This document shows positions 1 to 64,000 of a stretch of DNA of 64,000 bases, one piece after another. How positions within the stretch are numbered: position 1 is the stretch's first letter; each line of letters starts with the position of its first letter. The stretch is taken from NCBI RefSeq assembly GCF_003334405.1, contig NZ_QOWM01000005.1; one strand, given 5' to 3'. Made by a program: the position numbers and the translations under genes. Source of the stretch: Escherichia coli (GTDB lineage: Bacteria > Pseudomonadota > Gammaproteobacteria > Enterobacterales > Enterobacteriaceae). The notes beneath the pieces were generated by a model, which saw only the letters and a list, made by a program, of their open reading frames with translations, made no database searches and was not told where the DNA came from.

Positions 1-166
1 TTATCGTGAGAGTAATTCATCGGCACGTTAAATCATATCAGGCGTAATACCACAACCCTTAAGTTAGCGCTTATGGGAGTGATCCCCGCCACTTTACAGG
101 TGCTCGCATATCTTCAACGCACCCTATTTTTACCCAGGCCTGCCCACGGGCAGGCTTTTGGGGAGG

Positions 167-1297
167 TTAGCGGGTCAGGTCGTCAAAAAACTTCTTCACA
201 CCATCAAAGAAGCTCTTTGAGCGCGGGCTGTTGTGCTCGCCGGTTGGGCCACCGAAGCTTTCTTGCAGCTCTTGCAGCAGCTGTTTCTGCTTTTCGTTCA
301 GGCCTACCGGTGTTTCGACGACAACGCGGCACAGCAAATCACCCTGTGCGCCACCGCGGACAGACTTGACGCCTTTACCGCGCATACGGAATAGCTTACC
401 GGTCTGGGTTTCGCCAGGCACTTTCAGTTTGACGCGACCATCAAGGGTCGGTACTTCGATTTCGCCACCCAGCGCCGCCATAGCGAAGTTGATCGGGACT
501 TCGCAATACAGGTTGTTGCCTTCACGCTCGAAAATCGGGTGCTGTTTAACCTGAACCTGAACGTACAGATCGCCTGCCGGTGCGCCATGCTCGCCCGCTT
601 CACCTTCGCCCGCAAGACGGATGCGGTCTCCAGTGTCCACCCCTGCCGGGATTTTAACGGACAGCGTTTTGCTACGCTCAACACGACCATGACCATGACA
701 TTTGTTGCACGGATCTTTGATCAGCGTACCGCGGCCCTGACAGTGTGGACAGGTCTGCTGTACAGCGAAGAATCCCTGGCGCATCTGCACCTGACCAGAA
801 CCATGACAGGTCGGACAGGTCTGCGGCTGTGTACCTGGTTTTGCACCGCTACCGTGGCAAACGTCACACTCTTCCAGAGTCGGAATGCGGATCTCTTTGG
901 TCACGCCACGTACAGCTTCTTCGAGGGTGAGCTCCATGTTATAGCGTAAATCAGCACCGCGCGCCGCACGTTGACGACCACGTCCGCCGCCAAAAATATC
1001 GCCGAAAACGTCACCAAAAATATCGCTGAAGTCTGCGCCGCCGCCAAAACCGCCGCCGCCCATGCCACCTTGCTCAAACGCAGCATGACCATACTGATCG
1101 TATGCCGCACGTTTTTGCGAGTCGGTCAGAACTTCATAAGCTTCCTTGATCTCTTTAAATTTCGCCTCGGCCTCTTTGTCACCCTGGTTACGGTCCGGGT
1201 GGTATTTCATGGCCAGGCGTTTGTAGGCCTTTCTGATTTCACGCTCTTCCGCTGTTTTGGAAACGCCTAAAATCTCGTAATAATCTTGCTTAGCCAT
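167..1297 (-). CDS. dnaJ: Chaperone DnaJ (Hsp40); start moved to internal ATG ([12 protein letters not shown]...), 376 aa
   Basis: ORF track 167..1327 translation has J-domain, Gly/Phe-rich linker and four CxxCxGxG zinc-finger repeats; directly downstream of dnaK on the same strand. Confidence 0.95.
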
Positions 1298-1385
1298 CTT
1301 TTTTAAATTGCCCCTAGATGAATGCACGGGCGGAGAGGAAATTCCCCTTCGCCCGTGTCAGTATAATTACCCGTTTATAGGGCGA
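1298..1385 (-). other. dnaK-dnaJ intercistronic stem-loop (8-bp stem cacgggcg/cgcccgtg around 1325-1357)
   Basis: Inverted repeat read directly in the 88-bp gap between the two co-directional genes; no U-run follows on the transcribed strand, so not a terminator. Confidence 0.4.
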
Positions 1386-3302
1386 TTATTTTTTGTCTTT
1401 GACTTCTTCAAATTCAGCGTCGACAACATCGTCATCTTTCGCGTTGTTTGCAGAAGCATCAGCACCGGCAGTCTGCTGCTGGGCATGTTGCTGCTGGGCG
1501 ATTTCCATCAGTTTCTGGGAAACCTGTGCCAGTTCCTGCATTTTCGCTTCGATAGCGGCTTTGTCTTCACCTTTCAGAGCAGTTTCCAGTGCAGTCAGCG
1601 CAGACTCGATAGCAGTTTTGTCGTCAGCCGGCAGTTTGTCGCCTGCTTCTTCAACCTGCTTACGGGTGCTGTGCAGCAGATGGTCGCCCTGGTTGCGAGT
1701 CTGTACCAGCTCTTCAAACTTACGATCAGCTTCGGCGTTAGCTTCTGCGTCGCGTACCATTTTCTGGATTTCATCTTCGTTCAGACCAGAAGAAGCCTTG
1801 ATGGTGATCTTCTGCTCTTTACCGCTGTTTTTATCTTTCGCGGAAACGTGCAGGATACCGTCAGCATCGATATCGAAGGTAACTTCGATCTGCGGCATGC
1901 CGCGCGGTGCCGGGTTGATACCATCCAGGTTGAACTGACCCAGAGATTTGTTATCAGCCGCACGTTTACGTTCACCCTGCAGCACATGGATGGTTACCGC
2001 AGACTGGTTGTCTTCAGCGGTAGAGAACACCTGGCTGTGCTTGGTCGGGATAGTGGTGTTTTTCGCGATCAGCGTCGTCATCACACCGCCCATGGTTTCG
2101 ATACCCAGAGACAGCGGGGTAACGTCCAGCAGCAGTACGTCTTTTACGTCACCAGTCAAAACACCACCCTGAACAGCAGCACCGATTGCTACAGCTTCGT
2201 CCGGGTTAACGTCTTTACGCGGCTCTTTACCAAAGAACTCAGCAACTTTCTTCTGAACCATTGGCATACGAGTCTGACCACCAACGAGGATAACGTCGTC
2301 GATATCAGATACGGACAGGCCAGCGTCCTGCAGTGCAACTTTCAGCGGCTCAATGGAACGGTTTACCAGATCTTCAACCAGGCTTTCCAGTTTCGCACGA
2401 GTCACTTTGATGTTCATGTGTTTCGGACCGGTCGCGTCTGCAGTGATGTATGGCAGGTTAACGTCGGTCTGCTGAGCGGAAGACAGTTCGATTTTCGCTT
2501 TTTCTGCCGCTTCTTTCAGGCGCTGCATTGCCAGCGGATCGTTGCGCAGGTCAATGCCCTGATCTTTCTTGAATTCTTCAACCAGATAGTTGATCAGACG
2601 GCTGTCGAAGTCTTCACCCCCCAGGTGGGTATCACCGTTGGTTGCCAGAACTTCGAAGGTTTTTTCGCCGTCAACTTCGTCGATTTCGATAATAGAAATA
2701 TCGAAAGTACCACCACCCAGGTCATAAACCGCGATAGTACGGTTGCCAGTGCCTTTGTCCAGACCGTAAGCCAGCGCAGCTGCGGTCGGTTCGTTGATGA
2801 TACGTTTTACTTCCAGACCAGCGATACGGCCTGCGTCTTTGGTTGCCTGACGCTGAGCATCGTTAAAGTATGCCGGTACGGTGATAACAGCTTCAGTTAC
2901 CGGTTCACCCAGGTAATCTTCAGCGGTTTTCTTCATTTTTTTCAGCACTTCAGCAGAAATCTGCGGCGGTGCCATTTTCTGGCCTTTAACTTCGACCCAT
3001 GCGTCGCCGTTATCAGCAGCAATAATTTTGAACGGCATGATGGAAACATCACGCTGTACTTCTTCGTCCTGGAAGCGGCGGCCAATCAGGCGTTTAATCG
3101 CAAACAGGGTGTTTTGCGGGTTCGTCACTGCCTGACGTTTAGCCGGCTGACCAACCAGAGTTTCACCATCCTGGGTATAGGCAATGATAGAAGGCGTGGT
3201 GCGATCGCCTTCGGCGTTCTCCAGCACACGAGGAGTGGTGCCATCCATAATCGCTACACAAGAGTTGGTAGTACCCAGGTCGATACCAATTATTTTACCC
3301 AT
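1386..3302 (-). CDS. dnaK: Chaperone DnaK (Hsp70), 638 aa
   Basis: Translation begins [17 protein letters not shown] and carries Hsp70 signatures throughout. Confidence 0.97.
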
Positions 3303-3422
3303 CTAAACGTCTCCACTATATATTCGGTCATCATGTGGTTGTGAGTCTGTAATAGGGGCGAAACGTCTGGTTTCAACTGCCCAATTTCATTTTTTTGCAG
3401 ACTCACTCACTGCGGTTGACTA

Positions 3423-3460
3423 CTAAATGGGGTCGTAACCCACGTCATCAAGGGGGAGAT
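3423..3460 (-). promoter_or_regulatory. Putative sigma32 heat-shock promoter of dnaK (-35 CCCTTGATG, -10 CCCCATTTA on minus strand)
   Basis: Minus-strand sequence tctcccccttgatgacgtgggttacgaccccatttag matches the sigma32 consensus and lies about 120-160 bp upstream of the dnaK start. Confidence 0.55.
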
Positions 3461-3678
3461 GCAAAAATTTTTTGTGCTTTTGCGCAGAAATTTCGCGATA
3501 TGGCAGGACAAGACGTAAAATTGACAGCAATTTTATTCATATAAAGAATGAATCGCAGCCAAGGCATTCATCAAAAAATTGTAATAAAAAGAAAAGATTA
3601 CGTGCCTGAATCTTCTCTTTATCAGCAGTAAACTAGTGGGTATTCATCCCCCTACCTCTTCCCACTAAGAGAATCCTT

Positions 3679-4083
3679 ATGAAATCCGTTTTTACGATTT
3701 CCGCCAGCCTGGCGATTAGCCTGATGCTGTGCTGCACGGCGCAGGCAAACGACCATAAACTCCTCGGCGCCATTGCAATGCCGCGTAACGAAACCAACGA
3801 TCTGGCGCTGAAACTTCCTGTTTGTCGCATTGTGAAACGCATACAACTCTCTGCCGACCATGGCGATTTACAGTTAAGCGGTGCATCGGTTTATTTCAAA
3901 GCCGCCCGTAGCGCCAGTCAGAGCCTGAATATTCCTTCAGAAATAAAAGAAGGGCAAACCACTGACTGGATCAACATTAACAGCGATAACGACAATAAAC
4001 GCTGCGTCTCAAAAATCACCTTTTCGGGTCATACGGTGAACTCATCGGATATGGCCACGCTGAAAATTATCGGCGACGACTAA
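3679..4083 (+). CDS. yaaI: Conserved protein of unknown function (DUF2541) with N-terminal signal peptide, 134 aa
   Basis: ORF track translation; hydrophobic N-terminus [23 protein letters not shown]; position next to dnaK. Confidence 0.85.
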
Positions 4084-4108
4084 CGCCAGAATATAGAAGC
4101 CACAAAAA

Positions 4109-4822
4109 ATGAATGTTAATTACCTGAATGATTCAGATCTGGATTTTCTTCAGCATTGTAGTGAGGAACAGTTGGCAAATTTCGCCCGATTGCTCACCCA
4201 TAATGAAAAAGGCAAAACTCGCCTCTCCAGCGTCCTGATGCGCAACGAACTGTTTAAATCGATGGAAGGGCATCCCGAGCAACATCGCCGCAACTGGCAG
4301 CTGATTGCCGGAGAATTACAGCATTTTGGTGGCGATAGTATCGCCAACAAACTGCGCGGACACGGTAAATTGTATCGGGCCATTTTGCTCGATGTTTCAA
4401 AGCGATTGAAGCTGAAAGCCGACAAAGAGATGTCTACGTTTGAAATTGAGCAACAGTTACTGGAACAATTTCTGCGTAATACCTGGAAGAAAATGGACGA
4501 GGAACATAAGCAGGAGTTTCTGCACGCGGTCGATGCCAGGGTGAATGAGCTGGAAGAGCTGCTGCCGCTGCTGATGAAAGACAAATTATTGGCAAAAGGT
4601 GTGTCGCATTTGCTTTCCAGCCAACTGACCCGCATTTTACGCACCCACGCAGCAATGAGCGTACTTGAGCATGGTTTGCTGCGCGGCGCGGGGCTGGGAG
4701 GCCCTGTAGGTGCGGCACTAAATGGGGTTAAAGCGGTCAGCGGCAGCGCCTATCGCGTGACGATTCCAGCCGTACTGCAAATCGCCTGCCTGCGCCGGAT
4801 GGTTAGCGCCACTCAGGTCTGA
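4109..4822 (+). CDS. yaaW: Conserved protein of unknown function (DUF3944), 237 aa
   Basis: ORF track translation and position between yaaI and satP. Confidence 0.85.
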   Translation: MNVNYLNDSDLDFLQHCSEEQLANFARLLTHNEKGKTRLSSVLMRNELFKSMEGHPEQHRRNWQLIAGELQHFGGDSIANKLRGHGKLYRAILLDVSKRLKLKADKEMSTFEIEQQLLEQFLRNTWKKMDEEHKQEFLHAVDARVNELEELLPLLMKDKLLAKGVSHLLSSQLTRILRTHAAMSVLEHGLLRGAGLGGPVGAALNGVKAVSGSAYRVTIPAVLQIACLRRMVSATQV

Positions 4823-4970
4823 TACCGGAAACCGGGGAAAATTTTCATTTTCCCCTCAAAAGATCGTAGACACTGCCCCACTGGCTGATTATTATGCCGC
4901 GCCCTGAAAACACTACAGTTATTCAGGGAAATTATTTCACCATTCATTCGATGATGATTTTTGAGGAATT

Positions 4971-5537
4971 ATGGGCAACACTAAGTTGGCTAATCCGGCA
5001 CCGCTGGGCCTGATGGGCTTCGGCATGACCACCATTCTGCTTAACCTGCACAACGTGGGTTATTTCGCTCTGGACGGTATTATTCTTGCCATGGGCATTT
5101 TCTACGGCGGCATCGCGCAAATTTTTGCTGGTCTGCTGGAGTACAAAAAAGGCAACACTTTCGGTTTAACCGCATTCACCTCTTACGGTTCTTTCTGGCT
5201 GACGCTGGTTGCGATTCTGCTGATGCCGAAACTGGGTCTGACCGATGCGCCAAATGCACAGTTCCTTGGTGTCTACCTGGGTCTGTGGGGCGTATTTACG
5301 CTGTTTATGTTCTTCGGCACGCTGAAAGGCGCACGCGTTCTGCAATTCGTTTTCTTTAGCCTGACCGTGCTGTTTGCCCTGCTGGCGATCGGTAACATTG
5401 CCGGTAACGCCGCAATCATCCACTTTGCCGGCTGGATTGGGCTGATCTGCGGTGCCAGCGCAATCTATCTGGCGATGGGTGAAGTACTGAACGAGCAGTT
5501 TGGTCGCACCGTTCTGCCGATTGGTGAATCCCACTAA
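4971..5537 (+). CDS. satP: Succinate-acetate/proton symporter, GPR1/FUN34/YaaH family, 188 aa
   Basis: Translation is a six-helix membrane protein with the NPAPLGL motif typical of this family. Confidence 0.92.
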   Translation: MGNTKLANPAPLGLMGFGMTTILLNLHNVGYFALDGIILAMGIFYGGIAQIFAGLLEYKKGNTFGLTAFTSYGSFWLTLVAILLMPKLGLTDAPNAQFLGVYLGLWGVFTLFMFFGTLKGARVLQFVFFSLTVLFALLAIGNIAGNAAIIHFAGWIGLICGASAIYLAMGEVLNEQFGRTVLPIGESH

Positions 5538-5547
5538 TTGTTTTGAG

Positions 5548-5574
5548 ATCCCCCCGCTCGGGGGGATTTTTTTA
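5548..5574 (+). terminator. Rho-independent terminator after satP (GC stem tcccccc/gggggga followed by a T-run)
   Basis: Hairpin and T-tract read directly after the satP stop codon. Confidence 0.6.
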
Positions 5575-6159
5575 TTCGCTAACGTCGCGTCTTGCACTCT
5601 TCGGTCTGAATGCTGCAACCACTTCCGGTGCCGTTTCAACGTATGGCCCTTCCAGCAACTGAATGCAGTACGGTACGCTGGCAAAAATACCGTGTACCAC
5701 AACGTTACCCTCAGCGTCCTTCACACCTTCCAGCGTCTCTTTAATAGACTTCGGCTGACCGGGTAAGTTAAGGATCAGCGCCTGTTTGCGAATCACGCCC
5801 ACCTGACGCGAAAGGATCGCAGTTGGTACAAAATGCAGGCTGATCTGGCGCATCTGTTCACCAAAGCCAGGCATCTCGCGGTCCGCTACTGCCAGCGTCG
5901 CATCGGGCGTTACGTCACGACGCGCCGGGCCAGTTCCGCCCGTGGTGAGCACCAGATGGCAACTCATTTCATCCACCAGCTCACACAACGTTTGCTCGAT
6001 GATCGCCTGCTCATCGGGGATTAAGCGGGTTTCCAGTTCAAACGGCGTGGTTAGCGCCGATGTCAGCCATTCTTCCAGCGCAGGGATGCCTTTATCCTGA
6101 TAAACGCCGCTGGATGCGCGATCAGAGATGGAAACTAAGCCAATACGTAAAGTATTCAT
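5572..6159 (-). CDS. mog: Molybdopterin adenylyltransferase (MogA), 195 aa from second Met
   Basis: ORF track 5572..6162 translation MMNTLRIGLVSISDRASSGVY... with the GGTG motif. Confidence 0.92.
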   Translation of the reverse strand: MNTLRIGLVSISDRASSGVYQDKGIPALEEWLTSALTTPFELETRLIPDEQAIIEQTLCELVDEMSCHLVLTTGGTGPARRDVTPDATLAVADREMPGFGEQMRQISLHFVPTAILSRQVGVIRKQALILNLPGQPKSIKETLEGVKDAEGNVVVHGIFASVPYCIQLLEGPYVETAPEVVAAFRPKSARRDVSE

Positions 6160-6273
6160 CAAGATTTTTCCGTTTAAACAGTCTCGTTAAACAGAATGAT
6201 ACACTGCGAAGGGAGTGACAGACAGGCTTCAGAAGAGGTAGCGTGACCGACTTCCCGGTCACGCTAAGAATGA

Positions 6274-7227
6274 TTACAGCAGATCGCCGATCATTTTTTC
6301 CAGTTTTTCCTGGTCAATAGCAAACTTACGGATACCTTCCGCCAGTTTATCTACTGCCATTGGATCCTGGTTGTGCTGCCACAGGAACTCGGACTCAGTG
6401 ATACGCGCCGGACGCGCTTTCACTTCGCCGGTGTAAGACAGTTTACGTTCGATAGCCCCTTCGCTCTCCGCCAGCTCTTTCAGCAGTGCCGGTGCGATGG
6501 TCAGACGGTCGCAGCCTGCCAGTTCCAGAATTTCGCCGATGTTACGGAAGCTTGCGCCCATAACCACGGTTTCATAACCGTGCTCTTTGTAGTACTGGTA
6601 GATTTCAGATACAGAAACCACGCCCGGATCTTCTGCCGGAGCGTACTCTTTCTTATCGGTATTCGCTTTGTACCAGTCAAGAATACGGCCAACAAACGGC
6701 GAGATCAGGAACACGCCCGCTTCCGCACAAGCACGAGCCTGAGCGAAGGAGAACAGCAGGGTCAGGTTACAGTTGATGCCTTCTTTTTCCAGCTGTTCTG
6801 CAGCACGGATACCCTGCCAGGTAGAAGCCAGTTTGATCAGAATACGATCGTTGCTAATACCAGCATCGTTGTAGAGTTTGATCAGGCGTTTTGCTTTCGC
6901 AATTGACGCTTCGGTGTCATAGGAAAGACGCGCATCAACTTCAGTTGAGATACGGCCCGGAACCAGTTTCAGGATTTCCAGACCAATATTTACTGCCAGT
7001 TTGTCGGTCGCGTCCACGATCTGCTGCGCGCGATCGTTGCTCTGCTGTTTCGCCCAGGCGACAGCATCATCAATCAACTTACGGTATTCCGGAATCTGCG
7101 CTGCGTTAAGAATGAGAGAAGGGTTGGTTGTGGCATCCTGCGGTTGATACAGCTTCATTGCCGCGATGTCCCCAGTGTCGGCCACTACGGTGGTGTACTG
7201 ACGAAGGGAGGTCAATTTGTCCGTCAT
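6274..7227 (-). CDS. talB: Transaldolase B; start moved to internal ATG ([10 protein letters not shown]...), 317 aa
   Basis: ORF track 6274..7290 translation contains the transaldolase sequence; internal Met gives the canonical length. Confidence 0.95.
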
Positions 7228-7505
7228 GATAGTATTTCTCTTTAAACAGCTTGTTAGGGGGATGTAACCGGTCTGCCCTGATGATATCACGACGCAACGT
7301 CAGCGCAACCGCCGACAAGACGGTTATCGCCAGGCGAGACTGTTTCGGATTTCTGACACTGCGTTGATATCGCCCGCCATTTTTATACAAAACCTCATGT
7401 ATGCTACGCAGAAGTTATCAAGTACCTCGTAGCGTATATACTTCTTAAACAATTGGTAACGTTTACACAGGAAAGTCATCGCGACCGGCAATAAGAGGGA
7501 TATGC

Positions 7506-8936
7506 ATGCCAGATTTTTTCTCCTTTATTAACAGCGTCCTTTGGGGATCGGTAATGATTTACCTGCTCTTCGGCGCAGGTTGTTGGTTCACTTTTCGCAC
7601 CGGATTTGTGCAGTTTCGCTACATCCGCCAGTTTGGCAAAAGTCTTAAAAATAGCATTCATCCACAGCCAGGCGGTTTAACCTCATTTCAGTCATTGTGT
7701 ACCAGTCTTGCGGCGCGCGTGGGTAGCGGCAACCTGGCCGGCGTTGCGCTGGCAATTACCGCCGGTGGACCTGGAGCCGTCTTCTGGATGTGGGTTGCCG
7801 CGTTTATCGGCATGGCGACCTCGTTTGCCGAATGTTCCCTCGCACAGCTTTATAAAGAACGTGATGCCAATGGGCAGTTTCGTGGCGGACCGGCATGGTA
7901 TATGGCGCGCGGGCTGGGGATGCGCTGGATGGGCGTTCTGTTCGCCGTCTTTTTGCTCATCGCCTACGGCATAATTTTCAGCGGAATTCAGGCGAACGCC
8001 GTTGCGCGAGCCCTGAGTTTTTCTTTTGATTTTCCCCCGCTGGTGACAGGTATTATTCTCGCTGTCTTTGCTCTGCTGGCGATCACTCGCGGTCTTCATG
8101 GCGTCGCCCGGCTCATGCAGGGGTTTGTCCCGTTGATGGCGATAATCTGGGTACTGACCAGCCTGGTGATTTGCGTAATGAATATCGGGCAACTTCCCCA
8201 CGTCATTTGGTCTATTTTTGAGAGTGCTTTTGGCTGGCAGGAAGCGGCAGGCGGCGCGGCGGGATATACCTTAAGCCAGGCGATTACTAACGGTTTTCAG
8301 CGCAGTATGTTTTCCAATGAGGCGGGAATGGGGTCGACGCCAAACGCGGCAGCGGCAGCGGCGTCCTGGCCTCCGCATCCGGCAGCGCAAGGGATTGTCC
8401 AGATGATTGGCATTTTTATCGACACCCTGGTCATCTGTACGGCAAGCGCCATGCTGATATTACTGGCGGGTAACGGCACAACCTACATGCCGCTGGAAGG
8501 TATTCAGCTTATCCAGAAGGCGATGCGGGTGCTAATGGGTTCCTGGGGTGCTGAGTTTGTTACCCTCGTGGTTATTCTGTTTGCCTTCAGCTCCATCGTT
8601 GCCAACTACATTTACGCCGAAAACAATCTCTTCTTTTTACGCCTGAACAACCCTAAAGCGATCTGGTGTTTGCGGATCTGCACCTTCGCAACGGTCATCG
8701 GCGGCACCTTGCTAAGTCTTCCGCTGATGTGGCAACTGGCAGATATCATAATGGCCTGCATGGCTATTACCAATTTGACCGCCATTTTACTGCTCTCGCC
8801 TGTGGTTCATACCATTGCCAGTGATTATCTACGCCAGCGTAAACTCGGCGTGCGCCCGGTGTTTGATCCGTTGCGTTATCCGGATATCGGCCGCCAGCTT
8901 TCTCCGGACGCGTGGGATGATGTTTCGCAGGAGTAA
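7506..8936 (+). CDS. yaaJ: Alanine/glycine:cation symporter (AGCS family), 476 aa
   Basis: Translation is a multi-pass membrane protein with AGCS-family character; position between talB and yaaA. Confidence 0.9.
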   Translation: MPDFFSFINSVLWGSVMIYLLFGAGCWFTFRTGFVQFRYIRQFGKSLKNSIHPQPGGLTSFQSLCTSLAARVGSGNLAGVALAITAGGPGAVFWMWVAAFIGMATSFAECSLAQLYKERDANGQFRGGPAWYMARGLGMRWMGVLFAVFLLIAYGIIFSGIQANAVARALSFSFDFPPLVTGIILAVFALLAITRGLHGVARLMQGFVPLMAIIWVLTSLVICVMNIGQLPHVIWSIFESAFGWQEAAGGAAGYTLSQAITNGFQRSMFSNEAGMGSTPNAAAAAASWPPHPAAQGIVQMIGIFIDTLVICTASAMLILLAGNGTTYMPLEGIQLIQKAMRVLMGSWGAEFVTLVVILFAFSSIVANYIYAENNLFFLRLNNPKAIWCLRICTFATVIGGTLLSLPLMWQLADIIMACMAITNLTAILLLSPVVHTIASDYLRQRKLGVRPVFDPLRYPDIGRQLSPDAWDDVSQE

Positions 8937-9005
8937 TCACAACTATCGATCAACTCATTCTCTTTTTTTGCTAAAGTCGGCATAAATTTCCTGCAAGGAC
9001 TGGAT

Positions 9006-9782
9006 ATGCTGATTCTTATTTCACCTGCGAAAACGCTTGATTACCAAAGCCCGTTGACCACCACGCGCTATACGCTGCCGGAGCTGTTAGACAATTCCCA
9101 GCAGTTGATCCATGAAGCGCGGAAACTGACGCCTCCGCAGATTAGCACGCTGATGCGCATCAGCGACAAACTGGCGGGTATCAACGCCGCTCGCTTTCAT
9201 GACTGGCAGCCAGATTTCACGCCGGAGAATGCCCGCCAGGCGATTCTGGCGTTTAAAGGTGATGTCTACACCGGCTTGCAGGCCGAAACCTTCAGCGAAG
9301 ACGATTTCGATTTTGCCCAACAGCATTTGCGAATGCTTTCCGGCTTGTATGGCGTACTGCGCCCGCTCGATTTAATGCAGCCTTATCGTCTGGAAATGGG
9401 GATCCGTCTTGAGAATGCCCGAGGGAAAGATCTGTATCAATTCTGGGGAGATATCATCACCAACAAGCTGAACGAGGCGCTCGCAGCACAAGGCGATAAT
9501 GTGGTGATTAATCTGGCGTCAGATGAGTATTTTAAATCGGTGAAGCCGAAGAAATTGAATGCCGAGATTATCAAGCCGGTGTTCCTCGATGAGAAGAACG
9601 GCAAATTTAAGATAATCAGCTTCTACGCTAAGAAAGCACGCGGTCTGATGAGTCGTTTTATTATTGAAAATCGGCTGACCAAACCAGAGCAACTGACTGG
9701 TTTTAATAGCGAAGGTTACTTCTTTGATGAAGCTTCCTCCAGCAATGGCGAACTGGTGTTTAAACGCTACGAGCAGCGTTAA
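9006..9782 (+). CDS. yaaA: Peroxide stress resistance protein YaaA (UPF0246/DUF328), 258 aa
   Basis: Translation begins [19 protein letters not shown]...; recognised family and position. Confidence 0.92.
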
Positions 9783-9794
9783 GTTTGCAGTCAA

Positions 9795-9915
9795 TGCCGG
9801 ATGCGGCGTGAACGCCTTATCCGGCCTACAAAAGCATGCAGATTCAATATATTGCAGAATTCACGTAGGCCTGATAAGACGCGCCAGCGTCGCATCAGGC
9901 GCTGAATGCCGGATT
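9795..9915. repeat. REP/BIME palindromic units (gccggatgcggcgtgaacgccttatccggcctac type)
   Basis: REP consensus present in both orientations in the yaaA-yaaX gap. Confidence 0.85.
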
Positions 9916-9934
9916 GTTACCCGGCATTTGTCAT

Positions 9935-10231
9935 TTAGCGGTGATGTTTGCCTGGACCATGACCGCCGTGATGATCATGATGAGCTTTCTTATGGTGACG
10001 CGGCGGTGGCGGCGGTCCGTGTGGGTGCCAGCGATTGCCTCGCCATTCATAATGTTGTTTCCACCAGCCGTGGTCGCGCCAGTGACCGCCATCCCAGTAA
10101 TAACCGCGATTATCACGATCGCCTATCTGTAATTTTACTGACGGGACTAACGTAATTTCCGCAGCCTGCGCTGCCATGGGAGCGACCAGAACCAGGGAAA
10201 GTGCGAGTACGATAGATTGCATCTTTTTCAC
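9935..10231 (-). CDS. yaaX: DUF2502 protein with signal peptide and His/Pro/Gly-rich C-terminal tail, 98 aa
   Basis: ORF track translation; position downstream of thrC. Confidence 0.85.
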
Positions 10232-10387
10232 AGGTTACTCCTTTTATCATTGCCCGTTATGGGTCGATATCCGGAGATTACGCGATGAGAACGGCGGTTG
10301 TTATTCTCCGCAATCCTAATCTCTAAGTTACCGCATTTATTGAGAATTTCTCCTTTTTCCCTGTCGTTTCTCTCCATATTTTCTTCA

Positions 10388-10422
10388 CAAAAAAGCCGGG
10401 CTGCATAAAAGCAAACCCGGCC
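10388..10422 (-). terminator. thr operon rho-independent terminator (gccggg...cccggc stem then T-run on minus strand)
   Basis: Hairpin immediately downstream of the thrC stop, read directly. Confidence 0.55.
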
Positions 10423-10444
10423 TGATTGAGATAATGAATAGATG

Positions 10445-11731
10445 TTACTGATGATTCATCATCAATTTACGCAACGCAGCAAAATCGGCGGGCAGATTAT
10501 GTGAAAGCAAGGGTAAATCAGCACGTTCTGCCAGCTCTTTTGGCAGATCCAACGTTTCACCGAGAATCGCTTCCACGCTCTCTTTAAATTTCGCCGGATG
10601 CGCGGTGCCGAGGAACAAGCCATATTCGCCTGGATTCAACTGGTCACGCAGCGCACGATACGCTACGGCAGCGTGCGGCTCCGAGGTGTAGCCCAGTTCT
10701 TTTAACTCACGCATTGTCTGTTGCGTGGTTTCATCATCCACGGCTGCATAACCCAGCTCTTTCAGTTGCCAGATTTTGCGGCGGAACAACTCTTCCACAC
10801 GCGGCCAGTTGTTCGGCTGACTCACGTCCATCGCGTTGGATAACGTCGCCTGAGTCGCTTTGGGGGACCACTGACCGTCGTGCAGGAAACGTGGCACGGT
10901 ATCGTTCACGTTGGTCGCAGCAATAAAACGTTTCACCGGCAGACCGAGTGACTTCGCCAGCAGACCCGCCGTCAAATCGCCGAAGTTTCCGCTTGGCACC
11001 GAGACAACCAGCTGGTTGCGCGCCTCCTGCGGCAGCTGCGCAACAGCTTCAAAGTAGTAGCAAATCTGCGCCAGCAAACGGCTGATGTTAATCGAGTTAG
11101 CCGAGTTTAACCCCAGCGCCACTTTCAGTTCTTCATCATCAAACGCCTGCTTCACCAGCGTCTGACAGGCATCGAAATCGCCGTCGATGGCAACAGTTTC
11201 GATATTGCCGCCCAATGTACAGAACAGTTTTTCTTGCAGTGGACTGATTTTGCCTCGTGGATAGAGGATAACCACTTTCACATTCGGTAAACCGTAGAAA
11301 GCATGAGCCACTGCCGCTCCGGTATCACCGGAGGTCGCGGTCAGAATGGTCACTGGCTTATCACCCGCAATATGGGTCAGCATTTGTGCCATAAAGCGAC
11401 CGCCGAAATCTTTAAATGCCAGCGTTGGCCCGTGGAACAATTCCAGACAACCGACATCGCTTTCAACATTGGCGACCGGAGCCGAGAAGGCAAACGCCGC
11501 GCGCACGCGCTCTTCCAGGATTTCCTGTGGGATTTCATCACCAATAAACGCCGAGAGGATCTTCGCACTGCGGGTGACAAAATCCAGCTTCAGCATCTCA
11601 TCAATTTCAGTCAGGCTGAATTCCGGCAGGTCATGCGGAAAAAACAGCCCCTGATTTTTGCCCAACCCCTGGGTTACGGCTTGCGCAAAGCTGACCTGCT
11701 CGTTGTGATCTTTCAGATTGTAGAGTTTCAT
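10445..11731 (-). CDS. thrC: Threonine synthase, 428 aa
   Basis: Translation begins MKLYNLKDHNEQVSFAQAV...; PLP-dependent fold; follows thrB in the thr operon. Confidence 0.97.
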   Translation of the reverse strand: MKLYNLKDHNEQVSFAQAVTQGLGKNQGLFFPHDLPEFSLTEIDEMLKLDFVTRSAKILSAFIGDEIPQEILEERVRAAFAFSAPVANVESDVGCLELFHGPTLAFKDFGGRFMAQMLTHIAGDKPVTILTATSGDTGAAVAHAFYGLPNVKVVILYPRGKISPLQEKLFCTLGGNIETVAIDGDFDACQTLVKQAFDDEELKVALGLNSANSINISRLLAQICYYFEAVAQLPQEARNQLVVSVPSGNFGDLTAGLLAKSLGLPVKRFIAATNVNDTVPRFLHDGQWSPKATQATLSNAMDVSQPNNWPRVEELFRRKIWQLKELGYAAVDDETTQQTMRELKELGYTSEPHAAVAYRALRDQLNPGEYGLFLGTAHPAKFKESVEAILGETLDLPKELAERADLPLLSHNLPADFAALRKLMMNHQ

Positions 11732-12664
11732 TTAGTTTTCCAGTACTCGTGCGCCCGCCGTATCCAGCCGGCAAATATGAACAAAACCTTCCTGATTTTG
11801 CAGGTAGTTCTTACCCAACCAGTCGGCAACGCGCTGGGCGGTATCCGGCTTGTCACACAGAGCGAACAAGGTCGGGCCGGAGCCGGAGATACCGCTCGCT
11901 ACCGCGCCGATTTCCGCGACCGCCTGCCGCGCCTGCCGGAAGCCTGGCAGTAATCGTTCACGGTAGGGTTCAGCGATAACATCTTTCATCAGCTTCGCGG
12001 CAAGCTCAGGCTGACGGGAATAGCAGGCGTGAATGAAGCCTGCCAGATGTCGCCCGTGCGCAATGCAATCCTGGCGGCGATACTGCGCCGGTAAAATAGC
12101 CCGGGCTTCTGCCGTCGAGACTTTAATCCCCGGATACGCCAGCACCCACAGCCACTCATCAAACCCAGGCACTTGCTGGCTGATGATGTCGTTTTCTTCG
12201 ATCATCAACTGCATACCACCTAGAAAACACGGTGCCACGTTGTCGTAATGAATGCTGCCGGAGATACGTCCTTCCAGCTCGCCCATCAAAGCCAGCAAAC
12301 GAGTGTCATTAAGCGGCTTGCCGCAGTGTTCATTCATCGCCATCAGCGCCGCGACCACCGAACAGGCGCTGGAGCCTAAGCCCGAACCGATCGGCATATT
12401 CTTTTCCAGAGTCATCGCCACTGGAATTTGCTTGCCAAGCTCCTGGCAAAAACGCTCCCAGCACTGATAAACGATATTTTCCCGTGGTTCTGACGGCAGC
12501 TTATCGGCAAAGCGCCCGAGGTTGTTGAGACTGAATATCTCTGCCGCCTCAACCGTAACTACATCTCCGAGCAATGCACCATCAACGGGTGTCACCGCCG
12601 CCCCGAGCACATCAAACCCGACGCTCATATTGGCACTGGAAGCCGGGGCATAAACTTTAACCAT
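11732..12664 (-). CDS. thrB: Homoserine kinase, 310 aa
   Basis: Translation begins [21 protein letters not shown]...; GHMP kinase motif; between thrA and thrC. Confidence 0.97.
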
Positions 12665-12665
12665 G

Positions 12666-15128
12666 TCAGACTCCTAACTTCCATGAGAGGGTACGCAGCA
12701 GATCGGCAAAGACACCAGCAGCGGTAACGTCATTGCCCGCACCATATCCGCGCAGCACCAACGGCAGCGGCTGATAATAGTGGCTATAGAAGGCCAGGGC
12801 GTTTTCGCCATTTTTCACTTTGAACAGCGGATCATTACCATCCACTTCGGCAATCTTCACGCGACAGACGCCATCTTCATCAATATTGCCAACATAGCGC
12901 AAAACTTTTCCTTCATCACGGGCCTTCGCCACGCGCGCGGCAAAGCGATCGTCGAGCTGTGACAGATTCGCCATAAAAGCGGCAACATCACCCTCGGCGT
13001 TAAACTCTGCGGGCAGCACAGGTTCAATTTCAATATCCGCCAGCTCCAGTTCACGTCCCGTTTCACGGGCGAGAATCAATAGTTTACGCGCCACATCCAT
13101 ACCAGAAAGATCATCTCGCGGATCCGGTTCGGTATAACCCATTTCCCGTGCCAGCGTGGTCGCCTCGGAGAAACTCATGCCTTCGTCTAACTTGCCGAAG
13201 ATATAAGAAAGCGATCCTGAAAGAATGCCGGAGAACTTCATCAATTCATCACCAGCATTGAGCAGATTTTGCAGGTTTTCAATAACCGGTAATCCAGCCC
13301 CAACGTTGGTGTCATAGAGGAATTTCCGCCGCGATTTTTCCGCCGCATGACGCAACAGATGGTAGTAATCCATCGACGAGGTGTTGGCCTTTTTGTTCGG
13401 CGTGACAACGTGGAAACCTTCGCGCAGGAAGTCGGCATATTGATCCGCCACTGCCTGGCTGGAGGTGCAGTCAACAATGACCGGGTTCAGCAGATGATAT
13501 TCTTTCACGAGGCGAATTAAGCGCCCGAGATTAAACGGCTCTTTGGCTTGCGCCAGTTCTTCCTGCCAGTTTTCCAGATTTAGGCCATGCACATTGGTGA
13601 GCAGTGCCTTCGAGTTGGCAACACCGCAGACACGTAAGTCGATATGTTTATTCTTCAGCCAGCTTTGCTGACGCTTCAGTTGCTCCAGCAGCGCACCGCC
13701 AACGCCACCGACGCCAATCACAAACACTTCGATAACCTGATCGGTATTGAACAGCATCTGATGAGTAACGCGCACGCCAGTGGTCGCATCATCGTTATTT
13801 ACCACGACAGAGATTGAGCGTTCAGAAGATCCCTGAGCAATAGCGACAATGTTGATATTGGCGCGGGCCAGCGCGGCAAAGAATTTCGCCGAGATCCCAC
13901 GCAAGGTACGCATACCATCACCTACCACCGAGATAATGGCCAGCCGTTCCGTCACCGCCAGCGGCTCCAGTAAGCCTTCTTTCAGTTCCAGGTAGAACTC
14001 TTCCTGCATTGCCCGTTCAGCCCGCACACAGTCGCTTTGCGGAACGCAGAAACTGATACTGTATTCGGAAGATGATTGCGTAATCAGCACCACGGAAATA
14101 CGGGCGCGTGACATCGCGGCAAAGACGCGCGCCGCCATGCCGACCATTCCTTTCATCCCCGGGCCGGAAACGCTGAACATTGCCATGTTATTCAGATTGG
14201 AAATGCCCTTGACCGGTAATTCGTCTTCATCACGACTGGCACCAATGAGCGTACCTGGTGCTTGAGGATTTCCGGTATTTTTAATCAGGCAAGGGATCTG
14301 GAACTGGGCGATGGGGGTAATGGTGCGGGGGTGAAGAACTTTAGCGCCGAAGTAGGAAAGCTCCATCGCTTCCTGGTAGGACATCGACTTCAACAACCTC
14401 GCATCGGGCACCTGACGCGGGTCGCAGGTATAGACCCCGTCAACGTCCGTCCAAATCTCGCAACAATCGGCGCGTAAACAGGCAGCCAGCACCGCCGCGG
14501 AGTAGTCGGAACCGTTGCGTCCAAGTACCACCAGTTCGCCTTTTTCATTACCGGCGGTGAAGCCTGCCATCAGCACCATGTGATCAGCCGGAATACGACT
14601 TGCCGCAATACGGCGGGTGGACTCAGCAATATCGACGGTAGATTCGAGGTAATGCCCCACTGCCAGTAGTTTTTCGACCGGATCGATAACGGTAACGTTG
14701 TGACCACGCGCTTCTAACACGCCGGCCATAATGGCGATCGACATTTTCTCGCCACGGCAAATCAGCGCAGCGTTAATGCTATCCGGGCACTGCCCTAACA
14801 AACTAATGCCATGCAGGACATGTTTTATTTGGGCAAATTCCTGGTCGACGAAAGTTTTCAATTGCGCCAGCGGGAATCCCGGCTGGGCGGCGGCGAGTCC
14901 CGTCAAAAGTTCGGCAAAAATACGTTCGGCATCGCTGATATTGGGTAAAGCATCCTGGCCGCTAATGGTTTTTTCAATCATCGCCACCAGGTGGTTGGTG
15001 ATTTTGGCGGGGGCAGAGAGGACGGTGGCCACCTGCCCCTGCCTGGCATTGCTTTCCAGAATATCGGCAACCCGCAGAAAACGTTCTGCATTTGCCACTG
15101 ATGTACCGCCGAACTTCAACACTCGCAT
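12666..15128 (-). CDS. thrA: Bifunctional aspartokinase I / homoserine dehydrogenase I, 820 aa
   Basis: Translation begins [20 protein letters not shown]...; first gene of the thr operon after the leader. Confidence 0.97.
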
Positions 15129-15154
15129 GGTTGTTACCTCGTTACCTTTGGTCG

Positions 15155-15191
15155 AAAAAAAAAGCCCGCACTGTCAGGTGCGGGCTTTTTT
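15155..15191 (-). terminator. thr attenuator terminator (stem agcccgcactgtcaggtgcgggct with flanking A/T runs)
   Basis: Hairpin plus U-run between thrL and thrA, read directly from the sequence. Confidence 0.85.
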
Positions 15192-15209
15192 CTGTGTTTC
15201 CTGTACGCG

Positions 15210-15278
<69 letters not shown>

Positions 15279-15488
15279 TGTTGTGTACTCTGTAATTTTT
15301 ATCTGTCTGTGCGCTATGCCTATATTGGTTAAAGTATTTAGTGACCTAAGTCAATAAAATTTTAATTTACTCACGGCAGGTAACCAGTTCAGAAGCTGCT
15401 GTCAGAGACTCTTTTTTTAATCCACACAGAGACATATTGCCCATTGCAGTCAGAATGAAAAGCTGAAAAATACTTACTAAGGCGTTTT

Positions 15489-16175
15489 TTATTTGGTGAT
15501 ATTTTTTTCAATATCATGCAGCAAACGGTGCAACATTGCCGTGTCTCGTTGCTCTAAAAGCCCCAGGCGTTGCTGTAACCAGTCGACCAGTTTTATGTCA
15601 TCAGCCACTGCCAGAGTCGTCAGCAATGCCATGACTCGTTCGCGTAAAGCTTGCAGTTGATGTTGGTCTGCCGTTGTGTCACTTTTCGTCGGTTGTTGTA
15701 TTAATGTTGCTAATTGATAGCAATAGACCATCACTGCCTGCCCCAGATTGAGCGAAGGATAATCCGCCACCATCGGCACACCAGTAAGAACGTCAGCCAA
15801 CGCTAACTCTTCGTTAGTCAACCCGGAATCTTCGCGACCAAACACCAGCGCGGCATGGCTCATCCATGAAGATTTTTCCTCTAACAGCGGCACCAGTTCA
15901 ACTGGCGTGGCGTAGTAATGATATTTCGCCCGACTGCGCGCAGTGGTGGCGACAGTGAAATCGACATCGTGTAACGATTCAACCAGTGTCGGGAAAACTT
16001 TAATATTATCAATAATATCACCAGATCCATGTGCGACCCAGCGAGTGGCTGGCTCCAGATGTGCCTGACTATCGACAATCCGCAGTTCGCTAAACCCCAT
16101 CGTTTTCATTGCCCGCGCCGCTGCCCCAATATTTTCTGCTCTGGCGGGTGCGACCAGAATAATCGTTATACGCAT
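15489..16175 (-). CDS. lasT: SpoU/TrmH-family RNA methyltransferase; start moved to internal ATG (MRITIILVAPAR...), 228 aa
   Basis: ORF track 15489..16196 translation has a SPOUT-methyltransferase fold; position between thr leader region and arcA. Confidence 0.85.
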   Translation of the reverse strand: MRITIILVAPARAENIGAAARAMKTMGFSELRIVDSQAHLEPATRWVAHGSGDIIDNIKVFPTLVESLHDVDFTVATTARSRAKYHYYATPVELVPLLEEKSSWMSHAALVFGREDSGLTNEELALADVLTGVPMVADYPSLNLGQAVMVYCYQLATLIQQPTKSDTTADQHQLQALRERVMALLTTLAVADDIKLVDWLQQRLGLLEQRDTAMLHRLLHDIEKNITK

Positions 16176-16574
16176 ATTGCCACTCTTCTTGACCAAATGA
16201 CCGCGAACAGGGTGATCACTGTCAACTTATTACGCGGTGCGAATTTACAAATCCTTAACGTAAGTCGCAGAAAAAGCCCTTTACTTAGCTTAAAAAAGGC
16301 TAAACTATTTCCTGACTGTACTAACGGTTGAATTGTTAAAAAATGCTACATATCCTTCTGTTTACTTAGGATAATTTTATAAAAAATAAATCTCGACAAT
16401 TGGATTCACCACGTTTATTAGTTGTATGATGCAACTAGTTGGATTATTAAAATAATGTGACGAAAGCTAGCATTTAGATACGATGATTTCATCAAACTGT
16501 TAACGTGCTACAATTGAACTTGATATATGTCAACGAAGCGTAGTTTTATTGGGTGTCCGGCCCCTCTTAGCCTG

Positions 16575-16715
16575 TTATGTTGCTGTTAAAATGGTTAGGA
16601 TGACAGCCGTTTTTGACACTGTCGGGTCCTGAGGGAAAGTACCCACGACCAAGCTAATGATGTTGTTGACGTTGATGGAAAGTGCATCAAGAACGCAATT
16701 ACGTACTTTAGTCAT
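16575..16715 (-). CDS. yjjY: Small protein YjjY, 46 aa (MTKVRNCVLDALSINVNNIISLVVGTFPQDPTVSKTAVILTILTAT)
   Basis: Translated by hand from the minus strand; matches my recollection of the small ORF annotated between arcA and lasT. Below the ORF-track size cutoff. Confidence 0.6.
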   Translation of the reverse strand: MTKVRNCVLDALSINVNNIISLVVGTFPQDPTVSKTAVILTILTAT

Positions 16716-16810
16716 GTTACGCCGATCATGTTAATTTGCAGCATGCATCAGGCAGGTCAGGGACTTTTGTACTTCCTGTTTCGATTTAGTTGGCAATTTA
16801 GGTAGCAAAC

Positions 16811-17527
16811 ATGCAGACCCCGCACATTCTTATCGTTGAAGACGAGTTGGTAACACGCAACACGTTGAAAAGTATTTTCGAAGCGGAAGGCTATGATGTT
16901 TTCGAAGCGACAGATGGCGCGGAAATGCATCAGATCCTCTCTGAATATGACATCAACCTGGTGATCATGGATATCAATCTGCCGGGTAAGAACGGTCTTC
17001 TGTTAGCGCGTGAACTGCGCGAGCAGGCGAATGTTGCGTTGATGTTCCTGACTGGCCGTGACAACGAAGTCGATAAAATTCTCGGCCTCGAAATCGGTGC
17101 AGATGACTACATCACCAAACCGTTCAACCCGCGTGAACTGACGATTCGTGCACGCAACCTGCTGTCCCGTACCATGAATCTGGGTACTGTCAGCGAAGAA
17201 CGTCGTAGCGTTGAAAGCTACAAGTTCAATGGTTGGGAACTGGACATCAACAGCCGTTCGTTGATCGGCCCTGATGGCGAGCAGTACAAGCTGCCGCGCA
17301 GCGAGTTCCGCGCCATGCTTCACTTCTGTGAAAACCCAGGCAAAATTCAGTCCCGTGCTGAACTGCTGAAGAAAATGACCGGCCGTGAGCTGAAACCACA
17401 CGACCGTACTGTAGACGTGACGATCCGCCGTATTCGTAAACATTTCGAATCTACGCCGGATACGCCGGAAATCATCGCCACCATCCACGGTGAAGGTTAT
17501 CGCTTCTGCGGTGATCTGGAAGATTAA
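16811..17527 (+). CDS. arcA: Aerobic respiration control response regulator ArcA (OmpR family), 238 aa
   Basis: Translation begins [33 protein letters not shown]...; receiver domain plus winged-helix output domain. Confidence 0.97.
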
Positions 17528-17543
17528 TCGGCGTTACCACCGT

Positions 17544-17577
17544 CAAAAAAAATGGCGCTTTTTAGCGCCGTTTTTAT
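17544..17577. terminator. Bidirectional rho-independent terminator between convergent arcA and creD
   Basis: Stem ggcgct/agcgcc flanked by an A-run upstream and a T-run downstream, read directly. Confidence 0.6.
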
Positions 17578-17586
17578 TTTTCAACC

Positions 17587-18939
17587 TTATTTCCAGATAC
17601 GTAATTGATCGTCCATTGTAACTTCTTTACTGGCTTTCATTTTCGGCAGTGAAAACGCATACCAGTCGATATTACGAGTCACAAACATCATGCCGGCCAG
17701 CGCCACCACCAGCACACTGGTTCCCAACAACAGCGCGCTATCGGCAGAGTTGAGCAGTCCCCACATCACACCATCCAGCAACAACAGCGCGAGGGTAAAC
17801 AACATGCTGTTGCGCCAGCCTTTCAATACCGCCTGCAAATAAATACCGTTCATTAACGCCCCAATCAGACTGGCGATTATCCATGCCACGGTAAAACCGA
17901 TATGTTCAGAAAGCGCCAGCAAGAGCAAATAAAACATCACCAATGAAAGCCCCACCAGCAAATATTGCATTGGGTGTAAACGTTGCGCGGTGAGCGTTTC
18001 AAAAACAAAGAACGCCATAAAAGTCAGTGCAATCAGCAGAATGGCGTACTTAGTCGCCCGGTCCGTTAATTGGTATTGATCGGCTGGCGTCGTCACTGCG
18101 ACGCTAAACGCGGGGAAGTTTTCCCAGCCGGTATCATTGCCTGAAGCAAAACGCTCACCGAGATTATTAGCAAACCAGCTGCTTTGCCATTGCGCCTGAA
18201 AACCTGACTCGCTAACTTCCCGTTTGGCTGGCAAAAAATCACCTAAAAAACTGGGATGCGGCCAGTTGCTGGTTAAGGTCATTTCGCTATTACGCCCGGC
18301 AGGCACCACAGAAAGATCGCCGGTACCGCTTAAATTCAGGGCCATATTCAGCTTCAGGTTCTGCTTCCGCCAGTCCCCTTCGGGTAAAGGGATATGCACG
18401 CCCTGCCCGCCTTGCTCTAACCCGGTGCCGGGTTCAATGGTCAGCGCCGTTCCGTTAACTTCAGGCGCTTTCACCACACCAATACCACGCGCATCCCCGA
18501 CGCTAATCACAATAAATGGCTTGCCAAAGGTGATATTTGGCGCGTCGAGTTCGCTAAGACGCGAAACATCGAAATCGGCTTTTAGCGTTAAATCACTGTG
18601 CCAGACCTGACCGGTATAAATCCCTATCTTGCGTTCTTCCACGTTCTGATTGCCATCAACCATCAATGACTCAGGTAACCAAAAATGGATAAAACTTCGT
18701 TTCCGCTCCACGGTTTTATCCTCTTCCTGTACCGTATAAAGCTCGGTCACAGGAATAGCGATAAGCGGCCCAACGAGTTTTTGCGGCCCGCTGGTACTTT
18801 GGCGAATCGCATCTTCCACATCGCTACGGTAATCGGCACGTTCGACAATCACCTGCCGAATCAGCATTATCGGAATCAACAACAGCAATACGGCACCAAA
18901 CAGGGTGGTCATTTTCCAGAACAGGGGGGATTTCAACAT
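17587..18939 (-). CDS. creD: Inner membrane protein CreD, 450 aa
   Basis: ORF track translation; last gene of the creABCD cluster. Confidence 0.93.
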   Translation of the reverse strand: MLKSPLFWKMTTLFGAVLLLLIPIMLIRQVIVERADYRSDVEDAIRQSTSGPQKLVGPLIAIPVTELYTVQEEDKTVERKRSFIHFWLPESLMVDGNQNVEERKIGIYTGQVWHSDLTLKADFDVSRLSELDAPNITFGKPFIVISVGDARGIGVVKAPEVNGTALTIEPGTGLEQGGQGVHIPLPEGDWRKQNLKLNMALNLSGTGDLSVVPAGRNSEMTLTSNWPHPSFLGDFLPAKREVSESGFQAQWQSSWFANNLGERFASGNDTGWENFPAFSVAVTTPADQYQLTDRATKYAILLIALTFMAFFVFETLTAQRLHPMQYLLVGLSLVMFYLLLLALSEHIGFTVAWIIASLIGALMNGIYLQAVLKGWRNSMLFTLALLLLDGVMWGLLNSADSALLLGTSVLVVALAGMMFVTRNIDWYAFSLPKMKASKEVTMDDQLRIWK

Positions 18940-18996
18940 AGTCTTCTCCTTTGCAATGGCAGCAGGATACGAAGGCTATGTGGGAAGAATTTGAAG

Positions 18997-20421
18997 CTAT
19001 GTGAAGTGACGGTGAAGTCGAAGCGAGGCCAGCACGCCACCTTCCTGCACGTTGCGCAGCGTGACTTCGCCGTTAAACAAACGGGCGACCTCACTGACGA
19101 ACGCCAACCCCAGACCGCTGCTTTTTTGCCCATTTGCACGCGGCAAAGAGTAAAAGCGTTCAAAAATACGTGACAGCGCGTAGTCAGGAATACCACTACC
19201 GGTATCCAGCACCTTAAGGGCGACGTGTTCCTGATCCACTTCGGCGCTTAGCGTTATGCGACCGCTCTCGGGGGTAAAATCGATGGCGTTATCCAGTAAA
19301 TTCCCCAGCGCCTGCTCCAGTAACGCCGGTTCAGCAGCAACATTAACCTCAGTGGGCATAACATGTAGAGTGATGTTTTTTTCTGCCAACTGCACGGTGC
19401 GCGCTTCGCTGACGCGGCGAAATAATGCCGCCACATCAACAACAGTCAGAACGACTTCCTGACGATTCTCCAGTCTTGCCTGGCGTAGTAACGTTTCCAC
19501 CAGTGCCTGCATTCGCGCATTTTGCGTCAGAATGTTGTCGGTAAAACGAGCCACCACTTCCGGCGGCGGACCTTCGCGTAAAATTTCCGCCGCGCCACGA
19601 ATCGCCGCGAGTGGGCTTTTTAGCTCATGGGTTAACGCATAAACATACTGCTCAATATAGTTTTTCCCTTCCAGCTTCACGCGCATACTTTCCAGCGCCT
19701 GCGCGAGTTTACGCAGTTCGCTACTACCGAGATCGGGAAGAGGAACGGGCTTATTGTCAGTGACGGAATCAGCATAGCGAGTGAGCCGGGCAATGGAGCG
19801 GTTGATCCACCAAACCATGCCTGCGCCAATCACCAGTGCGATCCCCAACAAAATGGCGCTGGCCCATAAAATTCGCCGCTCGCTGCGTTTAATGACCGGA
19901 GCCATCGCCGCGTTCGGTTTGCCTACGCTCAAAACGCCAATAAGCCGCGAGCCGTCCATAATCGGCGCGGCAACATACATCACCGAACTTTCGGGATCGG
20001 CAGGATTTTGCAACGTGCTACGCGCACCATACTGACCACGCAACGTTAGCCAGACGTCATTCCAGCGCGAATAATCCTGTCCAACGGCTTTATTTGCCGA
20101 ATCGAACAATACTTTGCCCTGCGCATCGGTCATATAGACATGATATTCATTGCGCACTTTGTTAATGCCACCAATATTGGCGCGAAACGGGCGATGTTGT
20201 AGCTGATTAAACGCCTGCGCCAGTTGCCCATGCGTTGGGTCCCCAGAGAGCAAATCGGGACGCGCCAGCTCCGCCAGTAACGTTGCCGTGTCGATCAACG
20301 TCCCCTCCGTTGCTCTTCGCACGCCCGGTTTAACTTCTTTGACAAAAATAGCCAGTACGAACCAGGCCGCCACCGCCACCAGTAAAAAATAGCCCAGCAG
20401 CAACCGCATGCCGATATGCAT
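18997..20421 (-). CDS. creC: Sensor histidine kinase CreC, 474 aa
   Basis: Translation has two transmembrane segments, HAMP region, H-box and ATPase motifs; start overlaps the creB stop by one base. Confidence 0.95.
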   Translation of the reverse strand: MHIGMRLLLGYFLLVAVAAWFVLAIFVKEVKPGVRRATEGTLIDTATLLAELARPDLLSGDPTHGQLAQAFNQLQHRPFRANIGGINKVRNEYHVYMTDAQGKVLFDSANKAVGQDYSRWNDVWLTLRGQYGARSTLQNPADPESSVMYVAAPIMDGSRLIGVLSVGKPNAAMAPVIKRSERRILWASAILLGIALVIGAGMVWWINRSIARLTRYADSVTDNKPVPLPDLGSSELRKLAQALESMRVKLEGKNYIEQYVYALTHELKSPLAAIRGAAEILREGPPPEVVARFTDNILTQNARMQALVETLLRQARLENRQEVVLTVVDVAALFRRVSEARTVQLAEKNITLHVMPTEVNVAAEPALLEQALGNLLDNAIDFTPESGRITLSAEVDQEHVALKVLDTGSGIPDYALSRIFERFYSLPRANGQKSSGLGLAFVSEVARLFNGEVTLRNVQEGGVLASLRLHRHFT

Positions 20422-21110
20422 TACAAGCCCCTCAGGCTATATCCCATGCCGCGATGAGTATTAATCGGTGAAAGATCGGGGTTGATGGCGCGCAGCTTGG
20501 CACGCAGCGTTTTAATGTGGGTATCGACGGTGCGATCGTAGGTGTCCTGCGCATCTTCCCACACGCTATCCATTAGTTGCTGGCGGGACCAGACGCGGCC
20601 TGGCGACTTGAGTAACGTCTTCAGCAATAAAAACTCATACCGCGTCAGCGTTAATGGCGTGTCAAACCAGCTGATCTGCGCCGCGGGTTCATTCAATTCA
20701 AAATGACCAATACGGATGACGGGAGACGGCGTCGAGAACTTCTTCACCCGACGCAGTAAGGTGCGCACCCTGGCGCACACTTCGCGGGGTGAAAACGGTT
20801 TAGCCACATAGTCGTCAGCGCCAATTTCCAGCCCAAGCAGGCGATCGACCTCTTCACTTCGGGCCGTCAGGAACAGTACAGGTAACGCCGGATGGAGCGC
20901 CAGTAACTGGCGGCACAATTCAAAGCCACTGATATCAGGCAAACCAACGTCGAGAATCATGACGTCGGGAACCTGCTGGCGAGCTTTATCCAGCACCGGC
21001 AAACCTCGCTCAAAGACCTCGACGGCAAAACCTTCCTGCTGCAACATGTAGACCAGCGTGTCGGCTATCCCTTGCTCATCTTCCACTAACCAGACCGTTT
21101 CCCGTTGCAT
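20421..21110 (-). CDS. creB: Response regulator CreB (OmpR family), 229 aa
   Basis: Translation begins MQRETVWLVEDEQGIADTLVYMLQQEGF... Confidence 0.95.
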   Translation of the reverse strand: MQRETVWLVEDEQGIADTLVYMLQQEGFAVEVFERGLPVLDKARQQVPDVMILDVGLPDISGFELCRQLLALHPALPVLFLTARSEEVDRLLGLEIGADDYVAKPFSPREVCARVRTLLRRVKKFSTPSPVIRIGHFELNEPAAQISWFDTPLTLTRYEFLLLKTLLKSPGRVWSRQQLMDSVWEDAQDTYDRTVDTHIKTLRAKLRAINPDLSPINTHRGMGYSLRGL

Positions 21111-21122
21111 AAATCGCCTCTG

Positions 21123-21596
21123 TTATTGCCGCCACGGCATGACAGGAACCGCGCTAATCGCGTTTTTCGGCGAACCTTCTACAACTTTGTCGGAGTAAGC
21201 CAGATAAGCGAGCGCGTTGCGTTTGGCGTCATAAAAGCGCACGACCTGTAACGACTTAAAGACCAGGGACGTGCGTTTTTTGAATACTACCTCGCCCTGA
21301 GCTTTGCCGTTTTTAATACGATCCGACAGTTCAATCGGCCCGACTTGCTGACAAGAAATGGCCGCATCGGAGGTATCTTCTGCCAGGCCCAATCCCCCTT
21401 TAATACCACCGGTTTTCGCCCGGCTCACATAACAGGTGACATTTTTCACATCGGGATCGTCAAAGGCTTCCACAACAATTTTGTGATCCGGGCCGATCAT
21501 TTTAAATACGGTGTCGACCGAACCAATCTCTTCTGCATGAGCCAATGGCCCCAGCATTATCAGGCTTAAAGACAGGATCAAATGCTTGTATTTCAT
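21123..21596 (-). CDS. creA: CreA, periplasmic protein of unknown function with signal peptide, 157 aa
   Basis: ORF track translation; first gene of the cre cluster. Confidence 0.92.
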
Positions 21597-21806
21597 ATTG
21601 TTACCATTTTTATCTATTACACGAGCAATTAGTTCGTCACGGTAAATAACATATTGATTAAGAACAAAATCTCAATTCTTTTATTTCCGTCAAGCCCTAA
21701 AACATACTCTACTAAGAAAAAAACACTGAATGCTAAAACAGCAAAAAATGCTATTATCCAATTACCTGATGTCAGGTGCTCGTTGTTGAAAGGATGAGGA
21801 TATTTT

Positions 21807-32946: not shown

Positions 32947-33963
32947 ATGTCCACATTACGCCTGCTCATCTCTGACTCTTACGACCCGTGGTTTAACCTG
33001 GCGGTGGAAGAGTGTATTTTTCGCCAAATGCCCGCCACGCAGCGCGTTCTGTTTCTCTGGCGCAATGCCGACACGGTAGTGATTGGTCGCGCGCAGAACC
33101 CGTGGAAAGAGTGTAATACCCGGCGGATGGAAGAAGATAACGTCCGCCTGGCGCGGCGCAGTAGCGGTGGCGGCGCGGTGTTCCACGATCTCGGCAATAC
33201 CTGCTTTACCTTTATGGCTGGCAAGCCGGAGTACGATAAAACCATCTCTACGTCGATTGTGCTCAATGCGCTGAACGCGCTCGGCGTCAGCGCCGAAGCG
33301 TCCGGGCGTAACGATCTGGTGGTGAAAACAGTCGAAGGCGACCGCAAAGTCTCAGGCTCGGCCTATCGCGAAACCAAAGATCGTGGCTTCCACCACGGCA
33401 CTTTGCTGCTCAATGCCGACCTTAGCCGCCTGGCAAACTATCTCAATCCGGATAAAAAGAAACTGGCGGCGAAAGGCATTACCTCAGTGCGTTCCCGCGT
33501 GACCAACCTCACCGAGCTGCTGCCGGGGATCACCCATGAGCAGGTTTGCGAGGTCATAACCAAGGCCTTTTTCGCCCATTATGGCGAGCGTGTAGAAGCG
33601 GAAATCATCTCCCCGGACAAAACGCCAGACTTGCCAAACTTCGCCGAAACCTTTGCCCGTCAGAGTAGCTGGGAATGGAACTTCGGTCAGGCTCCGGCAT
33701 TCTCGCATCTGCTGGATGAACGCTTTAGCTGGGGCGGCGTGGAACTGCATTTCGACGTTGAAAAAGGCCATATCACCCGCGCCCAGGTGTTTACCGACAG
33801 CCTCAACCCCGCGCCGCTGGAAGCCCTCGCCGGGCGACTGCAAGGCTGCCTGTACCGCGCGGATATGCTGCAACAAGAGTGCGAAGCGCTGTTGGTTGAC
33901 TTCCCGGACCAGGAAAAAGAGCTACGGGAGTTGTCGACGTGGATAGCGGGGGCGGTAAGGTAA
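32947..33963 (+). CDS. lplA: Lipoate-protein ligase A, 338 aa
   Basis: Translation begins [57 protein letters not shown]... Confidence 0.96.
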
Positions 33964-33994
33964 CTCGCTGATTAAAATACCAAAGGAAGGGAAT

Positions 33995-34258
33995 ATGATC
34001 GATCTGGAAAACCAGGAGCGGGAGATTATCAATTTAATGTTAAGCCAGCGTATTTCCTGGCTAGCCGCCGTGCGTATCAGGCATAAATTATCGCTTGCTG
34101 AAGTAAGTAAAATGTTAGGTATCTCGATTAATTCTCTAAAACAGATCGAAAAGACGGAACGGCTTAGCTCAAACATCAAAAGCAAAATGGCAGAAATTTA
34201 TGGTTGTCCACCAGAGTTGCTGATATGCCCTTCCTGGATGACGGCTGAACATAAATGA
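33995..34258 (+). CDS. Hypothetical small DNA-binding protein with Cro/C1-type HTH motif, 87 aa
   Basis: ORF with a good Shine-Dalgarno (aaggaagg) 6 nt upstream of the ATG; residues LSLAEVSKMLGISINSLKQIE fit an XRE-type helix-turn-helix. No family assignment possible without a search. Confidence 0.5.
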   Translation: MIDLENQEREIINLMLSQRISWLAAVRIRHKLSLAEVSKMLGISINSLKQIEKTERLSSNIKSKMAEIYGCPPELLICPSWMTAEHK

Positions 34259-34355
34259 ATAGATTCGTGAATAGATACTTGAATGGATTTTATTTTCTAT
34301 CCATATGAAAAATAATAGTAAATCTATAAATCAGTTGCTATTGATGAATAGATAC
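34257..34355. repeat. Three direct copies of GAATAGAT(A/T)C (34257-34266, 34269-34278, 34346-34355) in an AT-rich segment
   Basis: Read directly; two copies abut the stop of the 87-aa ORF, the third sits just before the deoD terminator. Confidence 0.6.
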
Positions 34356-34386
34356 TAAAAAGCCGGAGCAGTCTCCTGCTCCGGCT
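34356..34386 (-). terminator. deoD rho-independent terminator (stem agccggagcag/ctgctccggct, U-run on minus strand)
   Basis: Perfect 11-bp stem with 4-nt loop about 30 bp downstream of the deoD stop, followed by TTTTT on the minus strand. Confidence 0.75.
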
Positions 34387-34418
34387 TAACACGACGTTCG
34401 CCTTTCAGCGAAACACAA

Positions 34419-35138
34419 TTACTCTTTATCGCCCAGCAGAACGGATTCCAGTGCGATTTTGATCATGTCGTTGAAGGTGGTCTGACGCTCAGCGGCAGTG
34501 GTCTGCTCGTGAGTGCGGATGTGGTCAGACACGGTGCAGATGGTCAGGGCTTTCGCGCCAAACTCTGCAGCGACGCCGTAGATACCAGCCGCTTCCATTT
34601 CCACGCCGAGGATGCCGTATTTTTCCATCACGTCGAACATTTCGCCGTCCGGAGAGTAGAACAGGTCAGCGGAGAACAGGTTACCCACGCGAGCATCAAC
34701 ACCCAGTGCTTTAGCCGCGTCTACCGCGTTACGCACCATGTCAAAGTCAGCGATAGCGGCAAAGTCATGGTCTTTAAAACGGATACGGTTAACTTTGGAA
34801 TCGGTGCAGGCACCCATACCGATAACGACGTCGCGCAGTTTTACGTGCGGCAGAACTGCGCCACAGGAACCCACGCGGATAATTTTCTTCACGCCGAAAT
34901 CGGTGATCAGTTCTTTGGTGTAGATGGAGCAGGACGGGATACCCATACCGTGACCCATTACGGAAATTTTGCGGCCTTTGTAAGTACCGGTGAAGCCCAG
35001 CATACCGCGAACGTTGTTCACTTCACGGGCATCTTCAAGGAAAGTTTCAGCAATATACTTCGCACGCAGCGGGTCGCCTGGCATCAAAACTACGTCAGCG
35101 AAATCGCCCATTTCTGCATTAATGTGTGGGGTAGCCAT
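34419..35138 (-). CDS. deoD: Purine nucleoside phosphorylase DeoD, 239 aa
   Basis: Translation begins [69 protein letters not shown]... Confidence 0.97.
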
Positions 35139-35163
35139 TGTTTTATCCTTATCAACATGTTTT

Positions 35164-35200
35164 CACCCTCTCCCTGTGGGAGAGGGCCGGGGTGAGGGCA
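35164..35200. repeat. GC-rich palindromic element (ccctctcc CTGTG ggagaggg, then ccggggtgaggg) in the deoB-deoD gap
   Basis: Inverted repeat read directly; resembles a dispersed small GC-rich repeat family but membership cannot be confirmed here. Confidence 0.4.
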
Positions 35201-35217
35201 TCAAGCCGCACCCATTA

Positions 35218-36462
<1,245 letters not shown>

Positions 36463-36492
36463 TCAAATTTAAATGATCAGATCAGTATACCG

Positions 36493-37815
36493 TTATTCGC
36501 TGATACGGCGATAGACAGTTGGTGTGCTTTCCGGTGCTTTATCGGCAAGTTTAATTGCCGCTTTCACCGCTTTCGCCGCTTCCTGCCAGCTGTTTTCGTC
36601 TTTCGCGTGGATAACCGCCAGCGGACGCTGACCGTCTACCTGGTCGCCCAAACGCGCCATATCAGTAAAGCCGACGCTGTAATCAATGGTGTCAGATGCC
36701 TGACGACGACCGCCGCCCATTGCAACCACTGCCATCCCCAGCGCGCGGGTATCCATTTCACTGACAAAACCTTCGGTATCAGCATAGACTGCTTTCGTCA
36801 GCATCGCTGTCGGCAGATACTTCGCGTAGTTCTCAACGAAGTCGGTCGGGCCTTTTTGTGCCGCTACCATACGACCAAAGACTTCTGCCGCTTTACCGTT
36901 GTCCAGCACCGCCTGCAATTTCGCGCGCGCTTCGGCGTCATCTTTCGCCAGTTTGCCGGAGATCAGCATCTCCACGCACAGCGCCATCGTGACATCAAAC
37001 AGACGCGGGTTACGATATTCACCCGTCAGGAACTGCACCGCTTCACGAACTTCAACCGCGTTACCTGCACTGGAGGCCAGTACCTGATTCATGTCGGTGA
37101 GCAGCGCGGTGGTGCGCACGCCAGCGCCGTTAGCCACGCCAACAATCGCTTCGGCAAGGGCTTCAGAGAGTTCGTAGGTCGGCATAAACGCGCCGCTACC
37201 CACTTTCACGTCCATCACCAGCGCGTCCAGACCTTCCGCCAGTTTCTTCGCCAGAATAGAGGCGGTGATCAGCGGGATGGAGTCCACGGTTGCGGTAATA
37301 TCACGGGTCGCGTAGAAACGTTTATCCGCCGGAGCCAGTGAGCTGGTCTGACCGATAATCGCCACGCCGACGTCTTTAATAATTTCGCGGAAACGGTTGT
37401 CATCCGGGAAAATGTCGAAGCCAGGGATGGATTCCAGTTTGTCGAGCGTACCGCCAGTATGACCGAGGCCGCGACCGGAGATCATCGGAATATAGCCGCC
37501 GCAGGCTGCGACCATCGGCCCCAACATCAGCGAAGTCACATCGCCGACGCCGCCGGTGGAGTGTTTATCAACAATCGGGCCATTCAGATGCAGGCTTTTC
37601 CAGTCGAGAACGGTTCCTGAATCTCGCATCGCCATGGTCAGCGAGACACGCTCAGGCATTGTCATATCGTGGAAGAAAATGGTCATCGCGAGGGCGGCAA
37701 TCTGCCCTTCGGAGATAGTGTTGTCGCGAATACCGTTGATAAAGAAACGAATTTCTTCATCGCTTAGCGCATGACCATCACGTTTTTTACGAATAATTTC
37801 TTGTGCGAGAAACAA
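36493..37815 (-). CDS. deoA: Thymidine phosphorylase DeoA (apparent TTG start), 440 aa
   Basis: Translation begins [51 protein letters not shown]...; complement of positions 37813-37815 reads ttg. Confidence 0.95.
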
Positions 37816-37851
37816 GGTAACCTCCCGAGGAAAAGAGTATGAGGCGGCTTT

Positions 37852-37930
37852 TGCCGGATGCGTCTACGCCTTATCCGGCCTACGGGTAGATACGTCTCGT
37901 AGGCCTGATAAGCGCAGCGCATCAGGCGTA
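37852..37930. repeat. REP palindromic units between deoC and deoA
   Basis: REP-like inverted copies (gccggatgcgtctacgccttatccggcctac and its partner). Confidence 0.8.
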
Positions 37931-37941
37931 AAGCATCTTAC

Positions 37942-38721
37942 TTAGTAGCTGCTGGCGCTCTTACCGTCGCCGTGGCCCAGCGCTTTCAGCAGGCTTGCCA
38001 GCAGGCTGGAAGCACCAAAGCGGTAGTGACGCGCATCAGCCCAGTCAGCACCGAACAGTTCATCTGCGATGGCGAGATATTTCTGCGCATCTTCCGCAGT
38101 ACGCACGCCGCCCGCCGGTTTGAAACCAACGGTTTTTTCTACGCCCATATCACGGATCACTTCCATCATGATGCGCGCGCTTTCCGGCGTCGCGTTCACA
38201 GCCACTTTACCGGTAGAGGTTTTGATGAAGTCCGCACCCGCTTTGATGGAGATTTCAGACGCTTTACGGATCAGCGCTTCGTCTTTCAGTTCGCCGGTTT
38301 CGATGATCACTTTCAGCAGTACATTCGCTGCCGCGCAAGCCTCTTTACAGGCTTTCACCAGGTCAAAACCAACCTGCTCGTTACCCGCCATCAGCGCGCG
38401 GTACGGGAACACAACGTCAACTTCATCTGCACCGTAGGCGATTGCCGCACGGGTTTCTGCCAGCGCGATTTCGATGTCATCGTTACCGTGTGGGAAGTTG
38501 GTTACCGTAGCGATTCGGATTTCCGGGGTGCCCTGCTCTTTCAGCGTTTTGCGAGCAATCGGGATAAAGCGAGGATAGATACAGATAGCGGCGGTATTGC
38601 CGACCGGAGTTTTGGCCTGATGACACAGAGCAATTACTTTCTCGTCGGTGTCGTCGTCATTCAGGGTGGTCAGGTCCATCAATTTCAGTGCACGCAGGCT
38701 GCTTGCTTTCAGATCAGTCAT
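37942..38721 (-). CDS. deoC: Deoxyribose-phosphate aldolase DeoC; start moved to [26 protein letters not shown]..., 259 aa
   Basis: ORF track 37942..38745 translation; first gene of the deoCABD operon. Confidence 0.96.
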
Positions 38722-38765
38722 TTCATTCTCCTGGCTTGTCGCCAATAAAATTCACCTTGCGAGTT

Positions 38766-38781
38766 TGTTAGTATTCTAACA
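38766..38781. promoter_or_regulatory. DeoR operator-like palindrome TGTTAGTATTCTAACA at the deoC-proximal promoter (O2 by my numbering)
   Basis: Near-perfect 16-bp palindrome 45 bp upstream of the deoC start; matches the DeoR operator consensus TGTTAGAA.TTCTAACA. Flanking CRP-like TGTGA/TCACA half-sites are visible in 38800-38900. Confidence 0.7.
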
Positions 38782-38979
38782 TCTACTCCGCAACACACTT
38801 CGATATACATCACAATTAAGGAAATCTACTTACAAGTTTGCATCACTGTAATGCGATCTGGTTCAAATAATTCACTTTCAAATGAATGCGTCAGTGGTGG
38901 CAAACGCATCAGGATCAAAGTGAACATCACGAAACTTCTTACAATGGCGCATCACCTTCGGCATAAAAAGGAACAGAAG

Positions 38980-40530
38980 ATGTCCACTTCTCATGAAAAT
39001 GCACTGCAACAACGTTGCCAGCAAATTGTCACCAGCCCAGTGCTTAGCCCGGAGCAGAAGCGCCATTTTCTGGCACTGGAAGCAGAAAACAATCTGCCTT
39101 ACCCACAGCTGCCTGCCGAAGCCCGCCGCGCGCTGGATGAAGGTGTAATCTGCGATATGTTTGAAGGTCATGCGCCGTACAAACCGCGCTATGTCTTACC
39201 CGATTACGCCCGTTTTCTGGCGAACGGTTCCGAATGGCTGGAGCTGGAAGGCGCGAAAGATCTTGATGACGCACTCTCTCTGCTGACCATTCTTTACCAC
39301 CACGTACCGTCGGTCACATCGATGCCGGTCTACCTGGGGCAACTGGATGCGTTGTTGCAACCGTATGTTAGAATTCTAACACAAGACGAGATCGATATTC
39401 GAATAAAACGTTTCTGGCGTTACCTCGACAGAACCCTGCCAGACGCCTTTATGCACGCCAATATCGGCCCGTCTGATTCGCCCATTACCCGTGCAATCTT
39501 ACGTGCAGACGCAGAGTTGAAGCAGGTTTCACCGAACCTGACCTTTATCTACGATCCTGAAATCACCCCTGATGACCTACTGCTGGAAGTGGCGAAGAAC
39601 ATCTGTGAATGTAGCAAACCGCACATCGCCAACGGTCCGGTGCATGATAAAATTTTCACAAAAGGGGGCTACGGGATTGTGAGCTGTTACAACTCACTGC
39701 CGCTGGCGGGTGGTGGCAGCACGCTGGTACGCCTTAACCTGAAAGCCATTGCCGAGCGCAGCGAATCGCTGGATGACTTCTTTACGCGCACTCTACCGCA
39801 CTACTGCCAGCAGCAGATCGCCATCATCGATGCGCGGTGTGAATTCCTCTATCAACAATCACACTTCTTTGAGAATAGCTTCCTGGTGAAAGAAGGGCTG
39901 ATTAACCCTGAACGTTTTGTGCCAATGTTTGGCATGTATGGGCTGGCGGAAGCGGTTAACTTGCTGTGTGAGAAAGAAGGGATTGCCGCGCGCTACGGTA
40001 AAGAAGCCGCCGCAAATGAAGTGGGTTATCGCATCAGCGCGCAACTGGCGGAGTTTGTCGCCAATACCCCCGTGAAATATGGCTGGCAAAAACGCGCCAT
40101 GTTACACGCACAGTCGGGGATCAGTTCCGATATCGGCACCACGCCGGGCGCGCGTTTACCCTATGGCGATGAGCCAGATCCGATCACCCATCTGCAAACT
40201 GTCGCCCCGCATCATGCTTATTATTATTCCGGCATCAGCGACATTCTGACGCTCGACGAAACCATCAAACGTAATCCGCAGGCGCTGGTACAGCTTTGCC
40301 TCGGTGCCTTTAAAGCCGGAATGCGTGAATTTACCGCCAATGTCAGCGGTAACGATCTGGTTCGCGTTACCGGTTATATGGTGCGTTTGTCGGATTTAGA
40401 AAAATATCGCGCCGAAGGTTCACGCACCAACACCACCTGGCTGGGCGAAGAAGCCGCACGCAACACTCGTATTCTGGAACGCCAGCCGCGCGTGATAAGC
40501 CATGAACAGCAGATGCGCTTTAGTCAGTAA
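38980..40530 (+). CDS. yjjI: Putative glycyl-radical enzyme (PFL-like), uncharacterised substrate; start at [13 protein letters not shown]..., 516 aa
   Basis: ORF track 38851..40530; good SD (aaaggaacagaag) before the ATG at 38980; C-terminal RVTGY glycyl-radical fingerprint encoded at about 40362-40376. Confidence 0.88.
39366..39381. promoter_or_regulatory. DeoR operator-like perfect palindrome TGTTAGAATTCTAACA, exactly 600 bp from the 38766 site, inside yjjI coding sequence
   Basis: Perfect 16-bp palindrome read directly; the spacing fits the known multi-operator DeoR looping arrangement as I recall it. Confidence 0.65.
39645..39660. promoter_or_regulatory. Third, weaker DeoR operator-like palindrome TGATAAAATTTTCACA, 279 bp beyond the 39366 site
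   Basis: Imperfect palindrome with operator-like half-sites; spacing fits the known upstream operator OE as I recall it. Confidence 0.45.
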
Positions 40531-41365
40531 GATTATCCCCTTCTCCTGCGTTGACGGGCCAGGCAGTCGTCTGGCTCTGTTTTTGCAGGGCTGCAATCTG
40601 CGCTGCAAAAACTGTCACAATCCGTGGACGATGGGGCGCTGTAATCATTGCGGAGAGTGCGTGCCACAGTGTCCGCATCAGGCGTTGCAGATTGTTGACG
40701 GCAAAGTGGTGTGGAACGCTGCGGTCTGCGAGCAGTGTGATACCTGCCTGAAGAGGTGTCCGCAACATGCCACGCCGATGGCGCAATCCATGAGCGTGGA
40801 CGAAGTGCTTAGCCATGTCCGCAAAGCGGTGCTGTTTATTGAAGGGATAACGGTAAGCGGCGGCGAAGCCACGACCCAACTGCCGTTTGTAGTGGCGCTG
40901 TTTACTGCTATCAAAAACGATCCGCAACTGCGCCATCTCACCTGTCTGGTGGACAGTAACGGCATGTTGAGCGAAACCGGCTGGGAAAAATTACTCCCGG
41001 TGTGTGACGGCGCAATGCTCGATCTCAAAGCATGGGGTAGCGAATGTCATCAACAATTAACCGGACGCGATAATCAGCAGATTAAGCGCAGCATCTGTTT
41101 GCTGGCAGAGCGCGGCAAGCTGGCGGAACTGCGTTTGCTGGTAATCCCTGGCCAGGTGGATTATTTGCAACACATCGAAGAACTGGCGGCGTTTATCAAG
41201 GGACTTGGCGATGTTCCGGTACGCCTGAACGCGTTTCATGCCCACGGCGTGTATGGCGAGGCGCAAAGCTGGGCGAGCGCCACGCCGGAAGACGTTGAGC
41301 CGTTGGCTGATGCATTAAAGGTGCGCGGGGTGGGCCGGTTGATATTTCCGGCGCTGTATTTGTGA
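40502..41365 (+). CDS. yjjW: Glycyl-radical enzyme activating protein (radical SAM) with two ferredoxin-type 4Fe-4S cysteine clusters, 287 aa
   Basis: Translation has the radical-SAM CxxxCxxC motif (CNLRCKNC) and two CxxCxxCxxxCP clusters ([24 protein letters not shown]); overlaps the yjjI 3' end by 29 nt. Confidence 0.9.
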
Positions 41366-41367
41366 CA

Positions 41368-41875
<508 letters not shown>

Positions 41876-41881
41876 GGTAAA

Positions 41882-42664
41882 CTACCCACTAACGCTAAAC
41901 AACGCATACGTATTATTAAGCAACACTTCGGCAATCTCATCTTCTGGTTCCGGGCGCAACTCGCAAAGCACGTCAAACACCCGCACAGCCTGTTCCGGTC
42001 GGTTAGGCTGCCCCTGAAAGCCGTTGAGCGGCATATCCGGCGCGTCGGTTTCCAGCAACAACGATGCCAGCGGTAATTTTGCGATGACATCGCGGGTTTT
42101 ACTGGCGCGTGGATAGGTGATAGTACCGCCTACGCCGATTTTGTAGCCCAGCTGTACAAACCGCTCGGCCTGTTGCAGGCTGCCGGAAAAACCGTGAACC
42201 ACGCCAGTGCACGGTAAATCGTGACGTTTAAGATGCATCGCCAGTTTGTCGTGTGTACGCCGGGAATGAAGGATCACCGGCAGATCGTAGCGTTTCGCCA
42301 GTTTCAGCTGTTCGTCGAGTAACCACTGCTGCCTCTCAAATTGCGGATCGTCGCCGAAGAGATCCAGACCGATCTCCCCCACCGCCACCACCTTCGCCGG
42401 ACGCCTTTCCAGCGCCTGCTGTAGCTGATCAAGAGACACATCGCTATGTTTTTCCAACATCCCCGGATGCAACCCCAATGCGGCATACAGCGGTTGATAT
42501 TTTTCCGCTAACGCCTGCACGCGGGCAAAATTTTCCGCCTCTGTCGCCGGAACAATGATCTTGCCTACGCCCGCTTGTGCCGCGCGTTGCAGGCTGGCCT
42601 CTTCATCGCCACTAAACGGCGGGAAATCAAAATGGCAGTGGGTATCGATAAAACGGCAAATCAA
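41882..42664 (-). CDS. yjjV: TatD-family metal-dependent hydrolase/DNase, 260 aa
   Basis: Translation begins MICRFIDTHCHFDFPPF... with TatD-like His/Asp metal-binding motifs. Confidence 0.9.
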   Translation of the reverse strand: MICRFIDTHCHFDFPPFSGDEEASLQRAAQAGVGKIIVPATEAENFARVQALAEKYQPLYAALGLHPGMLEKHSDVSLDQLQQALERRPAKVVAVGEIGLDLFGDDPQFERQQWLLDEQLKLAKRYDLPVILHSRRTHDKLAMHLKRHDLPCTGVVHGFSGSLQQAERFVQLGYKIGVGGTITYPRASKTRDVIAKLPLASLLLETDAPDMPLNGFQGQPNRPEQAVRVFDVLCELRPEPEDEIAEVLLNNTYALFSVSG

Positions 42665-43734
42665 GCCAGATCCTCATTGTTAAATGTCGGGTCGTTCGCC
42701 TGCGGAGCATCGCTCACTTCGGCAACCAGCGTATCGTTGGCGACTGGCGCAGGCGGAATAACGATCGATTCCGGCGTCACCACTGGCACCAGATGGCGGG
42801 TAAGCGGCGCTTTTTCAGTTAATAGCTTGCCAACCGTGGCGAGGAAATAACGACCGCATAAACGCCCAAGTTTATAGTCTTCACGCAGCGCCGGAATCCG
42901 ACTGCCAAGCGCGATACTATGTAATGGTTTCGGTGGATAAATTTCGAATATCCGCAGCTTGCCCGGTGGTTTCTCAATAAATTGCTGAATGTCACGATAG
43001 CTGGTTTCATGATGCTGCACCAGATTGACCAGCGGCTGCAGGCTACTGTCACCCAGCCAGCGTTCCATGCGTTTGAACCACTGCGGCGTGTAGTACATTT
43101 GTGACGGCACAGTGCGGATGACGACCAACGTTTTAGCGCCCTGCCTTGCCGCCTCTTTAACCGGAATCGCATCACTGATCCCGCCATCCAGGTAGTTAAT
43201 GCCTTCCAGCGACACTCCGCTACGATAAAAGCCAGGTATCGCACTGGAGGCGCGAATCACATCCAGCCAGTTTTGTTTGGTTGGTAAAAAGTAATTCGGC
43301 GCGTAGTCATCCTGACGACAGGCGCACATATAAAACGATTTGCCGCTGTCAAACAACCGCGCGGCGGTATCCATTTGCAACGGCATCTGGCTTGCGGTGG
43401 CCTCCACCAGCCAGTCGAGATCGATAAGATTTCCTCCACGGACAAAGCGCAATGGATCGAAAAATTCGCGTTTTGTGGTATAGCACATGATGACTTTGCG
43501 CGCGTAACCGGGCTGATTGCAGATAAACGCCGAGAGGTTCTGCGCCCCGGCAGATGTGCCGAGATAAAGATCGAAAGGATTAAACTGCGCGCGCATAAAC
43601 TCATCCAGCACGCCAGCCGTGAAAATTCCACGCTGTCCGCCGCCTTCGCACACCAGAGCTATTCGTCCAGGCTGGAACGGCCTTAGCGACAACGGCGCAA
43701 TATTACCAAGCGTTACAGGTATTCGCTGCCCCAC
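42661..43734 (-). CDS. yjjU: Patatin-like phospholipase family protein; likely GTG start at 43734 (357 aa); ORF is open to 43770
   Basis: ORF track 42661..43770 translation with patatin GGGxRG (CEGGGQRGIF) and GTSAG lipase motifs. Confidence 0.85.
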   Translation of the reverse strand: MGQRIPVTLGNIAPLSLRPFQPGRIALVCEGGGQRGIFTAGVLDEFMRAQFNPFDLYLGTSAGAQNLSAFICNQPGYARKVIMCYTTKREFFDPLRFVRGGNLIDLDWLVEATASQMPLQMDTAARLFDSGKSFYMCACRQDDYAPNYFLPTKQNWLDVIRASSAIPGFYRSGVSLEGINYLDGGISDAIPVKEAARQGAKTLVVIRTVPSQMYYTPQWFKRMERWLGDSSLQPLVNLVQHHETSYRDIQQFIEKPPGKLRIFEIYPPKPLHSIALGSRIPALREDYKLGRLCGRYFLATVGKLLTEKAPLTRHLVPVVTPESIVIPPAPVANDTLVAEVSDAPQANDPTFNNEDLA

Positions 43735-43855
43735 CTCTGCCTTCCTGTTTTTGTTGTGAAAGAATGACAAAGTAACGCAATTTATTATTCGCTAAAACCG
43801 CAAAAGCCAGTCCGCTGGACTGGCTTTGGATAAAATTTTCTTAATGGTCTGAAAT

Positions 43856-44017
43856 CTAGGGTCGTTTTCGGCCCATGAACAAACTCACCAGGAACAGAAT
43901 AATCCCGACGACAAAGACAATTTTAGCTGCGCCTGCAGCGGTACCGGCCAGACCACCAAACCCAAGTGCGGCGGCGATTAACGCGATAACCAGAAATATG
44001 ATGCCCCAACGAAACAT
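43856..44017 (-). CDS. ytjA: Small membrane protein (DUF1328), 53 aa from [22 protein letters not shown]...
   Basis: ORF track 43856..44047; internal Met gives the 53-aa form; hydrophobic Gly/Ala-rich sequence. Confidence 0.75.
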
Positions 44018-44143
44018 AAGCGTCTCCTTTACCATAGTTAATGTCACCGCTTGATATGAGCGTGAAAATCACTCAATGCGATATTTTTAGTGTGGTGCAC
44101 ATCGCGCCTCCCGACAAAGTTCGGGAGGACGAATTACGACGAA

Positions 44144-44749
44144 TTACTTAGTTTTCAGATCATTTTTAACGCTTTTCACACCATCTACCGCTTTGGCGAT
44201 ACTTTCAGCACGGTCACTTTGTGCCTGAGAATCTACGGTACCGGAGAGCTGAACCACGCCATCGGTGGTTTCAACTTTCACATGACGGGAAGGGACGATA
44301 TCGTCCGCCAGCAGTTTGGCTTTGATTTCACTGGTGGTGGCGGTGTCACCCGCGTAGCCCTTCACCGAGCCTTCTTTAGCGTCGCGAACGTGCAGTTTGT
44401 CGCTGACAGAGGTCACCCCTTCAACGCCTTTCGCCACTTTCACTGCCTCTTCGGCCTGGGCCTGGCTTTCAACGAAACCGCTCAGGGTCACGACTTTTTG
44501 ATCGGTTTTTACAGAGATATCGGTGCTCTTGATGTTGTCATGATCCACCAGGGCCGCCTTCACTTTCGCGGTGATGGCGCTGTCATCCATGAAATTACCG
44601 ACTTTATTCATAGAGCTATCGACTTTTTGCCCTGCGCTTTCATTGGTAGTCTGTGCGTTGTTTTCCGCGTAGGCAGAGCCGGTCGCGACGGCAGAGGTCA
44701 ACATTACAGCCAGCAGAGTTTTCGAAATCTTCAGTCTTGTCATAGTCAT
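44144..44749 (-). CDS. osmY: Osmotically inducible periplasmic protein OsmY (two BON domains); start at [15 protein letters not shown]..., 201 aa
   Basis: ORF track 44144..44827 (GTG-initiated ORF); internal ATG gives signal peptide plus BON repeats. Confidence 0.93.
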
Positions 44750-45141
44750 CGATTTATTCCTGTATGTTTGCTCGTAATTTGAGCCTGGCAACACGAGGTT
44801 GCATTGCTGAATAGGGAGAGACTTCACCCTCTACAGAAGTCAATGGTCGCCATCACAAAAGCGATGGGTGATGAATAACGACCATTACAGCCTCTGAATC
44901 AGTTATTAATATCGGTAGAATGACAATCGACGGCTTTAGATACTGATATCTACGCATTGAACGGTATTTAACGCCGTCAGAAATGTCATTACTTTGTTAA
45001 ATATAGATCACAATTTTGAAACCGCTCGGGATATCAGCGAAAACATAAGCAAAAGTGAATGTTTTAAGAACATTCCGTAAGCGGCTAATAAGGAAGGGAA
45101 ATTGACAGGGCGCAGCGGCTACCGCGCCCTGGAGGCAAGAA
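44750..45141 (-). promoter_or_regulatory. osmY upstream regulatory region (stationary-phase/osmotic promoter expected here)
   Basis: AT-rich 390-bp non-coding gap upstream of osmY; individual promoter elements not resolved by eye. Confidence 0.35.
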
Positions 45142-46731
45142 TTAATGCTCGCGGGTCTGGTGGAACTGAACGTCCGGATAACGTTCCTGCGCCAGGCGCA
45201 GGTTGACCATGCTGGTAGCGATGTAAGCGAGGTTATCGCCGCCATCAAGCGCCAGTTGGCTTTCGTTCTTACGCTTGAACTCTTCGAATTTCTTCGCGTC
45301 TGCACATTCTACCCAGCGGGCGGTGGCAACGTTGACTGATTCATATACTGCTTCAACGTTGTATTCGCTCTTCAGGCGCGATACCACCACATCAAACTGC
45401 AGCACACCAACCGCACCAACGATCAGATCGTTGTTGGAGATTGGACGGAACACCTGCACCGCGCCCTCTTCGGAAAGCTGTACCAGCCCTTTGAGTAGCT
45501 GTTTTTGCTTCAGCGGATCTTTCAGGCGGATACGACGGAACAGTTCTGGTGCGAAGTTCGGAATACCGGTGAACTTCATCATCTCACCCTGGGTAAAGGT
45601 GTCGCCGATCTGAATGGTGCCGTGGTTGTGCAGGCCGAGGATATCGCCAGGATACGCTTCTTCAACGTGCGAACGGTCACCCGCCATAAAGGTCAGCGCG
45701 TCAGAGATCACCACGTCTTTCGCGGTGCGCACCTGGCGCAGCTTCATGCCTTTTTCATATTTACCGGATACCACGCGCATAAACGCCACGCGGTCGCGGT
45801 GTTTCGGGTCCATGTTGGCCTGAATTTTAAATACGAAGCCGGTAAATTTGTCTTCGCTCGCTTCTACGGTACGGGTATCAGTCTGACGCGGCATCGGCGC
45901 AGGTGCCCACTCCACCAGGCCATCCAGCATATGATCGACACCGAAGTTACCCAGCGCAGTACCGAAGAATACCGGGGTGATTTCGCCCGCAAGGAACAGC
46001 TCTTTGTCGAACTCGTTAGACGCGCCTTTAACCAGTTCCAGTTCGTCACGCAGCTGCTGTGCCAGATCTTCACCAACCGCAGCATCGAGATCCGGGTTAT
46101 TCAGCCCTTTAACAATGCGGACTTCCTGAATGGTGTGGCCTTTACCGCTCTGATAGAGATAGGTTTCATCTTTATAAAGGTGGTAAACGCCTTTAAACAG
46201 CTTGCCGCAGCCAATCGGCCAGGTGATCGGTGCGCAGCCGATTTTCAGCTCGTTCTCAACTTCATCGAGCAGTTCCATCGGGTCGCGGATATCACGGTCA
46301 AGTTTGTTCATAAAGGTGAGGATCGGCGTGTCGCGCAGACGGGTAACTTCCATCAGCTTACGGGTACGATCTTCAACACCTTTTGCGGCGTCGATAACCA
46401 TCAGGCAGCAGTCCACCGCCGTCAGGGTACGATAGGTATCTTCCGAGAAGTCTTCGTGCCCCGGGGTGTCGAGCAGGTTAACCAGGCAATCGTGATACGG
46501 AAACTGCATCACAGACGTAGTAATGGAGATCCCACGCTGCTTTTCCATCTCCATCCAGTCCGACTTAGCGTGCTGGTTGGAACCACGGCCTTTTACTGTA
46601 CCGGCGGTCTGAATGGCCTGTCCGAACAGCAGCACCTTCTCGGTGATGGTAGTCTTACCGGCGTCCGGGTGAGAAATAATGGCAAAAGTGCGGCGCTTCG
46701 CCACCTCTTGCAAATAAGGAGACAACGTCAT
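45142..46731 (-). CDS. prfC: Peptide chain release factor 3 (GTPase); start at [28 protein letters not shown]..., 529 aa
   Basis: ORF track 45142..46758 translation with GTPase G1-G4 motifs. Confidence 0.95.
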
Positions 46732-46821
46732 AATTCTTTCTTCTTGAGTAAGCGGCATCGCGCCGCGCTTGTTGAAAACGAAAAATTGCGGCTATTTTAC
46801 CCATCAACGGGGGGGAGGCAA

Positions 46822-47499
46822 TCAGTGTTTACACAGGAGCTGCTCCAGTTCGTGCAACGAAGAAACGGTCCAGGTGGGCGCGATGCCTTCTGGTTGCTCG
46901 CGATGGTGCGCATTCAGCCAGCAGGTCGCAAGCCCGGCGTTGATGCCACCGAGAATATCGGACTCGGCAGTGTCGCCAACCATCAGCACGCGTGAACGGT
47001 CAGGATTGCCCGCCTGTTCCAGCGCATAATCGAAAATTTTCTTATTCGGTTTGGCAACGCCAACTTCTTCGGAAATCACCAGCAAATCGAAATAATCACG
47101 CAAACCCGTGCGTTCCAGACGCACTTGCTGCAAGGCGCTAAAGCCGTTGGTGATGATGCCGATTTTGGCGTTGCCACGAATGGCGTTAAGCAGAGAAACC
47201 GCGCCCGGCAGCGGCGTGCAGATTTCCGCCATCGCATTAATAAAGGCATCGTTAAGCAAGCCTGCTTCAACTTTCAGCCGTTCGGCCCAGCTCTCGAAAC
47301 GCCCGTGCTGAAGCTGTAATGAAGTGATCGCGCCGTTTTGATAATCCACCCACAGTGGCTTGTTAACGGCCTGATAGTCCTGAAAATCTTCAGCGGTAAA
47401 GGTGACGCTGTAATCAAGAAACATCCGCTGCAGGCCGGTGAATGAGTCAAAGGTAAACAGCGTTTCATCGGCATCAAAGAAAATCCAGTCCCACTTCAT
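46822..47499 (-). CDS. yjjG: HAD-family pyrimidine 5'-nucleotidase (dUMP phosphatase) YjjG, 225 aa
   Basis: Translation begins [17 protein letters not shown]... with HAD DxD motif. Confidence 0.93.
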
Positions 47500-47513
47500 T
47501 ATTCCACCTTGTC

Positions 47514-47960
47514 TTACATACTGATTGGCAACGCCATGATGATGGCGTCTTCGCGACCGTCCGTGGTGGGGTAGTAATTGCGGCGAATCGTCGCCTCGTT
47601 AAAGCCTAAACTTTCGTACAGGGCAATGGCGGCAGCGTTTGAGGCACGGACTTCCAGCCAGAGCGTCGCCACGCCGCGTTTTTCCAGTTCGTCGATCAGA
47701 TGTTCCAGCAGCGCCCTTCCCAATCCCTGACGCTGATAGTCAGGATCGACCGCAATATTGAACAATGTAGCTTCATCCAGCACCACTTGCGTAATCGCAA
47801 ACGCCGCCATTTTGCCGTTTTGCGTTAACTGAAAGTTGAGATAACGCTCGCCCTGGTTGCTGGCAAAGGTTTTTTCACTCCACGGAAAGGCGTGGGCGCG
47901 TTGTTCAATGTGGTAAGCCGCTGGTAAATCAGTCGTTTCGAGGGAAGAAATCGTGTTCAT
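47514..47960 (-). CDS. rimI: Ribosomal protein S18 alanine N-acetyltransferase RimI (GNAT), 148 aa
   Basis: ORF track translation with GNAT acetyl-CoA motif ([14 protein letters not shown]). Confidence 0.93.
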
Positions 47961-48342
47961 ATGTGCAAATTTGTTGCCATAACGCGGTGCGTGCCGTTGG
48001 GTTTGCCCGTAATTCGGTGAGCGCCGGTGATGCCACCTGAGCGCCTTCCAATGATAGCGGTTCGTCAGTACCCAACCGCCAGCTGTTACAGCGACTGCCT
48101 TGCGGCAGCATCGCGATTTTTTCTGGCGTCAGTTGCAGCACTTGATCGGGACTGACGGTTAATGCGCGCAGAACATCGCTCACTAAAGGATCAGTCAGGG
48201 CGGGAAGATCGTTTGCCACCATCACCAGACGGACGTGTGCCGGGATCGCAATGGCAATCTCCCCCTGCAACGCGCCAGGGCGACGCAGCGACCACTGGGT
48301 AATGCCCAGTTGTTGTAACTGCCAGTCTCGTCGGGATGTCAT
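47929..48342 (-). CDS. holD: DNA polymerase III psi subunit HolD, 137 aa
   Basis: ORF track translation; 32-nt overlap with rimI on the same strand. Confidence 0.92.
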   Translation of the reverse strand: MTSRRDWQLQQLGITQWSLRRPGALQGEIAIAIPAHVRLVMVANDLPALTDPLVSDVLRALTVSPDQVLQLTPEKIAMLPQGSRCNSWRLGTDEPLSLEGAQVASPALTELRANPTARTALWQQICTYEHDFFPRND

Positions 48343-48444
48343 AGCGAATCGCTCCTGTTGTCAGGGGCGCAAATATAGCAAATTCGTCGATACCGCGCCA
48401 ACATATGGCTATAATCGCCGCCAGTATCAATTGAGGAGCATTCC

Positions 48445-49476
48445 ATGTCTGCATTTACCCCGGCAAGTGAAGTCTTGCTGCGTCACAGTGATGATTTCGA
48501 ACAAAGCCGTATTCTGTTTGCCGGAGACTTACAGGATGACCTGCCCGCGCGTTTAGATACCGCGGCCAGCCGTGCTCATACCCAGCAATTCCACCACTGG
48601 CAGGTGTTAAGCCGCCAGATGGGGGATAACGCCCGTTTTAGTCTGGTCGCCACGGCGAATGATGTCGCAGATTGCGATACGCTGATTTACTACTGGCCGA
48701 AGAACAAACCGGAAGCCCAGTTCCAGTTGATGAATTTACTTTCTCTGCTGCCGGTGGGGACGGATATTTTTGTCGTTGGCGAGAACCGCAGCGGCGTGCG
48801 CAGCGCCGAGCAGATGCTGGCAGATTATGCGCCGTTGAATAAAGTCGACAGCGCTCGTCGCTGTGGCCTCTATTTTGGTCGTCTGGAAAAACAGCCAGTA
48901 TTTGATGCGGATAAATTCTGGGGCGAATACAGCGTCGATGGCCTGACGATCAAAACGCTGCCGGGCGTGTTTAGCCGCGACGGTCTGGATGTCGGTAGCC
49001 AGTTGCTGCTCTCGACGTTAACTCCGCACACGAAAGGTAAAGTGCTGGATGTCGGCTGTGGCGCGGGGGTGCTTTCAGTTGCCTTTGCGCGCCATTCACC
49101 GAAAATTCGTCTCACCTTGTGCGATGTCTCTGCCCCGGCGGTAGAAGCCAGCCGTGCGACGCTTGCGGCCAACGGTGTTGAAGGTGAAGTCTTTGCCAGC
49201 AACGTCTTTTCCGAGGTGAAAGGTCGTTTTGATATGATCATCTCCAACCCGCCGTTCCACGATGGGATGCAAACCAGCCTGGATGCGGCGCAAACGCTGA
49301 TTCGCGGCGCGGTGCGTCATCTTAATAGCGGCGGCGAGCTGCGAATTGTAGCGAACGCCTTCCTGCCTTATCCGGACGTGCTGGATGAGACATTTGGCTT
49401 CCATGAAGTGATTGCGCAAACCGGGCGTTTCAAGGTGTATCGCGCCATTATGACCCGCCAGGCGAAGAAAGGTTAA
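48445..49476 (+). CDS. rsmC: 16S rRNA (guanine1207-N2)-methyltransferase RsmC, 343 aa
   Basis: ORF track translation with SAM-binding motif ([12 protein letters not shown]) and NPPFH catalytic motif. Confidence 0.95.
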
Positions 49477-49494
49477 GTATCCCGCCGCAAGCCT

Positions 49495-49655
<161 letters not shown>

Positions 49656-49707
49656 GTTTCCTGATGGACATTTTTCCAGCAATTACACCTCCGGCGATAA
49701 TTAACTA

Positions 49708-49735
49708 TTGACGAAAAGCTGAAAACCACTAGAAT
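49708..49735 (+). promoter_or_regulatory. Sigma70 promoter of the tRNA-Leu gene (-35 TTGACG, 16-bp spacer, -10 TAGAAT)
   Basis: Near-consensus hexamers read directly about 40 bp upstream of the mature tRNA 5' end. Confidence 0.6.
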
Positions 49736-49776
49736 GCGCCTCCGTGGTAGCAATTCTTTTTAAGAATTGATGGTAT

Positions 49777-49863
49777 GCGAAGGTGGCGGAATTGGTAGAC
49801 GCGCTAGCTTCAGGTGTTAGTGTCCTTACGGACGTGGGGGTTCAAGTCCCCCCCCTCGCACCA
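49777..49863 (+). tRNA. leuV: tRNA-Leu (anticodon CAG), 87 nt, CCA encoded
   Basis: Sequence gcgaaggtggcggaattggtagacgcgctagcttcaggtgttagtgtccttacggacgtgggggttcaagtcccccccctcgcacca has a cloverleaf with long variable arm; anticodon loop cuuCAGgug. Only one copy is present in the window. Confidence 0.95.
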
Positions 49864-49901
49864 ATTATCTTTACTTCCTTTCTTGTTTCTTCCCTGTTTT
49901 G

Positions 49902-50138
49902 TCATCCCTGATTCAAATTCACTATCATCAGCATGATGCCAGCAATAAGCGCCAGGCACGATGGTAGCAAAATGTAATGCCGCAACTGTTTGTGATACAG
50001 CATCACAGGCGTCAATACTAATCCCATCAGAATGACAATCCGCCACTGATCCGGCGATAAATCCGCATACATCAGCCCTGCAATCAGCAATCCCGGCAGC
50101 AACACTCCCCAGCCACTGCCCAGCATACGTTGCAACAT
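49902..50138 (-). CDS. yjjZ: Small inner-membrane protein YjjZ, 78 aa from MLQRMLGSGWGVLLPGLLIAG...
   Basis: ORF track 49902..50249; internal Met chosen to give the 78-aa form I recall. Confidence 0.65.
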   Translation of the reverse strand: MLQRMLGSGWGVLLPGLLIAGLMYADLSPDQWRIVILMGLVLTPVMLYHKQLRHYILLPSCLALIAGIMLMIVNLNQG

Positions 50139-50278
50139 GGTTTCATCTCTTTCATTGATAATGATAACCAATATCATATGATAATTTTTATCATTTGCAA
50201 GCCAGAGAAATCCCTTGCTATCGGGTAAACCTATCGCTAGGATTAGCAATCATTATCATTTAGATTACTATCCCGATT

Positions 50279-51067
50279 ATGGCCTATCGTTCCGCACCGC
50301 TCTATGAAGATATCATCTGGCGAACGCATCTCCAGCCACAGGATGCTGGGCTTGCACAAGCCGTACGTGCGACGATCGCCGAACATCGTGAACATTTGCT
50401 GGAGTTTATCCGTCTGGATGAACCCGCCCCGCTTCGCGCCATGACGCTGGCGCAATGGTCATCACCGAATACGCTAAGTTCCCTACTGGCGGTCTATTCC
50501 GATCATATCTACCGCAACCAACCAACGATGATCCGCGAGAACAAGCCGCTGATCTCACTGTGGGCACAATGGTATATCGGCCTGATGGTGCCACCATTAA
50601 TGCTGGCGCTGCTGACGCAGGAAAAAGCATTAGATGTGACGCCGGAACATTTCCACGTTGAGTTTCACGAAACCGGACGCGCCGCCTGTTTCTGGGTCGA
50701 TGTGTGTGAAGATAAAAACGCAACACTACATTCGCCGCAGCAGCGAATGGAAACGTTAATCAGCCAGGCGCTTGTTCCGGTTGTGCAGGCACTAGAAGCA
50801 ACGGGAGAGATTAACGGTAAACTTATCTGGAGCAATACCGGTTATTTGATCAACTGGTATCTGACTGAGATGAAACAGCTGCTCGGCGAGGCGACGGTTG
50901 AATCGCTGCGCCATGCCCTCTTTTTTGAGAAAACGCTCACGAACGGTGAAGATAATCCACTCTGGCGTACCGTGGTGCTGCGCGACGGCCTGCTGGTGCG
51001 CCGCACTTGCTGCCAGCGTTATCGCTTACCGGATGTGCAGCAATGTGGCGATTGTACGCTGAAATGA
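50279..51067 (+). CDS. fhuF: Ferric-siderophore reductase FhuF (C-terminal 2Fe-2S Cys cluster), 262 aa
   Basis: Translation ends ...CCQRYRLPDVQQCGDCTLK with the C-C-x10-C-x2-C motif. Confidence 0.93.
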   Translation: MAYRSAPLYEDIIWRTHLQPQDAGLAQAVRATIAEHREHLLEFIRLDEPAPLRAMTLAQWSSPNTLSSLLAVYSDHIYRNQPTMIRENKPLISLWAQWYIGLMVPPLMLALLTQEKALDVTPEHFHVEFHETGRAACFWVDVCEDKNATLHSPQQRMETLISQALVPVVQALEATGEINGKLIWSNTGYLINWYLTEMKQLLGEATVESLRHALFFEKTLTNGEDNPLWRTVVLRDGLLVRRTCCQRYRLPDVQQCGDCTLK

Positions 51068-51104
51068 AAGCACTGCCGGGGAAGTAAACCCGGCATCATG
51101 CAAA

Positions 51105-51782
51105 TTAATAGGGATGCAACACATTACTTGCTTCGCAATGCCGCATACATAACAGAATATCTGCGGCCTCCAACAACCCTGCATCAGAACTGACGCCCAG
51201 TTTCGACATCACATTAAATTTATGTGCACGGATCGTTTTAATATTGCGTTTAAGCTGCTCGGCAATTTGTGTCATTGAGTAGCCACGCGACATAAAGCGC
51301 AATATTTCTCTCTCCGTCGGGCTTAGCGTCCGGCTTTGGTTAATGTACCACTGATTGTTCAGTCGGTCGGTCGCCTGACGTACACCATTTAATGACAAAA
51401 AGAGTTCCTGATGAAAAATCTCCAGCGTTGACGCTTTACTTAATACACCGTCCAGCGGTGATGGCGACAATGAACCGATCAGCCGAGCTTCAATATCATC
51501 ATCCGCAATAACTAAACGTCGGGTACGCGGAAACTTAATCGCCAGTTCAGTCAGGCAAGATAATCCCTCTCTGCGTTCACTTCTCATGGCAGAAAAAGAA
51601 AAAATGACCGCCGCAAACGAGATCCGCGACATGGCATCCTGAAATGACTCCTGACTGGTATAGGTATGGAGCTTATAAGGGTTACCTGCAAACTTTCTGA
51701 ATAAACTCTCAATACCGATACTGCTCATGACGCATTTTTCTATGAGTGCGACATTTCTCTTCTTAATTCGGCTGTGTTCCAT
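51105..51782 (-). CDS. bglJ: LuxR-family transcriptional regulator BglJ, 225 aa
   Basis: ORF track translation with C-terminal LuxR-type HTH; overlaps the upstream yjjQ by 43 nt. Confidence 0.9.
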
Positions 51783-52465
51783 TCTGCGGCATCTCCATAA
51801 ACAGAAGGCAAGTTAAGTTCTCTTGCACCCTGCGCGCTATTTATCCATGCATACATTTCAGCGTTGCTGTGAATTGCCAGTCGACGCATCGCACTGTTTT
51901 TTTGGGCGCTGATAGTTTTATTACTTTTCTTAAGCAATGAAGCTATCTGGTTGATGCCCCATCCTTTACCTAATAGCCGCAGTACCTTGCGCTCTGAAAG
52001 AGTGAGAATGACGGAGCGATAGCTAAAATCATGAGTTTCAGTCATTGCCGGAGAGGTCAGCATGGCGCTGATACGCTCTGCGTGCGTATTGCCGGAACGT
52101 ACGGTCTTGACCAGATTCTCAATGGGTTCACCATCAGACAATAACGTCGCCGTAGGGCACATGAGCAGTTCTACTGCCTGGGAATACCAGGAGCGTGACA
52201 CCATGAAAACCCAGTGAATTTCCCGATATTGTGAGATTAAAGAATAATAATGTTCACAAACAGAACGTGGATCTTCACTTTCACCGGCTAAATCAGCAAT
52301 GACTAATCCGGAACGACGTAATTGTAATAAGGTAAGGTCCTCCGCAGAGGCGCTGGATATTATTTCATATTCAGGGAAGTGAGTCCTCATGACCTCTTTT
52401 AACCCTGCTTGCATAACAGGTATTTTACTGATAACAATTCCATTTTTGCAGCATCCTGGCAACAT
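51740..52465 (-). CDS. yjjQ: LuxR-family transcriptional regulator YjjQ, 241 aa
   Basis: ORF track translation with C-terminal LuxR-type HTH; first gene of the yjjQ-bglJ pair. Confidence 0.9.
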
Positions 52466-53083
52466 ATTTCCTCCACATCCACTGTCTAAAAATCATGATG
52501 GTTTATTCAGGATATTCATTCCTTAAATGTTTCCAGCAAATTAATAGATTAAGCGAATAAATTATCCTTAGCATTCACTTTCATATCAGCATACTCCTGC
52601 TGCACAACAACTCCACAGCATGTGTCAGAAGGTTAGCATCAAATGATAACCTGGTGAAATAGCCTGGAGACATTTAAAATATCTACATTAAGTTGTTAGA
52701 AATACTTAATGAAAAACAGAGTTCTCATTCATTTAATTTATAATTAACTGATATCCCTTCCCGCAGAATGCAAAATCACACAATCAATATTTGTTCAATA
52801 AAATCTGATAGTTTTAACTTGTAAAAATTAAAAAACGCGCCCAGTTATCTTTTATCCTGATTCGTAAAGGCTAAAGAATAAATTCATTATAGTGATAATA
52901 TTCATGTGATAATTTGTTTGCGGCGAGAGATAATTCCCTTTTTATCACCGAGCTTGTCCCGATAACCAGGATTAATCAGCGCAATTTTGATCTTAACCTA
53001 CCGCAAAACTACCGTGCTTCATGATACAAATGGATTCTCATTATCTGAACAATACGCAGCACGTCTATGACAAAGGGCGAGTT
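52466..53083. promoter_or_regulatory. Very AT-rich 620-bp divergent regulatory region between yjjQ and yjjP (nucleoid-protein silencing expected)
   Basis: AT content is visibly far above the flanking coding sequence; no ORFs. H-NS/LeuO control of yjjQ-bglJ is established knowledge, individual sites not resolved here. Confidence 0.5.
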
Positions 53084-53854
53084 ATGCAAACTGAGCAACA
53101 GCGAGCCGTAACACGGCTTTGTATCCAGTGTGGATTATTTCTTTTGCAACATGGTGCGGAAAGCGCGTTGGTTGATGAGCTTTCCTCACGACTGGGTCGG
53201 GCGTTGGGGATGGACAGCGTCGAAAGTTCTATCTCTTCGAACGCCATAGTGCTGACAACCATTAAAGATGGGCAATGCCTGACATCGACACGTAAAAATC
53301 AAGATCGCGGCATTAATATGCATGTGGTGACTGAAGTCCAGCACATTGTGATTCTGGCGGAGCACCATCTGCTGGATTACAAAGGCGTAGAGAAACGATT
53401 TAGCCAAATTCAGCCATTACGTTACCCAAGATGGCTGGTAGCCTTAATGGTTGGCCTTTCCTGCGCCTGTTTCTGTAAACTCAATAAAGGTGGCTGGGAT
53501 GGTGCCGTCATCACCTTCTTTGCCAGTACGGCCGCGATGTATATCCGCCAGCTGCTGGCACAACGTCATCTTCATCCACAGATCAACTTTTGCCTTACCG
53601 CTTTCGCCGCCACCACCATTTCCGGATTGCTTTTGCAACTCCCTACTTTCAGCAATACCCCCACCATCGCGATGGCCGCCAGCGTTCTGCTGCTGGTGCC
53701 GGGCTTTCCGTTGATTAATGCCGTCGCCGATATGTTTAAAGGCCACATCAATACCGGACTGGCACGCTGGGCGATCGCCAGTCTGCTGACACTGGCTACC
53801 TGCGTCGGCGTGGTGATGGCACTGACGATTTGGGGGCTACGCGGATGGGTGTGA
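53084..53854 (+). CDS. yjjP: Inner membrane protein YjjP (ThrE-like/DUF1212), putative carboxylate exporter subunit; start at [12 protein letters not shown]..., 256 aa
   Basis: ORF track 53021..53854 translation; internal Met chosen. Confidence 0.85.
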
Positions 53855-54318
53855 TCGAGTTTCTGTTTACATTGGCGCAGGATATGATCCTCGCCGCCAT
53901 TCCAGCGGTCGGCTTTGCGATGGTGTTCAACGTTCCCGTTCGGGCGTTACGCTGGTGTGCGCTGCTTGGCGCGATTGGTCATGGTTCACGAATGATCTTA
54001 ATGACCAGCGGGCTGAATATTGAGTGGTCAACTTTTATGGCTTCTATGCTGGTCGGCACCATTGGTATTCAATGGTCGCGCTGGTATCTGGCGCATCCGA
54101 AAGTGTTTACCGTGGCGGCCGTTATCCCTATGTTCCCTGGCATATCGGCTTATACCGCAATGATTTCGGCGGTAAAAATCAGCCAGTTAGGTTACAGCGA
54201 GTCATTGATGATTACCCTGTTAACCAACTTTCTTACAGCTTCATCGATTGTTGGTGCGTTATCCATCGGTCTTTCCATTCCTGGATTATGGTTGTACCGC
54301 AAGCGCCCTCGCGTATAA
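53845..54318 (+). CDS. yjjB: Inner membrane protein YjjB (DUF3815), partner of YjjP; start at [10 protein letters not shown]..., 157 aa
   Basis: ORF track 53830..54318 translation; overlaps yjjP 3' end. Confidence 0.85.
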
Positions 54319-54425
54319 AATTGCCTCGCTTAAAGCACACGGATGAGAGACAGCCTCCTCTCCTCCATGTGTTACTATAAAAGTTATCTCCCTTCTCGTT
54401 CATCGTTCCATATTTGAGAAACAGT

Positions 54426-54965
54426 ATGTCTTCCAGAGTTTTGACCCCGGACGTCGTTGGTATTGACGCCCTGGTACACGATCACCAAACCGTTCTGGCA
54501 AAAGCTGAAGGCGGTGTGGTTGCCGTATTTGCTAACAATGCCCCGGCGTTTTATGCCGTCACGCCTGCACGCCTGGCTGAACTGCTGGCGCTGGAAGAAA
54601 AGCTGGCGCGTCCGGGAAGCGATGTCGCTCTGGACGATCAACTCTATCAGGAACCGCAAGCCGCTCCCGTTGCTGTACCCATGGGGAAATTCGCCATGTA
54701 TCCGGACTGGCAACCCGATGCCGACTTTATCCGCCTGGCGGCGCTATGGGGCGTGGCGCTAAGAGAGCCGGTGACCACCGAAGAACTGGCCTCATTCATT
54801 GCCTACTGGCAGGCGGAAGGTAAAGTCTTTCACCATGTACAGTGGCAACAAAAACTGGCGCGCAGCCTGCAAATCGGCCGTGCCAGCAACGGCGGACTGC
54901 CGAAACGAGATGTGAATACGGTCAGCGAACCTGACAGCCAAATTCCACCAGGATTCAGAGGGTAA
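54426..54965 (+). CDS. dnaT: Primosomal protein DnaT; start at [17 protein letters not shown]..., 179 aa
   Basis: ORF track 54414..54965 translation; immediately upstream of dnaC. Confidence 0.93.
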
Positions 54966-54967
54966 CG

Positions 54968-55705
54968 ATGAAAAACATTGGCGACCTGATGCAACGCCTG
55001 CAAAAAATGATGCCTGCCCATATCAAACCTGCGTTTAAAACGGGTGAAGAACTACTGGCCTGGCAGAAAGAACAAGGGGCGATCCGCTCCGCCGCTCTCG
55101 AACGTGAAAATCGGGCGATGAAAATGCAGCGCACCTTTAACCGCTCCGGTATTCGTCCACTGCATCAGAACTGCTCCTTTGAGAACTATCGCGTTGAGTG
55201 TGAAGGGCAGATGAATGCGTTAAGCAAAGCGCGCCAGTATGTCGAAGAGTTTGACGGCAACATCGCCAGCTTCATCTTTTCTGGTAAGCCAGGAACCGGC
55301 AAAAACCATCTGGCGGCGGCAATCTGCAACGAGCTGCTGCTACGCGGTAAATCCGTATTGATCATCACCGTGGCCGATATTATGTCGGCGATGAAAGATA
55401 CCTTCAGGAATAGCGGTACCAGCGAAGAACAACTGCTTAACGATCTGAGCAACGTTGATCTGCTGGTGATCGATGAGATCGGCGTGCAGACCGAATCGAA
55501 ATACGAAAAAGTGATCATCAACCAGATCGTCGATCGCCGCTCTTCTTCCAAACGCCCAACCGGGATGCTGACCAACAGTAATATGGAAGAGATGACCAAG
55601 TTGCTGGGCGAACGCGTGATGGACCGTATGCGCCTGGGTAACAGTTTGTGGGTGATCTTCAACTGGGATAGCTACCGTAGCCGTGTAACAGGTAAAGAGT
55701 ATTAA
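54968..55705 (+). CDS. dnaC: Helicase loader DnaC (AAA+ ATPase), 245 aa
   Basis: Translation has Walker A GKPGTGKNHLAAAI and Walker B LLVIDEIG. Confidence 0.96.
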   Translation: MKNIGDLMQRLQKMMPAHIKPAFKTGEELLAWQKEQGAIRSAALERENRAMKMQRTFNRSGIRPLHQNCSFENYRVECEGQMNALSKARQYVEEFDGNIASFIFSGKPGTGKNHLAAAICNELLLRGKSVLIITVADIMSAMKDTFRNSGTSEEQLLNDLSNVDLLVIDEIGVQTESKYEKVIINQIVDRRSSSKRPTGMLTNSNMEEMTKLLGERVMDRMRLGNSLWVIFNWDSYRSRVTGKEY

Positions 55706-55750
55706 TCCCCGTTTCTGGCGGTATACTGCGACACAATTCCACCTTGAGTA

Positions 55751-56248
55751 ATGATGATGAAAACTGTTAAACATCTTCTGTGCTGTGCCATTGCCGCCAG
55801 CGCATTAATTTCCACCGGGGTGCATGCTGCGTCCTGGAAAGATGCGCTCTCCAGCGCCGCCAGCGAACTTGGCAACCAAAACAGCACGACACAGGAAGGC
55901 GGTTGGTCGCTCGCGTCATTAACTAACTTGCTTAGCAGCGGGAACCAGGCCTTAAGCGCAGATAACATGAACAACGCCGCAGGCATTCTGCAATACTGCG
56001 CGAAGCAAAAGCTGGCTTCGGTAACCGATGCCGAAAACATCAAGAATCAGGTGCTGGAAAAGCTGGGCCTGAACAGTGAAGAGCAAAAAGAAGACACCAA
56101 CTATCTGGACGGTATTCAGGGTTTGCTGAAAACCAAAGATGGTCAGCAACTCAATCTGGATAACATCGGAACGACTCCGCTGGCAGAAAAGGTGAAAACC
56201 AAAGCCTGCGATCTGGTGTTAAAGCAGGGGCTGAACTTCATTTCCTGA
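55751..56248 (+). CDS. yjjA: Conserved secreted protein of unknown function (DUF2501), about 164 aa
   Basis: ORF track translation with signal peptide MMMKTVKHLLCCAIAASALISTGVHA. Confidence 0.85.
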   Translation: MMMKTVKHLLCCAIAASALISTGVHAASWKDALSSAASELGNQNSTTQEGGWSLASLTNLLSSGNQALSADNMNNAAGILQYCAKQKLASVTDAENIKNQVLEKLGLNSEEQKEDTNYLDGIQGLLKTKDGQQLNLDNIGTTPLAEKVKTKACDLVLKQGLNFIS

Positions 56249-56501
56249 ACCGCGAAACGCCGCGTTTTAGCTGTTACCCGGCTGACGCGGCTCTCTCCTG
56301 CCCTTTTCCCTGCTCCTGGACGGTTTTCCCCCTGTTACACGGGAAGCGACCGCGATCAAAAAAGTCTGTTTATAAACTAATTCCTAACAACATCGCATTT
56401 TTTTGACACTAGAATTGCAGCAATATGGCGACGCCATTACATTGTGCTTCTCAAAAAGCTTAAACGTTGGCTAAACGGCCCGGTTTAGTGAGGATCGCCC
56501 G

Positions 56502-58793
56502 TTGTCAGAACTACTCTCTTTCGCCCTTTTTCTCGCCTCTGTGCTGATTTACGCATGGAAAGCGGGACGTAACACCTGGTGGTTTGCAGCCACATTAACG
56601 GTGCTGGGGCTATTTGTCGTTTTAAATATCACCCTGTTTGCCAGCGACTATTTTACTGGCGATGGTATTAACGACGCGGTTCTCTATACCTTAACCAACA
56701 GCCTGACCGGTGCTGGCGTCAGCAAATACATCCTGCCGGGTATCGGCATTGTGCTGGGGCTGACAGCGGTGTTCGGTGCGCTGGGCTGGATCCTGCGCCG
56801 TCGTCGTCATCATCCGCACCATTTTGGTTACAGCCTGCTTGCGCTCTTACTGGCGCTGGGTTCAGTGGATGCCAGCCCGGCATTTCGTCAGATAACGGAA
56901 CTGGTGAAATCCCAGTCACGCGACGGCGACCCGGACTTTGCGGCTTATTATAAAGAGCCGTCGAAAACTATCCCTGACCCGAAACTCAACCTGGTTTATA
57001 TCTACGGCGAAAGTCTCGAGCGAACCTATTTTGATAACGAAGCTTTCCCGGATCTCACGCCTGAACTGGGCGCGTTGAAAAATGAAGGCCTGGATTTCAG
57101 CCACACGCAGCAGCTGCCAGGAACGGATTACACGATTGCGGGCATGGTGGCTTCTCAGTGCGGCATACCGCTGTTTGCCCCCTTTGAAGGCAACGCCTCC
57201 GCCTCTGTCTCCAGCTTCTTCCCGCAGAACATCTGTCTGGGCGATATCCTGAAAAACTCGGGTTATCAGAACTATTTCGTGCAGGGCGCGAATCTGCGTT
57301 TTGCCGGTAAAGATGTGTTCCTGAAATCGCACGGCTTCGACCACTTATACGGCTCAGAAGAGCTGAAAAGCGTGGTGGCCGACCCGCACTATCGCAACGA
57401 CTGGGGATTCTACGACGATACCGTTCTCGATGAAGCGTGGAAAAAGTTTGAAGAGCTTTCCCGCTCAGGTCAGCGATTCTCACTGTTTACCCTGACGGTC
57501 GATACCCATCACCCGGATGGTTTTATCTCGCGCACCTGTAACCGCAAAAAATATGATTTTGACGGTAAGCCTAATCAGTCATTCAGCGCGGTAAGTTGCA
57601 GCCAGGAGAACATCGCGACGTTTATCAACAAAATCAAAGCGTCACCGTGGTTTAAAGATACCGTCATCGTCGTCTCTTCTGACCATTTAGCGATGAACAA
57701 CACGGCGTGGAAATACCTCAATAAGCAGGATCGCAATAACCTGTTTTTTGTCATTCGTGGCGACAAGCCGCAGCAAGAGACGCTGGCAGTGAAGCGTAAC
57801 ACGATGGATAACGGCGCGACGGTGCTGGACATTCTCGGTGGCGATAACTATCTCGGACTTGGTCGTAGCAGTTTATCCGGGCAGTCGATGTCGGAAATCT
57901 TCCTCAATATCAAAGAGAAAACATTGGCGTGGAAGCCAGATATCATCCGCCTGTGGAAATTCCCTAAAGAGATGAAAGAGTTCACCATCGACCAGCAGAA
58001 AAACATGATTGCCTTCTCGGGTAGCCATTTCCGTTTGCCGCTGCTGTTGCGGGTTTCAGACAAACGCGTGGAACCGCTGCCGGAAAGCGAATACTCAGCA
58101 CCGCTGCGTTTCCAGCTGGCCGATTTCGCTCCACGCGACAATTTCGTCTGGGTTGACCGTTGCTACAAGATGGCACAACTCTGGGCTCCGGAACTGGCAC
58201 TTTCCACCGACTGGTGTGTCTCGCAGGGGCAGCTTGGCGGTCAGCAAATTGTTCAGCATGTTGACAAAACAACATGGAAGGGCAAAACGGCATTTAAAGA
58301 TACGGTCATCGACATGGCGCGTTACAAAGGCAATGTCGATACGCTGAAGATTGTTGATAACGATATTCGCTACAAAGCCGACAGTTTCATCTTTAACGTC
58401 GCCGGTGCGCCAGAAGAGGTGAAACAGTTTAGCGGGATTTCCCGTCCGGAGTCGTGGGGCCGCTGGTCCAACGCGCAGCTGGGCGATGAAGTAAAAATCG
58501 AGTACAAGCATCCGCTGCCGAAGAAATTTGACCTGGTGATTACCGCCAAAGCATACGGCAATAACGCCAGCCGTCCTATTCCGGTACGCGTAGGCAATGA
58601 AGAACAAACTCTTGTGCTGGGCAATGAAGTGACCACCACCACACTGCATTTCGATAACCCAACCGATGCCGACACACTGGTAATTGTGCCGCCGGAACCT
58701 GTCTCAACCAACGAAGGGAATATCCTCGGACACTCGCCGCGTAAGCTCGGGATCGGCATGGTGGAAATTAAAGTGGTAGAACGTGAAGGGTAA
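56502..58793 (+). CDS. opgB: Phosphoglycerol transferase I (osmoregulated periplasmic glucan biosynthesis), 763 aa
   Basis: Translation has N-terminal transmembrane segments followed by a sulfatase-like domain. Confidence 0.94.
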
Positions 58794-58805
58794 TTCCTGA
58801 CTGAT

Positions 58806-58834
58806 GTGTAGGTCGCATAAGGTGCGACCTACAC
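58806..58834. terminator. Perfect 12-bp-stem hairpin (gtgtaggtcgca TAAGG tgcgacctacac) between convergent opgB and lgoD
   Basis: Inverted repeat read directly; no strong U-run, so it may be a REP-like stabiliser rather than a classical terminator. Confidence 0.45.
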
Positions 58835-58929
58835 ACCTTCTACGGCTTACAACACATTATTAAGAAACAAAAAAACAGCGCCCAACACTTCCCCGGACGC
58901 TGCATGGCAACTTTAATAATCTCGCCTTA

Positions 58930-59952
58930 TCAGAAAGTAATTACACCCTTAATCAAATCACGATTGTTAATCACATCGCGCTCGTAGGTTTCTGCCAGCG
59001 TGGCGAACGGATAGCGATGGGTTAACATCATGTCAGCAGTGATTTTCCCTTCCGCCATCAGTCGACCGACTTTAGCGAAATCTTCCGGCGTGGCGTTGCG
59101 GCTGCCCATCATCGTCGTTTCTTTTTTATGGAATTCCGGATCAGAGAACTGCAACTCACCTTTAAACAGGCCGACAAATACCACCGTGCCGCCGTGACGA
59201 ATCAGATTCACGGTGTTATTCATCGCATGTTGATTACCTGTCGCGTCGATCACTTTCTGCGCCAGCGAACCACCAAACTGCGCCCGCAGCTGCGCGTCAA
59301 AATCTTCGGCTGACGGGTCCAGCACGGGCAACTCCAGACGCGTTGCCACATGTTCACGGCGCGCCGGACTGGTATCCGCCACCACCACCTGTGCGCCATC
59401 GGCTTTAGCGATTGCCGCCGCGCCCAGACCGATTGGCCCCGCCCCGACCACCAGCACCTGCTCGCCGGGAGCAATGGCTGCGCGACGCACCGCATGAGCG
59501 CTAATAGCGAAAGGTTCAATCAATGCGGCCGCCTGCGGGTCAATACCGTCTGCGGGCAAAATGTTCGCCACCGGCACGCTCAAATACTCACTAAAACCGC
59601 CATCCTGATGCACGCCGATGACTGAAATTTTTTCACAGCAATTGGTACGACCGCTTTTACACGCTGGGCATTGCTGACAGGCAACATAAGGGATCACAGC
59701 AACTTGCTGACCATTTTTAAGATCAGCAATATTTTTACCCAGCCCAACAATCTCCCCACATATTTCATGGCCTAAAACCCGTGGATAACTAAAAAATGGT
59801 TGATGTCCACCCCAGGCATGAATATCGGTACCGCAAATCCCGACAGACTTAATTTTTATTAATGCTTCATTGTCACCCGGAATAGGTATCTCGCGTTGTT
59901 TCCAGACTAATTCTTTCGGCTGCTGGCAAATTAAAACATTCATCGTAGACAT
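58930..59952 (-). CDS. lgoD: L-galactonate 5-dehydrogenase (Zn-dependent MDR family); start at MSTMNVLICQQPKEL..., 340 aa
   Basis: ORF track 58930..59967 translation with Zn-ADH motifs (GHEICGEI, C-x2-C-x2-C-x7-C) and GxGxxG NAD fold. Confidence 0.92.
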   Translation of the reverse strand: MSTMNVLICQQPKELVWKQREIPIPGDNEALIKIKSVGICGTDIHAWGGHQPFFSYPRVLGHEICGEIVGLGKNIADLKNGQQVAVIPYVACQQCPACKSGRTNCCEKISVIGVHQDGGFSEYLSVPVANILPADGIDPQAAALIEPFAISAHAVRRAAIAPGEQVLVVGAGPIGLGAAAIAKADGAQVVVADTSPARREHVATRLELPVLDPSAEDFDAQLRAQFGGSLAQKVIDATGNQHAMNNTVNLIRHGGTVVFVGLFKGELQFSDPEFHKKETTMMGSRNATPEDFAKVGRLMAEGKITADMMLTHRYPFATLAETYERDVINNRDLIKGVITF

Positions 59953-60081
59953 GATTCGGCTCTCCATTTTTTGTTGCCTTAGATATCAATGAAAATGAAA
60001 AATGGCAGCGGAACGGAAAATCTGTTTTGTGAAAACACACGCATAAAAATGTTTTAAATCGGGTTTTAATGGACTCACAAG

Positions 60082-61276
<1,195 letters not shown>

Positions 61277-61378
61277 TGAGCGGTAGTAAAGTCCTAAAAC
61301 TTTAACCTGCCGTTAATGTCAACCTTGCGTAATGCACAATTACGTAAACAATTAAAATTATAAATATAGGAGTCCGGC

Positions 61379-62740
61379 GTGGAAAAAGAAAATATCACCA
61401 TCGATCCGCGTTCTTCATTTACTCCATCTTCGTCGGCAGATATTCCCGTGCCACCAGATGGATTAGTTCAACGCAGTACCCGAATTAAACGCATTCAAGC
61501 CACCGCCATGTTGTTATTATTTTTTGCGGCGGTAATCAATTATCTCGACCGCAGTTCGCTGTCGGTAGTAAATTTAACGATTCGTGAAGAATTGGGATTA
61601 AGTGCCACCGAAATCGGCGCTTTGCTCTCCGTGTTTTCACTCGCTTACGGGATTGCGCAACTTCCTTGCGGCCCACTATTGGATCGTAAAGGCCCACGCC
61701 TGATGCTGGGACTGGGGATGTTCTTCTGGTCACTGTTCCAGGCCATGTCTGGCATGGTGCACAGCTTTACGCAGTTCGTGTTGGTGCGTATTGGTATGGG
61801 GATTGGTGAAGCGCCGATGAACCCATGCGGTGTAAAAGTCATTAACGACTGGTTCAACATCAAAGAGCGCGGACGCCCGATGGGCTTTTTCAACGCAGCT
61901 TCTACCATTGGCGTTGCCGTAAGCCCACCGATTCTGGCGGCGATGATGCTGGTGATGGGCTGGCGCGGGATGTTTATTACCATTGGTGTACTGGGGATTT
62001 TTCTCGCCATCGGCTGGTATATGCTCTATCGCAACCGCGAGCACGTAGAACTGACTGCCGTTGAACAAGCTTATCTCAATGCAGGTAGCGTCAATGCCCG
62101 CCGAGATCCGCTCAGTTTTGCCGAATGGCGCAGCCTGTTCCGTAACCGCACAATGTGGGGAATGATGCTCGGATTCAGTGGCATCAACTACACTGCGTGG
62201 CTGTATCTGGCCTGGCTTCCTGGTTACCTGCAAACAGCCTATAACCTGGATTTAAAAAGCACAGGATTGATGGCGGCTATCCCTTTCCTGTTTGGGGCTG
62301 CCGGGATGCTGGTCAACGGTTACGTTACCGACTGGCTGGTCAAAGGGGGAATGGCTCCGATTAAAAGCCGTAAGATCTGCATTATTGCCGGGATGTTCTG
62401 TTCTGCCGCCTTTACGCTGGTCGTACCGCAAGCGACAACATCCATGACAGCGGTTCTGCTGATTGGCATGGCACTGTTTTGTATTCACTTTGCCGGAACA
62501 TCCTGCTGGGGCTTGATCCACGTCGCAGTTGCTTCTCGCATGACGGCGTCGGTGGGCAGTATCCAGAACTTTGCCAGCTTCATCTGCGCCTCTTTCGCGC
62601 CGATCATTACTGGTTTTATTGTTGATACCACCCATTCATTCCGTCTGGCACTAATCATCTGCGGTTGCGTCACTGCGGCGGGTGCACTGACGTACATCTT
62701 CCTGGTTCGTCAGCCGATCAACGCCCCACGGAAAGATTAA
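61379..62740 (+). CDS. lgoT: L-galactonate:H+ symporter (MFS), GTG start, 453 aa
   Basis: Translation begins MEKENITIDPRSSF...; 12-TM MFS sugar-acid transporter. Confidence 0.93.
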   Translation: MEKENITIDPRSSFTPSSSADIPVPPDGLVQRSTRIKRIQATAMLLLFFAAVINYLDRSSLSVVNLTIREELGLSATEIGALLSVFSLAYGIAQLPCGPLLDRKGPRLMLGLGMFFWSLFQAMSGMVHSFTQFVLVRIGMGIGEAPMNPCGVKVINDWFNIKERGRPMGFFNAASTIGVAVSPPILAAMMLVMGWRGMFITIGVLGIFLAIGWYMLYRNREHVELTAVEQAYLNAGSVNARRDPLSFAEWRSLFRNRTMWGMMLGFSGINYTAWLYLAWLPGYLQTAYNLDLKSTGLMAAIPFLFGAAGMLVNGYVTDWLVKGGMAPIKSRKICIIAGMFCSAAFTLVVPQATTSMTAVLLIGMALFCIHFAGTSCWGLIHVAVASRMTASVGSIQNFASFICASFAPIITGFIVDTTHSFRLALIICGCVTAAGALTYIFLVRQPINAPRKD

Positions 62741-62747
62741 TCTCCCT

Positions 62748-62782
62748 ATGCCCGATAACATTTTGCTTATCGGGCATTTTTA
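62748..62782 (+). terminator. Rho-independent terminator after lgoT (stem atgcccgataa/ttatcgggcat, then TTTT)
   Basis: Hairpin and T-run read directly in the 48-bp gap between convergent lgoT and tsr. Confidence 0.6.
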
Positions 62783-62788
62783 TGGCGA

Positions 62789-64000
62789 TTAAAACGTTTC
62801 CCAGTTCTCCCCGCTATCTGCTACGGCCATTTTACGCGGCGCAGCTGGCGTCACGGTTTTTACCACAGCCGATGTTTCACGCTGATGTTGCTGCTGTTGC
62901 TGAATCCGGAACACTGCCACAGCTTCGGTCAGGCGACTGGCCTGCTCTTCCAGCGCGGCGGCGGCGGCGGCAGATTCTTCCACCAGCGCAGCGTTCTGTT
63001 GAGTTACCCGGTCCATCTCAGCGACCGCTAAGCCAACCTGATCGATACCACGGCTCTGCTCATCAGAAGCAGAAGCTATTTCGCCCATAATGTCCGTCAC
63101 GCGGGTCACAGCACTGACAATCTCCGCCATTGTTTCCCCGGCGCTTTCGACCAGCGTAGAGCCAACATCCACTTTCCCCACCGAGTCTTCAATCAGGCTT
63201 TTAATTTCACGAGCCGCCTGGGCGCTACGCTGGGCCAGATTACGCACTTCTCCCGCAACCACCGCAAAACCGCGCCCTTGCTCACCCGCACGCGCTGCTT
63301 CAACCGCCGCGTTCAAAGCCAGAATATTGGTCTGGAAGGCAATGCCGTCAATTACGCTGATAATATCGGCGATTTTCTGCGAGCTGGTGGAGATATCGCG
63401 CATAGTCTGTACTACGTTATCCACCACTTTGCCGCCACGTTGCGCCGTTTCAGAAGCACTTAACGCCAGGTGGCTGGCCTGGCGCGCATTCTCGGCGTTC
63501 TGTTTCACCGTTGCGGTCAGTTGCTCCATGCTGGCTGCCGTCTCTTCCAGCGAAGCGGCCTGTTGCTCGGTGCGCGAAGAGAGATCGTTATTGCCGGTGG
63601 CGATTTCGCTGGCACCGCTATAAATGGCATTGGCCCCGTTGCGCACATCACCGACGGTACGCATCAGCTCTCCCTGCATATGGCGCAAACTCTCTGCCAG
63701 TTGCCCCATCTCATTAGAGCCATCCACCTCAATCGGTTTCACCAGATCGCCGCCTGCAATATGACGAATGCTGTCAATCAGGCGATTCATTGGCGCTACC
63801 AGCGAGGCTTTAATACCGAACCAGACGGCGAAGATGACCGCCAGTACGACGATCATCACGCCCACCAGAATCCACATCGCCTGGCTGTAGGAGGCATTAT
63901 TATCGCTGACGGCGATATCATAGAGCCGATCGTTTTGCTCCATGTAAGCCACATACTGCTTCTCGAAACCGTCCTGATATCCCTGGGTCGGCTGATCAAA
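62789..64000 (-). CDS. tsr: Methyl-accepting chemotaxis protein I (serine chemoreceptor), C-terminal part only; 5' end lies beyond the window
   Basis: ORF track 62789..63952 translation carries the MCP signalling domain and the C-terminal NWETF pentapeptide; the frame stays open to the window edge. Confidence 0.93.

Follow-up and report, generated by a model that had tools for sequence, protein, structure and literature searches.

Hairpins between the cistrons of an operon can attenuate transcription or stabilise the 3′ end of the upstream message. Such elements combine a G+C-rich stem-loop, an RNA 3′ end just after it, an abundant mRNA that covers only the upstream gene and less RNA downstream; the hairpin that follows malE in malEFG is an example. 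A second class that shares features with the locus described here consists of small RNAs processed from 3′ UTRs or spacers, such as CpxQ and SroC, which are released by RNase E. The dnaKJ transcript carries two genes whose products are needed in different amounts: DnaK works with sub-stoichiometric DnaJ.

The spacer between dnaK and dnaJ harbours a described element, tpke11 (Rfam RF02031). Later papers credit Rivas et al. (2001) with its first report, as a non-coding RNA whose expression was seen on northern blots, and Stead et al. term it “putative”. Its status as a gene varies by resource: the tpke11 feature is absent from PGAP-annotated E. coli genomes and from the current K-12 RefSeq record, which has only dnaK and dnaJ at the locus, while Rfam and the gene list of Adams et al. 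2021 (G0-8893) still carry it. The family type given by Rfam is “Gene; sRNA”, but the data discussed below favour a cis-acting mRNA element with the small RNA as a by-product.

We analysed this spacer in a stretch of 64,000 nt of E. coli DNA, hereafter the window. It contains a match to the whole of the RF02031 model (Table 1) which is well above the gathering score of 43 (Rfam 15). Read as 1375..1298 (-), the match falls within the dnaK-dnaJ spacer on the coding strand, and a match is found at the same position in 14 other enteric loci; the plus-strand match to this model in the window reaches only 22.1 bits. There is no sequence difference between the window element and tpke11, and genomic position, transcript strand and hairpin are the same, so that the identity of the spacer element as tpke11 is near certain. 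The element, its hairpin and its position are already known and have been catalogued since 2001; we therefore offer a tidy account of something known and claim no discovery. The Rfam model does differ from the element as delimited here in one respect: it omits the first 10 nt past the dnaK stop codon, including an invariant UCGCCCU box. A separate, sub-threshold Rfam match lies inside dnaK (1546..1602 (-); archaeal C/D-box snoRNA sR17, 23.7 bits where the gathering score is 36, E = 0.026) and is almost certainly due to chance.

Table 1 Features of the dnaK-dnaJ region in window coordinates
Feature	Position	Strand	Basis and remarks
dnaK coding sequence	1386..3302	(-)	ORF list, translation; dnaK in annotated E. 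coli genomes; stop codon UAA 1388..1386
dnaJ coding sequence	167..1297	(-)	True start is the ATG at 1297
dnaK-dnaJ spacer, inside the dnaKJ transcript	1298..1385	(-)	Exactly 88 nt; fold z = -4.3
Rfam RF02031 (tpke11) match	1298..1375	(-)	cmscan 69.6 bits, E = 2.7e-14; model positions 1-77 of 77
Post-stop box UCGCCCU	1379..1385	(-)	Layout, alignment; UYGCCC conserved in 36 unique enterobacterial spacers
5′ arm of 8-bp stem, CACGGGCG	1350..1357	(-)	Fold; identical in 33/36 unique enterobacterial spacers
Inner segment	1333..1349	(-)	A.C mismatch 1349/1333; 6-bp helix; loop AUU 1342..1340
3′ arm of 8-bp stem, CGCCCGUG	1325..1332	(-)	Fold, alignment
RNA 3′ end (MG1655 14145(+))	1320	(-)	C 5 nt 3′ of the stem base; Term-seq, Adams et al. 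2021 (eLife)
G-box UAGGGGC	1310..1316	(-)	Sole Shine-Dalgarno-like element for dnaJ; the E. coli G-run ends 13 nt before the AUG
A/U-rich leader AAUUUAAAAAAG	1298..1309	(-)	Directly precedes the dnaJ AUG; A-rich in all enteric spacers

Window positions 1..3665 are colinear with MG1655 15464..11800 (reverse complement); 11 of the 3665 nt differ, but none of these lies in the spacer, which corresponds to NC_000913.3 14080..14167 (2281..2368 of locus L121). Positions 1100-1600 were matched in 5425 of 5426 complete E. coli genomes. In RNA the spacer reads UCGCCCUAUAAACGGGUAAUUAUACUGA-CACGGGCG-A-AGGGGA-AUU-UCCUCU-C-CGCCCGUG-CAUUCAUCUAGGGGCAAUUUAAAAAAG, followed by the dnaJ AUG. The end of the hairpin 3′ arm includes a GUG (1325..1327 (-)) which is in frame with dnaJ without an intervening stop, and a mechanical ORF list starts dnaJ there, 10 codons early (167..1327 (-)). 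This extension is not conserved, because a stop follows in most other enteric spacers (GUG CAC GCA UGU UAA).

The far side of dnaJ also deserves a remark. Window positions 1..78 equal MG1655 15387..15464 with 0 mismatches and are the first part of IS186A (insL1), which begins 88 nt beyond dnaJ. In Salmonella SL1344 the dnaJ 3′ UTR is listed as the sRNA candidate STnc890, with a 3.5-fold enrichment in Hfq co-immunoprecipitation (Chao et al. 2017, Table S5). Its equivalent would fall below window position 167, where the IS186 copy might truncate it.

The original prediction for this spacer described a stable, GC-rich 8-bp stem with a 17-nt loop and no terminator U-run in an 88-bp gap of the dnaKJ transcript, together with a small RNA annotated near dnaK. 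The gap is exact, with the correction that genes and transcript are on the minus strand, and the RNA that it mentioned is tpke11. The stem and the 17-nt spacing of its arms are as described, but the loop is not open: an A.C mismatch is followed by an inner helix AGGGGA/UCCUCU (1348..1343 / 1339..1334) of 6 bp and a 3-nt loop, which brings the whole hairpin to 14 bp. The stability is borne out by the fold energies. The hairpin alone folds at -23.4 kcal/mol, and the 88-nt spacer has an MFE of -32.7 kcal/mol against -19.4 +/- 3.1 in dinucleotide shuffles (z = -4.3), none of 200 shuffles being as good. The observation on the U-run likewise stands: a terminator consensus scan returned no terminator at the hairpin, where the post-stem tail CAUUCAUCU has 4 U in 9 and no U-tract.

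An antisense-strand function was considered and set aside. Fold energies do not discriminate between the two strands: the plus strand of the E. coli window folds slightly better than the minus strand, and across the hairpins compared the sense strand is the more stable in 11, the antisense in 6, with a tie in 7. We assign the element to the minus strand because of the transcript context, Term-seq and Rfam. In 5425 of the 5426 complete E. coli genomes the hairpin has a single location; it is therefore not a repeated extragenic palindrome of the REP/BIME type, which is present in many copies.

Published RNA maps place an RNA end at this hairpin. Adams et al. 2021 (MG1655, LB, OD 0.4; supplementary files 1 and 3) recorded the 3′ end at 14145(+), which they classed as internal to tpke11, 23 nt before dnaJ. 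Their DirectRNA-seq coverage in 800-nt windows falls about 3-fold across it, from 1085 upstream to 351 downstream, so that about a third of the RNA reads through past the hairpin. With the Rho inhibitor bicyclomycin the values are 1076 and 435, and downstream coverage is not restored; the Rho score of the end is 1.25 (“No”), and its intrinsic-terminator score is 4.33 at a cut-off of 3.0 (Adams et al. 2021). Although three growth conditions are represented in supplementary file 1, the end has only one entry there, with a modest read count of 1862. The published end, 5 nt after the stem, would fit Rho-independent termination in vivo, but an end trimmed by exonucleases would look identical. Neither dnaK nor dnaJ has an entry in the supplementary data of Dar & Sorek 2018 (PLoS Genet).

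Compared with a canonical intrinsic terminator, tpke11 has the same G+C-rich stem-loop (14 bp, -23.4 kcal/mol), a 3′ end a few nt on, insensitivity to bicyclomycin and a terminator score above the cut-off. It differs in having no U-tract and in letting about a third of the RNA through. The post-stem tails of other enterics read CACGCAUGU or CUCGCAUGU, mostly with 3 U in 9 and with CACG or CUCG in the first four positions. This near absence of U in the first four post-stem positions of most enterics speaks against canonical intrinsic termination as the mechanism that has been conserved.

Transcript sizes and nuclease mutants bear on the same region. The main dnaK band on the northern blots of Stead et al. 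is a 2.1-kb dnaK-only RNA. Using TIER-seq in Salmonella at 44 C, Chao et al. 2017 mapped two RNase E-dependent 5′ ends in the dnaK-dnaJ region. The first coincides with the final base of the dnaK stop codon (20 and 15 reads versus 1 and 1 in rne-ts; adjusted P 0.027) and corresponds by homology to window position 1386, at the 5′ edge of the post-stop box. The second (13544; 88 and 77 reads versus 24 and 15; adjusted P 0.005) falls on the A that immediately follows the invariant 5′ arm of the stem, by homology window position 1349. Its location inside a very stable stem-loop is a puzzle. No RNase E site is listed between the hairpin and the dnaJ AUG in the Salmonella data (Chao et al. 2017).

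A further Salmonella study (mBio, 2025) found dnaK RNA 2.5-fold above the RNA of the spacer and dnaJ at low Mg2+ and similar levels of dnaK, spacer and dnaJ RNA at high Mg2+. It described a PhoP-dependent destabilisation of the dnaJ part, noted no intrinsic terminator and pointed to tpke11. The parity at high Mg2+ means that the uncoupling of the two genes may be conditional and not constitutive.

These data invite the thought that the hairpin is a site for RNase III or another double-strand-specific nuclease, whose cut would separate the cistrons and let the dnaJ part decay, as in the rpsO-pnp spacer. On tiling arrays dnaJ RNA is raised only in the RNase III mutant, while dnaK RNA is raised in both RNase E and RNase III mutants (Stead et al.), and the Salmonella 5′ end within the hairpin is only partly RNase E-dependent, with the residual 24 and 15 reads in rne-ts. 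However, a cut in the stem would strip the dnaK RNA of its 3′ protection, yet the 2.1-kb dnaK RNA is the main species, and the mapped 3′ end lies past the stem and not within it. Typical RNase III substrates span roughly two helical turns, and the helix here, 14 bp with a mismatch, is shorter than that. We regard this explanation as very unlikely.

Our preferred reading, to which we give a probability of about 60%, is that tpke11 is a cis-acting hairpin which forms and stabilises an mRNA 3′ end and thereby uncouples dnaK and dnaJ mRNA levels, the small RNA being a stable by-product. The 14-bp hairpin would define the Rho-independent 3′ end a few nt past the stem in one of two ways: termination that is inefficient for want of a good U-tract, or stalling of 3′-exonucleases at the hairpin after an endonucleolytic cut downstream. 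Either would yield plenty of an mRNA that covers dnaK only and is capped by the hairpin, with RNA over dnaJ lower by about three-fold. The poorly placed dnaJ ribosome-binding site would add to the effect, so that DnaJ is kept below DnaK. The tpke11 RNA of the northern blots would then be a hairpin-containing by-product which extends from the RNase E cut at the dnaK stop to the 3′ end past the stem.

The hairpin and the drop in coverage are linked by correlation; from this we infer that the hairpin causes both the drop and the ends, and the choice between termination and processing is presumptive in the same way. Trimming back by exonucleases requires a cut between the hairpin and the dnaJ AUG, and none is reported in Salmonella, which counts against it. 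The original prediction had the stem-loop setting the dnaK:dnaJ expression ratio through partial termination, processing or translational control. The first two routes agree with the published maps, namely the 3′ end, the drop from 1085 to 351, the 2.1-kb RNA, the RNase E cuts and the 2.5-fold difference in Salmonella, with the causal step presumed; translational control finds no support in the pairing and temperature calculations given below. Two of the checks which it had proposed, read-through across the gap and 3′-end mapping, can be read from the E. coli data: coverage is not uniform, and an end maps to window position 1320.

Set beside the intra-operon hairpins, tpke11 is distinguished by being a dedicated single-copy element, by a stem that is invariant across a bacterial order, and by a causal role that is presumed from the data above. 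It also resembles the processed small RNAs, having an RNase E-dependent 5′ end at the upstream stop codon (in Salmonella) and a stable terminal hairpin. It differs from the Hfq-type members of that class in having no poly-U tail, no in vivo target and no overexpression phenotype, and its reported target interactions are in vitro gel shifts only.

This resemblance raises the question of whether tpke11 is a genuine trans-acting small RNA which pairs with other mRNAs, the spacer being merely its place of manufacture. The RNase E cut at the dnaK stop and the 3′ end past the hairpin would free a discrete RNA of about 67 nt, the first report (Rivas et al. 2001, as cited by later papers) was of an expressed non-coding RNA, gel shifts with pgsA, prlC and yehU fragments have been reported, and so has a PhoP-dependent change of expression in Salmonella inside fibroblasts. 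The published signs of a separate small RNA in cells are the northern blot of Rivas et al., the Term-seq 3′ end and the RNase E-dependent 5′ end of Salmonella. Against this, the targets were seen in vitro only, with an RNA that had been lengthened artificially, a screen of biofilm, motility and fimbriae showed no effect of overexpression, and the RNA has no U-tail of the kind found in Hfq-dependent sRNAs. No promoter-like site of its own is predicted on the minus strand near the dnaK end. The feature is omitted from the current K-12 RefSeq and PGAP annotations and is no more than “putative” for Stead et al. Its best-conserved parts, moreover, are the stem and two gene-adjacent boxes and not an accessible seed region. 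A trans-acting role thus appears unlikely.

Conservation was assessed on spacers that were gathered independently of the hairpin, by one scan anchored on the dnaJ start and one metagenome scan anchored on the DnaK C-terminus. The permissive pattern of the first matched across all bacteria, mostly outside the enterics, with at least 7 Enterobacterales loci; enteric diversity comes mainly from the second. Among the matches listed, the sample comprises 36 distinct spacers of the enterobacterial type, 85-116 nt long and including that of the window. They share a common order: a UYGCCC box directly 3′ of the stop codon, a variable stretch which in the longer enteric spacers houses an extra hairpin, the CACGGGCG/CGCCCGUG stem with the inner helix, a CAUGUUAAGGG(G)C box that reads CAUUCAUCUAGGGGC in E. 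coli, and the leader. The 8-bp stem is identical in 33 of the 36.

The inner helix behaves differently. Other species have 23 distinct versions of it, among them GGGG/CCUC, AGAGG/CCUCU, GGAG/CUCC, GAG-GAAA-CUC and GGAU/AUCC, and all of them fold. When the arms were swapped between versions, the mean energy went from -22.4 kcal/mol for cognate arms to -20.7 kcal/mol, and 0 of 2000 permutations reached the cognate mean. We used this register-free test because the MAFFT/RNAalifold consensus, which confirms the outer stem, misaligns the inner helix and understates its covariation. The inner helix varies in sequence yet keeps its pairing, a pattern which, in the sequences compared, indicates that the structure of the hairpin is under selection.

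The two flanking boxes suggest a further possibility, that translation of dnaJ is controlled by pairing of the post-stop GCCC box with the G-box, which would be masked until the helix is opened by a terminating dnaK ribosome (coupling) or by heat (an RNA thermometer). The two boxes are invariant throughout Enterobacterales, the G-box appearing in other enterics as UUAAGGG(G)C or UUGAGGGC, and a box pairing of about -10 kcal/mol is possible in 35 of 35 spacers and is part of the MFE fold in 22. The distance from the G-run to the AUG, 9-15 nt across enteric spacers and mostly A-rich, is long for a Shine-Dalgarno sequence. Pairing of the boxes shows no covariation, however: swapped heads and tails pair equally well (1389 of 2000 permutations), and in 13 of the 35 spacers the post-stop box forms a local helix in its place. 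The pairing is not robust to context either: when 30 nt of coding sequence are included on either side, the E. coli G-box is paired with the post-stop box at 37 C with a probability near 0.02. From 25 to 50 C the probability that the G-box is unpaired shifts just from 0.47 to 0.60, and the main stem stays closed throughout; because accessibility hardly changes over this range, a thermometer is not supported. A comparison with the ROSE and fourU types gave the same picture, with unpaired probabilities from 30 to 45 C of 0.50 to 0.60 for the G-box and 0.31 to 0.32 for the AUG, and the main stem closed. Control of dnaJ translation by the boxes is accordingly quite improbable.

The RF02031 model detects 14 of 15 divergent enteric spacers (48.6-78 bits), the sole miss being that of an AT-rich endosymbiont, and 0 of 15 non-enteric loci; the tpke11 family is therefore confined to Enterobacterales. 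One of the detected spacers, from the metagenome contig Ga0209370_1000464 (L170), has a 30-nt self-complementary insertion at the tip of the hairpin loop. This lengthens the helix to -32.8 kcal/mol, and the spacer is still above the RF02031 threshold at 48.6 bits.

Spacer hairpins as such have a wider distribution. Among the matches listed, 81 of 96 spacers without the enteric core have a stem-loop of -15 kcal/mol or below in their MFE folds, and only 20 of those 81 hairpins have 5 U or more in the next 9 nt; these spacers, mostly of beta-, gamma- and alphaproteobacteria, are not phylogenetically independent samples. Again among the matches listed, 69 of 85 unique non-enteric spacers have z below -2 against dinucleotide shuffles (median -3.4). 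Strong dnaK-dnaJ spacer hairpins, mostly without a U-tract, are thus common to most other Proteobacteria sampled, and the design is wider than the tpke11 family. At two Pseudomonas loci, Rfam recognises the sRNA P31 (RF01676) at 7945..8026 (+) of L017 (108 bits) and 3959..4037 (-) of L036 (63 bits). It lies about 1 kb beyond the dnaJ end on the opposite strand, outside the dnaK-dnaJ spacer.

One feature of the enteric element is puzzling: throughout Enterobacterales the 8-bp stem and the two boxes that flank it have a fixed sequence, but the inner helix covaries. If the hairpin were no more than a structural barrier, it is not obvious why a sequence-invariant stem and boxes should stand beside a freely covarying helix. 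The stem and boxes could be a sequence-specific binding site for a protein, either an RNA-binding regulator or an autoregulatory component of the chaperone system, which tunes DnaK:DnaJ stoichiometry under stress; the conditional, PhoP-dependent uncoupling in Salmonella would fit such a site as well. We know of no protein that binds the spacer hairpin, none of the results here indicates one, and selection for stability could by itself freeze a G+C-rich stem in which single changes are deleterious. This makes a stress-tuned protein site highly improbable.

A broader and admittedly doubtful proposal takes the invariant stem and both boxes (UCGCCCU and UAAGGG(G)C) as a sequence-specific module for a protein or nuclease. 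It would serve a regulated and not a constitutive uncoupling, for instance the PhoP-dependent uncoupling at low Mg2+, and the strong but unrelated spacer hairpins of other Proteobacteria would be convergent stoichiometry devices.

The reading that we prefer, a cis-acting hairpin which forms a 3′ end, bears on the 2025 Salmonella study, in which dnaK and dnaJ were uncoupled under Mg2+ starvation by a mechanism that was left unexplained there and for which the spacer was pointed at. Published maps show dnaK transcripts that often end at the hairpin, which probably helps the cell to make more DnaK than DnaJ. Together, the 3′ end from Term-seq, the sites of RNase E and the pattern of conservation yield a simple, testable proposal for how the dnaK:dnaJ ratio is set, and they suggest that the label of an “sRNA gene” may be misleading for tpke11.

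Follow-up and report, generated by a model that had tools for sequence, protein, structure and literature searches.

This 64,000-nucleotide stretch of Escherichia coli DNA (the window) contains the thr-operon end of the chromosome, read in reverse. On the minus strand, thrB (11732-12664) and thrC (10445-11731) are followed by yaaX, and on the plus strand yaaA (9006-9782) is convergent with yaaX, with yaaJ (7506-8936) beyond it. The yaaX coding sequence (9935-10231, minus strand) comprises 98 codons, beginning with GTG, and a TAA stop at 9935-9937, as judged from the open reading frame (ORF) list, its translation, RefSeq and Pfam. Many complete E. coli genomes match the ORF and its flanks at 100% identity, and in them RefSeq labels the gene 'yaaX: DUF2502 domain-containing protein'; its coordinates in E. 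coli K-12 are 5234-5530. Pfam PF10697 (DUF2502) matches residues 25-96 with an E-value of 1.6e-13 (51.1 bits; model positions 1-89 of 90). An NCBIfam scan of YaaX gave no named family, only sub-threshold matches (Phr, FomA, Spy), all of which fall on the signal peptide.

The first-pass annotation had described a 98-residue protein with a His/Pro/Gly-rich tail and no assigned function at this position. The translation reproduces the protein that it quoted exactly. RefSeq and Pfam give DUF2502 or unknown function, and the literature that we found, in which yaaX appears in a handful of gene lists, assigns no function either. That yaaX is not a gene is ruled out by its cross-genus conservation, synteny, conserved ribosome-binding site and published ribosome-pause data. 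The overlapping ORFs at 9914-10132 (plus strand), 9931-10116 (minus strand) and 9724-10155 (plus strand) were rejected as genes; they read yaaX or its flank in other frames. yaaX is a known, annotated gene, and the feature is real and was correctly described.

A hairpin followed by a T-run (GGCCGGG...CCCGGC then TTTTTT; 10383-10425, minus strand) was identified from the sequence as the terminator of the thr operon. It separates yaaX from thrC; therefore, yaaX needs its own promoter. We aligned the thrC-yaaX spacer from seven loci of six genera, and a hairpin is also found in the Citrobacter and Enterobacter rows. A 54-bp block (GAAATTCTCAATAAATGCGG....TTAGAGATTAGGATTGCGGAGAATAACAAC; 10297-10350, minus strand) is nearly invariant in Escherichia, Citrobacter, a Salmonella-labelled record, Enterobacter, Kosakonia and Buttiauxella, while the spacer around it varies; it is presumed to be a promoter or a regulator-binding region. 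A second conserved block (CGTAATCTCC....ATCGACCCATAACGGGCAA; 10250-10282, minus strand) follows the first, ahead of the ribosome-binding site, and may represent a -10 region or a 5' UTR. The ribosome-binding site, AAGGAGT (10237-10243, minus strand), is invariant in the seven sequences. It is located 6 nt upstream of the GTG and supports that start, and an ATG occupies the same alignment column in other genera. Comparison of the spacers thus gives good evidence that yaaX has a conserved regulatory region. The RcsB box has the consensus TNRGAN4TCYNA, and heterodimers of RcsB with its partners use other sites. A search for this consensus with at most one mismatch found no match between 10232 and 10444. 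The strongly conserved upstream block contains TTAGGATT, which is distinct from the RcsB box consensus. A scan for sigma-70 promoters and terminators revealed none that was convincing for yaaX, the matches being inside the coding sequence or on the wrong strand.

The gap between the convergent stops of yaaX and yaaA (9783-9934, no strand assigned) holds a short hairpin and a pair of REP/BIME palindromes, as indicated by Rfam and RNA folding. Rfam naRNA4 gave sub-threshold matches at 9761-9826 and 9868-9926, and ES036 (CssrF) matched at 9830-9872 just above its gathering score. The folded spacer RNA has a predicted energy of -67 kcal/mol (z=-6.2). This spacer is strongly variable between E. coli alleles (93 gap columns). 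The REP/BIME region is likely to serve as a 3' end or stabiliser for the transcripts of both genes.

The protein can be divided into three parts. Residues 1-23 (10163-10231, minus strand) form a predicted Sec signal peptide, read from the sequence and from the homologue pattern, with a basic KK, a hydrophobic core and AQA followed by Ala (residues 21-24). The pattern ..VAPxAxQA then (A/S)EITL is kept in 61 homologues, from which we infer Sec export with predicted cleavage after AQA. Residues 24-68 (45 residues; 10028-10162, minus strand) form a core rich in Trp, Arg, Asp and Gly, delimited by conserved columns and an AlphaFold2 model. The mean column identity of this DUF2502 core is 84% over 40 non-identical cores, with 16 invariant columns, including five Trp, and 13 nearly invariant ones. 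Its motif is IGDRD..G.YWDGG.WRD..WW..HYEWR.NRW, and six Trp in 44 residues represent a significant enrichment (P=1.9e-5). AlphaFold2, run with a 61-sequence alignment, predicted short strands and one helix with pLDDT values of 84-92 for residues 31-70, and no solved structure similar to the predicted core was found among those compared with it. Hydrophilins are defined by a Gly content above 6% and a mean hydrophilicity above 1. Mature YaaX (approximately 9 kDa, GRAVY -1.78, Gly 14.7%, His 19%, calculated pI of approximately 10) lies within these thresholds, which are purely compositional and silent on function.

The third part is the His/Pro/Gly-rich low-complexity tail (residues 69-98; 9938-10027, minus strand), which was delimited by composition and the AlphaFold2 model and is predicted to be disordered (pLDDT 50-64). 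Its 30 residues include 11 His, 7 Pro, 5 Gly, 3 Lys and 2 Arg. Against the background His content of 2.3% in the 49 long ORFs of the 64-kb stretch, the probability of at least 11 His in 30 residues is 3.5e-11, and the richest 30-residue window among those ORFs has no more than 6 His. The tail contains four HH, two HxH and three HxxH motifs, and YaaX tails in general carry HH, HxH, HxxH and HD, all classical metal ligands, at high density. Origin from a tandem DNA repeat was considered and dropped, as TRF found no such repeat behind the tail at a score of at least 30. A run of five Pro (residues 73-77; 10001-10015, minus strand), a ribosome-pausing motif recognised from the sequence, is located between the core and the His cluster; its occurrence is largely limited to Escherichia and a few further lineages. 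Many database entries named YaaX are frameshifted at or near this proline run (about 10001-10020, CCG/CCA codons) and continue into the frame of the 61-residue ORF at 9931-10116 on the minus strand. In-frame variants with six Pro also occur.

A protein search over 5.8 billion sequences returned 158 matches, all of them DUF2502. After removal of obvious frameshift products and fragments, 89 cluster representatives were retained as clean orthologues. A position between thrC and yaaA, convergent with yaaA, is shared by yaaX in this stretch and its homologues at six other loci from five further genera, within the order thrABC-DUF2502-yaaA-yaaJ-talB. Because the thrC-DUF2502-yaaA synteny is kept in six genera, the homologues at these loci are true positional orthologues. 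All of the 89 clusters have a tail, with lengths of 23-49 residues (median 30) and His contents of 14-45% (median 31%). The sequence of the tail is much less conserved: in Citrobacter, Enterobacter, Kosakonia, Buttiauxella and the Salmonella-labelled record, its identity to the E. coli tail is 44-50% with 5-11 gap columns, compared with 77-86% for the core and 89-93% for ThrC. The residues accompanying His also differ, being Pro, Gly and Lys in Escherichia (fixed charge +4) and Asp and Arg elsewhere (about -2), and the common sequence is limited to a loose C-terminal ...PGP..KHH end. In the first-pass annotation, a tail poorly conserved among orthologues was held to count against metal binding. 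This expectation separated into two parts, since length and His richness are conserved in every cluster but the sequence is not, either between genera or between two E. coli alleles. The density of His and the length of the tail are kept while sequence, charge and neighbouring residues turn over, which argues for selection on composition. The pattern is the one expected if His density itself is selected; it favours a role in binding metals or protons and argues against a purely neutral appendage.

The two tail alleles of E. coli (9938-10027 in the window and 1705-1797 in locus L004) differ at 30 of 93 nucleotides (32%), whereas the difference is about 2% in their flanks, which comprise thrC, the upstream spacer, the core of yaaX and yaaA. 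The gapped alignment of the alleles adds compensating two-codon indels. The second allele, which encodes ...HPYGPPPSPRHNKHNDHRGDHRPGLDKHHR, is found in strain SE15 and is similar to the E. marmotae tail (NDHRGDHR...PGPDRHHR). Among 5423 genomes compared with the tail of this stretch, 4030 are at least 90% identical to it and 1392 are at 60-80%, with a single genome in between. Synonymous differences between the alleles are also raised, a hint that selection alone is not the cause and that the segment is old or imported, and the hypervariability within the species could reflect weak constraint. In the E. marmotae-type proteins (P0034, P0050), the tails are longer and a unit of four residues is reiterated (NDHR/GDHR/NDHG/GEHR), suggesting that tails may grow by short repeat expansion in some lineages.

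More distant relatives were collected with a core-only profile, which found 107 proteins among 1.84 billion cluster representatives (clusters at 50% identity). They include forms with two core modules and a YpeC-type lineage, and an NCBIfam scan of ten of the distant DUF2502 relatives matched no family. Clean tails were available for 48 of them. At least 15% His is present in the last 25 residues of 28, a ...HCPPGQAKKGxC end is present in nine, and 11 are neither His-rich nor Cys-containing. The end (H)CPPGQAKKG(N/R)C takes the place of the His-rich end in P0138, P0143, P0177, P0186, P0197, P0205, P0206, P0210 and P0211, and also in P0095 and P0105; it is possibly a disulfide or metal loop. 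These tails were suspected of belonging to another, RcnB-like Pfam family, but Pfam gave only DUF2502 in two such proteins. YaaX has its signal peptide and Trp core in common with the YpeC lineage. However, YaaX has one module and lies between thrC and yaaA, whereas YpeC-type genes lie beside mntH and may have two modules or other tail types. In the E. coli paralogue YpeC, the tail is mostly Arg, Gly and Trp and ends in no more than a short GHGH(R)H run. The YpeC-type genes (loci L010-L013; 5001-5402, 5001-5309) directly adjoin, in convergent orientation, the gene for the Nramp divalent-metal transporter (mntH), within a conserved arrangement of ipdC-like, aldo-keto reductase, DUF2502, mntH and nupC genes. 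This adjacency is a weak and possibly coincidental link to metals. The two paralogs also differ in their regulation, YpeC being a target of MarA/SoxS (PMC5684230) and YaaX a member of the Rcs regulon.

The assignment of yaaX to the Rcs regulon comes from published transcriptomes. Overproduction of RcsB raised yaaX 1.9-fold and placed it in a list of the RcsB regulon (PMC2731931). Colicin M induced it with a log2 value of 4.12, and it was grouped there with the Rcs genes (PMC3599342). A LolCDE inhibitor raised it 8-12-fold, with the annotation 'RpoS stress induced' (PMC5105897), and the promoter of the Serratia homologue is in use as an Rcs reporter (PMC8470065). yaaX is thus known from published work as an Rcs envelope-stress regulon gene, a point absent from the first-pass annotation. 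YmgD, YmgG, OsmB, Bdm, YaiY, Ivy and Spy are co-induced with yaaX by colicin M, the LolCDE inhibitor and RcsB overexpression; however, their sequences are unrelated to YaaX, and none of them is noted for a His-rich tail. In LB and under silver, all four cusS gain-of-function mutants show differential expression of yaaX together with zraP and the cus genes, the direction not being given (PMC10920338). These lists are its only expression link to metals, and a weak one. A proline-related ribosome pause in yaaX was detected by ribosome profiling and by a nascent-peptide method, according to a review (PMC13410324); therefore, the gene is translated. The five consecutive Pro and the reported pause place YaaX under a polyproline definition of at least three consecutive Pro with an observed ribosome pause.

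The best-supported reading of the tail is metal binding. With 11 His in 30 residues, it would almost certainly bind Ni or Zn in vitro. That its physiological role is multi-site chelation of divalent transition metals with modest affinity is a more tentative proposal, to which we give a little less than an even chance. According to this proposal, YaaX would be a Sec-exported periplasmic DUF2502 protein, transcribed from its own promoter and made during active Rcs (and sigma-S) envelope-stress responses. The compact, conserved Trp-rich core would probably provide a specific interaction with a partner. In the disordered tail of approximately 30 residues, the selected property would be the density of histidine, not the sequence, and the tail would chelate Zn, Ni and Cu reversibly in the periplasm, giving a stress protein an arm that buffers or captures metal. 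The polyproline segment found in Escherichia may keep the tail away from the core.

Several lines of evidence lead to the chelation proposal. It is favoured because His density is conserved, because HH, HxH, HxxH and HD motifs are present with frequent His-Asp pairing in other genera, and because an end containing His and Cys stands in for the His tail in some relatives. To our knowledge, the characterised bacterial His-rich segments are nearly all metal-binding (ZraP, ZinT, the ZnuA loop, the SlyD tail and Hpn), which also supports the proposal. The genomic context speaks against a metal role: the neighbours of yaaX are thrC and yaaA, not metal-homeostasis genes, and no feature of the genome was found that ties yaaX specifically to the homeostasis of Ni, Zn or Cu. 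In the literature that we found, neither control of yaaX by Zur, ZntR, CueR, NikR or RcnR nor an experiment on metal binding or phenotype of YaaX or another DUF2502 protein is reported. The composition of the distant tails also counts against it, since 11 of the 48 lack both a His-rich and a Cys-containing end and the YpeC tail is mostly Arg, Gly and Trp, and so could the hypervariability within E. coli.

In ZinT (N-terminus), ZnuA (loop), ZrgA, Zcp, SlyD and Hpn, His-dense disordered segments with HH, HxH and HD motifs are attached to a folded domain. Those segments feed a high-affinity metal site or a transporter, and the genes are metal-regulated (Zur, NikR). Unlike the ZinT/ZnuA-type proteins, YaaX has a core without a recognised metal site, is not known to belong to a metal regulon and has no transporter neighbour. 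ZraP, of the Spy/CpxP group, resembles YaaX in being small, exported (as predicted for YaaX), stress-induced and periplasmic, and the two genes occur together in the cusS-mutant lists. ZraP has zinc-binding regions and chaperone activity, according to a passage in PMC3852070 that cites Appia-Ayme 2012. However, ZraP is under the control of ZraSR, not of Rcs. No homology to ZraP, Spy or CpxP was found in sequence or predicted fold, Pfam giving only DUF2502, and the NCBIfam Spy match to YaaX (E=0.11) covers the signal peptide only. Because these tests of sequence and fold similarity found none, YaaX does not belong to the ZraP or ZinT/ZnuA families. Its mode of action is plausibly that of ZraP or of the His-rich arms with which ZinT and ZnuA capture metal.

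Histidine titrates near periplasmic pH, and a charge-switch role would fit the same data equally well. The tail could be a pH-switched polycation, serving as a proton sensor or electrostatic tether that is weakly charged near neutral pH and becomes strongly cationic when the periplasm is acidified. The acidified tail might then bind anionic LPS, colanic acid or peptidoglycan-associated anions, or alter the interaction of the core with a partner. From pH 8 to pH 5, the E. coli tail goes from a calculated charge of +3 to one of +14, the Enterobacter tail from -3 to +5 and the Buttiauxella tail from -3 to +8, but the Kosakonia tail reaches only +1 at pH 5. Variable fixed charges with conserved His content alone would be expected if titratability is selected. 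Rcs induces colanic acid and responds to damage of the outer membrane and peptidoglycan, and the Trp/Arg-rich core may resemble proteins that bind at glycan or membrane interfaces. However, no acid induction of yaaX is reported in the literature that we found, and ypeC changes only 1.3-fold on an acid shift. A pH switch is compatible with metal binding and does not exclude it. As the principal role of the tail, we regard it as unlikely, though a serious contender.

A tail without a specific ligand is rather improbable in our estimation. It would be a fast-evolving, hydrophilin-like solubility or spacer element, with His arising from mutational or codon bias and the core performing the whole function. 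The poor sequence conservation with many indels, the sharp divergence of the two E. coli alleles relative to their flanks, the extreme hydrophilicity of the mature protein (Gly 15%), the connection of yaaX expression to RpoS and osmotic-type stress, and the distant tails with neither His richness nor Cys are all consistent with such a spacer. However, His is a rare residue (2.3% in the background ORFs), and in every clean orthologue it is held within the range given above despite the turnover of neighbouring residues and length. The YpeC-type lineage, at a separate location, shows His richness again, slippage cannot maintain it for want of a tandem DNA repeat, and no clean orthologue has lost the tail or shortened it below 23 residues. 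The idea that the Pro run makes YaaX synthesis dependent on EF-P, with the tail region acting mainly as a translation-rate or regulatory element, agrees with PPPPP at residues 73-77 and the pause seen by two methods, but it is very improbable: the run is missing in most orthologues (Enterobacter, Kosakonia, Buttiauxella, the Salmonella-labelled record and Leclercia) and so leaves the conservation of a His-rich tail unexplained, its position is 3' of both signal peptide and core, and there is no downstream gene for it to regulate because yaaA is convergent.

Metal chelation by the tail can also be extended to the whole family, although we consider this extension doubtful and speculative. DUF2502 proteins (YaaX and YpeC) may constitute an unrecognised class of stress-induced periplasmic metal buffers or chaperones, in which a novel Trp-rich mini-fold carries an interchangeable metal-ligand tail, either His-rich or of the ...HCPPGQAKKGxC type. 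On this view, E. coli lineages would be diversifying their tails, perhaps in response to host nutritional immunity or envelope attack.

yaaX is the fifth gene on the E. coli K-12 map, and it is among the more strongly induced genes without a known role under envelope damage by colicin M or Lol inhibition. The comparative data presented here strengthen the idea that its tail binds metal, a result that would not surprise a specialist. If metal buffering or pH-switched binding by DUF2502 proteins is true, it would add a little to the picture of the Rcs response and of the uncharacterised gene set of E. coli.

Follow-up and report, generated by a model that had tools for sequence, protein, structure and literature searches.

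yjjY upstream of Escherichia coli arcA: probably an annotation passenger in conserved promoter and leader DNA

Systems related to the arcA upstream region

The closest described system is the arcA regulatory region of Escherichia coli K-12 (Compan and Touati 1994, as cited in the Reg-Seq study PMC7567609), which is the same locus and shows nothing different in kind from the DNA considered here. The Reg-Seq tables report an FNR-dependent arcA transcription start at K-12 position 4640508 on the reverse strand and, citing Compan and Touati, calls it 'one of many'. The DNA analysed is a stretch of 64,000 nucleotides (contig NZ_QOWM01000005.1 of E. coli assembly GCF_003334405.1), hereafter the window; window positions equal 4657117 minus the K-12 coordinate (U00096.3). 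In the literature, yjjY is already regarded as a short open reading frame (ORF) overlapping the arcA promoter. The present comparison makes a modest addition, namely a quantitative account of the lack of a coding signature in yjjY and the finding that the arcA leader is conserved beyond the known sites. The promoter-like element, the FNR box and a TGTTA repeat can be traced to Vibrio, and conservation of the proximal 325 bp extends well past the sites known from K-12, which account for about 100 of these 325 conserved bases.

A second group for comparison is formed by the validated small proteins of E. coli (of the type studied by the Storz laboratory), one of which, ytjE, is encoded in the same intergenic spacer. 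Similar to these, yjjY is short, intergenic, located on a transcribed strand and provided with a curated family name. According to a combined Ribo-RET/Ribo-Api study, ytjE is translated and its product can be detected by western blotting; in all loci examined outside Escherichia, the frame is either disrupted or missing. Whereas ytjE is thus translated and unconserved, yjjY shows the opposite combination: it seems conserved, and neither a coding signature, nor a Shine-Dalgarno sequence, nor a report of translation was found.

Two further classes of systems share features with this locus. In excludon-type systems and other cases of overlapping divergent 5' UTRs, the overlap gives dsRNA (double-stranded RNA) that is cleaved by RNase III; arcA and ytjE-lasT are likewise divergent, with transcripts that overlap over ca. 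420 bp and are captured as dsRNA, and the regulatory consequence of this overlap is only putative. The long 5' leaders of the global regulators rpoS, csgD and flhDC act as sRNA or Hfq hubs. Like these genes, arcA encodes a global regulator and is preceded by a leader that is both long and conserved, but the leaders of the rpoS/csgD/flhDC type have sRNA partners whereas none is known for E. coli arcA.

At a probability of roughly 0.8, we consider the spacer upstream of arcA to be arcA promoter and leader DNA, and yjjY to be an annotation passenger in it rather than a selected protein gene.

The lasT-arcA spacer and its conserved half

The gene order around the spacer is thrA (-), thr leader, lasT/yjtD (-), spacer, arcA (+) and creD (-). 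The spacer comprises 635 bp (16176-16810) and separates the divergent lasT/yjtD and arcA genes (Table 1). Its length follows from taking the ATG at 16175 as the lasT start, as in RefSeq and in other genera (228 aa), rather than the TTG at 16196 from which the ORF listing starts the gene (235 aa). A previous description made from the letters alone, here called the sequence-only reading, had given the spacer length, the divergence of lasT and arcA and a 46-aa ORF on the minus strand, all with exact coordinates; a second annotated small ORF in the spacer, ytjE, had escaped it. Its description of the region as AT-rich also holds, with a GC content of 0.386 versus 0.521 for the window, and this is chiefly due to the lasT-proximal half (GC 0.345, with a minimum of 0.295 at 16300-16499); the arcA-proximal half, with yjjY, has a GC content of 0.425. 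The threonine operon leader (RF00506, 122 bits) is located upstream of thrA at 15155-15274 on the minus strand, as expected.

Table 1. Positions of genes, reading frames and regulatory features in and around the lasT-arcA spacer (window coordinates)
Feature	Position	Strand	Remarks
lasT/yjtD	15489-16175	-	SpoU-family methyltransferase; ATG start at 16175 per RefSeq
ytjE (b4824)	16346-16399	-	17 codons, TTG start, upstream of lasT/yjtD; K-12 RefSeq
p19-captured dsRNA cluster S-383	16349-16770		literature; converted from U00096.2; spans all of yjjY and ytjE
Near-invariant non-coding block	16486-16810	+	arcA -325 to -1; promoter modules and 5' leader of at least 200 nt
Extended -10-like element TGCTACAAT	16506-16514	+	sequence and conservation only
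Reg-Seq FNR activator footprint	16510-16546		-99 to -63 of start 4640508; mapped here
FNR box TTGATATATGTCAA	16520-16533		inside Reg-Seq FNR footprint; matches TTGAT-N4-ATCAA
Reg-Seq CpxR repressor footprint	16545-16553		-64 to -56 of start 4640508; literature supplement, mapped here
Variable patch	16558-16571		alignment; site of IS186 insertion in lab-evolved K-12
ArcA-box-like direct repeat TGTTAtgttgcTGTTA	16573-16588	+	TGTTA-N6-TGTTA, 11-bp spacing; includes yjjY stop codon
yjjY	16575-16715	-	46 codons and TAA, ATG start; RefSeq-annotated in E. coli genomes; no protein-coding substitution signature
Published arcA transcription start	16609	+	K-12 4640508 mapped here; yjjY codon 36
25-codon ORF	16657-16734	+	antisense to yjjY; no codon periodicity
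25-codon ORF	16728-16805	+	ends 5 nt before arcA ATG
arcA ribosome-binding region and start TTTAGGTAGCAAACATG	16797-16813	+	sequence conservation
arcA	16811-17527	+	coding sequence; internal control for coding-type evolution

The spacer was found in 5424 of 5426 complete E. coli genomes, with 100% identity to strain E2865. For other genera, arcA upstream regions were retrieved by exact look-ups of YjjY protein variants, and a yjjY-independent set was obtained by exact look-ups of ArcA protein variants and one genome scan, giving a total of 46 distinct arcA upstream sequences. Among the matches listed in the ArcA genome scan, most were unrelated response regulators, and the usable loci were L002-L009. 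The DNA identity to E. coli across genera amounts to 91-99% in the yjjY stretch and 86-98% in the 95 bp that separate yjjY from arcA. For the coding sequence of arcA it is 85-91%, with proteins that are 96-100% identical, and the corresponding DNA values are 66-77% for lasT and 55-75% for the distal (lasT-proximal) part of the spacer. In E. coli itself, the identity over 16572-16810 reaches 99% or more in 5423 of 5424 genomes, as compared to 3262 of 5424 when a distal spacer segment of the same length is taken. The near-invariant block 16486-16810 is interrupted by variable patches at 16558-16571, 16718-16726 and 16738-16750, and the 9 nt upstream of the yjjY ATG form one of these few patches. 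An island of 66 nt at 16650-16715, corresponding to the first 22 yjjY codons, differs between E. coli and Yersinia at only 3 positions and contains the inverted repeat TTGATG-N7-CATCAA (16672-16690). The distal spacer harbors conserved islands as well, namely TTGGATTCA (16400-16408), GCAACTAGTTG (16431-16441) and GTGAC (16457-16461), which are possible promoter or factor-binding sites; the CTAG within the second of these was noted as conserved in Salmonella (PMC5337935).

The sequence-only reading had further proposed that the spacer must hold the arcA promoters, and this is borne out by the published start at 16609 and by the FNR activator footprint at 16510-16546. The transcription start and the FNR and CpxR footprints are taken from the literature, as are the dsRNA and the arcA-mediated phenotypes discussed below. 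The FNR box and the TGTTA repeat at 16573-16588 are both conserved in Yersinia, Serratia, Tatumella, Photorhabdus and Vibrio, the FNR box having the form TTGATATAAATCAA in Vibrio. The element TGCTACAAT is conserved as far as Photorhabdus, with the counterpart TGTTACATT in Vibrio, and judged by its sequence it would act as a promoter element. The part TTTAGGTA of the arcA ribosome-binding region is conserved as far as Shewanella. By its sequence, the TGTTA repeat is a candidate site of ArcA autoregulation; in the accessible tables of Park 2013, no ArcA ChIP peak is given by coordinate at the arcA control region. An array probe named yjjY in Table S5 of that study has a very high signal (log2 13.2), which shows a 2.6-fold drop in an arcA deletion strain, which fits a probe that reads the arcA leader, not a yjjY mRNA.

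The strong conservation of the block is only partly explained. The constraint would most likely reflect several superimposed layers, with stacked promoters for either strand, sites bound by factors, and functions of the leader or of antisense RNA. A more specific proposal, which we put forward tentatively and rate below even odds, is that the 325-bp block, and notably the leader of ca. 240 nt with the 16650-16715 island, is an ultraconserved multi-layer control element that is mainly constrained by an undescribed post-transcriptional mechanism. This mechanism may be a circuit of antisense RNA and RNase III that involves the ytjE-lasT transcript, or an sRNA or RNA chaperone may dock on the leader. 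In Erwinia amylovora, a translational fusion of arcA is expressed more strongly in response to the sRNA ArcZ, for which a site is predicted ca. 50 nt upstream of the ATG. For E. coli, the predicted duplex of ArcZ with the whole arcA leader was no better than that of 77% of shuffles, and a 25-nt sliding scan gave its best site at 16735-16759 (-23.3 kcal/mol), which is equalled in 21% of shuffled leaders and lies in a variable patch. Since the arcA leader is over-conserved relative to its known sites, it is a target for mutational scanning of the control of a global redox regulator.

Substitution patterns in yjjY

The neighboring arcA gene provides an internal control for the way in which a protein-coding sequence evolves at this locus. 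Among the 46 unique sequences, the minimum numbers of substitutions at the first, second and third codon positions are [10,9,5] in yjjY and [28,5,283] in arcA (contingency p=3e-23), and third positions are variable in 5 of the 46 yjjY codons versus 195 of 238 in arcA (p=1.6e-20). Many of the loci were retrieved via YjjY variants, which inflates the non-synonymous count, but the subset retrieved via ArcA nonetheless agrees, with counts of [4,4,3] for yjjY and [17,1,191] for arcA (p=1.5e-16). Nei-Gojobori comparison of E. coli with 9 lineages gave pS values of 0.38-0.60 and pN values of 0.002-0.024 for arcA; for yjjY these values are 0-0.11 and 0.01-0.09, pN being about equal to pS, which corresponds to a dN/dS of ca. 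1. Synonymous differences between Citrobacter and E. coli number 75 in arcA and 0 in yjjY. Synonymous yjjY alleles make up 7 out of 24 (29%), as compared to 26.7% expected from random single-base changes (p=0.82). In the more distant comparison of E. coli with Yersinia, the 27 differences in yjjY are distributed over the codon positions as [8,10,9], and those in arcA as [15,9,109]. Thus, yjjY gives no sign of protein-level purifying selection, in a test that with only 24 yjjY substitutions has limited power for detecting weak selection of this type.

The length of 46 codons is exact in every Enterobacteriaceae lineage examined but one, and likewise in Yersinia. Intact frames were found in Escherichia, Salmonella-like, Citrobacter, Klebsiella, Enterobacter-like, Siccibacter and Yersinia loci, and in Yersinia the first 22 codons are almost identical in DNA to those of E. 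coli. The start codon is GTG instead of ATG in several genera, in a large set of Enterobacter-like loci (L096, L098, L099, L101, L103, L113, L118 and L130-L138); this change at 16715 converts CATG to CACG on the arcA strand. Two independent assemblies found via ArcA (L123 and L126) carry a +1 insertion in the A-run after 16635, by which the last 18 YjjY residues are replaced while the flanking DNA is still conserved, and frameshifted versions are also present in the protein database (P0014 and P0015). Serratia, Tatumella and Photorhabdus lack the ORF: the start codon is ACG in Serratia fonticola, the Tatumella sequence has no start and a premature stop, and in Photorhabdus no yjjY frame is present. 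The conservation pattern, the absent coding signature and these ORF-breaking variants are results of the present comparison.

Conservation of a small ORF in frame is not evidence of coding where the surrounding nucleotides are frozen. Since the block 16486-16810 barely changes, any ORF within it persists, and with so few substitutions the retention of yjjY is expected by chance. The occurrence of the ORF is also unremarkable by itself, because an ATG-initiated ORF of at least 46 codons is present in 54% of 2000 dinucleotide-preserving shuffles of the 635-bp spacer; when GTG and TTG starts are permitted, this fraction rises to 84%. In this comparison, yjjY has the appearance of a side effect of constraint that acts on regulatory DNA at the level of nucleotides. 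In the mechanism that we propose, 16486-16810 would carry a promoter module that is conserved and responds to FNR, one or more arcA starts (16609) and a long arcA 5' leader. Both strands of this segment would be transcribed, and yjjY would be an ORF on the antisense strand of promoter and leader, with both ends apparently fixed by regulatory sequence that is conserved, namely the TGTTA direct repeat for the stop codon and an invariant leader segment for the start codon. The frame would thus be open in the Enterobacteriaceae because its nucleotides are held nearly fixed by selection on arcA regulation, not on a YjjY protein.

These results bear on what the sequence-only reading had said of yjjY. 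Its doubt about the gene was justified, but its statement that the matter could not be judged from sequence alone was too pessimistic, as comparative analysis answers most of it. The term relic, which it had offered as the alternative to an expressed protein, is the wrong word, there being no sign of a decayed gene. It had named conservation in frame across the Enterobacteriaceae as a check, and frame-disrupting variation in close relatives as an observation that would speak against a protein. The first holds insofar as the 46 codons are kept in most lineages, but not with respect to a coding-type substitution pattern; the second is found in part, as a +1 frameshift and start-less versions occur, yet most Enterobacteriaceae have the frame intact.

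Alternative readings and disruptions of yjjY

The minus-strand RNA over yjjY may itself be functional, either as a cis-antisense RNA or as the long 5' part of the ytjE-lasT transcript, pairing with the arcA leader, being cleaved by RNase III and providing an excludon-like coupling of the two transcription units. We regard this as a possible but doubtful explanation, which is compatible with the reading of yjjY as a passenger in arcA control DNA and would add to the constraint. According to the literature, overlapping transcripts from both strands form dsRNA in vivo in the arcA/lasT spacer. The S-383 cluster, captured with p19 and, as stated in the paper on p19-captured dsRNA, also detected by dsRNA pulldown, extends over 16349-16770, which means that both strands are transcribed across the whole of yjjY. 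In addition, a promoter-like site on the minus strand is conserved (TTAACA at 16734-16729, an 18-nt spacer and TAAAGT at 16710-16705), with ytjE and lasT following downstream on that strand. Against this stand a consensus promoter scan of 16000-17000, which is of little use here as it gave 1 site versus 2.4 expected in shuffles, and a minus-strand fold that is not unusually stable (z=-1.1); a regulatory effect of the antisense RNA on arcA is putative.

It is improbable that yjjY encodes a real, selected small protein, possibly a membrane-associated one, of which the coding signature is masked because overlap with the arcA leader constrains the codons doubly. Most Enterobacteriaceae, and also Yersinia, have the frame of 46 codons intact, transcription of the minus strand makes translation possible, and overlap with heavily constrained DNA could indeed mask a coding signature. 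The best 19-residue hydropathy window of YjjY (1.58) corresponds to a borderline membrane helix. The protein also matches the NCBI-curated equivalog family NF052365 'YjjY' of NCBIfam (96.5 bits, E=7.8e-28, cutoff 70 bits), but this membership is uninformative on gene status since the family is defined by this near-invariant sequence. On the other side, 71% of the yjjY changes are non-synonymous, as with random changes, and the diverged Yersinia codons 23-46 show a flat distribution over the codon positions ([7,9,8]). Only ca. 2% of random changes create a stop codon, so survival of the ORF through 24-27 substitutions is expected by chance. The start is GTG or absent in some lineages and one lineage is frameshifted. 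There is no Shine-Dalgarno sequence: pairing of the 20 nt upstream of yjjY with the anti-Shine-Dalgarno sequence amounts to -1.7 kcal/mol, weaker than the median of random 20-mers (-2.3 kcal/mol), although this is weak evidence as arcA itself reaches only -3.7 kcal/mol. The texts located under the name yjjY in a limited literature search contain no report of its translation, and the name does not occur in the small-protein and ribosome-profiling literature covered by that search, nor in the text and accessible supplement of the Ribo-RET/Ribo-Api reanalysis that reports the neighboring ytjE. Finally, the phenotypes of yjjY disruption have been traced to arcA, as described below.

The ORFs on the arcA strand are quite unlikely to account for the conservation by being translated and controlling arcA translation. 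These are the two 25-codon ORFs of Table 1, the first of which is, in other genera, part of a 61-codon ORF that runs from TTG 16549 to 16734 and is open in Citrobacter. For Salmonella, a pipeline for ribosome-profiling data reported translation of an sORF located upstream of arcA, on the arcA strand and antisense to yjjY, and the ORF at 16728-16805 stops only 5 nt before the arcA ATG. The frames, however, are not conserved. In E. coli the 61-codon ORF is split by a TGA at 16630-16632, which is created by an E. coli-specific T at 16630, and the frame at 16728-16805 is lost through a deletion of 4 nt in L100 and an insertion of 1 nt in L092 and L097. Substitutions in the arcA-strand frames also lack three-base periodicity ([11,17,18], p=0.39). 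Coding in the other five frames and the plus-strand uORFs was rejected on the same grounds, i.e. no periodicity and frames broken in relatives. On the complementary strand, the T at 16630 makes yjjY codon 29 Gln rather than Leu.

A structured cis-regulatory RNA, for example a riboswitch or thermosensor-like leader, is very improbable: the leader is at least 200 nt long and extremely conserved, and the hairpin UUGAUG-N7-CAUCAA (16672-16690) recurs in predicted folds, but an Rfam scan of 15000-18000 at E<=1 gave only the thr leader (15155-15274) and nothing in the spacer 16176-16810, the fold energy of the plus-strand leader is ordinary (z=0.14), and RNAalifold with 17-18 distinct leader sequences found on both strands 0 compensatory pairs and 7 predicted pairs broken by natural variants, in a comparison of low power as the leader sequences barely vary.

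The identity of yjjY matters beyond this locus, since thousands of RefSeq genomes list it as a protein with a name, and yjjY knockouts or transposon hits recur when conjugation, fitness under aminoglycosides, adaptation to the gut or long-term evolution is screened. In evolving cultures, transposon insertions in yjjY are enriched, mostly in the orientation of arcA, and an FRT scar acts likewise; in that study, the yjjY effects are ascribed to altered arcA regulation. A conjugation screen dropped its yjjY hit since the effect was ascribed to arcA, and in Dub-seq experiments arcA and yjjY were required on the same fragment. During gut adaptation, IS insertions beside yjjY raise arcA expression, and a lab-evolved K-12 strain carries an IS186 insertion at K-12 position 4640557, which corresponds to 16560 in the window. 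If yjjY evolves as non-coding arcA control DNA, such hits are better taken as regulatory alleles of arcA, and its annotation merits a doubtful flag. Among natural isolates, ca. 12 of the 5424 E. coli genomes do not have full coverage of 16572-16810. The blood isolate MS20659 (NZ_CP082073.1) carries an IS30 element inside yjjY at ca. 16700 in the arcA orientation, and in strain IAL7255 the spacer is interrupted at ca. 16478, just upstream of the conserved block.

What the first reader, a model, noticed from the sequence alone, without database searches (positions are those of the whole stretch)
33964..34418. Small HTH ORF and direct repeats in the lplA-deoD gap, where yjjJ is expected
The 455-bp gap between convergent lplA and deoD holds an 87-aa ORF with a Cro/C1-type HTH and a strong SD, followed by an AT-rich segment with three direct copies of GAATAGAT(A/T)C and then the intact deoD terminator. 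As I recall, K-12 has yjjJ here, a roughly 443-aa HipA-family kinase reported to carry its own N-terminal HTH. The ORF could be a truncated N-terminal remnant of a yjjJ-like gene after deletion of the kinase domain, or an independent orphan XRE-like regulator or antitoxin. The repeats may mark the junction or act as binding sites. I could not settle the strand of K-12 yjjJ from memory.
Basis: partly seen in the sequence, partly recalled or inferred. Interest (0 to 1): 0.5.

Follow-up and report, generated by a model that had tools for sequence, protein, structure and literature searches.

The report
Solo HTH gene replacing hipH toxin
In this E. coli strain, as in three quarters of sequenced E. 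coli, the toxin-kinase gene hipH (yjjJ) between lplA and deoD is replaced by a small, dispensable DNA-binding gene on the other strand, and the repeats beside it are the old hipH control sites left behind.

Summary
An 87-aa ORF (33995-34258, +) with an XRE/Cro-C1 HTH and a Shine-Dalgarno site lies between lplA and deoD. It is followed by GAATAGAT repeats and the deoD terminator.

The "yjjJ remnant" reading is wrong. In K-12, yjjJ/hipH lies on the opposite strand, and nothing in 33964-34249 resembles it. This is the majority allele of a two-state locus: 4069 of 5426 complete E. coli genomes carry the HTH gene and 1348 carry hipH. The swap runs from the lplA stop to the hipH start codon.

The ORF is a real but weakly constrained gene (pN/pS 0.25). 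A 44%-identical, same-length orthologue sits at the same site in another genus. About 45% of carrier genomes have it inactivated. It is homologous (hhalign 99.4%) to the C-terminal DNA-binding half of RelE/ParE-linked XRE antitoxins, but has no toxin neighbour.

The repeats are not a junction scar. They are four ATCTATTCA boxes, one distal and three tandem at a 12-bp period ending at the hipH ATG. The same boxes stand upstream of hipH in E. coli, Salmonella, Citrobacter, Erwinia and 35%-identical homologues, and overlap a published Reg-Seq repressor site. Here they are orphaned. Which protein binds them, and what the HTH protein regulates, remain inferred.

The parts
32947..33963 (+). lplA (lipoate-protein ligase), left flank. 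Its stop codon is the left boundary of the allele-specific segment.
   Evidence: ORF list; PGAP annotation of identical loci; junction alignment.
33964..33994 (+). 31-nt spacer between lplA and the HTH ORF. It holds the Shine-Dalgarno-like AAGGAAGGG (33983-33991). No terminator is present, so co-transcription with lplA is inferred.
   Evidence: Sequence. The terminator scan finds none on the + strand. The only promoter-like hit overlaps the start codon.
33995..34258 (+). 87-aa solo XRE-family HTH gene, intact in this window. RefSeq calls it 'helix-turn-helix domain-containing protein', WP_000566155.
   Evidence: Pfam HTH_3 E 1.2e-6. AlphaFold2 pLDDT 89.6 with the XRE five-helix core at residues 22-76. 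Foldseek top hits are CylR2, C.BclI, SinR and P22 c2. pN/pS 0.25. hhalign 99.4% to RelE/ParE-linked antitoxins.
33964..34249 (.). Allele-specific segment (286 bp) that stands where the 1332-bp hipH coding sequence lies in K-12-like and B2-like genomes.
   Evidence: Alignments of both junctions; no similarity to yjjJ.
34250..34252 (-). CAT, the complement of the hipH ATG. Homology with the hipH allele starts here. On the - strand it now opens only a 27-codon ORF antisense to the HTH gene.
   Evidence: Alignment; translation.
34256..34264 (-). Box 3 (TGAATAGAT on +, ATCTATTCA in hipH sense), nearest the former hipH ATG. Its TGA is the stop codon of the HTH ORF.
34268..34276 (-). Box 2 (perfect ATCTATTCA), 12 bp from box 3.
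   Evidence: The unit is lost by 12-bp slippage in some strains.
34280..34288 (-). Box 1, degenerate (ATCCATTCA), the same variant as in Salmonella.
34289..34344 (-). Spacer between the proximal and distal boxes. In hipH alleles it holds the hipH promoter. Here it is strongly diverged from K-12 but well conserved among HTH-allele genomes.
34345..34353 (-). Distal box (perfect ATCTATTCA), directly after the deoD terminator.
34360..34387 (-). deoD intrinsic terminator hairpin (12 pairs, loop of 4, T run).
   Evidence: I6.
34419..35138 (-). deoD (purine nucleoside phosphorylase), right flank.

Best explanation
The gap holds the common, non-K-12 allele of the hipH (yjjJ) locus. hipH between deoD and lplA is the ancestral arrangement in Enterobacteriaceae. 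In most Escherichia its coding sequence, from start codon to stop codon, has been replaced by a 286-bp segment. That segment encodes, on the opposite strand, an 87-aa stand-alone XRE-family HTH protein. The protein corresponds to the C-terminal DNA-binding half of XRE antitoxins that sit downstream of RelE/ParE toxin genes on plasmids and phages. It lacks their N-terminal ~50 residues and has no toxin neighbour, so it is a solo antitoxin-type DNA binder.

Inferred steps: it is translated from the lplA transcript (31-nt gap, good SD, no terminator) and acts, if at all, as a small repressor-type DNA-binding protein. It is dispensable, because a large share of carrier genomes have it inactivated.

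The GAATAGAT repeats belong to hipH, not to this gene. They are four ATCTATTCA boxes, one distal and three tandem at a 12-bp period running up to the hipH ATG, and they form the conserved control region of hipH. The most likely role of the boxes is as operator of a repressor, most plausibly the invariant winged-helix N-domain of HipH itself (inferred). In this strain they are orphaned next to a promoter region that now points into the 3' end of the HTH gene.
For: Allele structure:
- Megablast finds the whole 581-bp region in 4069 of 5426 complete E. coli genomes and yjjJ in 1348. The two sets are mutually exclusive and nearly exhaustive.
- The junctions lie right after the lplA stop and at the hipH ATG.

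Ancestry:
- The order deoD, then hipH, then convergent lplA is found in Salmonella, Citrobacter and a third genus.
- deoD-hipH adjacency is also found in Erwinia.

The ORF is a real gene:
- HTH_3 match and a confident XRE fold.
- pN/pS 0.25, against 0.05 for lplA.
- An 87-aa orthologue at 44% identity lies between lplA and deoD of another genus, whose lplA is 80% identical in DNA.
- It is also present in E. marmotae and other Escherichia lineages.

Antitoxin relationship:
- Relatives of 31-45% identity are 102-133-aa proteins. In L009 and in three of the four plasmid or phage contexts examined they lie directly downstream of RelE/ParE toxin genes.
- hhalign gives 99.4%, E 1e-21, with columns 9-77 matching 53-121 of 123.

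Dispensability:
- The Q50* haplotype is an exact match in 1690 genomes.
- A frameshift haplotype is present in at least 141 genomes.
- An IS1 is annotated within the matched 581-bp region in one genome; its exact position was not checked.

Boxes:
- They are identical in the K-12 allele.
- The same layout occurs upstream of hipH in Salmonella, Citrobacter, the L018 taxon, Erwinia and 35%-identical HipH homologues.
- The HipH N-terminal HTH is nearly invariant.
- The Reg-Seq repressor site at +30..+45 maps onto boxes 2-3 (PMC7567609 supplement).
Against: - No experiment shows that the 87-aa protein is made or binds DNA. Its target is unknown.
- No curated NCBIfam family is reached.
- ChIP-exo of tagged YjjJ in K-12 found no DNA binding (PMC8464067), so HipH as the box-binding protein is unproven. 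Reg-Seq assigned MarA to the neighbouring site.
- The boxes and the whole 101-bp intergenic stretch are better conserved in hipH-less genomes than the ORF. At most one mismatch is seen in 3418 of 4036 genomes, whereas the ORF is at least 99% identical in 2189 of 3905. Nucleotide diversity is 0.017 against a synonymous diversity of 0.08-0.15. A pure 'leftover' reading does not predict this.
- The spacer between the boxes is strongly diverged between the two alleles while the box block next to the junction is identical. A single replacement event does not explain this mosaic.
- The consensus scan calls no sigma-70 promoter in any of these intergenic regions.
Confidence: 0.72

Rival explanations
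1. The 87-aa ORF is the N-terminal HTH remnant of a yjjJ/hipH gene that lost its kinase domain by deletion.
For: Same locus, and HipH does carry an N-terminal HTH (PMC8262856). Such a remnant does exist in one strain: WB61 keeps only about the first 190 nt of hipH.
Against: The ORF is on the opposite strand to hipH. No BLASTP, blastn-short or tblastx similarity is found. hhalign probability is 8.8%. The HipH HTH is a winged helix, whereas the ORF is a five-helix XRE fold.
Confidence: 0.01
2. The 87-aa XRE protein is the present-day binder of the ATCTATTCA boxes. It has taken over control of the orphaned hipH promoter, which now fires antisense into its own gene, or it acts as resident 'immunity' that would silence an incoming hipH. 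This would explain why the boxes stay conserved without HipH.
For: The boxes and the intergenic region are more conserved than neutral sites in hipH-less genomes. The spacer of this allele has gained inverted, degenerate box copies that form palindromes with box 1 and with the distal box (I10; sequence), as a dimeric XRE protein would need. The ORF stop codon lies inside box 3.
Against: The orthologue in the other genus (L004) has no boxes downstream. About 45% of carrier genomes have the gene inactivated, yet they keep the boxes; L016, a nonsense allele, has four perfect boxes. The boxes are direct repeats, which is untypical for XRE dimers. The two palindromes have different spacings.
Confidence: 0.1
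3. A host factor other than HipH, present in all these bacteria, binds the boxes. MarA/SoxS/Rob or an unidentified response-regulator-like protein are candidates. In that case the boxes are a regulatory element independent of which gene occupies the slot.
For: The boxes are retained in hipH-less Escherichia lineages. ChIP-exo found no YjjJ binding. Reg-Seq assigned MarA to the adjacent site. c-di-GMP-dependent control acts at the hipH promoter (PMC11452175).
Against: The boxes track hipH down to 35% identity in unrelated contexts. The HipH recognition helix is nearly invariant. The boxes are absent in L004. No other tandem boxes occur in the window, and there is one place per genome. The sequence has no marbox core by eye.
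Confidence: 0.2
4. The ORF is not a functional gene at all. It would be a decaying relic of an old insertion, kept open in this strain by chance.
For: Inactivation is frequent. pN/pS is five times that of lplA. The family is confined to Escherichia plus one singleton.
Against: pN/pS of 0.25 is well below 1. Length and 32 residues are conserved with a 44%-identical orthologue in another genus. The ORF is intact in E. marmotae, O157:H7 and about 2200 genomes. It has a strong SD and a confident fold.
Confidence: 0.12

Closest known systems
XRE-family antitoxins of toxin-first RelE/ParE-XRE type II toxin-antitoxin modules (for example Leclercia plasmid pZ96-1_2 WP_225988006, Serratia plasmid WP_129941838, phage PPyecE_EH1910 BCI50128)
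   Same: Clear homology over residues 9-77 to their C-terminal HTH half (hhalign 99.4%, E 1e-21). The shared motifs are SxLAAxR, LS..EVA..LGI, QxEK and AEIYxC.
   Different: It lacks their N-terminal ~50 residues and has no RelE/ParE gene next to it. It has an extra C-terminal tail, CPSWMTAEHK. It is chromosomal, at a fixed site, and probably co-transcribed with a housekeeping gene.
HipH (YjjJ), the HipA-family Ser/Thr kinase toxin with an N-terminal HTH (Gerdes et al. 2021, PMC8262856; Gratani et al. 2022, PMC9948734)
   Same: It occupies exactly the same chromosomal slot, and the upstream control region with its four boxes is shared.
   Different: There is no sequence or fold relationship to the ORF, which lies on the opposite strand and has no kinase domain.
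HipB, the XRE-type antitoxin and repressor of hipBA
   Same: It is a small (88 aa) XRE-fold DNA binder associated with Hip kinases. HipB is reported to rescue YjjJ toxicity (PMC9948734).
   Different: No HipB-specific similarity is found. The NCBIfam HipB model gives no hit at E of 1 or less, and HipB is not among the top 50 Foldseek hits. No hipA-type gene is adjacent. From my own knowledge, HipB operators are TATCC-N8-GGATA palindromes, not ATCTATTCA direct repeats.
Operator arrays of autoregulated type II toxin-antitoxin promoters, such as the four hipBA operators
   Same: There are several copies of a short motif covering the promoter-proximal region and the 5' leader of a toxin gene. Mutations in them raise expression in Reg-Seq.
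   Different: These are direct repeats at a 12-bp period plus one distal copy. The binding protein is unidentified. In this window the array stands without its toxin gene.

Membership tests
XRE / Cro-C1 HTH (Pfam HTH_3, PF01381) | Significant match to the HTH_3 profile over the whole domain | tested here: met
   HTH_3 i-E 1.2e-6, 28.8 bits, model positions 1-55 of 55, residues 23-76. HTH_19 and HTH_31 also match.
XRE / Cro-C1 HTH (Pfam HTH_3, PF01381) | Five-helix bundle fold with the helix-turn-helix at helices 2-3 | tested here: met
   AlphaFold2 pLDDT 89.6, helices 22-29, 34-41, 45-54, 59-69 and 73-76. Foldseek to CylR2, SinR, P22 c2 and 434 Cro at rmsd 1.5-2.0 A over 53-60 residues.
XRE / Cro-C1 HTH (Pfam HTH_3, PF01381) | Sequence-specific DNA binding, usually as a dimer on a palindromic operator | not testable with these tools
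   No binding data exist and no clear palindromic operator lies upstream of the ORF.
Type II antitoxin of a RelE/ParE-XRE module | Homology to the antitoxin family | tested here: met
   hhalign 99.4%, E 1e-21, against an alignment of eight such proteins.
Type II antitoxin of a RelE/ParE-XRE module | Adjacent cognate toxin gene in the same operon | tested here: not met
   The neighbours are lplA and deoD, with only 31 nt upstream. L009 and three of the four plasmid or phage relatives examined have a RelE/ParE gene directly upstream.
Type II antitoxin of a RelE/ParE-XRE module | Toxin-neutralising region (the N-terminal ~50 residues of the relatives) | tested here: not met
   The alignment shows the 87-aa protein and P0079 starting at about column 55. 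The N-terminal segment is absent.
HipH/YjjJ (N-terminal remnant) | Same strand and reading frame as hipH, and similarity to the YjjJ N-domain | tested here: not met
   Opposite strand. BLASTP gives nothing, tblastx gives nothing and hhalign gives 8.8%.
HipB antitoxin | Match to the HipB equivalog model and adjacency to a hipA-family kinase | tested here: not met
   NF007271 is not among the hits at E of 1 or less. No kinase gene is present in this allele.
hipH upstream operator boxes (for the repeats) | Positional homology with the region upstream of hipH in K-12 | tested here: met
   Alignment A1 shows the boxes and inter-box spacers identical apart from one base in box 1 (34285, G here, A in K-12); the base just outside box 3 (34253) also differs.
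hipH upstream operator boxes (for the repeats) | Conservation of motif, number, period and position across hipH-bearing genera while the surrounding sequence diverges | tested here: met
   Salmonella, Citrobacter and L018, Erwinia and 35%-identical homologues.
hipH upstream operator boxes (for the repeats) | Binding by a repressor (HipH N-domain or another protein) | not testable with these tools
   The Reg-Seq repressor-type site at +30..+45 overlaps boxes 2-3. YjjJ ChIP-exo was negative.

The most novel reading that the evidence does not exclude
hipH and the solo XRE gene are two old alternative cassettes kept at one site across Escherichia, in a roughly 25:75 split within E. coli. Both would work through the same conserved ATCTATTCA operator array. 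HipH would autoregulate through its winged helix. The 87-aa XRE protein would bind the retained array in hipH-less cells, controlling the orphan promoter that reads antisense into its own gene, or acting as resident immunity against an incoming hipH. That would be a case of two unrelated DNA-binding folds converging on one operator. It would also be a toxin/anti-toxin polymorphism at a single locus.
Probability: 0.08. Interest if true: 0.7.

Novelty: new member of a known kind. Interest (0 to 1): 0.35.

Why it matters
- HipH/YjjJ is studied as an E. coli toxin kinase and persistence factor in K-12 and uropathogenic strains. These data show that three quarters of sequenced E. coli, including O157:H7, have no hipH at all and carry a different small gene in its place. 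This limits how far K-12 results can be generalised.
- The analysis also points to a likely hipH operator: four ATCTATTCA boxes conserved from Erwinia to E. coli. I found no description of it in the searchable literature. It gives a direct test of the proposed, but so far unsupported, DNA-binding role of the HipH N-terminal HTH.
- The 87-aa gene itself is an ordinary, uncharacterised, partly decaying XRE-family gene.

Tried and rejected
1. The genome-contig scan with the 87-aa alignment was lost to a queue error and then counted as used. No systematic species survey was therefore possible. I used exact-protein contig look-ups instead.
2. A viral-contig scan for tandem boxes gave 89 stretches in about 57 contexts. 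Two composition-matched shuffled patterns gave 29 and 36, and the neighbouring genes share no family. I treat these hits as mostly background, apart from the four HipH-homologue loci.
3. Rfam gave only a sub-threshold CyaR hit (21 bits against a gathering score of 47) that includes the deoD hairpin. I rejected it.
4. The sigma-70 scan calls no promoter in the intergenic region of this window, K-12, Salmonella or Erwinia. The promoter positions I mention, such as TTGACA-17-TTAAAT in Salmonella, are read by eye only.
5. Full-text searches for the motif and for locus tags or WP accessions found nothing relevant.
6. P0033 (71% identity) does not translate from its contigs and looks like C-to-T converted or error-laden reads. 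I ignored it.
7. P0079 is a singleton in the protein collection, so the organism behind L004 could not be named.
8. From memory I compared the boxes with the TorR, CreB, OxyR, ArgR, Cra, RcsB and MarA motifs. None fits, and none was tested.
Full report
**The observation**

The window is E. coli. It is 100% identical over 33900-34480 to strains FDN-9 and CFSAN051542. lplA ends at 33963 on the + strand and deoD ends at 34419 on the - strand.

Between them lies an 87-codon ORF, 33995-34258 (+). AAGGAAGGG at 33983-33991 precedes it, ending three bases before the ATG. After the ORF comes an AT-rich stretch and then the deoD terminator hairpin, 34360-34387, on the - strand.

GAATAGAT(A/T)C occurs three times in the 64-kb window, all within 100 bp here. 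Only 0.16 are expected, and none of 100 shuffles reached three. A fourth, degenerate copy, TGAATGGAT at 34280, keeps the 12-bp register of the first two.

The ORF matches Pfam HTH_3 (E 1.2e-6) and related HTH families. It also matches a PHROG of transcriptional regulators (E 8e-11).

**What stands here in other genomes**

Megablast of the 581-bp region against 5426 complete E. coli genomes finds the whole region in 4069. In these, PGAP annotates the ORF as 'helix-turn-helix domain-containing protein'. In about 1300 others only the part from 34250 onward matches, at about 85% identity, and yjjJ is annotated there. A search with the K-12 yjjJ gene finds it in 1348 genomes, once per genome. The locus therefore has two mutually exclusive states that together cover 5417 of 5426 genomes.

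In K-12-like and B2-like genomes, yjjJ/hipH (443 aa) lies on the deoD strand. Its stop codon directly abuts the lplA stop codon.

Alignment of both junctions shows where the alleles differ. They part right after the lplA stop and meet again at the complement of the hipH start codon, CAT at window 34250-34252. The 1332-bp hipH coding sequence is thus replaced, almost to the base, by 286 bp that carry the ORF on the other strand.

**The ORF is not a hipH remnant**

Four tests agree:
- BLASTP of the 87-aa protein against YjjJ gives only chance matches.
- blastn-short and tblastx of 33964-34252 against hipH from K-12, a B2 strain, Salmonella, Citrobacter and a third genus give nothing better than E 0.36.
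- Profile-profile comparison of the two families gives 8.8% probability, over a generic 26-column helix-turn-helix.
- The strand is wrong for a remnant.

A true N-terminal remnant of hipH does exist in one strain, WB61, which keeps about 190 nt of the 5' end of hipH. That is a different, rare allele.

**Which state is older**

hipH lies in the order deoD, hipH, then convergent lplA in Salmonella enterica, Citrobacter freundii and a third enterobacterial genus. It also follows deoD in Erwinia tasmaniensis. YjjJ orthologues are found across Enterobacteriaceae and Erwiniaceae. hipH is therefore the ancestral occupant.

The HTH gene is also old. Intact copies occur in E. marmotae and other divergent Escherichia lineages. 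The only relative outside Escherichia is P0079. It is 87 aa, 44% identical, and a singleton among 5.8 billion proteins. It lies between lplA and deoD of a bacterium whose lplA is only 80% identical in DNA to that of E. coli, which is the same distance as Citrobacter or Salmonella.

**The ORF is a real but weakly constrained gene**

Among intact alleles, including E. marmotae, pN/pS is 0.25. The same genomes give 0.05 for lplA and 0.01 for deoD. Length and 32 residues are invariant between the E. coli protein and P0079.

AlphaFold2 gives a confident model (pLDDT 89.6). It has an N-terminal helix, the five-helix XRE core at residues 22-76, and a short C-terminal helix. The best structural matches are CylR2, C.BclI, SinR, DdrO, P22 c2 and 434 Cro.

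The gene is also often broken:
- A CAG-to-TAG change at codon 50 is carried as an exact 47-mer by 1690 genomes. PGAP flags it as 'internal stop'.
- A one-base deletion haplotype is carried by at least 141 genomes.
- One genome has an IS1 annotated within the matched 581-bp region. I did not check whether it lies inside the ORF.

Roughly 45% of carrier genomes therefore have the gene inactivated. The copy in this window is intact, as is that of O157:H7.

**What kind of protein it is**

No curated NCBIfam family reaches its cut-off.

The nearest relatives outside the family are 29-45% identical. They are 95-133-aa proteins whose C-terminal half aligns with residues 3-77 of the ORF. In a metagenomic contig, in Leclercia and Serratia plasmids and in phage PPyecE_EH1910, these proteins lie directly downstream of a RelE/ParE-family toxin gene. 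In the fourth context examined, a Xenorhabdus megaplasmid, no such toxin gene is annotated upstream.

An alignment of eight such proteins matches the 87-aa family with 99.4% probability, E 1e-21, columns 9-77 against 53-121 of 123.

The ORF is therefore homologous to the DNA-binding half of toxin-first RelE/ParE-XRE antitoxins. It lacks their N-terminal ~50 residues and has no toxin gene next to it, so it fails two defining features of an antitoxin. I file it as a solo XRE-family HTH protein of antitoxin ancestry, not as an antitoxin. There is no specific likeness to HipB.

**The repeats**

In the hipH sense the motif is ATCTATTCA. K-12 has one copy next to the deoD terminator and three perfect tandem copies at a 12-bp period, ending three bases before the hipH ATG.

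The same layout occurs upstream of hipH in other taxa, while the sequence between the boxes is unalignable between genera:
- Salmonella, where the first proximal box is ATCCATTCA, as in this window.
- Citrobacter and the third genus, L018.
- Erwinia tasmaniensis, with four perfect boxes.
- HipH homologues of only 35% identity found on four IMG/VR contigs, which have tandem boxes 17 nt upstream of their start codon.

The N-terminal winged-helix region of HipH is nearly invariant across these genera, including ISQATFSRL and FGKARATRYAL.

Published Reg-Seq data place two repressor-type sites at the K-12 yjjJ promoter, at -24..+18 (assigned to MarA) and +30..+45 (unassigned), relative to coordinate 4621716 (PMC7567609 supplement). 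Mapped onto the sequence, +30..+45 covers box 2 and the start of box 3.

The repeats are therefore a conserved cis-regulatory array of hipH, not a scar of the replacement. That HipH itself binds them is an inference from this co-occurrence. Gerdes et al. only suggested that the HTH 'may function to bind DNA' (PMC8262856), and a ChIP-exo screen found no YjjJ binding (PMC8464067).

**What remains unexplained**

In hipH-less genomes the boxes have no cognate HipH, because no second hipH copy exists in those genomes at megablast level. Yet the 101-bp stretch 34259-34359 has at most one mismatch to this window in 3418 of 4036 genomes. The ORF is at least 99% identical in only 2189 of 3905. In a sample of eight genomes its nucleotide diversity is 0.017, against a synonymous diversity of 0.08-0.15 in the flanking genes and 0.06 in neighbouring non-coding DNA.

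Within that stretch the boxes are not clearly better kept than the spacer. By my count from the alignments, there are five substitution events in 36 box positions against 16 in 65 others. One 12-bp unit has been lost twice.

Between the two alleles the pattern is different. The box block next to the junction is identical, but the spacer 34289-34344, which holds the hipH promoter in K-12, is strongly diverged. A single replacement followed by neutral decay does not predict this mosaic.

Three explanations remain open:
- A second event in the spacer.
- Binding of the boxes by a host factor.
- Use of the array by the 87-aa protein.

Two facts argue against the third. The orthologue in the other genus has no boxes downstream, and nonsense alleles keep perfect boxes.

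**Expression**

No terminator separates lplA from the ORF, and the only promoter-like match overlaps the start codon. Co-transcription with lplA is therefore inferred.

The former hipH promoter region now points into the 3' end of the ORF. On the - strand the old ATG opens only a 27-codon frame. Whether that promoter still fires is unknown. The consensus scan does not call a promoter here or in the hipH-bearing relatives.

**Controls and dead ends**

- Tandem boxes in viral contigs (89 stretches) are only two to three times more frequent than two shuffled controls (29 and 36). They share no neighbouring gene family. Apart from the four HipH-homologue loci, I regard them as background.
- Rfam gives nothing above threshold.
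- Literature searches for the motif and for the protein accessions found nothing.
- The survey of one genome per species could not be run.

**Verdict**

The finding is real but largely ordinary. It is the majority allele of a known polymorphic site, carrying an annotated, uncharacterised, partly decaying XRE-family gene.

Two points go beyond the annotation and are, as far as I could find, unpublished:
- hipH is absent from 75% of E. coli genomes, which carry a solo antitoxin-type HTH gene in exactly its place.
- hipH has a deeply conserved array of four ATCTATTCA boxes, which this strain retains without the toxin.

Interest is modest, at 0.35. The most novel reading not excluded is that two unrelated HTH proteins use one operator at a toxin/anti-toxin dimorphic locus. 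I put that at about 8%.

Noticed in passing
L032 (E. coli WB61, NZ_CP020025.1) 2001-2192: A rare third allele. hipH is cut down to about its first 190 nt, the N-terminal HTH part. It overlaps the 3' end of lplA and is annotated 'transcriptional regulator, incomplete'.
   Followed up: partly
L033 (E. coli XJ5.2, NZ_CP074354.1) 1069-2357: IS1A and IS200C are inserted between hipH and deoD, separating hipH from the distal part of its upstream region.
   Followed up: no
H1 (NZ_CP020835.1, strain CFSAN051542), region matching window 33900-34480: The match is split into two pieces by an IS1B element, in a strain otherwise 100% identical to the window here.
   Followed up: no
window 34142 (codon 50 of the ORF); L016 1443: A single C-to-T change (CAG to TAG) truncates the protein to 49 aa in 1690 of 5426 complete genomes. 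This is one old mutation carried by a very large clade. The window has the intact CAG.
   Followed up: yes
window 34268-34279; L010 and L024: One 12-bp box unit has been lost independently in an E. coli strain (B1.H1.1) and in the divergent P0021 lineage. The number of tandem boxes therefore varies between 2 and 3 by slippage.
   Followed up: partly
L018 1850-3000 (unnamed enterobacterial genus, ENA ERZ27277080): Between deoD and hipH there are four copies of a ~100-bp REP-like repeat and a 163-aa ORF. From memory the ORF looks like a REP-associated tyrosine transposase (RAYT). The hipH boxes remain intact downstream of it.
   Followed up: no
L076 1318-2682, also L079, L082, L086 (IMG/VR contigs): Full-length HipH homologues of 35% identity, with a related N-terminal winged helix (VSQPTISR, GNGRSIQYAL), are preceded by tandem ATCTATTCA boxes 17 nt upstream of the ATG. 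The motif-protein pairing therefore extends far beyond Enterobacterales.
   Followed up: partly
window 34289-34344: The spacer of this allele contains two inverted, degenerate copies of the box (TCTATCCAT near 34297 and ATCTATAAA at 34322). They form imperfect palindromes with box 1 and with the distal box. K-12 has only a weak counterpart.
   Followed up: partly
window 10435-10443: This is the only other exact TGAATAGAT in the 64-kb window. It is a single copy, as expected by chance.
   Followed up: no
L005, L006 (Logan contigs carrying P0033): A '71% identical' homologue whose differences are mostly changes to F, L, W and V, and which does not translate from its own contig. It is probably C-to-T converted or error-rich reads, not a real variant.
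   Followed up: no
plasmid-labelled records H55-H62: Eight 'plasmid' records of 0.4-4.9 Mb carry the lplA-HTH-deoD region. They look like chromosomes or chromosome fragments mislabelled as plasmids in PLSDB.
   Followed up: no

Follow-up and report, generated by a model that had tools for sequence, protein, structure and literature searches.

In the 64,000-nucleotide stretch of Escherichia coli DNA analysed here (contig NZ_QOWM01000005.1, referred to below as the window), the genes deoB, encoding phosphopentomutase, and deoD, encoding purine nucleoside phosphorylase, are separated by an intercistronic spacer and followed by the terminator of the deo operon (Table 1). Positions 34400-36450 are 100% identical to several complete E. 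coli genomes in which both genes are annotated. The initial annotation had placed a nested, GC-rich palindrome at positions 35164-35200 of the spacer. A string search located caccctctccctgtgggagagggccggggtgaggg at 35164-35198 of the + strand, so the palindrome lies where it had been described, whereas the repeat unit turned out to be longer than proposed (~35158-35216). The repeat search revealed a perfect 9-nt inverted repeat (CCCTCTCCC and GGGAGAGGG, with a 3-nt loop), a direct repeat (GGGAGAGGGC and GGGTGAGGGC), and the recurrence of the purine block as GGGTGAGGG. It also showed an outer imperfect repeat of 13 nt (35163-35175 and 35183-35195, 77% complementary), which corresponds to the pairing named nested. 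The 21-mer core was found 0 times in 100 dinucleotide-preserving shuffles of the window. When the 59-nt element was folded as DNA, z-scores of -4.3 (+ strand) and -3.9 (- strand) were obtained, and none of 200 shuffles was as stable. A chance palindrome is excluded, because the core is absent from the window shuffles and the fold of the element beats the shuffled sequences. The nested palindrome in the operon spacer is thus borne out by repeat search, shuffling, and folding.

Table 1. Features of the deoB-deoD spacer and its surroundings; positions refer to the window, except in the last row, where they refer to loci of related species.
Feature	Position	Strand	Remarks
deoB (phosphopentomutase)	35218-36441	-	100% identity to annotated E. 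coli genomes
deoB TGA stop	35218-35220	-	TAA next, in frame
deoB-deoD intercistronic spacer, BoxC allele, 79 nt	35139-35217	-	unlike the 56-nt K-12 spacer
Full BoxC unit, type B (very probable)	35158-35216	+ (G-rich strand)	antisense to deo transcription; covariance model match, flanks shared with K-12
Conserved left end of type-B units	35160-35165	+	TTTTCA here, TTTTCT/TTTTCC in K-12; in the mRNA, GAAAA after the hairpin
Pyrimidine block Y1 CCCTCTCCC	35166-35174	+	5' arm of main hairpin
Loop 1 TGT (mRNA ACA)	35175-35177	+	TGA in a common E. coli variant (Table S8 no. 108)
Purine block R1 GGGAGAGGG	35178-35186	+	3' arm of main hairpin; first two G-tracts of the G-quadruplex motif
Loop 2 CCG	35187-35189	+	mark of type B; type A has TTA (definition: PMC4666352)
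Purine block R2 GGGTGAGGG	35190-35198	+	potential third strand; 9/9 allowed purine-motif triads against R1
Terminal small hairpin GGGTG-AG-GGC-ATCAA-GCC-G-CACCC	35190-35213	+	tail conserved in other type-B copies
deoD Shine-Dalgarno AAGGA	35146-35150	-	unpaired in predicted fold; last paired base 26 nt upstream of ATG
deoD (purine nucleoside phosphorylase)	34419-35138	-	100% identity to annotated E. coli genomes
Canonical intrinsic terminator, end of deo operon	34360-34387	-	12-bp stem and T-run; terminator scan
Further BoxC copies beyond the deoB stop, in relatives	L018 1475-1595; L042 2118-2178; L043 6764-6824; L038 2064-2122; L021 1032-1092		

Judged from its sequence, the palindrome is very probably the core of a solo type-B BoxC element, a non-coding dispersed repeat of roughly 56 bp located in the deoB-deoD spacer. 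BoxC was reportedly described by Bachellier, Hofnung, and co-workers in the 1990s, and the PIT element is said to have been described by Hoyne and Maher in 2000/2002. According to PMC4666352, the TMECO motifs are the same elements as the BoxC repeats of the 1990s and as Hoyne and Maher's PIT (potential intrastrand triplex) elements. The 34-mer CCCTCTCCCTGTGGGAGAGGGCCGGGGTGAGGGC of the window is identical to MG1655 TMECO nos. 1 and 4, both type B (Table 1 in Holder et al., 2015; PMC4666352), and the 21-mer GGGAGAGGGCCGGGGTGAGGG is identical to the HPG2 consensus (Kaplan et al., 2016; PMC5100583). The order CCCTCTCCC-TGT-GGGAGAGGG-CCG-GGGTGAGGG is that of the three-block BoxC/PIT/TMECO motif, with a perfect stem of 9 bp. 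In the register check, all nine triads (G.G:C, A.A:T, T.A:T) are among those allowed in a triplex. On the + strand, GGGAGAGGGCCGGGGTGAGGG fits the canonical G3-N3-G3-N2-G4-N3-G3 pattern (regular expression) and contains the four G-tracts that define HPG2. The whole element lies inside the spacer, in agreement with the intergenic location of BoxC/PIT/TMECO repeats.

The ends of the unit were considered by lining up the window copy with 15 K-12 copies, from which a unit length of ~54-59 bp results; a length of 56 bp is quoted for BoxC (PMC2267715). The window copy and the K-12 type-B copies have the flanks TTTTC... and ...CATCA(A)GC(C)GCAC in common, and the right tail is CATCAGCGCGCAC-like in the latter and CATCAAGCCGCAC in the window. 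A covariance model was built only from the 15 K-12 BoxC copies, with the deo copy excluded, and the whole window was searched with filters off. The model matches 35158-35216 (+) over its full length (model positions 1-61, 52.5 bits, E 5.6e-16). The next-best match (18358-18408, 13.7 bits) lies inside an ORF, is not BoxC-like, and was rejected. A scan of positions 34000-37000 with Rfam 15 at E up to 10, a collection that holds no family for BoxC, gave chance-level matches only; the sole one overlapping the element is mir-320, with 18.6 bits against a gathering score of 55.5. A sub-threshold CyaR match on the + strand (34305-34391, 21 bits against a gathering score of 47) covers the deo terminator hairpin and is probably merely that hairpin.

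No second BoxC copy was found in the 64-kb window by mismatch search, regular expressions, or the unfiltered covariance-model search, and because of this single copy the window by itself could not show dispersal. In a genome-wide search for copies, a check that the initial annotation had recommended, a 58-nt query matched 6 places per E. coli genome in the median and 14 at most, as is expected of a dispersed, multi-copy repeat. The alternative named there, a member of a dispersed small-repeat family, was the right one, the family being known as BoxC, PIT, TMECO-B, or HPG2. Published counts of BoxC/TMECO copies range from 19 to 29 in A/B1 strains and from 1 to 2 in B2 strains; for ATCC 8739, which carries the same deo allele as the window, 20 copies are catalogued (PMC4666352). 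The deo copy itself is listed in Table S8 of Holder et al. (2015; PMC4666352), as no. 123 of ATCC 8739 (4021997-4022030), no. 81 of HS, and no. 108 of E24377A. Checking of the positions placed all three between deoB and deoD, no. 108 being the TGA loop variant. The deo BoxC is no new element: its family was described about 30 years ago, and this copy is already known, published by coordinates only and without discussion. The K-12-based lists omit the locus because the MG1655 spacer (56 nt, of unrelated sequence) contains no BoxC copy.

In E. coli the deoB-deoD spacer exists as two alleles, and the deo BoxC copy represents one of them. The BoxC allele was counted with a 161-nt query across the BoxC spacer at a coverage of at least 80% in 5426 complete genomes. 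It is present in 2490 of them, and the 56-nt hairpin spacer in 2934, together 5424 (a 46:54 split). ATCC 8739, HS, C, E24377A, and O103 are among the carriers of BoxC; K-12, O157:H7, and the B2 strains 536, ATCC 25922, and NC101 carry the hairpin. This distribution agrees with the published copy numbers, low in B2 and high in A/B1. Among variants of the BoxC allele, changes fall in the loop (ACA to UCA) and the downstream flank, while the stems are constant. In MB53 (NZ_CP073939.1), an IS200C element (~480-889 of locus L014) located directly 3' of a K-12-type hairpin parts deoB from deoD; this is the only disrupted deoB-deoD spacer among the matches listed, and one further genome matched neither query in full. 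A recent inter-genus transfer of the BoxC allele was considered and finds no support, the ~1-3% divergence of the flanking deoB and deoD from K-12 (200-nt bins) being ordinary for E. coli.

Two further features of the neighbourhood were observed. The hexamer TGATAA stands on both sides of the element on the - strand (35214-35219 and 35149-35154; TC[TGATAA]TGG...BoxC...ATGT[TGATAA]GG). The left one contains the deoB stop and the second in-frame stop, and the repeat is found also in Pseudocitrobacter and not in Enterobacter-type alleles. It could be a target-site duplication or a coincidence; against the former stand the lack of an empty site among 38 spacers and the Enterobacter-type alleles without the TGATAA repeat. 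The other feature lies between lplA (32947-33963, +) and deoD, where K-12 yjjJ/hipH (HipA-family toxin kinase, ~1.3 kb) is missing. There is just a short region (33964-34418), annotated elsewhere as a helix-turn-helix domain gene, and this layout occurs in 4069 of the 5426 E. coli genomes. The yjjJ/hipH and spacer polymorphisms are not tightly linked, since O157:H7 combines the window layout with the K-12-type spacer.

In related species the same spacer was collected by scanning species-representative genomes for the DeoB C-terminus pattern, which gave 37 Enterobacteriaceae loci, with deoD directly after deoB in 36. These 36 spacers hold a simple hairpin in 13-14 cases (one was left unclassified by the script), BoxC in 10, REP in 8, and BoxC together with REP in 5. 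The simple GGGCGG...CCGCCC hairpin is found in E. albertii, E. whittamii, other Escherichia, Kosakonia, Raoultella, and Franconibacter. BoxC alone occurs in Escherichia sp. E1V33 (nearly identical to the window), Pseudocitrobacter, Citrobacter freundii, Phytobacter, and Enterobacter. REPs fill the spacer in Enterobacter asburiae, Citrobacter sedlakii, and others. A strong stem-loop is present in all 38 spacers examined, with the first stem at most 7 nt from the deoB stop, and no spacer is empty. Since the simple hairpin is so widespread, occurring in E. albertii as well as in B2 E. coli, it may be the older state in Escherichia. Its 6-bp core (GGGCGG/CCGCCC) is invariant, loop and flanks vary, and one pair has changed in a compensatory manner from G-C to A-U. 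The orientation of BoxC is uniform, with the G-rich strand antisense to deo in 15 of 15 spacers placed by the covariance model. A 16th (RIT418), judged by the sequence motif of its mRNA strand, has the same orientation, giving 16/16 including the window allele. In these 16 spacers the structure is conserved and the sequence hardly varies (covariation term -0.05, 2 pairs with double changes). Because BoxC is nearly invariant even where the RNA model leaves it unpaired, covariation gives no support to a constraint at the RNA level. Near-invariance fits a constraint at the DNA level, or homogenization among copies of the family, at least as well.

Several arrangements in these relatives are more complex. 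Tandem partial duplications of BoxC occur in the spacers of L017, L041, L050, L038, and L027, where a truncated copy ending in ...CCCTCTCCCACGAGAAAC is followed by a complete one, and BoxC and REP are combined in one spacer in Leclercia, Ent. sichuanensis, and two MAGs. Further BoxC copies lie ~0.8-0.9 kb beyond the deoB stop, near the deoD end, in several relatives. The one at the deoD end of Ent. mori is in sense orientation ~9 nt after the stop, and an inverted pair starts at the stop in Pseudocitrobacter; the window has a plain terminator at this place. In K-12, the two other intra-operon BoxC copies are those of pstA-pstB and yihS-yihR (Table 1 in Kaplan et al., 2016; PMC5100583). Their G-rich strand is antisense as at deo, which makes three of three, a number too small for a conclusion.

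Lying inside the operon, BoxC would be transcribed as its C-rich complement, and the RNA would fold into two hairpins. Folding of the minus-strand transcript, also proposed in the initial annotation, gave -32.1 kcal/mol (z = -3.5) for the 79-nt spacer RNA. The predicted hairpins, of -11.7 kcal/mol (35190-35213, the first after the deoB stop) and about -18.8 kcal/mol, occupy the stretch from 4 nt past the deoB UGA to 26 nt ahead of the deoD AUG, so that the AAGGA Shine-Dalgarno sequence is free. By analogy with REP, such a structured 3' barrier might shield the upstream deoB message from 3'-to-5' exonucleases. Instead or in addition, a hairpin so near the deoB stop codon might interfere with terminating ribosomes. 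To our knowledge, neither stabilizing nor ribosome-stalling activity has been shown for BoxC. For REPs located at most 15 nt from a stop codon, stalling of ribosomes and lowered translation were described (Liang et al., 2015, as cited in PMC12306157). Among the conceivable consequences, a passive, REP-like effect of the deo BoxC on the RNA is the most likely one, though the odds remain against it. It is just as conceivable that the element is a nearly neutral passenger that came to lie in a palindrome-tolerant spacer. The only functional study known for the family reported neither promoter nor terminator activity, and RNA polymerase, reverse transcriptase, and conjugation were unaffected (Hoyne and Maher, 2002, in the summary given in PMC4666352). 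The sequence scan detected no promoter-like or terminator-like site in or beside the deo BoxC, the literature search found no paper after 2016 that gives BoxC/TMECO a function, and a paper on Esr055 was set aside as having no bearing on deoB/deoD intergenic regulation. The 54% of E. coli genomes without BoxC at deo count against a strong function. The deo BoxC is not a terminator, nor is it a dedicated, riboswitch-like regulator.

The terminator reading deserves consideration, as the element places a GC-rich hairpin at a gene's 3' end. The same palindrome was presumed to have a termination role in Enterobacter sp. 638 (Taghavi et al., 2010; PMC2869309), and in the view of Kaplan et al. (2016; PMC5100583), copies inside operons could obstruct RNA polymerase. 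However, the hairpin is followed by no U-tract on the mRNA strand (GGGUGAAAACAUG; tail GUGAAAACAUG), and by none on either strand; the initial annotation, too, had given it no U-run. The terminator scan is silent here, and the same scan reports both the K-12 spacer hairpin and the deoD terminator. PIT elements were inactive as terminators when assayed (Hoyne and Maher, 2002, according to the summary in PMC4666352), and deoD follows in the same operon with its own strong terminator. That an intrinsic (Rho-independent) terminator or attenuator separates deoB from deoD is therefore rejected on the missing U-tract, the missing scan flag, and the inactivity of PIT, and must be regarded as very improbable. 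A REP/BIME element, or a palindrome arisen by chance, has practically no likelihood. The extragenic, GC-rich character of the palindrome and the REPs in the spacer of other species might speak for a REP, but the arms of those REPs (GCCGGGTGGCG...TACCCGGCCTAC) are missing and the BoxC model matches with E 6e-16. The consensus arms (of the GCCGGATG.../...CCGGCCTAC type) are absent on inspection and plainly visible in REP-type spacers, so the earlier statement that this is not a REP holds. A more substantial proposal concerns the DNA itself: the G-rich strand could form an intrastrand purine-motif triplex or a G-quadruplex, which would perturb replication or transcription and make the site a rearrangement hotspot. 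This is supported by the register of nine allowed triads, by the canonical G-quadruplex motif of the + strand, and by the polymorphism of the deo locus. By CD and NMR, family oligonucleotides adopt a stable triplex, and between-strain variability is higher at TMECO loci than at control loci (PMC4666352); a K+-dependent switch between G-quadruplex and hairpin was observed in vitro (PMC5100583). On the other hand, double-stranded TMECO gave duplex only and the in vivo DMS footprint was negative (PMC4666352). At deo, the G-rich strand is the template of transcription and of leading-strand synthesis (negative GC skew of the window, K-12 map), and is for this reason the one least exposed as single-stranded DNA. 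The locus is also not unstable in practice: all but two of the 5426 genomes have one or the other allele intact, and in MB53, the only disrupted one examined, the IS200 insertion lies beside the hairpin allele. The instability of TMECO loci is not evident at deo beyond the two-allele polymorphism, and a role of non-B DNA here is distinctly unlikely.

A selected function of the RNA is a further rival explanation, close to the other alternative of the initial annotation, an RNA-processing or stability element that sets differential deoB/deoD expression. It assumes that a stem-loop directly behind the deoB stop is required in the spacer, that BoxC was co-opted for this purpose, and that the alleles tune the DeoB:DeoD ratio, the K-12 hairpin acting as a leaky terminator and BoxC as a non-terminating stabilizer. 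The presence of a strong stem-loop at most 7 nt from the stop in 38/38 spacers is consistent with such a need, and so is the simple hairpin, which keeps its GGGCGG/CCGCCC stem while loop and flanks are free and which shows a compensatory pair. The alleles also differ in the terminator scan: the K-12/O157/B2 spacer hairpin (GGGCGGAGCGTTGACTCCGCC, then TTGTTATGTC), lying inside deoCABD (L001 1435-1456), is flagged as terminator-like with its 8-bp stem and tail TTGTTATGTC, and the BoxC allele goes unflagged. The uniform orientation of BoxC in 16/16 spacers and the unpaired deoD Shine-Dalgarno sequence of the predicted fold point in the same direction. However, common descent can yield uniform orientation and sequence, and a hairpin in every spacer may reflect a landing preference and not a need. 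Palindromic repeats accumulate in the same permissive intergenic sites. Published assays of the family gave neither terminator nor promoter activity, the Term-seq supplements of Adams et al. contain no entry for deoB or deoD, and no experimental 3'-end data for the K-12 spacer hairpin were found in Term-seq supplements. Taken together, a selected regulatory role appears rather unlikely, its estimate overlapping that of the passive REP-like effect. A broader proposal, that the Enterobacteriaceae spacer requires a post-stop stem-loop for which simple hairpin, REP, and BoxC are interchangeable modules, BoxC being locked in the orientation with its C-rich strand in the mRNA, is still less probable. 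If it were true, then the 46:54 split would be a natural regulatory polymorphism that changes DeoB:DeoD stoichiometry or the decay of deo mRNA, and this would be the first demonstrated cellular function for BoxC.

The preferred reading, a solo type-B BoxC element, has little significance as it stands, the family being ~30 years old and this copy already tabulated. Fresh points are the 46:54 allele split, the replacement of hairpin, REP, and BoxC by one another at a single operon spacer, and the one orientation in which BoxC lies there; they make the locus a test bed and leave existing knowledge unchanged. Thousands of sequenced E. coli strains differ at one operon spacer, with BoxC in some and a terminator-like hairpin in others, which constitutes a clean natural experiment. 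Since strains differ at this one spacer, and related genera fill the slot with BoxC, REP, or a plain hairpin, deoB-deoD is a convenient place to test for any effect of BoxC on mRNA stability, translation termination, and DNA stability.

With BoxC/PIT/TMECO type B the deo element shares the 34-nt core, the CCG of loop 2, the TTTTC and CATCAGCGCGCAC-like ends, the intergenic location, and the multi-copy nature. Nothing structural differs: the deo copy is solo and not part of an inverted A+B pair, its tail is 3 positions apart (GCCGCAC against GCGCGCAC), and it is missing from the K-12 reference site and hence from the K-12-based lists of 23. HPG2 (PMC5100583) is the same family under another name, with an identical 21-mer GGGAGAGGGCCGGGGTGAGGG and the conserved C-rich 5' flank that gives the hairpin. 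At deo, however, the G-rich strand is the template strand, and because the mRNA carries the C-rich complement, no RNA G-quadruplex is possible. The CCCTCTCCC-XX(X)-GGGAGAGGG repeats of Enterobacter sp. 638 (Taghavi et al., 2010; PMC2869309) have the same palindrome with a predominant TGT/ACA loop, and are located at gene 3' ends, at times in duplicate, like those in the Enterobacter deoB-deoD spacers examined. They number ~100 copies as compared with ~20-29 in E. coli A/B1, and the terminator role presumed by the authors is not supported by the deo sequence. With REP/BIME elements (e.g., malE-malF), the deo BoxC has in common that both are dispersed extragenic palindromes transcribed in operons, with a stable hairpin just after the stop codon. 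We know of no RAYT-type transposase or binding protein for BoxC. The two sequence families are unrelated, and in other genera it is REPs that fill the deoB-deoD spacer.

Follow-up and report, generated by a model that had tools for sequence, protein, structure and literature searches.

DeoR operators O1 and OE and the promoter deoP1 of the deo operon lie within the reading frame of the divergent glycyl-radical enzyme gene yjjI

The window analysed here is a 64,000-nucleotide stretch of Escherichia coli DNA (RefSeq assembly GCF_003334405.1, contig NZ_QOWM01000005.1). It carries deoC, whose ATG is at 38721 (minus strand), and the divergent gene yjjI, which starts with an ATG at 38980; the two are separated by 258 bp. 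The genes and regulatory elements of this locus, from left to right, are the following.

37942..38721, minus strand: deoC, the first gene of deoCABD (ORF list; TIGR00126 match with E = 3e-88; annotated as such in RefSeq for E. coli genomes that match)
38766-38781, minus strand: DeoR operator O2, TGTTAGTATTCTAACA, which fits the palindrome at 15/16 positions and reads TGTTAGAATACTAACA on the minus strand
38778-38773, minus strand: hexamer of the extended -10 box TGtTAGAAT of deoP2, within O2, with a putative transcription start site (TSS) at ~38766
38799..38814 (centre 38806.5), strand not applicable: CRP site 1 of deoP2, TTCGATATACATCACA, two bases off the CRP core and conserved across an alignment of 16 species
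38852..38867 (centre 38859.5), strand not applicable: CRP site 2 of deoP2, TGCGATCTGGTTCAAA, likewise two bases off the CRP core, conserved in part
38905..38918 (centre 38911.5), plus strand: predicted FNR site of the yjjI promoter, CGCATCAGGATCAA, at -41.5 from the predicted TSS
38940..38945, plus strand: predicted -10 box of the yjjI promoter, TACAAT, with a predicted TSS at ~38953
38980..40530, plus strand: yjjI, 516 codons, encoding a YjjI-family glycyl-radical enzyme (TIGR04040, 788 bits, residues 11-504)
39366-39381, minus strand: DeoR operator O1, TGTTAGAATTCTAACA, a perfect 16/16 palindrome that coincides with yjjI codons 129-134 (taT GTT AGA ATT CTA ACA)
39378-39373, minus strand: extended -10 box of deoP1, TAGAAT, within O1, with a putative TSS at ~39366
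39391..39420, minus strand: block upstream of the deoP1 -10 box, by its position a probable -35 / UP-element region, coinciding with yjjI codons 138-147
39645-39660, strand not applicable: DeoR operator OE, TGATAAAATTTTCACA, which fits the palindrome at 12/16 positions and coincides with yjjI codons 222-227 (caT GAT AAA ATT TTC ACA)
40502..41365, plus strand: yjjW, encoding a glycyl-radical activase (TIGR04041, 398 bits), with a 29-nt overlap with the 3' end of yjjI

The reading frame of yjjI is genuine, as judged by the TIGR04040 match and the ortholog alignment. The orthologs align from residue 1, and together with the extent of the TIGR04040 match this excludes a true yjjI start downstream of 39660, which the earlier note had named as one finding that would overturn its reading. 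By this comparison, the N-terminus of YjjI is a real, conserved part of the family. O1 with deoP1, and OE, thus lie inside a real gene, as had been proposed for two of the sites and the distal deo promoter. In the AlphaFold model of YjjI, the peptides encoded by O1 and OE are found mainly in loops. yjjI-yjjW encodes a glycyl-radical enzyme which, to our knowledge, is among the few in E. coli without a known substrate. Hints of a link between YjjI and nucleosides can be seen in the long-conserved synteny of yjjIW with deoCABD and in nucleoside-transporter and TatD-family neighbours in distant loci.

The palindromes that the earlier note had placed at 38766, 39366 (the perfect one) and 39645 are confirmed by the sequence. 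Measured from start to start, O2 and O1 are 600 bp apart in the window and O1 and OE 279 bp apart, with OE upstream of O1 in the deo direction. A scan of the whole window for the palindrome with up to three mismatches returned exactly O2 and O1 (0.18 sites expected; two or more sites in none of 100 shuffles). With up to four mismatches, the whole window contains four sites versus 1.8 expected in shuffles, and by sequence match alone OE is at chance level and not significant. It is accepted as an operator because it matches K-12 exactly at the published OE position, because its synonymous diversity is low and because it is one of the three best conserved 16-mers of yjjI. The exact published coordinates of OE are presumed here from secondary sources.

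All three 16-mers are identical between the window and E. coli K-12, where OE, O1 and O2 occupy coordinates 4616385-400, 4616664-679 and 4617263-278, respectively, with spacings of 279 and 599 bp. Across the 1-kb region the two sequences differ by nine substitutions, none of which falls in an operator, and by a 1-bp insertion at 38965, which accounts for the O1-O2 distance of 600 bp here. O1 and O2 agree with the published deo operator palindromes, TGTTAGAA-TACTAACA and TGTTAGAA-TTCTAACA, which come with a description of three operator elements that are separated genetically. The literature places O1 and O2 about 600 bp apart at tandem promoters and OE about 300 bp further upstream, and gives a deoP1-deoP2 distance of 599 bp, with both promoters locked by the DeoR loop. 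The suggestion that the spacings fit the looping arrangement of deo is borne out: the sites make up the O2/O1/OE triad, identical to that of K-12 and spaced as published.

On the deoC strand, TGtTAGAAT occurs within both O1 and O2. We infer the deoP2 start from its -10 box and from the two CRP sites, whose centres lie 40.5 and 93.5 bp further upstream; the more distant site (38852..38867) we take to be CRP-2 at -93.5, and the CytR region lies between the two. The sequence of CRP site 1 has been reported beneath a CRP ChIP-seq peak in enterotoxigenic E. coli (ETEC). A simple sigma-70 scan of 38650-39750 called neither P1 nor P2 because both have weak -35 boxes. Its only match, on the plus strand at 39626-39653, is TCGCCA-16-TAAAAT preceded by a TG; it overlaps OE. 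OE is also only two mismatches away from the CRP core TGTGA-N6-TCACA, and ETEC shows a CRP ChIP-seq peak within yjjI, so this stretch might primarily bind CRP, or serve as the -10 region of a plus-strand promoter internal to yjjI, in place of being a DeoR operator. However, the intragenic ETEC peak is ~544 bp from the deoP2 peak, which puts it near O1 and not OE. The promoter-like match is at chance level (one found versus 1.2 expected), its -35 part is not conserved, and the literature holds genetic and electron microscopy (EM) evidence of DeoR action at OE. We consider this reading very unlikely and treat OE as the third DeoR operator.

DeoR binding and looping, as well as the standing of P1 and P2 as promoters, are taken from the literature, in which EM showed loops among all deo sites, O1-O2 looping in vivo was estimated at ~72%, and binding and loop formation were relieved by deoxyribose-5-phosphate. 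A DeoR multimer would join O2, O1 and OE in single or double DNA loops, and this looping would close deoP2 at O2 and deoP1 at O1, the two promoters in tandem; their extended -10 boxes are themselves parts of the operators. We are highly confident that the three palindromes are the DeoR operators O2, O1 and OE of deoCABD, looped by a DeoR multimer, with O1/deoP1 and OE embedded in yjjI. The present analysis itself shows what the sites are and where they lie, that they are embedded in real coding sequence and that they are conserved at the nucleotide level. The triad itself is an already known system, and its rediscovery adds nothing.

The effect of the embedding on yjjI can be read from its codons. 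Synonymous diversity was calculated for 69 non-redundant Enterobacterales yjjI sequences, retained from 70 operator-bearing ones at <97% nucleotide identity. The two lowest of the 511 six-codon windows of the gene are those at OE (0.005) and O1 (0.025), compared to a gene mean of 0.446, and the block upstream of deoP1 shows values of 0.12-0.15. Taken together, the operator and promoter blocks have a synonymous diversity of 0.109 versus 0.470 in the rest of yjjI (p = 1e-12). OE and O1 are conserved to the base and are among the three best non-overlapping conserved 16-nt windows of yjjI; the most conserved 16-mer of the gene, at 39404-39419, scores 0.989. A further dip, at 40498-40527, is due to the overlap of yjjW with the 3' end of yjjI. 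A separate island is noted at 39865-39885. The rare codons AGA, CTA, ACA, CGA and ATA cluster in the blocks, with CGA141 and ATA142 in 39391..39420, and six of the 11 rare codons of the gene fall within the 26 block codons (p = 3.5e-6).

The needs of yjjI itself (the protein, pausing at rare codons or mRNA structure) might in principle explain the conservation at 39366-81 and 39645-60 as well. Both stretches contain rare codons, which are possible translational pause sites, and P128, Y129 and F226 are invariant in the YjjI family. However, what is conserved there, to the base, are 16-bp palindromes that match published DeoR operators, and the wider YjjI family shows no conservation of residues 131-134 and 223-227. 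Codon 131 is AGA, AAA or GGA, so that the amino acid varies between Arg, Lys and Gly beside fixed nucleotides. Furthermore, in lineages that lack O2 or any DeoR-like site, the codons at both stretches are free. An origin of the conservation in yjjI alone is extremely improbable, and the operators remain our explanation for it.

Purifying selection acts on O1 and OE as DNA, apart from the coding frame: their synonymous diversity is the lowest of the gene, and the effect is absent from lineages lacking DeoR-like sites. Diversity minima at OE and O1, rare codons and operator-free controls turn the earlier proposal that operator bases constrain yjjI codons into a direct comparative result. The constraint is strongly supported, and its demonstration across 69 yjjI genes is new in this analysis. 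With no more than 258 bp between the divergent genes deoC and yjjI, deoP1/O1 and OE come to lie in the yjjI frame (codons 129-147 and 222-227). At these codons, selection on regulatory DNA overrides codon choice and, in part, amino-acid choice. At residue 131 of YjjI, an apparent replacement of Gly by Arg or Lys makes a perfect palindrome out of a 15/16 operator.

A total of 295 genomes were found to encode YjjI. In all 76 of the related, operator-bearing loci outside Proteus, O1 has the offset +386; it is a perfect palindrome in 54 and has one mismatch in 18 and two in four. OE, at +665, is identical in 64 of the 76 and has at most one mismatch in 75, and O2 is present (with up to four mismatches) in 72. 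In two loci, L082 and L083, in which YjjI is only 66-67% identical, O2, O1 and OE are all kept at the same offsets. The OE-O1 distance is fixed at 279 bp only because both sites lie within an indel-free reading frame. The O1-O2 spacing ranges from 567 to 626 bp among species, and helical phase-locking of O1 and O2 is rejected on account of this range. No DeoR-like sites are present in Proteus, in Providencia-like orthologs or in the loci L084 and L085, and other residues and free codons occur at both positions there. L084, a metagenomic locus, has deoCAB adjacent and no DeoR-like site, so deoC adjacency alone does not predict embedded operators. The arrangement of deoC and yjjI with operators is not obligatory.

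The promoter of yjjI is predicted to lie between O2 and O1. Only the right half of its predicted FNR site is conserved: GGATCAAA at 38912-38919 is invariant in the 16-species intergenic alignment, and TACAAT or TACACT is conserved at a fixed distance from it. An FNR ChIP study reported a peak 93 bp before the start codon of yjjI and found the gene to be directly activated by FNR. This would be a class II FNR promoter within the O1-O2 loop, convergent with deoP1. Since deoP1 and the operators O1 and OE are in the divergent yjjI gene, the regulated transcript is antisense to its host. From a start at ~39366, deoP1 would produce a 645-nt leader, antisense to the yjjI mRNA from ~38953 to 39366. 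By its geometry, the antisense overlap claimed in the earlier note stands, but it spans 387 of the 1551 nt of yjjI, roughly its first quarter, and not the 5' third.

The P1 leader was also considered as a carrier of elements of its own. A conserved leader peptide or antisense gene is rejected, as its minus-strand ORFs (97, 76 and 54 aa) are open in only 10-11 of the 69 species. The one terminator candidate, a weak 5-bp stem at 39018-39006, is at chance level. An RNA family search of 38000-41500 found none in the regulatory region; its sole match there was naRNA4, at 41404-41482.

An effect on yjjI, by a DeoR roadblock at O1/OE or by collisions with transcription from P1, is physically plausible from the layout of the sites. 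In a regulatory overlap, DeoR looped at O1 and OE would block RNA polymerase on yjjI-yjjW, and deoP1, once freed, would fire head-on at the yjjI promoter, so that deoxyribonucleosides would gate the gene. The geometry is suitable, with the putative P1 start (~39366, minus strand) and the predicted yjjI start (~38953, plus strand) ~413 bp apart and the predicted yjjI promoter inside the O1-O2 loop, for which the in vivo estimate is ~72%; direct activation of yjjI by FNR fits as well. An excerpt of PMC5477534 treats looped repressors as possible obstacles to polymerases on another gene, and deoC-yjjI adjacency with embedded operators is retained across families, down to 66% YjjI identity. However, the P1-leader overlap (codons 6-128) shows no added constraint at synonymous sites (0.484 versus 0.470, p = 0.45), Proteus, L084 and L085 have a yjjI free of embedded operators, and the role of the operators in deo repression fully accounts for their conservation. 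Induction of yjjI has been seen in wild-type (deoR+) cells, which means that any roadblock is not absolute. Judging by titles and abstracts, the 29 and 19 papers found to mention yjjI or yjjW apparently do not address deo or DeoR, and the searched parts of the supplements of Ettwiller 2016, Kim 2012 and SMRT-Cappable-seq 2018 returned no entry by gene name or coordinate prefix. Such a regulatory overlap is possible, if on the unlikely side. That the embedding is used and not just tolerated, with roadblock and head-on deoP1 transcription tying yjjI-yjjW to deoxyribonucleoside status and the NrdD-like YjjI to anaerobic (deoxy)nucleoside metabolism, we doubt a little more strongly, and we offer it as a speculation.

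As a natural case of dual coding, the deo-yjjI locus is unusually clean: it is one in which a promoter and two operators are held inside a gene in ~70 species and force rare codons upon it, and in which operator-free lineages serve as built-in controls. The predicted yjjI promoter would sit inside the DeoR loop and face deoP1; coordination of yjjI with nucleoside catabolism, if true, would be a functional lead for YjjI.

The deo operator triad is a founding example of long-range repression via DNA looping. The classical work on K-12 is reported to have found a DeoR footprint or ChIP signal at OE, and full deo repression to have been lost when OE was recoded. The operators and promoters of K-12 deoCABD were reportedly described by Dandanell & Hammer in 1985, Valentin-Hansen et al. 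in 1986, Dandanell et al. in 1987 and Amouyal et al. in 1989. The window contains the same element in the same order, with the same 279 bp between OE and O1 and the same CRP sites at deoP2, and differs from it in the O1-O2 distance (600 versus 599 bp). Auxiliary loop operators in coding sequence, where two codes are read at once, are likewise found in lac (O2 within lacZ and O3 where lacI ends) and gal (OI within galE). There the host is either the repressor gene or a member of the regulated operon, whereas in deo a complete promoter and two operators are placed in an unrelated, divergent gene. With their putative and predicted starts, the deoP1 and yjjI promoters would resemble pR and pL of coliphage 186 and other face-to-face promoters in being convergent, a few hundred bp apart and in having overlapping transcripts; interference has been measured in those other systems. 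O1 and OE also resemble the intragenic ChIP sites of E. coli (for example those of PhoB and sigma-54), which are binding sites within coding sequence. Many intragenic transcription-factor sites of E. coli are reported, in an excerpt of PMC10294691, to be transcriptionally inert. Unlike these, O1 and OE serve a defined role in deo repression, and ~70 species keep them base for base.

The divergent genes deoC and yjjI are separated by 258 bp, and yjjI, which encodes a glycyl-radical enzyme, is followed by the activase gene yjjW. Of 5,426 complete E. coli genomes, 5,424 match the deoC–yjjI region, and their annotation names the two genes yjjI and deoC; the K-12 counterpart is b4380/b4381. The features of the locus, including the three operators of deoCABD (O2, O1 and OE), are as follows.

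37942-38721, minus strand, deoC coding sequence
38766-81, operator O2, TGTTAGTATTCTAACA
38980-40530, plus strand, yjjI, 516 codons
39366-81, operator O1, TGTTAGAATTCTAACA, perfect palindrome, yjjI codons 129-134
39645-60, operator OE, TGATAAAATTTTCACA, 4 mismatches, yjjI codons 222-227
40502-41365, yjjW, after yjjI

About 40 bp past the yjjW stop, a match to Rfam naRNA4 (RF02564) at 41404-41482 (74 bits on the minus strand, 54 bits on the plus strand) reads as a REP-type palindromic element.

The palindromes that an earlier note had placed at 38766, 39366 and 39645 are present in the sequence, and its identification of them as the DeoR operator triad holds. K-12 carries identical 16-mers (4616385-400, 4616664-679 and 4617263-278) spaced by 279 and 599 bp. 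DeoR is known to bind these operators (PMC5326754, PMC8053113), described as ‘three genetically separated operator elements’ with the palindromes TGTTAGAA-TACTAACA and TGTTAGAA-TTCTAACA (PMC5326754). The tandem promoters carry O1 and O2 about 600 bp apart, with OE about 300 bp further upstream; electron microscopy showed loops between all sites, and O1–O2 looping in vivo was estimated at ~72% (PMC8053113). The deoP1–deoP2 distance is 599 bp, and one DeoR loop locks both promoters (PMC3334521). Thus, the sites are O2, O1 and OE, an operator system that is already known. By every defining feature that can be tested in sequence, this is the canonical deo system and not a mere look-alike.

Taken alone, O2 and O1 are far beyond chance (two sites at ≤3 mismatches vs 0.18 expected; none of 100 shuffles gave two), and OE is at chance level (four sites with up to 4 mismatches in the window vs 1.8 expected). 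Compared with K-12, the operator kilobase of the window has nine substitutions and an extra A at 38965, all of which leave the operators untouched. This insertion lengthens a run of A residues that shortly precedes the yjjI Shine-Dalgarno sequence, and it is why O1 and O2 are 600 bp apart here and 599 bp apart in K-12. Across species, spacings between 567 and 626 bp occur, and the loop is therefore not phase-locked.

The yjjI frame is truly coding where it contains O1 and OE. The NCBIfam model TIGR04040 (YjjI family glycine radical enzyme) covers residues 11-504 with 788 bits, YjjI orthologs of 80 species align from residue 1 or near it, and the N-terminal motifs persist at 65% identity. The same protein evidence excludes a yjjI start downstream of 39660.

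That the operators constrain yjjI codons, as the earlier note had also proposed, is clearly borne out. The yjjI codons of 74 loci were aligned, and 69 non-redundant sequences from operator-bearing lineages were kept; synonymous diversity among them (the frequency with which species pairs sharing an amino acid differ in codon) averages 0.446 per codon. The lowest two of 511 six-codon windows, codons 222-227 (39643-39660, 0.005) and 129-134 (39364-39381, 0.025), coincide with OE and O1 to within 2 nt. By nucleotide conservation, the top three non-overlapping 16-mers are 39404-19, 39645-60 (exactly OE) and 39366-81 (exactly O1). The O1/P1 and OE blocks have a synonymous diversity of 0.109 vs 0.470 in the remaining gene (p = 1e-12), and their 26 codons hold 6 of the gene's 11 rare codons (AGA, CGA, ATA, CTA, ACA; p = 3.5e-6). 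The codon strings TAT GTT AGA ATT CTA ACA CAA and GAT AAA ATT TTC ACA AAA are constant and the flanking codons vary freely, with codon 131 being AGA (Arg), AAA (Lys) or GGA (Gly) amid unchanged neighbours, which marks selection as acting on the DNA rather than the protein. A fourth island of low variation, 39865-39885 (codons 296-302, TTC TTT GAG AAT AGC TTC CTG; synonymous diversity 0.093, 16-nt conservation 0.947), is kept in Enterobacteriaceae; Hafnia, Edwardsiella and Proteus do not conserve it. On its left side it looks like a DeoR half-site (TTTGAGAA vs TGTTAGAA), and it contains no palindrome.

Every one of the 76 non-Proteus loci has O1 at offset +386, as a perfect palindrome in 54 of them, with one mismatch in 18 and with two in four; for OE, 64 of the 76 are identical and 75 have no more than one mismatch. 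Even in two distant loci, L082 and L083, whose YjjI is 66-67% identical to that of E. coli, O2, O1 and OE are kept at -226, +386 and +665. In four Proteus loci, deoC does not adjoin yjjI, there is no DeoR-like site, and YjjI reads V-G-[E/N/S]-L-T and D-A-V-F-G at the operator positions with free codons; orthologs of the Providencia and Moellerella type have a different protein sequence there as well. In a metagenomic locus, L084 (logan:SRR31913104_61994, 1817-4551), deoCAB adjoins yjjI-yjjW as in E. coli, the sequence is unrelated at both operator positions, and no DeoR-like operator occurs between -700 and +1600 relative to the yjjI start. Such a lineage may regulate deo differently. What the embedded sequence follows is thus the operator system, and neither the protein nor deoC adjacency alone. 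L082 and L084 both carry a NupC-family nucleoside transporter gene and a TatD-family gene beside yjjW.

Among operator-bearing lineages, the more distant ones (Hafnia, Edwardsiella, L082, L083) have GGA at codon 131, giving a 15/16 operator and the same Gly as in lineages lacking operators; in Enterobacteriaceae, AGA completes the perfect palindrome. This pattern suggests that replacement of residue 131 was driven by operator optimisation. In an AlphaFold model of YjjI (mean pLDDT 78), residues 130-134 and 224-230 are placed in loops between secondary-structure elements, which fits tolerance to change.

On the deoC strand, O1 and O2 alike contain an extended -10 box, TGtTAGAAT. If deoP2 starts at ~38766, the centres of the two CRP sites fall 40.5 and 93.5 bp upstream of it, as is known for deoP2; by the same geometry deoP1 would start at ~39366. 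Immediately upstream of the deoP1 -10/spacer lies 39404-19, the 16-mer with the highest conservation in yjjI. The surrounding block, 39391-39420, holds the sole CGA codon of yjjI, one of its two ATA codons and, in E. coli, a 10-bp palindrome, TATTCGAATA (39396-39405), kept only partly elsewhere. The block probably serves as the -35/UP region of P1; another protein might also bind there. Each DeoR operator is just 2 mismatches away from the CRP core TGTGA-N6-TCACA. In ETEC H10407, a CRP ChIP-seq peak within yjjI, 544 bp away from the one at deoP2, falls about at O1 (window ~39350-39380) and could reflect direct CRP binding or cross-linking via the DeoR loop. The region's sole sigma-70-like match (TCGCCA-16-TAAAAT with an upstream TG; 39626-39653, plus strand, yjjI sense) has its -10 inside OE; it is at chance level (one found vs 1.2 expected), with conservation limited to the OE part.

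In an intergenic alignment of 16 species, GGATCAAA (38912-19) is invariant, as is most of a TACAAT/TACACT box (38940-45) 21 bp downstream, in addition to O2 and the CRP sites. This arrangement fits a predicted class II FNR promoter that would drive yjjI from a start near 38953, the FNR site being centred at 38911.5. An FNR ChIP-seq study (PMC3688515) counts yjjI among the genes that FNR activates directly and gives its start as ‘TSS not known’; the ChIP peak precedes the ATG by 93 bp and is ~25 bp from the predicted site. Such a promoter would lie inside the O1–O2 loop and face deoP1 across ~413 bp, which would make the antisense interference envisaged in the earlier note (the INTERFERENCE idea) geometrically sound. 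RNA polymerase on yjjI would also have to pass DeoR at O1 and OE, making a DeoR roadblock an additional, putative possibility. The part of yjjI overlapped by the deoP1 leader transcript shows no extra constraint and no conserved antisense ORF, and the regulatory region has no Rfam match. Deo repression alone fully explains the operator conservation, and functional coupling of deo and yjjI is rather unlikely.

The overlap is implicit in genome annotation. Judging by titles and abstracts, the 29 papers found to mention yjjI appear silent on it, and neither they nor the 19 that mention yjjW seem to deal with deo or DeoR. Its value is modest: it offers a clean, quantifiable example of dual coding in the gene of an orphan glycyl-radical enzyme. 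Auxiliary operators within coding DNA are likewise found in lac (O2 in lacZ) and gal (OI in galE). Unlike in lac and gal, a whole promoter and two operators of deo are embedded in an unrelated, divergent gene.

Follow-up and report, generated by a model that had tools for sequence, protein, structure and literature searches.

Among the described glycyl-radical systems, the class III ribonucleotide reductase (RNR) NrdD is a 712-residue, ribose-acting enzyme that carries C175, M462, and a Cys4 zinc ribbon (C644, C647, C662, and C665). The 1,2-eliminases form a second group (glycerol and propanediol dehydratases, CutC, HypD, and IslA), and a Cys-x-Glu loop motif is a feature of the characterized glycyl-radical eliminases. 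In E. coli, PflB has a Cys-Cys pair (C418-C419), and PflD and YbiW are sugar-phosphate-cleaving enzymes that convert 1,5-anhydromannitol-6-P and 1,5-anhydroglucitol-6-P to 1-deoxyfructose-6-P. To our knowledge, each new assignment of a glycyl-radical enzyme to date has brought to light new anaerobic chemistry that matters in the gut, as in choline, hydroxyproline, and sulfonate metabolism. We found no substrate assignment for YjjI in the literature, in agreement with the initial annotation of this DNA. With PflD and YbiW assigned, YjjI is apparently the one E. coli glycyl-radical enzyme still lacking a substrate.

The window analyzed here is a 64,000-nucleotide stretch of E. coli DNA. The yjjI/yjjW pair was already known, and the initial annotation had placed it at 38980-41365. 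Profile searches agree with that placement: YjjI scores 788.2 bits against TIGR04040 (cut-off 498.3) and 732 bits against PF11230, matching both models end to end (positions 1-497 of 497 and 1-485 of 485), and YjjW scores 398.1 bits against TIGR04041 (cut-off 250.2). RefSeq likewise gives these two genes for the matching stretch in other E. coli genomes. The annotated yjjI frame is enclosed by a longer open reading frame (38851-40530, plus strand), and its start is the ATG at 38980, preceded by an AAGGAA ribosome-binding site. The description of YjjI as a PFL-like protein with a C-terminal RVTGY fingerprint stands in part. The motif is present at residues 462 to 466 of 516, close to the C terminus yet about 50 residues before the end, and it conforms to the RVxG[FWY] glycine loop of the superfamily; the PFL likeness holds at the superfamily level only, as the Pfam PFL-like model PF02901 was not reported for E. 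coli YjjI.

The catalytic residues expected of such an enzyme appear to be in place. In an alignment of 24 relatives, the check that the initial annotation had proposed for the catalytic glycine and cysteine, G465 and C236 are both invariant, as is R462. C236 is the sole invariant cysteine of YjjI, whose cysteines lie at residues 13, 58, 209, 211, 236, 276, 287, 330, and 440 and include no CxxC pair. Together with E305, these three residues remain invariant down to relatives with 29% identity. In a high-confidence structure model, RVTGY forms a hairpin joining strands 460-462 and 467-469, and C236 sits at the tip of a hairpin between strands 231-234 and 238-241, the position of a finger-loop cysteine. 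Two methods match the fold to glycyl-radical enzymes and RNRs, with which YjjI shares the 10-stranded alpha/beta barrel; structure prediction had likewise been suggested at the outset, and its result is favorable. The nearest solved fold is that of the ribose-acting class III RNR, to which homology is also detectable at the profile level: hhalign pairs the C236 region with the NrdD C384 region and K304-E305-G306 with NrdD M462-E463-G464. A PDB sequence search with YjjI returned nothing significant (best E 0.9, unrelated proteins), so known enzymes connect to YjjI by fold and profile methods only. Motifs, modeled fold, and the adjacent activase identify YjjI as a glycyl-radical enzyme in which radical formation is predicted.

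The reading of yjjW as an overlapping gene for a radical-SAM activase also proved sound, with a 29-nt overlap, a C31-x3-C35-x2-C38 motif, and two CxxCxxCxxxC motifs. The next-best models for YjjW, all under cut-off, describe activases of hydroxyproline dehydratase, sulfopropanediol dehydratase, and CutC, along with the PFLE_PFLC subfamily. The auxiliary-cluster insert is found in “long” members of the YjjW family and is missing from about 40% of members, “short” forms of roughly 236 to 243 aa. The yjjW start offset (+1522) is constant in most enterobacterial loci, and the overlap is consistent with translational coupling. The cognate radical-SAM activase adjoins yjjI in 29 of 32 YjjI clusters. 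Overall, the initial interpretation of the pair is supported.

Features of the yjjI/yjjW locus and the adjoining deo control region (positions in the window)
Feature	Position	Strand	Description
DeoR operator O2	38766..38781		TGTTAGTATTCTAACA at deoP2; 1 mismatch to palindrome
deoP2 CRP sites	38799..38867		Two sites, 38799-38814 and 38852-38867, with CytR region between; both sites conserved
Predicted yjjI promoter	38905..38945	+	FNR-type site CGCATCAGGATCAA with perfect conserved ATCAA half-site; -10 TACAAT 21 nt downstream
yjjI CDS	38980..40530	+	516 aa; YjjI-family glycyl-radical enzyme; minimal 10-stranded alpha/beta barrel
DeoR operator O1	39366..39381		Perfect TGTTAGAATTCTAACA; within yjjI codons 129-134 (Y-V-R-I-L-T)
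C236 codon	39685..39687	+	V-S-C-Y-N loop; predicted thiyl-radical cysteine
E305 codon	39892..39894	+	Candidate general acid/base; invariant in alignments A1 and A3
RVTGY glycyl-radical motif	40363..40377	+	R462-Y466; G465 is the predicted radical site
yjjW CDS	40502..41365	+	287 aa; radical-SAM activase of glycyl-radical enzyme
yjjI/yjjW overlap	40502..40530	+	29 nt; yjjI end and yjjW start; same start offset in most enterobacterial loci
CxxxCxxC radical-SAM cluster motif	40592..40615	+	C31/C35/C38 of YjjW; regular-expression match on translation
Two ferredoxin-like CxxCxxCxxxC motifs	40640..40759	+	YjjW residues 47-57 and 76-86; auxiliary-cluster insert

Beyond this shared core, YjjI differs from the other described enzymes. 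It is 250 to 300 residues shorter than the 1,2-eliminases and PflD/YbiW, has no Pfam PFL-like or Gly_radical match, and shows no detectable sequence-level similarity to them. Its cysteine loop reads S-C-Y-N, in contrast to the G-C-x-E generally described for eliminases, and the residue proposed as its base, E305, is found at a different point of the sequence. PflB is far larger, and its cysteine pair is absent from the S235-C236 loop of YjjI; we rejected a PFL assignment. As YjjI has C236-Y237-N238 in place of Cys-x-Glu and lacks the second RNR cysteine, no motif match backs a particular chemistry class, and in a mechanism of the eliminase kind the base would have to be E305 or some other residue.

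We therefore turn to gene context, which suggests a lead that is new here, namely, a connection to nucleoside catabolism. YjjI sequences were clustered at 70% identity, clusters of this kind not being fully independent lineages, and neighbors were annotated from NCBIfam and the PDB. The first genome-collection scan yielded Enterobacterales only; the set was diversified through exact-protein look-ups and a metagenome scan for which a non-enteric alignment was the seed, leaving out four metagenome loci (L098, L131, L132, and L146) in which yjjI was not called by a simple ORF caller. Among clusters with at least three neighboring genes, 12 of 27 have nucleoside-catabolism genes no more than six genes from yjjI, against a rate of a few percent for random genes that is an inferred estimate rather than a computed one. 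The neighbors include BMP-type ABC importers, ribonucleoside hydrolases, ribokinase, and cdd-deoACBD, with NupC in Haemophilus. After YjjW, the most recurrent specific neighbors are BMP-family binding proteins with permeases (6 clusters), followed by DeoD, ribokinase, and Xpt (3 clusters each). Family F2 was not counted as a nucleoside gene because it pools all ABC ATPases, those of molybdate and branched-chain amino-acid systems among them.

These arrangements are operon-like, and at least eight distinct gene orders occur. Examples are yjjI-yjjW-cdd-deoA-deoC-deoB-deoD (L140), BMP-ABC-permease-permease-yjjI with an 8-nt overlap (L110), yjjI-yjjW-BMP-ABC-...-deaminase-DeoD (L130), ABC-Rih-...-LacI-yjjI-yjjW-...-Rih (L111), ribokinase-yjjI-yjjW-...-Rih (L113), Rih-ribokinase-PNP-yjjI-yjjW-MFS-BMP (L088), and an adenosine-deaminase fragment-PfkB kinase-yjjW-yjjI (L090). 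In Haemophilus influenzae, the pair adjoins the NupC/NupG nucleoside transporter (PMC5609409). In over half of the clusters, 3 sequenced Clostridia isolates and 2 gammaproteobacterial loci among them, the pair stands alone and no nucleoside gene was found nearby. In one Clostridia lineage RuvAB-QueA-Tgt lies 3' of yjjW; we consider this to be housekeeping synteny and rejected a functional link.

In the enteric bacteria, the neighborhood comparison proposed in the initial annotation showed that deoCABD is the divergent neighbor in every Enterobacteriaceae locus with a recovered upstream flank, and also in Hafnia and Edwardsiella. The adjacency is lost in Proteus, and across enterobacteria it is one inherited event. 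The DeoR palindrome matches twice in the window (0.18 expected), with a spacing of 600 bp between O1 and O2, and a 599-bp DeoR loop has been described (PMC3334521). O1 marks deoP1, from which transcription runs antisense across the 5' end of yjjI; with deoCABD adjacent, 15 representative loci from 14 genera retain it at 0 to 2 mismatches, and it is absent where deo is not adjacent. The CRP/CytR stretch of deoP2, whose mechanism has been described (PMC3454398), is upstream DNA common to the divergent yjjI promoter, with the second CRP site near -93 relative to the inferred yjjI start. A CRP ChIP-seq motif listed for the yjjI/deoC intergenic region in ETEC, TGTGATGTATATCGAA, is the reverse complement of 38799-38814. 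DeoR and CRP/CytR operators straddle the yjjI promoter, placing enterobacterial yjjI inside the deo operon control region, and nucleoside availability probably also modulates yjjI.

The yjjI promoter itself is predicted to respond to FNR. In a 13-genus alignment, conservation in the part nearest yjjI is confined to two blocks, GGATCAAA and TACA[AC]T. The candidate FNR site, located by this phylogenetic footprinting, has three mismatches to consensus, all in the left half, and its geometry would be that of a class II promoter (-41.5) with an inferred start near 38952. The sole intergenic match to the FNR consensus at two or fewer mismatches, 38800-38813, was rejected as an FNR site; it is the CRP-1 site of deoP2. 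A generic scan for promoters and terminators found matches no more often than in shuffled sequence and did not pick up the yjjI promoter. Published data comprise FNR ChIP and expression results for yjjI and its anaerobic induction in E. coli and Yersinia; yjjI is on a published list of directly FNR-activated genes, and the FNR ChIP peak maps to about 38887.

Based on these observations, we propose that YjjI and YjjW form a two-gene, FNR-driven anaerobic glycyl-radical system that acts on a nucleoside-derived substrate, most probably a ribosyl or pentose compound, a reading to which we give about an even chance. In E. coli, FNR turns on the operon from a predicted class II promoter. By analogy with the family, the CxxxCxxC-bound [4Fe-4S] cluster of YjjW would cleave S-adenosylmethionine to a 5'-deoxyadenosyl radical that takes a hydrogen atom off G465 of YjjI. 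The radical stored on the glycine would move to C236, in the finger loop opposite, and the thiyl radical formed there would abstract a hydrogen atom from the substrate. Judged from genome context, the candidate substrate is an imported nucleoside, through its ribosyl or pentose part, or the pentose phosphate derived from it; that the nearest solved fold acts on ribose fits a nucleoside link. Binding and catalysis may involve the invariant polar residues E305, N238 (nearly invariant among the 24 relatives), H159, H376, D123, D150, N186, N218, Q378, D384, R70, K213, and R392. The most likely chemistry would be a beta-elimination or C-O (or C-N) scission beside the carbon radical, after which C236 would give the hydrogen back, and YjjI would then serve an accessory, probably redox-neutral, step in anaerobic nucleoside catabolism. 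Known nucleoside catabolism does not require a radical step, which counts against this proposal. A more specific version, in which YjjI performs an undescribed RNR-like hydrogen abstraction on the ribosyl group of a nucleoside or pentose phosphate, ending in elimination or ring cleavage instead of reduction, is one we advance tentatively and think less than probable.

The most serious alternative, which we consider unlikely, is that YjjI acts on a common metabolite, central or respiratory, with no connection to nucleosides, for example in anaerobic nitrate, nitrite, or nitrogen metabolism, and that its nucleoside neighbors are coincidental or secondary. A published cross-species bicluster joins yjjI with narGHJI and contains FNR/NarL-like motifs, nitrogen metabolism being the role suggested by its authors; one transcriptome likewise places yjjI under the GO term “cellular respiration”. 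This published co-expression with nitrate-respiration genes, and not with nucleoside genes, counts against our reading, although it can be attributed to common FNR control. The frequent occurrence of the pair without dedicated transporter or pathway genes is what one would expect of a ubiquitous endogenous substrate. However, nitrogen-oxide, nitrate, and respiratory genes never recur beside yjjI in the 32 clusters, whereas the link to nucleoside genes reappears in separate lineages, with three distinct sets of transporters and enzymes.

A different role within nucleoside breakdown seems less likely again. Here the substrate would be a released base, used as a nitrogen or carbon source after oxygen-independent opening of a purine or pyrimidine ring or removal of a substituent. 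Base degradation in E. coli, as known under aerobic conditions, requires oxygen and so leaves an anaerobic gap that YjjI could fill; xanthine phosphoribosyltransferase lies upstream in one Clostridia-type lineage, cytidine, adenosine-type, and TRZ/ATZ-type deaminases occur among the neighbors, and the published “nitrogen assimilation” guess would fit. Nonetheless, the neighbors common to the different contexts (ribokinase, Rih, DeoB/DeoC, and BMP importers) converge on the pentose and not on one base, the nearest fold is ribose-acting, and ring-degradation genes such as amidohydrolase cascades are not recurrent.

The fold also raises the question of whether YjjI is a pared-down, alternative reductase that turns ribonucleotides (or ribonucleosides) into deoxyribose compounds under anaerobic conditions, which we regard as very improbable and rejected. 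YjjI is shorter than NrdD by the difference between 516 and 712 aa, shares 13 to 17% identity with it, and lacks the N-terminal ATP-cone and specificity region, as the alignment starts at NrdD residue 120. C175 and M462 have no YjjI equivalents: hhalign sets P-R-Y-x-L-P-D opposite F-N-C175-M-L and K304 opposite M462, and YjjI has no conserved cysteine besides C236. There is also no CxxC zinc ribbon ahead of the glycine loop. The activase is of the PflA/CutD type and not the NrdG type; YjjW is twice the size of NrdG, with a ferredoxin-like insert, and matches NrdG models only at its N terminus (46.8 bits against a cut-off of 126 for TIGR02491, and 27 against 199 bits). Moreover, nrdDG is already present in E. 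coli. YjjI fails the defining reductase features of class III RNR.

Finally, the idea that the pair is a decaying or nonfunctional relic, for which one could cite the few shortened E. coli YjjI variants in the protein database (402 to 476 aa), was rejected as effectively refuted by conservation: the pair is under strong purifying selection (dN/dS of 0.04 to 0.13 across yjjI/yjjW, 0.08 to 0.13 for yjjW), 5423 of 5426 complete E. coli genomes carry at least 80% of the 3-kb yjjI/yjjW query, the catalytic residues are invariant, and expression is regulated.

YjjI is the smallest member of the glycyl-radical superfamily and has no solved structure, and gene context now narrows its candidate substrates to nucleosides, their bases, and ribose or deoxyribose phosphates. 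If an RNR-like abstraction on a ribosyl group is indeed its function, YjjI would define an unrecognized branch of anaerobic nucleoside catabolism common to Enterobacterales, Pasteurellaceae, and Clostridia, and would represent a catabolic offshoot of the lineage behind anaerobic ribonucleotide reductase. Should the link to ribose chemistry hold, it would inform the reuse or origin of the class III RNR barrel.

The window holds this chromosome segment in the orientation opposite to K-12, with deoD-deoB-deoA-deoC (minus strand), yjjI-yjjW (plus strand) and yjjV-yjjU-osmY (minus strand) in that order. The initial annotation had described yjjI as a glycyl-radical enzyme gene with an RVTGY fingerprint, and the product indeed carries this motif, scores 788 bits against TIGR04040 (cut-off 498) and matches PF11230 across its full length. 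It had also described the overlapping yjjW as encoding a CxxxCxxC motif plus two ferredoxin-like clusters; both are present, and YjjW scores 398 bits against TIGR04041 (cut-off 250). The two genes almost certainly form a radical pair. The locus occurs in 5423 of 5426 complete E. coli genomes, and relative to Salmonella, Citrobacter and Kluyvera yjjI has a dN/dS of 0.04-0.07 and yjjW one of 0.08-0.13. We place the yjjI start at ATG 38980 because relatives begin there and an AAGGAA ribosome-binding site precedes it. The frame is open for 43 more codons, to an ATG at 38851 (38851-38979), and would there overlap the predicted promoter; this longer form was rejected as relatives have no such extension.

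Features of the yjjI-yjjW region (window positions unless residues are stated) and gene arrangements at other yjjI loci (L-numbers; BMP, binding-protein family of ABC importers; Rih, ribonucleoside hydrolase; PNP, purine nucleoside phosphorylase)
Feature	Position	Strand	Description
DeoR O2 operator	38766-38781		conserved block
CRP site of deoP2	38799-38814		conserved block
CRP site of deoP2	38852-38867		conserved block
yjjI-proximal block	38912-38919		GGATCAAA, conserved
yjjI-proximal block	38940-38945		TACA[AC]T, conserved
yjjI	38980-40530	+	ATG start at 38980; 516 aa
DeoR O1 operator	39366-39381		perfect; yjjI codons 129-134 (Y-V-R-I-L-T); 600 bp from O2
yjjW	40502-41365	+	287 aa; 29-nt overlap with yjjI
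RVTGY motif	YjjI residues 462-466		
YjjW motifs	C31-x3-C35-x2-C38		plus two CxxCxxCxxxC
L140			BMP-ABC (divergent), then yjjI-yjjW-cdd-deoA-deoC-deoB-deoD
L110			BMP-ABC-permease-permease-yjjI; 8-nt overlap
L130			yjjI-yjjW-BMP-ABC-permeases-TRZ/ATZ-type deaminase-DeoD
L111			ABC-permeases-Rih-M20-x-LacI-yjjI-yjjW-x-x-Rih
L113			ribokinase-yjjI-yjjW-x-Rih
L088			Rih-ADP-ribosylglycohydrolase-ribokinase-PNP-sulfatase-yjjI-yjjW-MFS-BMP-ABC
L090			adenosine-deaminase fragment-PfkB kinase-yjjW-yjjI

The YjjI family is small and isolated in sequence space. Searched exhaustively, 1.84 billion cluster representatives yielded only 541 relatives, many of them fragmentary, with no other glycyl-radical family among the matches, and a sequence search against all PDB chains gave no match (best E 0.9). 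Among 24 relatives, down to 29% identity, the invariant residues include C236, E305, R392, R462 and G465, and R70, Y71, D75, H159, N186, K213, N218, S235, N238, H376, Q378 and D384 are almost invariant; C236 is the sole conserved cysteine. In a confident AlphaFold2 model built from a 59-sequence input (pLDDT 92.2, pTM 0.91), C236 and G465 each occupy a beta-hairpin tip, an arrangement common to all glycyl-radical enzymes. One 574-aa database protein on a 2.9-kb contig (P0004) joins a YjjI domain to a DeoC/LacD-type aldolase domain (PF01791), probably because assembly or gene calling went wrong across the divergent deoC-yjjI junction.

Structure prediction and active-site comparison, the initial annotation's proposed route to function, placed YjjI nearest to class III ribonucleotide reductases (RNRs). 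Foldseek independently placed these at the top, and a profile-to-sequence alignment of YjjI with E. coli NrdD was significant (hhalign probability 88.7%, E 2.6e-6, 406 columns). Invariant E305-G306 also aligns with NrdD E463-G464. However, the hallmarks of an RNR fail: the counterpart of NrdD C175 is a conserved P-R-Y-x-L-P-D motif, K304 stands where NrdD has M462, there is no Cys4 zinc ribbon, and nothing in YjjI is equivalent to NrdD residues 1-120. On these sequence comparisons we judge that YjjI is not an RNR. It also has neither the Cys-Cys pair of PFL nor the Cys-x-Glu loop of eliminases, in place of which it carries S-C-Y-N. Given a single conserved cysteine and no redox partner, the most economical reading is that the YjjI radical reaction is redox-neutral.

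YjjW groups with activases of the PflA/CutD/HypD type, apart from NrdG. Family members are either long (~275-290 aa), with two CxxCxxCxxxC motifs, or short (~236-243 aa), with the ferredoxin-like insert wholly missing; compared with window 40502-41365, the motifs are present in 55 activases and missing in 36 (loci L093-L172, e.g., L140 8608-9318 and L110 9517-10233). Because ~40% of activases are without the insert, the auxiliary clusters are dispensable for the family. Two related metagenomic loci encode a second YjjW-like radical-SAM protein a few genes 5' of yjjI-yjjW (L104 727-1440, L110 29-754); neither locus shows another glycyl-radical enzyme to go with it. Downstream of yjjW, the convergent yjjW/yjjV spacer (41372-41870) contains four to five tandem REP-type units of ~101 bp each that match Rfam naRNA4 (RF02564) at 41404-41785 with 74-84 bits, and which account for the ~29 matches per E. 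coli genome obtained with a 3-kb query.

Alignment of the deoC-yjjI spacer across 13 genera revealed several conserved blocks. The two proximal to yjjI, GGATCAAA and TACA[AC]T, fit a predicted class II FNR promoter: a putative FNR 14-mer (38905-38918) has a perfect right half-site, and its centre lies ~41 bp from the inferred transcription start near 38952. The second deoP2 CRP site lies ~93 bp upstream of this start. FNR-plus-CRP co-activation is known at other promoters with comparable spacing, and by analogy may operate at yjjI. A published FNR peak, after coordinate conversion, falls at ~38887, and the CRP site at 38799-38814 is the same as a motif reported from CRP ChIP-seq of ETEC. Another such CRP motif, CGTACCGTCGGTCACA, reported "within yjjI" in ETEC H10407, is present at 39303-39318, in the yjjI coding region near deoP1/O1.

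The O1-O2 distance matches the 599 bp of the classical DeoR loop between deoP1 and deoP2 (PMC3334521). Because O1 is inside yjjI, the yjjI promoter and first 386 coding bases lie within this loop, and transcription from deoP1, which O1 marks, runs antisense across the yjjI 5' end and promoter. All representative loci examined that have deo alongside retain O1 with 0-2 mismatches, even where the encoded residue differs (R, K, I or G), and O1 is absent from Proteus and two other gammaproteobacterial loci without deo. It is encoded with AGA and CTA, both rare codons in E. coli. As read from the sequence, this wiring may either co-induce or antagonise yjjI.

Genome-neighbourhood comparison, likewise suggested initially, pointed to nucleoside uptake and catabolism. 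We examined 80 enterobacterial loci, 80 diverse metagenomic loci (seeded with a non-enteric alignment) and look-ups of ten single proteins; neighbouring ORFs were grouped by all-against-all BLASTP, and families were ranked annotation-free, with representatives annotated afterwards. After YjjW, and leaving aside a generic ABC-ATPase family, the top recurrent neighbours were a BMP-family substrate-binding protein and two permeases (six YjjI clusters). This group has solved homologues in the lipoproteins TmpC (2fqw) and BmpD (6shu), which bind nucleosides. A RuvAB housekeeping block ranked next, ahead of DeoD-type purine nucleoside phosphorylase, ribokinase and xanthine phosphoribosyltransferase. 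A nucleoside gene lies within six genes in 12 of 27 clusters (70% identity; clusters with at least three neighbouring genes); by our estimate, rather than a calculation, the same would hold for a few percent of random genes. The arrangements are compact and same-strand with varied gene order, and contain two catabolic routes, hydrolase with ribokinase and phosphorylase with phosphopentomutase, that meet at pentose phosphate. deoCABD is the divergent neighbour in Enterobacteriaceae loci with the upstream flank recovered, and also in Hafnia and Edwardsiella. A genome note on Haemophilus influenzae describes a 3.1-kb region in which YjjI and its radical-SAM partner are found together with a nucleoside transporter of the NupC/NupG type (PMC5609409). 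In one low-GC clade (L111 10256-11396; same families in L112 and L116-L122), the operon continues after yjjI-yjjW with genes for a small membrane protein and for a protein of 222 aa that resembles DNA-alkylation-repair (AlkD-like) proteins, then a ribonucleoside hydrolase gene; neither of the first two proteins matched an NCBIfam model.

Against a nucleoside link, the pair stands alone in more than half of the clusters, including the isolates Clostridium ganghwense, Tepidibacter hydrothermalis and Anoxybacter fermentans, and Proteus has the pair without deo. We consider the link about as likely as not. Taken together, the conserved active site, frequent lone pairs and recurrent nucleoside operons suggest one common substrate, placed at or right after nucleoside uptake.

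In the published record, ChIP and expression data show direct activation of yjjI by FNR (PMC3688515), and an HU regulon set includes both yjjI and yjjW among its FNR-activated members (PMC2634741). In Yersinia intermedia, anaerobiosis induces both genes (PMC3792023). A cross-species bicluster joins yjjI with narG and was the basis for a guess at "nitrogen metabolism" (PMC3228777). PflD has since been shown to open 1,5-anhydromannitol-6-P, and YbiW 1,5-anhydroglucitol-6-P (see PMC12441222 for a summary); a list of the E. coli glycyl-radical enzymes from 2025 omits YjjI. As initially stated, the pair has no assigned substrate or role in the literature searched, subscription journals being outside its scope.

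Family membership, motifs, conservation of G465, C236 and E305, fold, activase adjacency, FNR dependence and nucleoside context are directly supported. By extension from the superfamily, YjjW would cleave SAM to form a radical at G465, which would pass to C236; the C236 thiyl would abstract a substrate hydrogen atom and return it afterwards. We propose that the substrate is nucleoside-derived, with a ribosyl or pentose moiety most likely, and that a redox-neutral elimination or ring/bond scission would be aided by E305, a candidate acid/base, and a ring of invariant polar residues. Any specific ribosyl elimination is rather unlikely.

The finding is real, holds in every detail of the initial observation and was rightly interpreted. 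yjjI and yjjW are genes already on record, and the interest of the pair is in its function. New here are the structural placement nearest class III RNRs with explicit failure of RNR, PFL and eliminase hallmarks, the multi-lineage tie to nucleoside uptake and catabolism, a yjjI promoter model and a concrete list of candidate substrates. The significance would be greater if ribosyl-radical chemistry proves true.
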